This document shows, piece after piece, positions 1 to 64,000 of a DNA stretch of 64,000 nucleotides. Location: assembly GCF_001194135.2 (NCBI RefSeq), contig NC_068997.1, positions 14,173,825 through 14,237,824 on the forward strand. The letters are read 5' to 3'. Positions within the stretch are counted from its first letter, which is position 1, and the number at the start of each line of letters is the position of its first letter. Below the pieces are notes generated by a model. That model had not been told where the DNA came from, did no database searches, and was given only the letters and a program-made list of their open reading frames with translations. This DNA comes from Octopus bimaculoides. Its lineage: Eukaryota. The translations under genes and the position numbers were made by a program.

Positions 1-539
1 TCTATTCTATTAAAAATTATGCACGAATTGACAGCATACTAAGTGCAAATAGATAATTCGACTACACTTTCAATTATTTAGTTTTAATGCTAGTCTAAAA
101 AGAAGTATGCAAATATAAATTTGCCATTGTTTAAAATTCAGGAAAAAGAAAAACAAAACACCAAACGACATATTTTGCGGATTGCTTTTAACAAAATGCA
201 ATTCCTAGATTTCGATGGGGAAAGTAAACTTAACTGAATTGTCCCCTGTCTTTGGAGTGGTTCTTCATTTATTGACTCCAGCAAAATGAAGGCCTTTCTG
301 AAAGAATGAAAGACTAAATACTGAAAAGATTTTAATTCATGGTTCCGCCATTTTCTGCTTCCTGACTGCACTGAGAAATGAAAAGCAATTAATGATAATA
401 GTTTTTTTTTTTGCCATTGTGAGGCACATTGCGAGTAAATGTATAATGGTGCTGTACTGCCAATTGATGCAACTAATTCCAGTAAATGTTTTTTGCAGAA
501 ATTTCTTTGAGAAGTCAAAATGTAATCTTTTATCTGTGT

Positions 540-1025
540 TCTTTTGTTAGTTTCAGACATTGGACTGGGGTCACGCTTGGACTCTGCCTTGAAGAGTTTA
601 GTTGAACAAACTGACCCTGTGGCCATGCTTGGACTCAACTTTGAAGGGCTTAGGTGAACAAAGTGACCCCTATACTCAGCTTATTTATTTAAGATTGGTG
701 TTTATTCTATTTGTCTCTTTTGTTAAACCTCTAAGATAAATGGATGTGAAAATACCCCGCTAAAAAGAAACACTGGTTGTCAAGTGGTGGTGGAGATAAA
801 AACAAACATAAAGACACACACACACACACACACACAGATGCATGCGTGCATACATACAAACTGGGCTTCCACACATTTTCCATCAACCAAATTTACTCAC
901 AAAGCATTGATTGTCCCAGGGTTTTAGTAGAAGACACTTAGTTGCCCCAAGTGCTACACAATGGGACTGAACTCAAAACCAATTGGTTGCCAAACAAACA
1001 TTTTAACCACACACCCATGTCTATG
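540..1025 (-). mobile_element. Old copy of bipartite tRNA-derived SINE (family A), with an internal tandem duplication of about 52 bp in its tail
   Basis: Head remnant at 862-1025, internal (CA)n, and tail module GGGGTCA.TTTGTTCA.CTAA...CCAAGCATGGCCACAG present twice (540-680). Confidence 0.75.
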
Positions 1026-1129
1026 CCTAAAATGGAGAGAATTTCAAACTTGTCAACTAATTCGAATTTAGTATGGTCCGTTATCCTTTCTGTCACACAA
1101 TCATCTTCAAACTAATAATAATTACTACT

Positions 1130-1290
1130 AATTTAGGCATTGGAATGAAAACTTTGAGGGGATGGGCATTTAAATAGTTGTATTAATCCACAGTACTTGA
1201 CCTATACTTTATTTTATTGAATTTGAAAAGATGAAAGGCAAAGTTCACTTCAGTGGAATTTGAACACAGATGCAAAGAACCAGAAGAACA
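1130..1290 (-). mobile_element. Degenerate MetaSINE-like element (family B)
   Basis: Contains AAGATGAAAGGCAAAGT..C...G.GGAATTTGAAC, the reverse complement of the family B core and B box. Confidence 0.65.
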
Positions 1291-1334
1291 AGCACATATA
1301 ATTTTGTTTGATGTTCTAAGAATTCTACAAAACC

Positions 1335-1620
1335 ACTGCCTCTATGATGATTTGAAATGGGAAATGCACAGATTGTGGGCAATGAAGAGAGTGGACATGA
1401 TACCAGTAGTAACTGGCGTGCTTGGAAATACCAGCACTCAACTACCAACATTGCTCAAAAAGATTGATACAGATGTAAAGGTAGAACACCAACAAAAATC
1501 ATCATTGCTTGGAACTGCAAGAGTTCTCCACAGGGGTTTTGAAGCATGTTCAGTAAACAAGTGTCTTCTGACTGTGGACAGCTGACACTTTCCATCATAC
1601 CCAACAAAATAAGATGAGAG
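1335..1620 (+). mobile_element. 3' fragment of an R4/Dong-clade non-LTR retrotransposon (C-terminus of the restriction-like endonuclease plus 3' UTR)
   Basis: Translation YDDLKWEMHRLWAMKRVDMIPVVTGVLG...EHQQKSSLLGTARVLHRGF matches the R4-type Y.DL..E..RLW...V.P.V.GALG...QK..LLGTARI signature. The 3' UTR shares ACAGCTGACACT with the 11.7-kb copy. Confidence 0.85.
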
Positions 1621-1694
1621 TTTTCATCAAATAATAAAACAATAACCCTTTCTCCTATAGGATTAACGTTTAAAATTTTAATGGGAGGTGGGGA

Positions 1695-2052
1695 GGGGGG
1701 CTATTAGATTACAGCAGCCCAAGTGCTTAACTGGTATGTATTTTATTGACACTGTGAAGATGAAAGGCAAAATTGACCTTCGCAGAATTTGAACTTGGAG
1801 AGATTGAAGTGCTGCTGAGTATTTTGCCTGGCATACTAATAATTCTCTCAGCTTACTACCTTATATATAATAATAATAATAATCATAATAATAATAATAA
1901 TAATGATGATAATAATAATAATAATCCTTCCTATTATAAGCACAAGGCCTGAAATATGGGTGAGGGGTTGTCTATTACATTGTCTCCAGTACTCAACAGG
2001 CACTTAATTTATTGAACCCGAAAGAATGATAGGCAAAGTCGACCTCATTGAA
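1695..2052 (-). mobile_element. Two tandem MetaSINE-like copies (1695-1863 and 5'-truncated 1922-2052) separated by a (TAA)n tract
   Basis: Both carry the core TTTATTGA.CC.GAAAG.ATGA.AGGCAAA.T.GACCT. (TAA)n lies at about 1868-1924. Confidence 0.8.
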
Positions 2053-3619
2053 TAACAAGTAATATTTTACAAGGGAATAAACACTATATGATGACCTCCA
2101 TAAAAAAGAATGTACATCACTAATTGAAAAGAAAACTGTGAAAACTTATGAAAATCTTGAAGGTTAATTCTAATACAAGTATAATTCTTGTGAAGTTTAT
2201 TGACTCTTTTTTATCGCCTCTAATTAATATATTACATGTATTCATAGTGGTCTGATACCACATAAAAATCTGACATCATGTTTAGATAAACTAATGGAGT
2301 GCAGTTCTTCTCAACACCAATTCCTTCCCTTCACACACAAAAAAATAAATAAAATAACAAACAATACAAATAGGAATAAAACCTTATCATTTAGCCCAAG
2401 GTTAATAGGGGAATGAGTACTTTGAATTAAATGCATAAAAAATGAAAATTCGAGCATGCAAAACTTGGCATTGCCAGAAACAAATATAATGGTGCACAAT
2501 ATAAAGGATGATTATCTAAATAAAAGGAAGAACCTTATTCCTCGTGTCACATGAATAAAAGAGAAATGGTATCAATAGATATGAATGGAACATGTTTCTA
2601 TTCAATGTGATTATTTTGTATTTGTATCCCACCCTGAAAGTGAAACTATGACAAAATGCTTCTAGAAAATTTTCCTAGAAAAATTTCGAAGATCAAACTA
2701 CAATGTTGGATTCCAAAAGATCAACTCACTAGAGAGTATAGACCCTCAAAGTCAAAGAATATCAAAAGTCAAACCAGAACGTTTAAAAGAAATAAATAAG
2801 CTATTAAAACATGAGTAAAATAACACAAAACAATAAAAAATTGAAGTATTAAGAACAGAAATCGCAATGGCAGATCTGTTGTGCAAAACAAAAAAGATAA
2901 TACGTAATAAAACATTACAATAAAAGGTAGATGGTCATCTAAGGTCAATCCCTCACCCACTCACTCATTCACTCACTCAATCAATCAAAGGACCCCACAA
3001 ATCCAAAGATTACTGACTGTTAAGGGTAAGTGTCCTTCTAAGCCAGCTGTGTTCTTTGGCACACACAGAGGACAAGCTCTTTCTTAAGGGACATACTTGT
3101 CCTCACTCAGCCTCTCGAGTGGAACTTGAACTTGAAGCAGCTTTGATCAAAGAGCCAATATTTGTGCTCCATTATTTCACTCTTGTTTACCATGCATTCC
3201 TTTCAACCACCAGAAAAGAAAATGTCTGCCTTTCACTGTAATATTAATAAACACTCATACAGCCAGGAAATTAGAGTACCAGGTTTAGATGACACGTTTG
3301 ACTTCCAGTATTTTCTATTCTTTTCTATCATATAATGACCCAGATGAATATATATATATAAAAAAAAGAAGTCAATTCTAACACATTTTGAACTCAGTAT
3401 GTAAAACTATGTTTGAAATTAAAACCTTTTGATGCCAACCCATATAAGATGGGTTCTATGAATCAAAGCTACTAATTCTGAAATGTTTATAGTCAAATAA
3501 TAGCTTCCTTCCAAAAAAAATTTATGTGACAGTCTCTTTAAGTTATGACCTAAAGACTAGTTTAATAAGGACAAAGCTATTTGACTAAATCTTTCCTAAA
3601 TTCTAGATTATATTTAATA

Positions 3620-4300
3620 TAATGTTTCAATGTAAGCAGTGTTTCATCTGAAATTTATCAAGAAGGGTTAATTACGTATCAAAGAATTTTATTGATGTGA
3701 CTGACTCTCAAGATAATGGGACTGTAATTACAAAATAATAAACATTTGATTTTAATATTTGAGCATATGAAGCAAATTAGATAGTTGCAGATCACTTGGA
3801 GAGTATTATTTATGACTTATGGTGTAGTAGGAGAAATATTTGTCACCATATCTACAGTTTGAAAATAATGTTATGTCCAACTTACATGTTAATAAGTCCA
3901 TAATATGAAGAAATTTAGGAATAATGCCATGGAGACATATATATATATGTTATTAATGGAATTTTTAATGATATTTTCTGATCAATACTGAACTAGTGAA
4001 GTTTTGCAAAGTGACCTTTGTAATTTTAGCAACTGAATATATTCAATATACAACTGGCTGAAGCATTCTTAACATGTAATTCATTGATGTTTTGGCTACT
4101 GATGCTAGCTAACAAGCAAAGAATTAAACATATCTATTCTGCAGTTTAATCAAATAATAAATAAAGATTTCAGAATAAGGCAGAGACAGGATTCTATGAA
4201 TGCTTGTAATTTTTCGAAGAGTTTGTAACTGCAATACACATTAATGTAATCATTGAGATTCAGTGTGAAACTATATGGATGTCCAGATATTTTATTATAT
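3620..4300 (+). pseudogene. Possible heavily decayed hAT-type transposase remnant
   Basis: Fragmentary peptides across frameshifts and stops (FIDVTDS..G, FDFNI.AYEAN, CHHIYSLKIML, ETGFYECL.FFEEFVTAI) loosely follow the hAT motif order. Weak evidence. Confidence 0.2.
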
Positions 4301-5576
4301 TTACAAAACGTATGATGTGTACCAGAGTTAGTATAAGTACGATGTTAACTTAATAAGTGTTTGTAGCATCTTCAGAGATTATATAATGATTTCTTACTAT
4401 TAGTGTTGGTAGAGAATACAAGGGATGTATGCAATCTTTACTGTAATGAAGGGAGAGAAGTAATGGTGGCAGAATAACTTTTAATGCAAAGAAGCTTTGG
4501 AATAGGGACGTAGACACAGTGAATGGTGAGAATTAATGAACAACATGAAATGGTTAATGGTGTCTCAAGACCCTGGAGGATACAAAGAGTAGGTTTGAAG
4601 GAATAAAACAAACAAACAAAATAAAATTAGTCCTTTGAGGTGGCACAAAAAAAAAGAGGAGAAAAATATAGACTGAAACTTTGTGTCAGTAAATAAGATT
4701 GTGACATATAATTAACAGGTAAAAAAAGAAGATGATAAATTAGTGTCATACCATGGAAATTGTGGCTGTTTATATCAGAGTAAGTGATATAAAGATACAC
4801 TTCTAATTGCCATTTGGTTCTTATAACCTTACACTGTCAATTAAGATAAGAGGATTTAATCTGAATCAATAGCGATTTTAGAATGAGGCTGGCAAATATC
4901 AGGTCAGGTTTAGTTTGAAGCTGGCAACATGCACAGGGGACTTTAACTGGAAGCTGGCAGCTATCATAAGGAGCTTTTCCATGAAATTTCCAACTAACAT
5001 AATGGTTTCAAGAAATGAGAAGGACAAATACCATGAATTCTTTACTTTAATTTTCTTATCTTTTTAAATACAAAAGTTTAAACCTTAACCTAACAACTTC
5101 TTTGAGGACAAAATACAGAGAAAAATACAACAAAACAACTGCTTTAATGTTGACATTTATTCATATCATTGATAAATCTAACGGATTAAAGTGAAATTCA
5201 CTCTTCTTATTGGAAAATTCCTTTGAAATACTTAACAGAAGAAATCTGAAATCTCTACATTTTCAAAGTTTTATAATCATCTTATTGATTAGTATTGTTA
5301 ATCAATATTAAATCTATACTAAATGATACTTTAAGCACTACTAATATCATTCTGTGAAAACATGTGAGTGTTTAAATATATCAAAAATGCATATAGAAGA
5401 CTATGTCTGAATCTATGTGAATGCATGAATCAATGAGTATGCATATATATTCATTCATTCCTACACATATATTTATACACATACACTCACATACACACAC
5501 ATACACACATGCACAATTACATATGTGGGTGCATGAGTGTGTGTGAATATCAATAATAAAATCTAAGAATATATAA

Positions 5577-5619
<43 letters not shown>

Positions 5620-6747
5620 TTGTGTACTTGTATTTGTGTATGCACATGTACATGTGAGTGCGTATGTGTGTGCGAATTAACACTCGTGCAATATCTGTAT
5701 GTGACGGTGCATGGGGTCCATCAAGCAGAATATGCGTAACAGAATTTATGAAGAATCCGATATTACAGATATTGACGAAGAAATTTTTTTTTTTTTTTCC
5801 AAATGTTTTAATTAATTCATTAATGTACTTATTATATTCAGATAGTTTTATTTTCATCAAAATGGATAAAGTTGCTTAATTTCGCTTTGTCTTCTCTTCT
5901 ACCAATTTCTCTTCCATTTTTTATTTTTGTTTTTGTTTCATGCTGCTGCATGGAGCTTTATAATAGTGGCAGTTGTTGTTGTTGTTGTTTCATTTGCTTT
6001 TGTTGTTGTATAACCTGTTTCCTAACCACATCAATGGACCTTGTTGGTGTTGTAGTTGTTTCACCAATCCTATTTTTGTTCTTTCACTTTCATTTGTTGT
6101 TGCTGTTGTTGTTGTTACATGCTCCTCACTACAACACTGGATCTTACTGCAATCATTGTAGTTAGTCTTGCTGTTGTTATTCTGGCTGCCTTTGTCAGGT
6201 GTTTTCATCTGTTTTTGTTGTTGTTGCTTGTTTCCTAACAGTGTCCCTGTTTGTTGTTATTATTGCTACTGCTGCTGTTTCCTTGTTGTTGTAATTTGTT
6301 TCATCATTGCATTACTATTGTTTTTATTATTGTTGTTGTTGTTGTTGCTGCTGCTGCTGGTGCTGCTACTTCCTTCTTGCTTTTATTAGTGCTGCTGCTG
6401 CTGTGGACGTTTCTTTTATTTTACAAAATGAAAAATCATAATTTAGCGACAATGGCATTAATGAGCTTCTTTGTCGCTCATTATTGCTATTAACACTGGC
6501 TATTATATCTCAGACAGAACGAAATAGCTGGCAATAGAGCCAACAGTGAATCTGAAACTACCATATTCCATAAGTATTGTCTATTATTCAAGAAATTGCT
6601 TGATGCCAAACTTTCCAAAATATGGCAAAAATGAGAAAACCTTATTTCAATTAAAACAAGAGTTCAATTACAATAAAACAAAAAATAAAAATAAAAAAAC
6701 TATAATGATATGCAATAAAATATGGAGAAAATATAAACAATAAGACA

Positions 6748-6865
6748 GCTATGGCCTGGGTACTTAGGATCCTTAAGTGAGTGATCAGCCAGTATTAACT
6801 AACCTTAATGTTGCTTAACTTGGATTACCTGACAAGAATCAGTGGTTTTAATGTGATGTCTTAGC
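6748..6865 (-). pseudogene. Degenerate 5S rRNA-derived sequence, copy 1
   Basis: The minus strand reads CATCACATTAAAACCACTGATTCTTGTC...AAGTTAAGCAAC...TTAATACT. Recalled metazoan 5S reads ATCACGTTGAAAACACCGGTTCTCGTC...AAGTTAAGCAAC...TTAGTACTTGGATGG. Many differences are CpG-type transitions. Confidence 0.8.
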
Positions 6866-6874
6866 ATTCACTTG

Positions 6875-7228
6875 CTTCAGTCCTTGGATTGGGGTCATAA
6901 TAGGGCACTGCCTTTAAGGGCTTTGTTGAACAAATTTACTGCAGCCCTTTTTTTTTTTTAATCTGGCACTAATTCTTTCAGTCTCTTTTGGCAAACAAAC
7001 ACTAGCTGTCAACTGATAGTGGTTACAAAAACATAAAGACACACATACACACACACACACATGCACACACATATATATATGTACAATAGGTTTAAACACA
7101 GTGTCTTTGTACAAAATTCACTTGTTAGACATTGGTCAACCTGAGGCTAAAGTGGAAGAAACTGACCTAAGATAACCATGCAGTGGAATGGAACATGAAA
7201 CCATGTGGTGAGCAAGTGAGCTACTGTA
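6875..7228 (-). mobile_element. Old full-length family A SINE lying between the two 5S-like copies
   Basis: Head remnant (CCATGCAGTGGAATGGAACATGAAACCATGTGGT), internal (CA)n/(TA)n, tail remnant (GGGCACTGCCTTTAAGGG, TCTCTTTTGGCAAAC). Confidence 0.7.
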
Positions 7229-7230
7229 CC

Positions 7231-7346
7231 CAAAACAACAGTACTTAGCATCCACAAGTGAGTGACCATCCGGTACTAGCTAACCCTGATGTTGCTTGAC
7301 TTGGATTACCCAACAAGAATCAGTGTTTTTAATGTGATGTCCTTAA
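7231..7346 (-). pseudogene. Degenerate 5S rRNA-derived sequence, copy 2
   Basis: The minus strand reads GGACATCACATTAAAAACACTGATTCTTGT...AAGTCAAGCAAC...TAGTACCGGATGG...GTACTGTTGTTTT, with A-box-like, C-box-like and terminal T-run elements. It is 87/101 identical to copy 1 without gaps (6760-6860 vs 7241-7341). Confidence 0.82.
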
Positions 7347-7622
7347 CCCTTTCGATACCAATCCTGCTAAAACCAGCTCAGGCTCTGTAGTACAAATGTC
7401 TTGTTTCCATAAGTTTTGAATTAAAATCTTCTACCGAACCTTAGTCACAATTTATGTTCCTAATGATAACTAAGTTATTTTACAAAATTCTTTGCTATAT
7501 TTAAGCCTTTCGATACCAACTTGGCTGAAACCACCTCTGGCTTTGTAATACAAATGTCTTGTTTTCATAAGTTTTGAATTAAAATCTTCCACCAAACCTT
7601 AGTCACAATTTGTGTTCCTAGC
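7343..7622 (+). mobile_element. Tandemly duplicated piggyBac-like terminus (158-bp period), non-autonomous
   Basis: TTAACCCTTTCGATACC at 7343 and TTAAGCCTTTCGATACC at 7501, each followed by a near-identical block of about 120 bp. TTAA+CCCTT is the piggyBac target-site/terminus signature. Confidence 0.6.
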
Positions 7623-7873
7623 ACCTGCTGTAAAACAATACCTCAGTAGCATGTCTAATCGGCAATAAAATGTAAAACTGGACACAAAAATAACAATTTT
7701 CTGCATAACAATCTGTAATTGCATAACAGAATGCTAGTGCTTTCTTTAGTTGGACTATGTATCTATAGCATATTATGTGCATATATATCTGTATATATAT
7801 GTGCATATATATACGTATGTATGTACATATATGTGTGTGTGTATATATATATATATGTATATATGTGTGTGTG

Positions 7874-7953
<80 letters not shown>

Positions 7954-8297
7954 TATGGATAGATAGATACATGAATTGATATATCAGTAGGTACACAGGT
8001 AGAAGGACACACACACATATACACACACATGCACACACACACATAAACACACACTAGATAGAAAGAGATAGATAGATAGGTAGACAGGTGCCTGTGTAGG
8101 TATAGATATTTGTGTGGGTGCATAATGTTTGCCAAAATTACCTGTGTAGCAGTGTTATGCATTCTAAATATTTGTTTTTCTGGGAATCAAATTGGATACA
8201 ATTTTCTCCATGTGCACGCATGTGTGTGTGTGTGTGTACGTGTGTGTGTGAGTGAGTGGACTGGAGCACAAAGAAACATTATTCATTTTACCCAGGT

Positions 8298-8338
<41 letters not shown>

Positions 8339-8916
8339 CAGAGTGCTTGATAGAAAGAATGAAAGAGTGAGGGACAGAGAAGGAGAGAGTGTGTGCTTGT
8401 GTGTGTGTGTGTATTGTGGGGTGGGGTGGGGAGATGACTAAAAGAATGAGAAAAGCCATTACATAAGAACTGTCACAGTAAATTGTTAGCAATAAAAAAA
8501 AAGGAAAAGAATAACAAAATTGCTATACATTTGGTGGGCTCTTGACAGCTCTATACTTTTCTGGAGTTTAAACATAGCCCTAGGTTACTTTTAGGCAACA
8601 ACAGAATCAAAGGCTACATCATCCTCCTCCTCCACATCATCATCATCATCATCGTCATCATCGTTGTTGTTGTTGTTGTTGTCTTTGTCAATAAACACAA
8701 GAGAAAAAAATAATACAAACAGCATTGCAAAAAAAGAAAAAAAATATAGTAACAGTAAAATAGTGGCAACAGTGACTGTTTATAACTGGCAAAGACAATG
8801 CTGGACAAAGTTGTATTTATGGAAGGTAAAATGGGAAAGAAACAGAGGAGAGGAGAAAAAAAAACACATTAAACTGATAATCTGTATGCATGTGAGTGTA
8901 TCTATATATATGTGTG

Positions 8917-8963
<47 letters not shown>

Positions 8964-8984
8964 ATATGTATATATATATATATA

Positions 8985-9150
8985 GGCGTAGGAATGGCTG
9001 TGTGGTAAGTAGTTTGCTAACGAACCACATGGTTCTGGGTTCAGTCCCACTGTGTGGCACTTTGGGCAAGTGTCTTCTACTATAGCCTCGGGCTGACCAA
9101 AGCCTTGTGAGTGGATTTGGTAGACGGAAACTGAAAGAAGCCTATCGTAT
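8985..9150 (+). mobile_element. Family A SINE head (tRNA-like A/B boxes) followed by (TA)/(TG)n
   Basis: GGCGTAGGAATGGCTGTGTGGTAAGT...GGTTCAGTCCCACTG...TTGGGCAAGTGTCTTCTACTATAGCC...GGAAACTGAAAGAAGCC. Confidence 0.9.
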
Positions 9151-9296
9151 ATACGTATGTGTATATATATGTGTGTGTGTATGTGTGTGCGAACCAACTA
9201 ATTGTCACATATTATATTTATAGATAAATTCCTCTATTTTACCTAATATCAAGGTCTCATTCATTCTTTTGGTGTCATATTATTATTATTAATAAT

Positions 9297-9341
<45 letters not shown>

Positions 9342-9906
9342 AGTAAAAATAAATACAAAAAAAGGGGTTTTGTATGATTGTGTATAGAGGAATATATTAT
9401 TTTGTTTAAAAGAGTTCCAACACTCTGTTTTTTATGTTTTATTTATATTCCTGCAAAACCAATGTGGGATATAGAATATGGAATATACAATATATAATAT
9501 AATATACAATATATAATATAAAATAAAAATGGATGGTACTATGAAATAAAGTATTGAATGTCTTATTGAATATATGGAATATGTCTTATTGAATAGATGA
9601 AATATTGAGTGTTCAATATAAAGGATTAAATATATAAAGGCTATTTCATCATGGCCGGTATGACAGACTTTAACAGACTGACACACATGAAGTAATAAAT
9701 AGAGGTCAGAGTATACAAATTATTCTTAAAAACGTGTTAATAAGTATACCTTACATTGCTTACATGATACTGCCCTCAATCTGTTCATTCCTATTCCCAT
9801 TGCTTGCACTGTTATGCAAATTGGACAAATCAGTTAAGTAGTCTGTTTTCTCTCTGCAGACCAGAATGAGTGACCACTTTTTGTTGGGATGTTATTGAAG
9901 ACGTAG

Positions 9907-9950
9907 AAGATATTCAGATGAAGATATTCAGATGAAGATATTCAGATGAA
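9907..9950. repeat. 14-bp unit x3 (GAAGATATTCAGAT)
   Basis: Three perfect tandem copies are directly visible. Confidence 0.9.
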
Positions 9951-10196
9951 TATATCTCGGATTTGCATTGTTTTATTTTCAGTCTTTATACACATGTGTG
10001 CATAAGCATACCTACATACATACGTACGTATATATATATATATATATATATATACAGGAATGTATGTATACATGTCTACACACACACATATACACATATA
10101 GGTAAATGTAGATATAAACATATAGATCTATCTACACACATACACACACAAACATACACACACAAACATACACTCATATGTGTGTCTATACGTATG

Positions 10197-10234
<38 letters not shown>

Positions 10235-10679
10235 TACATACATTCATATATGAGCGTGCGTGTGTGTAATATATGCCCAAGGTCAAATTCACTTCAACAC
10301 ATACAAACCATTATATGAATCTATGCAGAAAAGAAACTAACACTGCACATATGTAAAAACCAAACAAAGAACCATACAGAGAGTGTAAATCTGATTAAAC
10401 AAAATCCTACTTGGTGTCTATGCAACAAAAATAAAAGTTTCTTTCTGTGTGCATAAATGTGTGTGGTTGTGTGAGTGTGCTTATGTATATTTGCATATTT
10501 CTGTATGTTCCTATTTACTTAAAAAAAGCAAAAACAAGGTTTATTTATAAACCCACCTCACCCCACCTCATCCATCTCATCCATCTCTAAACAAAAGCTC
10601 ATTAGATTTTAAAATTTCTTTATAAAGCATGATGGAATCATTTTGGCAGAATCGGTAAAAAAGGTAGTGGGGCGGTGCT

Positions 10680-10860
10680 CCAAAAGGGGTCTCAGGGAGT
10701 AGCGTCCCTGCCTTCCTGTGCTAGTTTTCCACCACATTTCTTAAAAATCGTGATTGGGCCTTGGTCTCGAGACCACTCATGTCTAAAAACTGAGGTTGGG
10801 GGATAAGCAAGGGCATGATGCCCGTAGAAAATCCAGCTCCAAAACGTCTTCATGATAGCA
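10680..10860. repeat. Dispersed repeat (family E); second copy at about 37985-38155 in the same orientation
   Basis: Shared block AAGGGGTCTCA.GGAGTAG.GTCCCT.CCTTCCTGTGCTAGTTTTCCAC.ACATTTCTTAAA...GACCACTCATGTCTA.AAACTGAGGTT...GTAGAAAATCCAGCT.CAAAA. Confidence 0.85.
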
Positions 10861-11217
10861 AAGGAGAATGGACACCAGCCAGCCCAAAGGTTCGGGTGGG
10901 CTGCAAAGGAATAAATGATTATCTTATGAACTTCATTAGCTTACAGCCGTTTCTGCTATAAGATGCAGTGGACTCACTGTTGAGTGTCTGAATAGCACTT
11001 TATAGCTTCAGCAGAGCCTCAAATATGAAGTGCAAGGTGTTTGGGAAAGAATTGCATTTGTGCCTATATAGAGAATGGCAAATGATCACACCCATTTACT
11101 TGATATACATCCACTCACGAACCATTTCAGTCATTTCTTGTATTTCATTTTTTTCATCTTTGTACAGTCTTCAACATCTTTTTATTGGGCACCATGATCG
11201 ATAAAATATGTCAGAAA

Positions 11218-11640
11218 TAAGGCAAAACCATTAGCATGCCAGACAAAATGTTTAGCAGCATTTAGTCCGTCTTTAACTTCTCAGTTCAAATTCAGTTGAG
11301 GTTGATTTTACCTTTCCTCGTTTGAGGGTCGATAAAATAAATCCAATTTGAGCACTGGAGCCCCTCACCCGGAATTGCAGGCCTTGTGCGAAAATTTGAA
11401 ACCATTATTATTATTATCAAAGCAATGGGGTTGCCAGAATCATTAGCACATTGGGAAAGATCTTTTGTGGCATTTTGTGTCTTTACATTCTGGGTTCACA
11501 TTCCACCAAGGTTGACTTTGCTTTTCATCCTTTTGGGGTTGATAAAATAAGTACCAGCTGAACACTGGGGTTGATATAATCGACTGGATCCCTCCCCAGA
11601 AATTTCAAGCCTTGTGCCTTCAGTAGAAAGAATTATTATT
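11218..11640 (+). mobile_element. Two tandem MetaSINE-like copies (11218-11418 and 11419-11640) with (TTA)n tails
   Basis: B-box-like GTTCAAATTC/GGTTCACATTCC, core GGTTGACTTTGCTTTTCATCCTTTTGGGGTTGATAAAATAAGTACCAG, and 3' GCCTTGTGCC...ATTATTATT. Confidence 0.85.
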
Positions 11641-11667
11641 ATCATCATTATTGTTATTATTATTATC

Positions 11668-12328
11668 ATTGCCTTTGCACAGCTTCTAACGCTGGAGATG
11701 TATGACAGTGTCAGCTGTTCATTTCCAGTGAACTAAGGTAACACCTCTTATTTTTTGAGCACCTTCTGGAGTATTCGAGCAGTTCCAAGCAGTGCTGTTT
11801 TCTGCAAGTGCTCCACCCTTATTGCAGCCCCTATTTGTTCCACGTACTCCTCAAGATTTTTACTCACTGTTCCCAAGGCTCCGACAATTGTTGGTACTAC
11901 TACTACCTTTTTCATCGACCACAACTGCTTAACTTCCCAAGGTAACCTATCATATCTCTCGACTTTTTTCTTCCTTATCGCATACCTTGTTGTCAGCTGG
12001 GCATGCTATATCTATGGTCAAGCATAGTTTGTTTTCTTTTTCAATTAAGACTATGTCCGGCTTCCTATTCTCTATCTCATGATTGCACTGAATCATAAAA
12101 TCCCATAGGATCTTTGCATTTCTATTTTCAATGATGCCTTCAGGTTTGTGGTCGCACCAATTTTTTCCTCCATCAAGTCCATGCTTGTTGCAAGGTGTCC
12201 AATGGACAAGCCTGGCTATATTGTCATAGTAATTCTTTTATTCCTTCTGGGCTAGTGGCGTACATTGGCTGGTAATATGCCATACGGTTTCACCATTTTG
12301 CCCACAGATTCAGCACTTATCACTTTCT
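11668..12328 (-). mobile_element. 5'-truncated R4/Dong-clade LINE: CCHC knuckle + PD-D restriction-like endonuclease + 3' UTR, inserted in (TAA)n
   Basis: The minus strand gives ESDKC*ICGQNGETVWHITSQC...LVHW...KILWDFMIQCNHEIENRKPDIVLIEKENKLCLTIDIACP...VPTIVGALGTVSKNLEEYVEQIG...EHLQKTALLGTARILQKVLKK*. It carries stops and frameshifts. (ATT)n lies on both flanks. Confidence 0.93.
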
Positions 12329-12358
12329 ATTATTATTATTAATATTATAATAATAATA

Positions 12359-12394
<36 letters not shown>

Positions 12395-55816: not shown

Positions 55817-56309
55817 CAACGACGACGACAATGATGTTAAAATTAAAGCTGAGCATCTTAATGCATCTTAAATTCATGATACCCATGTTTTTTTTTTATT
55901 GTGCTTTATTTTATTTGTTTTTTTTTGTTTTTTTACCTTCACCTGGTTCATTAGAAATGTATTATTTCAGAAACGTAATATCTGTTTCTACTTAACCAGT
56001 CAGCTACAGCAACAACAAGGTTAAAGACACTGATAACAACAACAACAACAACATTGTTCCACTGTTGACTAATCCATCCACTCACCTATTTCTCCATCCA
56101 TCCAATCAGCCAACAAGACATACAATCCCTAATTCATTAGATTCAACAACAGGTAAATTTTTCTACTTTACAAGCCTTTTTCCCTTTTATCCTTGCCTTC
56201 TCTTTGGTCTCTTTCTCTTCCCTCTCTCCTTCTCTTTCTATGGATGGTATATATATATTTTTTTTCATATCACCTTAAACAAGTGGTCTCCCTTTTCACT
56301 GTCTGTCTG

Positions 56310-56363
<54 letters not shown>

Positions 56364-56944
56364 CGTTTCTCTCTTTCTCGCTGTTTCTCTCTCTATCTCT
56401 CTCTCTCGCTGTTTTTCTCTCTCTCTCTCTTGCTGTTTCTCTTTCTCTCTTTCTCTAGCACTCACATTACTGTTTTTAATAATAATAATAATAATGATTA
56501 TGATAAGAAGAAGAAAAAGAAGGAGGAGAATAAAATGATGATGATGATGATGATGATGAGTAGAAGAAGAAGAAGAAACAGAAGATGATGAAGAGGTGGG
56601 GAGGACGATGCTGATTATGCAAAACTAAAAACTGAACCACAAGAACAAGAACAATGACAACAAGAAAAAGAAAAAGAAAAAAACATGAAAATAACAAAAG
56701 AAGTGAATGACTGCAATTGAACCATTACCATGTCTATATCACTAATCTAGCTGGTTCTTGAAATCCTGTTGTTATCGGATCACACAGCGAAAACTCTAAG
56801 AATGGATTGTCTGTTAGCAGATATGATGAGTAATGAAGAAATGTTGAGTTTGAAATGATTTTGCTAAGAATTTATCAGTTGAAACAGGTATAGACGTGTG
56901 TAGAAATGTGTTCAAACAGAAATAGAGGCTTAAAAGAAGTACTC

Positions 56945-56985
<41 letters not shown>

Positions 56986-57117
56986 ACATGTTTGTGCATG
57001 TGTAGTAGTAGCAGCAGCAGCAGCAATAGGGCTAAGATGCAAATCAAAAATGTATGGACCCAACCATCTGTAATGTATAATTATATATGTATATATGCAT
57101 GTCTATATATGTGTATG

Positions 57118-57186
<69 letters not shown>

Positions 57187-57415
57187 GTGTGTGTATGTTT
57201 GTGTGTGTGTGTGTGTATGTATACATACGTACATAAATATACATATTCATATATATGCATATGTGTGTGTGAGTGTGCGTCTATACATATGTATATATAG
57301 GTATACATATATATATATATATATATATAAACATATATATATATGTATAGATATGTGTATATGTATGCACACACACACACACACACNNNNNNNNNNCACA
57401 TATATATATATATAT

Positions 57416-57458
<43 letters not shown>

Positions 57459-58433
57459 TTGCAGAAACATATCCTGAATTTCCAGATATTAATAAAATAT
57501 ATTCAAGACTAGAAATTAGCATGAAGCTCATTTGGATTCATATTGCTTTTAGCTCCTGTATATTGCATGTTTACATATGAGATTTGTTGAATAAATGTCT
57601 GCTTGCATATATGTATGTTTATCTGTGTTATTGAGACCTTTCTCACATTTCTGCTATCTCTGTACATTATATAAATATATATCGTTTTGAAATTGTTTGC
57701 CAGCAAATTCCAAACAATAGTCTATGTACGTGCCATCATCTTGAATCTGGTCTTTCTGCCACAACAAGAAGGATCACTGCTCCTTGAAACTGACTGTTCT
57801 CATGCCTCAATCCTTCAGACATTTCTGACTTACTCTTCCCCTTTAATTTCATCACTCATATTGACCTTTATGGGGGCACCAAAATCTTTTAAGTGCTGAG
57901 GGCCTCGATGGGTCTTAATCCAGCACTGGCTGGGGTCACAATAAAATTCATTCAGTCCATTCTGTAAAGTGGCTGGTCTTAAGAAGAGCATCCTGCTAGA
58001 GAAAACATGCCATAAAAGGAAGATTTTGAGCGAAATTTGGTCAGCTGGTTTATCTAGAAATGCAGTGAATCTGAATAAGAAATAACTTGGACTGCAACAA
58101 CCCATCTAACCCAGACATAAAAATGATGGTGATGGTGGTGATGATAATGATGGTGATGGTGGTGATGATGGTTTTTCATCTGAAGCTAATAGTCTGCAAA
58201 AATTATAATCTTAATAATGACAAGTCGTCTCAGACATTTAATTAGCAATTAAATGTCGATCATAATATGGAAGACATCTTGATTATCTAATATATTTCTT
58301 TCATTAACTTGGTATTTAACATGTTCGTGTTTCATTTCTAGATATTTCCTTTTATAAAGATATATTAATGAAAGAATAGCTAAATCATTGTTGTTGTTGT
58401 TGCCGTTTAACCCCAGGTTAGCCTTGATCCAGT

Positions 58434-58784
58434 GGAGGCGCAATGGCCCAGTGGTTAGGGCAGCGGACTCGCGGTCATAGGATCGCGGTTTCGATTCCCA
58501 GACCGGGCGTTGTGAGTGTTTATTGAGCAAAAACACCTAAAAGCTCCACGAGGCTCTGGCAGGGGATGGTGGTGAACCCTGCTGTACTCTTTCACCACAA
58601 CTTTCTCTCACTCTTACTTCCTGTTTCTGTTGTGCCTGTAATTCAAAGGGTCAGCCTTGTCACACTGTGTCACGCTGAATATCCCTGAGAACTACGTTAA
58701 GGGTACACGTGTCTGTGGAGTGCTCAGCCACTTGCATGTTAATTTCACGAGCAGGCTGTTCCATTGATCGGATCAACTGGAACC
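58434..58784 (+). mobile_element. Well-preserved tRNA-derived SINE with an Arg-like head; possibly of the octopus OR type
   Basis: A box TGGCCCAGTGG, GGACTCGCGGTC anticodon-arm-like segment and B-box-like GGTTTCGATTCCC, followed by a body of about 270 bp whose 3' half is shared with 26376-26662. Confidence 0.85.
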
Positions 58785-59464
58785 GTGTAATTTAAGGGAG
58801 ATTTGGCTTCTATTTCTAGCAGGCTGAGTGACTGCCTAAGAGCTAACTTTTTAGTGTATGAAATTACTAGTTGCTGGTTTGCTACTTTTGAAATGTTGGT
58901 TCCAATAAGTACCATTACAAATTGATAATAAGCTTCCTTACAAACAACATAAGAGCCTCTGAATGGTTGCTTAATATCCTAGATATAGCAGTCAGATCTC
59001 CCTCAAACTGCACCCAACTATCTTAAAAATGTAGCCCCTTATGTAATATGAATGGAAGAATAAAAAGTAGCATGGTCTTAACTAGACTAACCAAGAACTA
59101 AATGATGAAAACTATACCAGTTAAAAGTTGGATGATGTTACTCAGTGTGAGATAAATAACAGCTCCATCTTCCACCGTTTACCCAAAACATACACATTAA
59201 AAGAATATAGTGAATAAAGTAGTTCCAAGCATGTTGTTTCTGGAAAAATAAAGATGGAATTGTCATTATTGGATTGCTTTTGATCACATTTAATCTTGAT
59301 CAGTTGCTACCTGGGGGTTAAACACAATGACCAGAAAATATTATAAAATATAACCACATCTTCCTAGAATCACAGCCTACAATCTAAAAATAAAAGTTAA
59401 GTAATACTTGGGTGACATAATTCTAGAGAGTTCTTAGTGACTTCTATTCACAGAAAATAGAAGA

Positions 59465-60118
59465 AACTCTTTATACAAACAGACAGAAAATGGAAGAAGC
59501 CCTTATGACAAACAGACAGAAAATGGTAGAAGCCCTTAAGACAAATAGAGAGAGAAAATGGAAGAAGCCCTTTAGACAAACGGAGAGAAAATGAAAGAAG
59601 CCCTTTAGACAAACAGACAGAAAATGAAAGAAGCCCTTTAGACAAACAGACAGAAAATGGAAGAAGCCCTTTAGACAAACAGACAGAAAATGGAAGAAGC
59701 CCTTATGACAAACAGACAGAAAATGGAAGAAGCCCTTAAGACAAATAGAGAGAGAAAATGGAAGAAGCCCTTAAGACAAATAGAGAGAAAATAGAAGAAG
59801 CCCTTTAGACAAACAGACAGAAAATGGAAGAAGCCCTTTAGACAAACAGACAGAAAATGGAAGAAGCCCTTATGACAAACAGACAGAAAATGGAAGAAGC
59901 CCTTAAGACAAACAGACAGAAAATGGAAGATGCTCTTTAGACAAACAGAGAGAAAATGGAAGAAGCCCTTTAGGCAAACAGATAGAAAATGGAAGAAGCC
60001 CTTTAGACAAACACAGAGAAAATGGAAGAAGCCCTTTAGACAAACACAGAGAAAATGGAAGAAGCCCTTAAGACAAACAGACAAAAAATGGAAGAAGCCC
60101 TTTAGACAAACAGACAGA
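59465..60118. repeat. 33-bp minisatellite, about 20 copies (AGACAAACAGACAGAAAATGGAAGAAGCCCTTT)
   Basis: Directly visible tandem units; some 35-bp variants carry an extra AG. Confidence 0.97.
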
Positions 60119-60742
60119 GATATAGATATCATCGTCAATGTATCATTACATAATATCAACATAATCAATTAAATCAATGGCTAACTAGCGCAATTGACAA
60201 GCTTCTTCCTGTGTTTGTTTCTCTATTCTCCACTTGATTATAATTATAAACTGCGGTTTAACCGATAAATTACCTGCCTCTGGACACCTTCTAACAAAGA
60301 CGGTCCCCACGCAAGTAATCTCCGGGAGTGCCTTCGGATTTAACTTTCCCCTGGTTGCTTAAACACTTCAGCCTACCCCTTGAATGTTTAAACAATCCTA
60401 ACTTATACCTATATNNNNNNNNNNNNNNNNNNNNNNNNNNNNNNNNNNNNNNNNNNNNNNNNNNNNNNNNNNNNNNNNNNNNNNNNNNNNNNNNNNNNNN
60501 NNNNNNNNNNNNNNNNNNNNNNNNNNNNNNNNNNNNNNNNNNNNNNNNNNNNNNNNNNNNNNNNNNNNNNNNNNNNNNNNNNNNNNNNNNNNNNNNNNNN
60601 NNNNNNNNNNNNNNNNNNNNNNNNNNNNNNNNNNNNNNNNNNNNNNNNNNNNNNNNNNNNNNNNNNNNNNNNNNNNNNNNNNNNNNNNNNNNNNNNNNNN
60701 NNNNNNNNNNNNNNNNNNNATATATATATGTATGTATGTATG

Positions 60743-60778
<36 letters not shown>

Positions 60779-60785
60779 CATATAC

Positions 60786-60950
60786 ATGATGGGCTTCTTT
60801 CAGTTTCCATCTACCAAATCCACTCACAAGGCTTTGGTCGGCCCATGGCTATAGCAGAAGACACTTGCCCAAGGTGCCACACAGTGGGACTGAGCCCAGA
60901 GCTATGTGGTTTGTAAGCAAGCTACTTACCACACAACCACTCCTGTGCCT
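60786..60950 (-). mobile_element. Family A SINE head; its microsatellite runs into the gap at 60415-60719
   Basis: GGGCTTCTTTCAGTTTCCATCTACCAAATCCACTCACAAGGCTTTGGTCGG...CTACTTACCACACAACCACTCC. Confidence 0.9.
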
Positions 60951-62899
60951 ATAATGATAAGATGATGATGATGATAAAATATATGATAATAAACCATTTC
61001 TCTCAACAATAAAATAAAATAAGAAAAAGAAACACAGGTAAAATTTTAGCAAATTCATTGAGGATTGAAACCGATTTGCTTTAATTAGGTACATTTATAT
61101 AATTATTCCAGCATTTTAAAAAATATTTCATAAAATACTTACTTGCCTGATATCAAAATAACTAATTACATTCAGTAATATGAATTTATGGTCAGTCAAG
61201 CAGAGCTAAAAAACTAAGATTGTTAATTAAGAAATTTAAGAAAAAAAAAAAAATGTGTGCGAACAACATATGAATTAAAATTTTTTTTTTTTTTTTTTTT
61301 TTCCATTTTTTAAAGATGGCCAGAAGGAAGATGGAAATAGAGAATGATATATTTGAATTTTGATTTAGTTATAGATAAGCCATTGTTCATACATTTAGAA
61401 AGAGAAAAAAAGCAAGTCACTTCTCAAACTTCCCCCAAATATTTTCAACTTTAATTCCATTAGACTTACATTATAGTTAGTGAAAAGACAAATCTAATAA
61501 TGTTTTTATATTTTTCTTTCTTTGTTTTTTTTTTTTAACACTCTTTTAGTTTTATTTTTTATTCACCCATATACAGTCATCCAAATTTTTTTAAATAACT
61601 ATTTATTAGCACTTCTGTTCATTATTTACATTTTTATTAATATCATACATACATATATTATATTCACATACACACATATGTGCGTGTAATATGTGTGTGT
61701 GTGTGTGACCACATACAGAATAAGTAGATCAATAAATATTTTCCTAACTATCACAAGTATTAAAAATATTTAGCTGAAATGGCAGCAAAATTAGTTAAAC
61801 CCTAGCACTTTTTAGCATCTTTATGAGATGTCAGTTGGAAAGAAAACTAAATACACTTCCAATCTACTTCAAATCCCATGCATCTTTGTATCTGCAATCA
61901 CCCAATATATCATTTACAACTTTCATTTTCTATTATATATTCAGCTTAAGGTTTCCTGCAAAAGATCTAGTTGCTGTTAGCTGGTAATAATTACATTTGG
62001 GCTAACAGTAAATCCATTCAAATTAAGATATAGCCAACATGTGTATGCGTCCAGAACTTCAGTCAGATAGACTGAAACAACTTTGTCTAACTACATTTGG
62101 TATTTGAAAAATAAATAAATTTACAAATCAAATAATGAAGACAGCAACAATAAATTTATAAAAGTGTCCAGTCAAGACAGTTATATCTTCACTCTTTATA
62201 TTTCTGGCAATGGATATATACATATATTTAATAAGAATTCAGGTATGACACGGACAGAAGTTCTTGTTTCAAAATATTTAGTAGCCAAATTAAATGACCT
62301 TTCTTCAGATCAAAATGATAAAGTCATGGAGAGTTACTACCTTCATTTTACACAATTCAATCAGATAGCCGGTTAGCAACAATATTTCATGGTCTTACAT
62401 ATCAATTGCGTATTTTAATATATTTTGATATAAATTATATAATCTTGTTTTCATTTTTATTCTTTATAACTGTTATGTTATGTATATCTGTTAGTGTGTG
62501 TGTGTATGTTTATGTATAAACATATATATGCATGTATATGATAGACTCCCCTTGATTTTGATGAATGAGACTTCCAGCCATAGGATCATCAGATCAATAG
62601 TACTACTTACCTATTGAGTTATCACATAACATGCTGCATATTCCGTTAGAAACGGGTATCCTTAACAAATCAACAATATTCTATGTAATATGGGTACTTA
62701 TATATATATATATATAAACACATACACATACATATGTATGTATGTATACACTTACATATGTACACATAGCACCACCACATTAATTCAAGCATGGAAATTG
62801 TTTGTTAAAGTAGAAAGATAAAACAATATAAGCGTAAATAAAATAAAATGTGACATAAAATAGACAAATAATAAAAAGAAGTAGGAACAGAAAATTGAA

Positions 62900-64000
62900 T
62901 CAGAAAAACTTACCAAATTGGTTTGCCAAATTATTGATGTTCTTTGTGGCTTCACAGATGTCTTCTTCATATTCTATCTTCTTTTCAATGACAGCGACAT
63001 TAAATCCAAAACCACTAAATTCCACAACAACCATGTAATCCATTGGCAGCTGGTAGGTTTTTCTTACTGATGAGAATTCTGCAAATGGCTTCAATTGAAA
63101 CTCTTCCAAGAATGTTTTGTTTTCCTTTGTAGCTGTTCCCAAATGAGGCCACTTTTTCAAAGCCTTTTGGATTTCATTTTCTTTCTCCACTTGCATGTAA
63201 TTGCATGTATAAAGCTTTGCTTTATCGTCAGTTTCTGGCAATTTCAATTCCCATTTACCATTTCTCATACGCAGCCAGCTATCAGAGAGAATTAAATCAT
63301 AAAATTTAGTGTCGTAATAGACATCTTCAAAACTTTCTTCTGAAATTTCAACGCCCTTTGCTTGAACAAGTTTTTCAAGATTGAAATTATCAAATTGAAA
63401 TTTCCGTCTTAGCAAAACAACTTTTGCAATTGATTGTGAGATATTGGTTGAAGTCAGATTAAATTTCTGATCAACCATTGGTTGGCCTTTGTGATCTAGT
63501 GTTTCACTTTGAGTAACTGAGGTTTCAATTTTATTCTCTTCTCCGAAATACCATTTGGGAATCTTCTTACAAGAATCAAAATTTGATTCATATACCTTTG
63601 TTTTCAAATCAGTACCAAAACCTTTAGTTTTCATTTCTAATTCTGCCTCAGTTCCGAATCTTGGAGTGTAGCTTAAATTCTTCGATTCAGTCGATGTATC
63701 TATAGCACCTGCTTGTCTCGGATCAGCCCCAATGCCAACAGTTGTCTCAGATTTGAGATTCTTAATTTCTAATTCTGCTTCAGTTCCGAATCTTTGAGTG
63801 TAGCTTAAATTCTTCGATTCAATCGATGTATCTATAGCACCTGGTTGTCTTGGATCAGCCCCAATGCCAACAGTTTTCTCAGATTTAAGATTCTTAATTT
63901 CTAATTCTGCCTCAGTTCCGAATCTTGGAGTGTAGCTTAAATTCTTCGATTCAATCGATGTATCTATAGCACCTGGTTGTCTTGGATCAGCCCCAATGCC
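62900..64000 (-). CDS. THTPA: Partial coding exon: N-terminal 44-aa tandem repeats + linker + CYTH/triphosphate-tunnel domain of thiamine-triphosphatase type. The 5' end lies beyond the window. The 3' end is either the splice donor after 62914 or the TGA at 62900-62902.
   Basis: The ORF 62900-63634 stays open upstream, with no stop from 63634 to 64000. Motifs match vertebrate THTPA in order: RKF, F.D.YYDT (FEDVYYDT), L...D.WLR.R (SDSWLRMR), WELK.P, F...R (FAEFSSVRKTY), FG (SGFGFNVAVIE), and a final helix ending NLANQFG (human HRLSSMLG). A consensus G|GTAAGT donor sits at 62914/62913. The symbol denotes family similarity; orthology is not shown. Confidence 0.85.
   Translation of the reverse strand, partial: GIGADPRQPGAIDTSIESKNLSYTPRFGTEAELEIKNLKSEKTVGIGADPRQPGAIDTSIESKNLSYTQRFGTEAELEIKNLKSETTVGIGADPRQAGAIDTSTESKNLSYTPRFGTEAELEMKTKGFGTDLKTKVYESNFDSCKKIPKWYFGEENKIETSVTQSETLDHKGQPMVDQKFNLTSTNISQSIAKVVLLRRKFQFDNFNLEKLVQAKGVEISEESFEDVYYDTKFYDLILSDSWLRMRNGKWELKLPETDDKAKLYTCNYMQVEKENEIQKALKKWPHLGTATKENKTFLEEFQLKPFAEFSSVRKTYQLPMDYMVVVEFSGFGFNVAVIEKKIEYEEDICEATKNINNLANQFGKFF
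63633..64000 (-). repeat. Coding 132-bp (44-aa) tandem repeat, at least 2.8 copies, unit IKNLKSE(T/K)TVGIGADPRQ(A/P)GAIDTS(T/I)ESKNLSYT(P/Q)RFGTEAELE
   Basis: ATTTCTAATTCTG recurs at 63633, 63765 and 63897 (period 132). The first two copies differ by 7 substitutions, with no indels or stops. Confidence 0.97.

What the first reader, a model, noticed from the sequence alone, without database searches (positions are those of the whole stretch)
62914..63421. THTPA-type CYTH domain that has lost its metal ligands but kept its phosphate-binding residues: candidate triphosphate-binding pseudo-enzyme
Seen: the N-terminal strand reads VLLRRKF where CYTH/TTM enzymes have ExExK (human THTPA IEVERKF). 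Other segments read NYMQ (human EYKE), VVVEFSGFG (VDLDTADFG) and AVIE (GEVE). The basic residues are all retained: K of RKF, both R of WLRMR, K of WELK, and R of SVRKTY. Established: in mammalian THTPA, E7, E9, D145, E157 and E159 bind the divalent metal, and K11, R55, R57, K65 and R125 engage the triphosphate. Inference: four of the five acidic ligands are replaced (L, R, V, V) in an intact reading frame. That pattern fits a protein kept for binding thiamine triphosphate, polyphosphate or another polyanion without hydrolysing it, e.g. a sensor or buffer. The residue mapping is a by-eye alignment.
Basis: partly seen in the sequence, partly recalled or inferred. Interest (0 to 1): 0.75.

Follow-up and report, generated by a model that had tools for sequence, protein, structure and literature searches.

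The report
Metal-site-less octopus thiamine triphosphatase homologue
This octopus exon encodes a well-folded relative of the enzyme thiamine triphosphatase that has lost the glutamates that hold its catalytic metal ions but kept every phosphate-gripping residue, so it is probably a binding module rather than an enzyme; plants and vertebrates already have cases of this kind.

Summary
On the minus strand, 62914-63421 is the C-terminal part of a large exon of Octopus bimaculoides LOC106876779 (809 aa). It encodes a THTPA-type CYTH/TTM domain (Pfam 5e-8; best PDB matches are mouse and human ThTPase; AlphaFold2 pLDDT 88.6, TM 0.77 to mouse ThTPase 5a65).

Three alignment methods agree on the residue mapping:
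- Replaced: E7→L, E9→R, E81→Q, E157→V. Each position is Glu in 141-147 of 150 family representatives.
- Kept: K11, D37, Y39, W53, R55, R57, K65, Y79, R125, E159.

One correction: D145→V is not a loss. Val is common there (32/150), including in the closest canonical relatives.

Octopus sinensis shares the changes. The nearest relatives, two unnamed, probably cephalopod, transcript clusters, keep ExExK and ExE, so the loss is lineage-specific.

The exon is transcribed and correctly spliced, and no RNA editing was seen. A-to-I editing could not restore Glu at any of the four codons. The domain is more conserved between the two octopus species than the adjacent linker.

Most likely it is a non-catalytic tunnel that still binds a triphosphate ligand. 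This resembles the inactive TTM domain of Arabidopsis TTM1/2 and, more loosely, vertebrate Jhc1. dN/dS, a search for a canonical paralogue and biochemistry remain undone.

The parts
62914..63421 (-). In-window part of the CYTH/TTM (THTPA-type) domain. It corresponds to residues 624-792 of O. bimaculoides XP_052829955.1 (P0152, 809 aa). The final 17 residues (GFQKLSLLDLVQQAEAY, probable plug helix) lie in an exon outside the window.
63401..63415 (-). Degenerate ExExK hallmark motif, reading L-L-R-R-K. The codons are TTG CTA AGA CGG AAA. E7->L, E9->R, K11 kept.
   Evidence: E7 is Glu in 141/150 representatives and E9 in 142/150.
63317..63325 (-). DxY motif retained (D37-V-Y39; Y39 is part of the Y39/K65 catalytic dyad of mammalian ThTPase).
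   Evidence: Motif definition from PMC8233210. Dyad from PMC8615392.
63263..63277 (-). WxRxR motif retained (W53, R55, R57). This is the ThTPase-defining thiazole-stacking Trp plus the beta/gamma-phosphate arginines.
   Evidence: PMC8233210.
63242..63250 (-). E63-L-K65 (WELK) retained; K65 contacts the triphosphate.
63191..63199 (-). Y79-M-Q. Tyr79 is kept. The near-invariant Glu81 (147/150) is replaced by Gln (codon CAA).
63062..63064 (-). R125 retained (AGA).
63020..63028 (-). V-V-E at the D145-L-D147 positions. Val at 145 is a common family variant, also present in the canonical closest relatives. D147->E is conservative.
62984..62992 (-). Half-degenerate ExE motif of strand beta-8, reading V-I-E. 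E157, the metal-1 ligand that is otherwise conserved family-wide, is Val (GTC). E159, the metal-2 ligand, is kept.
   Evidence: Roles of the two Glu from PMC8233210.
62912..62913 (-). GT splice donor. RNA contigs and raw reads stop here and continue into the last exon (mRNA ...NQF|GFQKLSLLDLV), which is not in the window.
63422..63632 (-). Non-repetitive linker between the repeats and the CYTH domain, in the same exon and frame.
   Evidence: It differs at 8/71 residues between O. bimaculoides and O. sinensis, against 7/186 in the domain.
63633..64000 (-). The last 2.8 of eight 44-aa (132-bp) tandem coding repeats of the N-terminal, repeat-rich, net-acidic region. The exon runs on past the window end.

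Best explanation
The exon encodes the C-terminal tunnel domain of the octopus member of a molluscan and lophotrochozoan 'long-form' thiamine-triphosphatase-like protein. That protein has a short conserved N-terminal peptide motif, a long repeat-rich, net-acidic region, and one CYTH/TTM domain.

In the Octopus lineage the domain kept its eight-stranded tunnel fold. It also kept every residue that grips the triphosphate (K11, R55, R57, K65, R125), stacks the thiazole ring (W53) or forms the DxY/K65 dyad. It lost the acidic patch that holds the two catalytic metal ions: E7->L, E9->R, E81->Q and E157->V. Only E159 and a conservative D147E remain.

Catalysis in this family needs metal 1 to orient the triphosphate and metal 2 to activate the attacking water. 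Without them, hydrolysis should be abolished or drastically reduced. Meanwhile the tunnel has lost four negative charges and gained one positive charge, so it can still bind a (thiamine) triphosphate or other polyphosphate ligand, perhaps more tightly.

The domain would then act as a ligand receptor or anchor for the long N-terminal region, much as proposed for the inactive tunnel domain of Arabidopsis TTM1/2.

Shown: the fold, the residue pattern, lineage specificity, expression, and conservation between two species.
Inferred: loss of catalysis, retained ligand binding, and the receptor role.
For: - Homology and fold: Pfam CYTH; ThTPase is the best PDB sequence match; AlphaFold2 pLDDT 88.6 and pTM 0.75; top Foldseek hits are mouse and human ThTPase, TM 0.77.
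- Residue table over 150 family representatives. The octopus is one of only two representatives with just 2 acidic residues at the 7 acidic positions scored; 137 of 150 have 6 or 7. All 10 non-metal functional positions are retained.
- No register shift helps. There is no acidic residue in AKVVLLRRKFQF.
- The same substitutions occur in O. sinensis XP_036366379.1.
- The nearest relatives P0002 and P0003 share the N-terminal IDHFE(E/D)(K/R)F motif and the C-terminal GFQxLS tail. They form a clade with the octopus sequences at 89% NJ bootstrap. They keep IEVERKF/IEIERKF, E81 and ExE.
- The octopus branch is accelerated: 25-31 unique changes against 9-16 (p between 0.0015 and 0.07 with lophotrochozoan outgroups), and branch length 0.64 against 0.35-0.40.
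- Between the two octopus species the domain differs at 7/186 residues and the adjacent linker at 8/71 (Fisher p = 0.034).
- The exon is transcribed in at least 18 RNA runs and spliced at the annotated donor. There is no intron read-through and no variant letters in raw reads.
- Codons TTG, AGA, CAA and GTC cannot be edited A-to-I into Glu.
- Literature. ExExK and ExE coordinate metals 1 and 2, and WxRxR and DxY bind the substrate (PMC8233210). The acidic patch is needed for two-metal catalysis (PMC4641920). The AtTTM1 tunnel, with ExExK Glu->Gln, is described as catalytically incompetent. It shows no metal density, keeps a basic tunnel proposed to bind a (tri)phosphate metabolite, and the R299A/R301A version fails to complement (PMC9582702).
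Against: - No biochemical data exist for this protein.
- AtTTM1/2 lack ExExK and ExE yet show weak pyrophosphatase activity in vitro, so residual or altered catalysis is possible.
- E159, E147 (the D147 position), D37 and E63 remain and could hold one metal together with the substrate.
- The constraint evidence is thin: two close species, protein level only, p = 0.03. dN/dS was not computed.
- With deuterostome outgroups the rate acceleration is not significant.
- The organisms behind P0002 and P0003 are unnamed transcript assemblies.
- I could not establish whether Octopus also has a canonical ThTPase gene. This matters for the physiological reading.
- The structure tool returns no coordinates, so tunnel geometry and electrostatics were not inspected.
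Confidence: 0.55

Rival explanations
1. It is still an enzyme, with altered chemistry. The domain would hydrolyse a phosphoanhydride (for example pyrophosphate, or ThTP slowly) using a substrate-borne metal held by the remaining acidic residues E159, E147 (the D147 position) and D37. It would then be a low-activity or re-specified TTM, not a pseudoenzyme.
For: - AtTTM1/2 lack ExExK and ExE but keep W/YxRxR and DxY, the same pattern as here. They are reported to have weak pyrophosphatase activity (PMC8233210; PMC9582702).
- The Y39/K65 dyad and D37 are intact.
- Fish THTPA is a naturally low-activity orthologue that persists (PMC8615392).
Against: [quoted passage not shown] Here it is Val.
- Both ExExK glutamates are gone, and one of them is now Arg.
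- The AtTTM1 tunnel is called catalytically incompetent in the structural study, and its phosphatase activity is low.
Confidence: 0.15
2. It is a protein-interaction module, as in Jhc1. After catalysis was lost, the barrel was recruited as a structural or protein-binding domain. The retained basic residues would serve folding, or would bind an acidic or phosphorylated protein segment, possibly the protein's own acidic Ser/Thr-rich repeats. They would not bind a small triphosphate.
For: - Vertebrate Jhc1 is a THTPA-derived pseudoenzyme. It works through a protein contact at a former catalytic position (bioRxiv 10.64898/2026.02.04.703868).
- The octopus protein carries a 614-residue N-terminal region with net charge -18 and eight 44-aa repeats that the closest relatives lack.
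- The octopus branch is accelerated.
Against: - Jhc1 lost the basic tunnel residues as well, and is predicted to open up.
- Here all of them, plus the thiamine-stacking Trp, are kept.
- The model closely matches the mouse and human ThTPase tunnel structures.
Confidence: 0.2
3. It is a decaying relic. The CYTH domain would be functionally dispensable in octopus and drifting, carried along only because the N-terminal part of the protein, or the transcript, is still used.
For: - Several catalytic residues are lost.
- The octopus branch is roughly 1.7 times longer than in the sister lineage.
- Other lineages have lost or inactivated ThTPase without obvious harm: birds, pig and fish (PMC8615392).
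Against: - The frame is intact in two species and there are no indels in the domain.
- All 10 substrate-side functional residues are retained even though overall identity to the nearest relative is only 43%.
- The domain diverged about three times less than the adjacent linker between the two species.
- The fold is predicted with confidence.
- Expression and splicing are robust.
Confidence: 0.1

Closest known systems
Mammalian 25-kDa thiamine triphosphatase (THTPA; PDB 3tvl, 5a64, 5a65)
   Same: - It is the best sequence and structure match.
- The CYTH tunnel fold is the same.
- The ThTPase-defining WxRxR motif, the DxY motif, K11, K65, Y79 and R125 are all present.
   Different: - ExExK reads LxRxK, E81 is Gln, and the first Glu of ExE is Val.
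- The domain sits at the C-terminus of an 809-aa protein, behind a long repeat-bearing region.
- The C-terminal tail is short.
Tunnel domain of Arabidopsis TTM1/TTM2 (PMC9582702; cluster 7 of PMC8233210)
   Same: - The metal-binding glutamates of ExExK and ExE are lost.
- The basic tunnel, W/YxRxR and DxY are retained.
- The domain is described as catalytically incompetent and is proposed to bind a (tri)phosphate metabolite as a regulatory module.
   Different: - The origin is independent: plant, fused to a P-loop uridine kinase and a mitochondrial tail anchor.
- The substitutions are Glu->Gln rather than Leu, Arg and Val.
- Weak PPase activity has been reported.
Jhc1, the THTPA-derived ciliary-tip pseudoenzyme of non-mammalian vertebrates (bioRxiv 10.64898/2026.02.04.703868)
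   Same: It is an animal protein derived from THTPA that lacks the ExExK motif and has taken on a non-catalytic role.
   Different: - Jhc1 is a paralogue that coexists with a normal Thtpa.
- It has also lost the basic triphosphate-binding residues.
- It is predicted to have an open conformation.
- By contrast, the octopus gene groups with canonical relatives as their apparent orthologue and keeps the whole substrate-binding half.
Naturally inactive or weak THTPA orthologues (pig, fish) and THTPA loss in birds (PMC8615392)
   Same: These are lineage-specific losses of ThTPase activity in an otherwise conserved metazoan gene.
   Different: - The review attributes the pig enzyme's inactivity only to 'several amino acid changes'.
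- It does not report loss of the hallmark ExExK/ExE motifs for the pig or fish enzymes.
Vtc4 polyphosphate polymerase tunnel domain (PMC4641920)
   Same: It is a TTM tunnel in which the acidic patch positions are occupied by non-acidic (basic) residues that contact a polyphosphate chain.
   Different: - Vtc4 is an active polymerase.
- It has four basic replacements and belongs to the membrane VTC complex.
- It is only a remote relative (Foldseek rank 40).

Membership tests
CYTH / triphosphate tunnel metalloenzyme superfamily (Pfam PF01928) | Significant match to the family profile | tested here: met
   The match scores 33.4-34.2 bits against a gathering cut-off of 23.2. It covers only profile positions 15-132. 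Canonical relatives match positions 1-173 at 51-66 bits.
CYTH / triphosphate tunnel metalloenzyme superfamily (Pfam PF01928) | Eight-stranded beta-barrel tunnel fold | tested here: met
   The AlphaFold2 model has pLDDT 88.6. Foldseek finds 48 PDB matches at E <= 0.001, and nearly all of the strongest are CYTH/TTM structures. The best is mouse ThTPase at TM 0.77. This is a prediction, not an experimental structure.
CYTH / triphosphate tunnel metalloenzyme superfamily (Pfam PF01928) | N-terminal ExExK hallmark motif (metal coordination plus substrate Lys) | tested here: not met
   The motif reads L-L-R-R-K. Only the Lys is kept. The octopus protein is therefore a structural and evolutionary member but not a metalloenzyme-type member.
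CYTH / triphosphate tunnel metalloenzyme superfamily (Pfam PF01928) | [quoted passage not shown] | tested here: not met
   The motif reads V-I-E. The first Glu, the family-wide metal-1 ligand, is Val. The second is kept.
Thiamine triphosphatase (THTPA) subfamily | W/YxRxR motif with the thiazole-stacking aromatic residue | tested here: met
   W-L-R-M-R at 63263-63277. Motif definition from PMC8233210.
Thiamine triphosphatase (THTPA) subfamily | Closest relatives are animal THTPAs; it groups with canonical cephalopod-type sequences | tested here: met
   The top named hits are annotated as thiamine-triphosphatase-like, from Saccoglossus, Branchiostoma, Asterias and others. The NJ clade with P0002 and P0003 has 89% support.
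Thiamine triphosphatase (THTPA) subfamily | ThTP hydrolase activity | not testable with these tools
   This needs a recombinant enzyme assay.
Pseudoenzyme (non-catalytic homologue retained by selection) | Loss of residues essential for catalysis | tested here: met
   E7, E9, E81 and E157 are replaced.
Pseudoenzyme (non-catalytic homologue retained by selection) | Gene expressed and maintained under purifying selection | tested here: inconclusive
   The gene is expressed and spliced. The frame is intact in two species, and the domain is more conserved than the linker (p = 0.034). No second octopus nucleotide sequence was obtainable, so dN/dS was not computed.
Pseudoenzyme (non-catalytic homologue retained by selection) | Demonstrated absence of catalytic activity | not testable with these tools
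   This needs biochemistry.

The most novel reading that the evidence does not exclude
The molluscan and lophotrochozoan long-form CYTH proteins are not housekeeping ThTPases. Their architecture is a conserved N-terminal (F/Y)(I/V)D(H/R)xE..SP peptide, a long N-terminal region with no Pfam domain, and a THTPA-type tunnel. On this reading they form a family of scaffold or receptor proteins whose tunnel reads out a triphosphate or polyphosphate metabolite.

In several lineages the tunnel has independently lost its metal sites while keeping WxRxR, with a recurrent E9->Lys/Arg swap. Examples are Octopus, the unionid mussel Potamilus, and three further unnamed clusters. If Octopus has no second CYTH gene, it would also be an animal with no ThTP-hydrolysing enzyme and a dedicated ThTP-binding protein.
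Probability: 0.2. Interest if true: 0.65.

Novelty: new member of a known kind. Interest (0 to 1): 0.4.

Why it matters
Thiamine triphosphate is an old puzzle. It is found in nearly all organisms and has no agreed function. [quoted passage not shown]

A natural THTPA-type domain with the metal sites removed but all ThTP-contacting residues kept would matter in three ways:
- It would add another lineage in which ThTPase activity was probably given up.
- It would be a ready-made 'substrate trap', useful for studying ThTP or PPPi binding without turnover.
- It would be a third, independent example that triphosphate tunnel domains are repeatedly converted from enzymes into binding or regulatory modules. 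The earlier examples are plant TTM1/2 and vertebrate Jhc1.

The interest is moderate, not high. The kind of event is already documented, the gene is already annotated, and the functional claim is untested.

Tried and rejected
- The search for homologous proteins with the window protein returned no hit at all, not even the protein itself. With a 9-sequence profile it returned no mollusc, although three were in the query. Its word index evidently misses these proteins, so it could not be used to look for octopus paralogues or other octopod orthologues.
- The next exon was searched for in the window using the 30-nt loose end of the RNA contigs. There were 0 matches with up to 2 mismatches. It lies further away; the O. 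sinensis gene spans 396 kb.
- DNA of the O. sinensis orthologue could not be fetched because the gene range is too long. This blocked dN/dS.
- Contigs of four other organisms from the same studies (B, C, D, E) were laid at 80% likeness. Nothing orthologous appeared.
- Small 'DNA?' runs X33-X35 turned out to be spliced RNA identical to the window, so they gave no polymorphism data.
A paper search for its run accessions found nothing.
- The first read-laying runs failed: the server was busy, and the 20-kb stretch was rejected because of simple repeats.
- Mapping AtTTM3 Glu-90 onto human E81 by adding AtTTM3 to the alignment was unreliable in the middle of the domain. That equivalence is therefore only a by-position inference.
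- The first NJ and bootstrap script timed out and was rewritten.
- Rejected: the idea that A-to-I recoding restores the acidic residues. The codons make it impossible, and no variant reads were seen at about 10-30x depth.
- Rejected: an assembly error. An independent genomic contig is identical.
Full report
WHAT IS THERE

The feature is on the minus strand. Translating 63997 down to 62900 gives one open frame with three parts:
- 2.8 copies of a 44-aa (132-bp, 96% identical) repeat at 63633-64000;
- a 70-residue linker;

A canonical donor (G|GTAAGT) ends the exon at 62914. Assembled RNA contigs from four runs, and raw RNA reads from two more, cover 62913-63660 without a single difference. They have zero depth in the intron. 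They continue into an exon that reads GFQKLSLLDLV. That exon is not in the window. In Octopus sinensis the gene spans 396 kb. An independent genomic contig reproduces 62850-63662 exactly, so the sequence is not an assembly artefact.

IDENTITY

An exhaustive HMMER scan of 1.84 billion representatives found the protein itself (P0001, 792 aa). The window encodes its residues 432-792 exactly. Its 90% cluster holds two named proteins:
- XP_052829955.1, 'uncharacterized protein LOC106876779 [Octopus bimaculoides]', 809 aa;
- XP_036366379.1, 'thiamine-triphosphatase-like [Octopus sinensis]'.

The window is therefore O. bimaculoides.

The domain is CYTH by Pfam (33.4 bits against a cut-off of 23.2). 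Its best solved relatives are mouse and human thiamine triphosphatase (3e-8). An AlphaFold2 model is confident (pLDDT 88.6, pTM 0.75). Its top Foldseek hits are all ThTPase structures (5a65_A at TM 0.77), followed by archaeal, bacterial and plant TTMs.

THE RESIDUE PATTERN

I aligned 170 domains with human THTPA. I wrote the human sequence from memory and verified it as 100% identical to PDB 3tvl_A.

Four positions are replaced in the octopus (Glu count among the 150 representatives in brackets):
- E7 -> L (141)
- E9 -> R (142)
- E81 -> Q (147)
- E157 -> V (142)

Two acidic positions survive:
- E159 is kept (141).
- D147 becomes Glu (142 have Asp).

All of K11, D37, Y39, W53, R55, R57, E63, K65, Y79 and R125 are kept. 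Each is conserved in 133-150 of 150, apart from E63 (Glu in 115, Gln in 32).

The HMMER pairwise alignment, the small MAFFT alignment and the structure match all give the same register. No acidic residue occurs anywhere in AKVVLLRRKFQF, so no shift can rescue the motif.

Position 145 is Asp in only 106 of 150 and Val in 32, including the canonical nearest relatives. D145V is therefore not a loss.

In the terms of Vogt et al. 2021 (PMC8233210), the octopus domain lacks ExExK and the first, metal-1, Glu of ExE. It keeps the ThTPase-defining WxRxR and the DxY motif.

The four replaced codons are TTG, AGA, CAA and GTC. A-to-I editing cannot turn any of them into a Glu codon. No variant letters were seen in raw RNA reads at about 10-30x depth.

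LINEAGE SPECIFICITY

O. sinensis shows the identical pattern. The next-best hits are P0002 and P0003, at 46% and 45% identity (474 and 493 aa). They are transcript assemblies from runs SRR27666068/80 and ERR3431203.

They share two features with the octopus protein:
- the N-terminal IDHFE(E/D)(K/R)F motif;
- the unusual short C-terminal tail GFQ(K/M)LS.

They form a clade with it at 89% NJ bootstrap. They have IEVERKF/IEIERKF, E81 and ExE intact. I infer that they are non-octopod cephalopods. Their organisms could not be named.

The octopus branch is longer: 0.64 against 0.35-0.40. It carries 25-31 unique substitutions against 9-16 with lophotrochozoan outgroups (p between 0.0015 and 0.07). 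With deuterostome outgroups the difference is not significant.

IS IT MAINTAINED?

- The frame is intact in both species, with no indels.
- Between the two species the CYTH domain differs at 7 of 186 residues, and the adjacent linker at 8 of 71 (Fisher p = 0.034).
- None of the seven differences touches a functional position.
- The domain is only 43% identical to its nearest canonical relative, yet all ten substrate-side residues are kept while four of six conserved acidic ones are gone. Selective loss of this kind argues against simple decay.
- A proper dN/dS could not be computed, because no second octopus nucleotide sequence was obtainable.

MECHANISM

Established knowledge: TTM and ThTPase catalysis uses two metals held by the ExExK, ExE and acidic-patch glutamates. 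Metal 1 orients the triphosphate and metal 2 activates the water. The basic residues bind the phosphates (PMC4641920; PMC8233210).

Inference: with both ExExK glutamates, the metal-1 Glu and E81 gone, and an Arg inserted at the E9 position, the octopus tunnel has lost four negative charges and gained one positive. It should not support two-metal hydrolysis. It should still bind a triphosphate, with W53 available for the thiazole ring of ThTP.

The closest functional precedent is the tunnel domain of Arabidopsis TTM1/2 (PMC9582702):
- the ExExK glutamates are replaced;
- no metal density is seen;
- the basic tunnel is kept and is proposed to coordinate a (tri)phosphate metabolite;
- the tunnel arginines are required in vivo.

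The same proteins show weak pyrophosphatase activity in vitro. This keeps the rival 'altered enzyme' explanation alive.

A second precedent is Jhc1, a vertebrate THTPA-derived pseudoenzyme (bioRxiv 10.64898/2026.02.04.703868). It lost the basic residues too and works through protein contacts.

I rate the explanations as follows:
- non-catalytic ligand-binding module: 0.55
- protein-interaction module without ligand: 0.20
- residual or altered enzyme: 0.15
- decaying relic: 0.10

COMPARISON AND NOVELTY

Evolutionarily and structurally the domain belongs to the CYTH superfamily and the THTPA subfamily. It fails the two motif tests that define the metalloenzyme. It works most like the AtTTM1/2 tunnel.

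No paper in the searchable library links thiamine triphosphatase and octopus. The databases call the gene 'uncharacterized' or 'thiamine-triphosphatase-like'. The specific observation therefore appears to be undescribed. The kind of event, a TTM tunnel turned into a non-catalytic module, is already known twice. I therefore classify it as a new member of a known kind, with moderate interest (0.4).

[quoted passage not shown] I could not test that.

WIDER CONTEXT SEEN ON THE WAY

Many mollusc and annelid homologues are long proteins of 330-970 aa. Examples come from Pinctada, Haliotis, Nucella, Solemya and Owenia. They carry a conserved N-terminal peptide, (F/Y)(I/V)D(H/R)xE..SP, and no other Pfam domain.

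Four further long-form clusters also have degenerate ExExK motifs while keeping WxRxR:
- P0117 from the mussel Potamilus streckersoni: IQIKRMF
- P0084: VEIKRKF
- P0123: FHIKRKY
- P0128: FTISRTF

Three of the four have E9->Lys. They cluster together in the NJ tree at 78%. This hints that loss of the metal site is recurrent in this protein family, or defines a paralogous subfamily.

Noticed in passing
window 63633-64000 (-), continuing beyond the window end: There are 132-bp tandem coding repeats, 96% identical. Eight 44-aa units (GADPRQPGAIDTSIESKNLSYTPRFGTEAELEIKNLKSEKTVGI) occupy residues about 210-565 of the 809-aa protein. The nearest canonical relatives P0002 and P0003 lack them. The RefSeq protein differs from the window at 3 residues in one repeat, so the repeat array varies between assemblies or is hard to assemble.
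   Followed up: partly
outside the window (N-terminus of P0152 and of P0002, P0003, P0007, P0023, P0026, P0038, P0042, P0057, P0062, P0084, P0117, P0123, P0128): A short N-terminal peptide motif, (F/Y/S)(I/V)D(H/R)xE followed by ..(S/T)P(E/D)(K/R)E, is conserved in all the long-form mollusc-type CYTH proteins. It has no Pfam match and its role is unknown. It looks like a docking motif.
   Followed up: partly
proteins P0117 (Potamilus streckersoni KAK3596884.1), P0084, P0123, P0128: Other long-form CYTH proteins also have degenerate ExExK motifs (IQIKRMF, VEIKRKF, FHIKRKY, FTISRTF) with WxRxR kept. The E9->Lys/Arg swap recurs. They cluster together in an NJ tree at 78%. P0128 matched the query in two stretches.
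   Followed up: partly
window 1-62913 (intron of the same gene): The last coding exon is not within the 62.9 kb downstream of the donor. The O. sinensis gene model spans 396 kb, so the final intron is very large. The intron sequence contains 15 N-gaps (10-620 bp) and is rich in TA/CA microsatellites. GC content is 33%.
   Followed up: partly
window 59448-60168: An intronic 33-bp tandem repeat (CCTTTAGACAAACACAGAGAAAATGGAAGAAGC, 93% matches) creates long spurious ORFs on both strands (SVCLKGFFHFL... and RQTERKWKKPF...).
   Followed up: no
window about 8817-9197, 24647-25030, 27401-27772, 31384-31740, 51609-52443, 60728-60916: A dispersed repeat recurs in both orientations in the intron. Its translation reads ...SVSVYQIHSQGFGQPEAI..EDTCPKCHTVGL.PE.CG... 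It is probably a SINE-like octopus element.
   Followed up: no
tool behaviour (vs 29): The word-indexed protein search did not return the window's own protein or any mollusc homologue, although they are in the collection. Run X4 holds 100% of the exon's words, yet showed zero depth on the exon when laid at 80% likeness.
   Followed up: no
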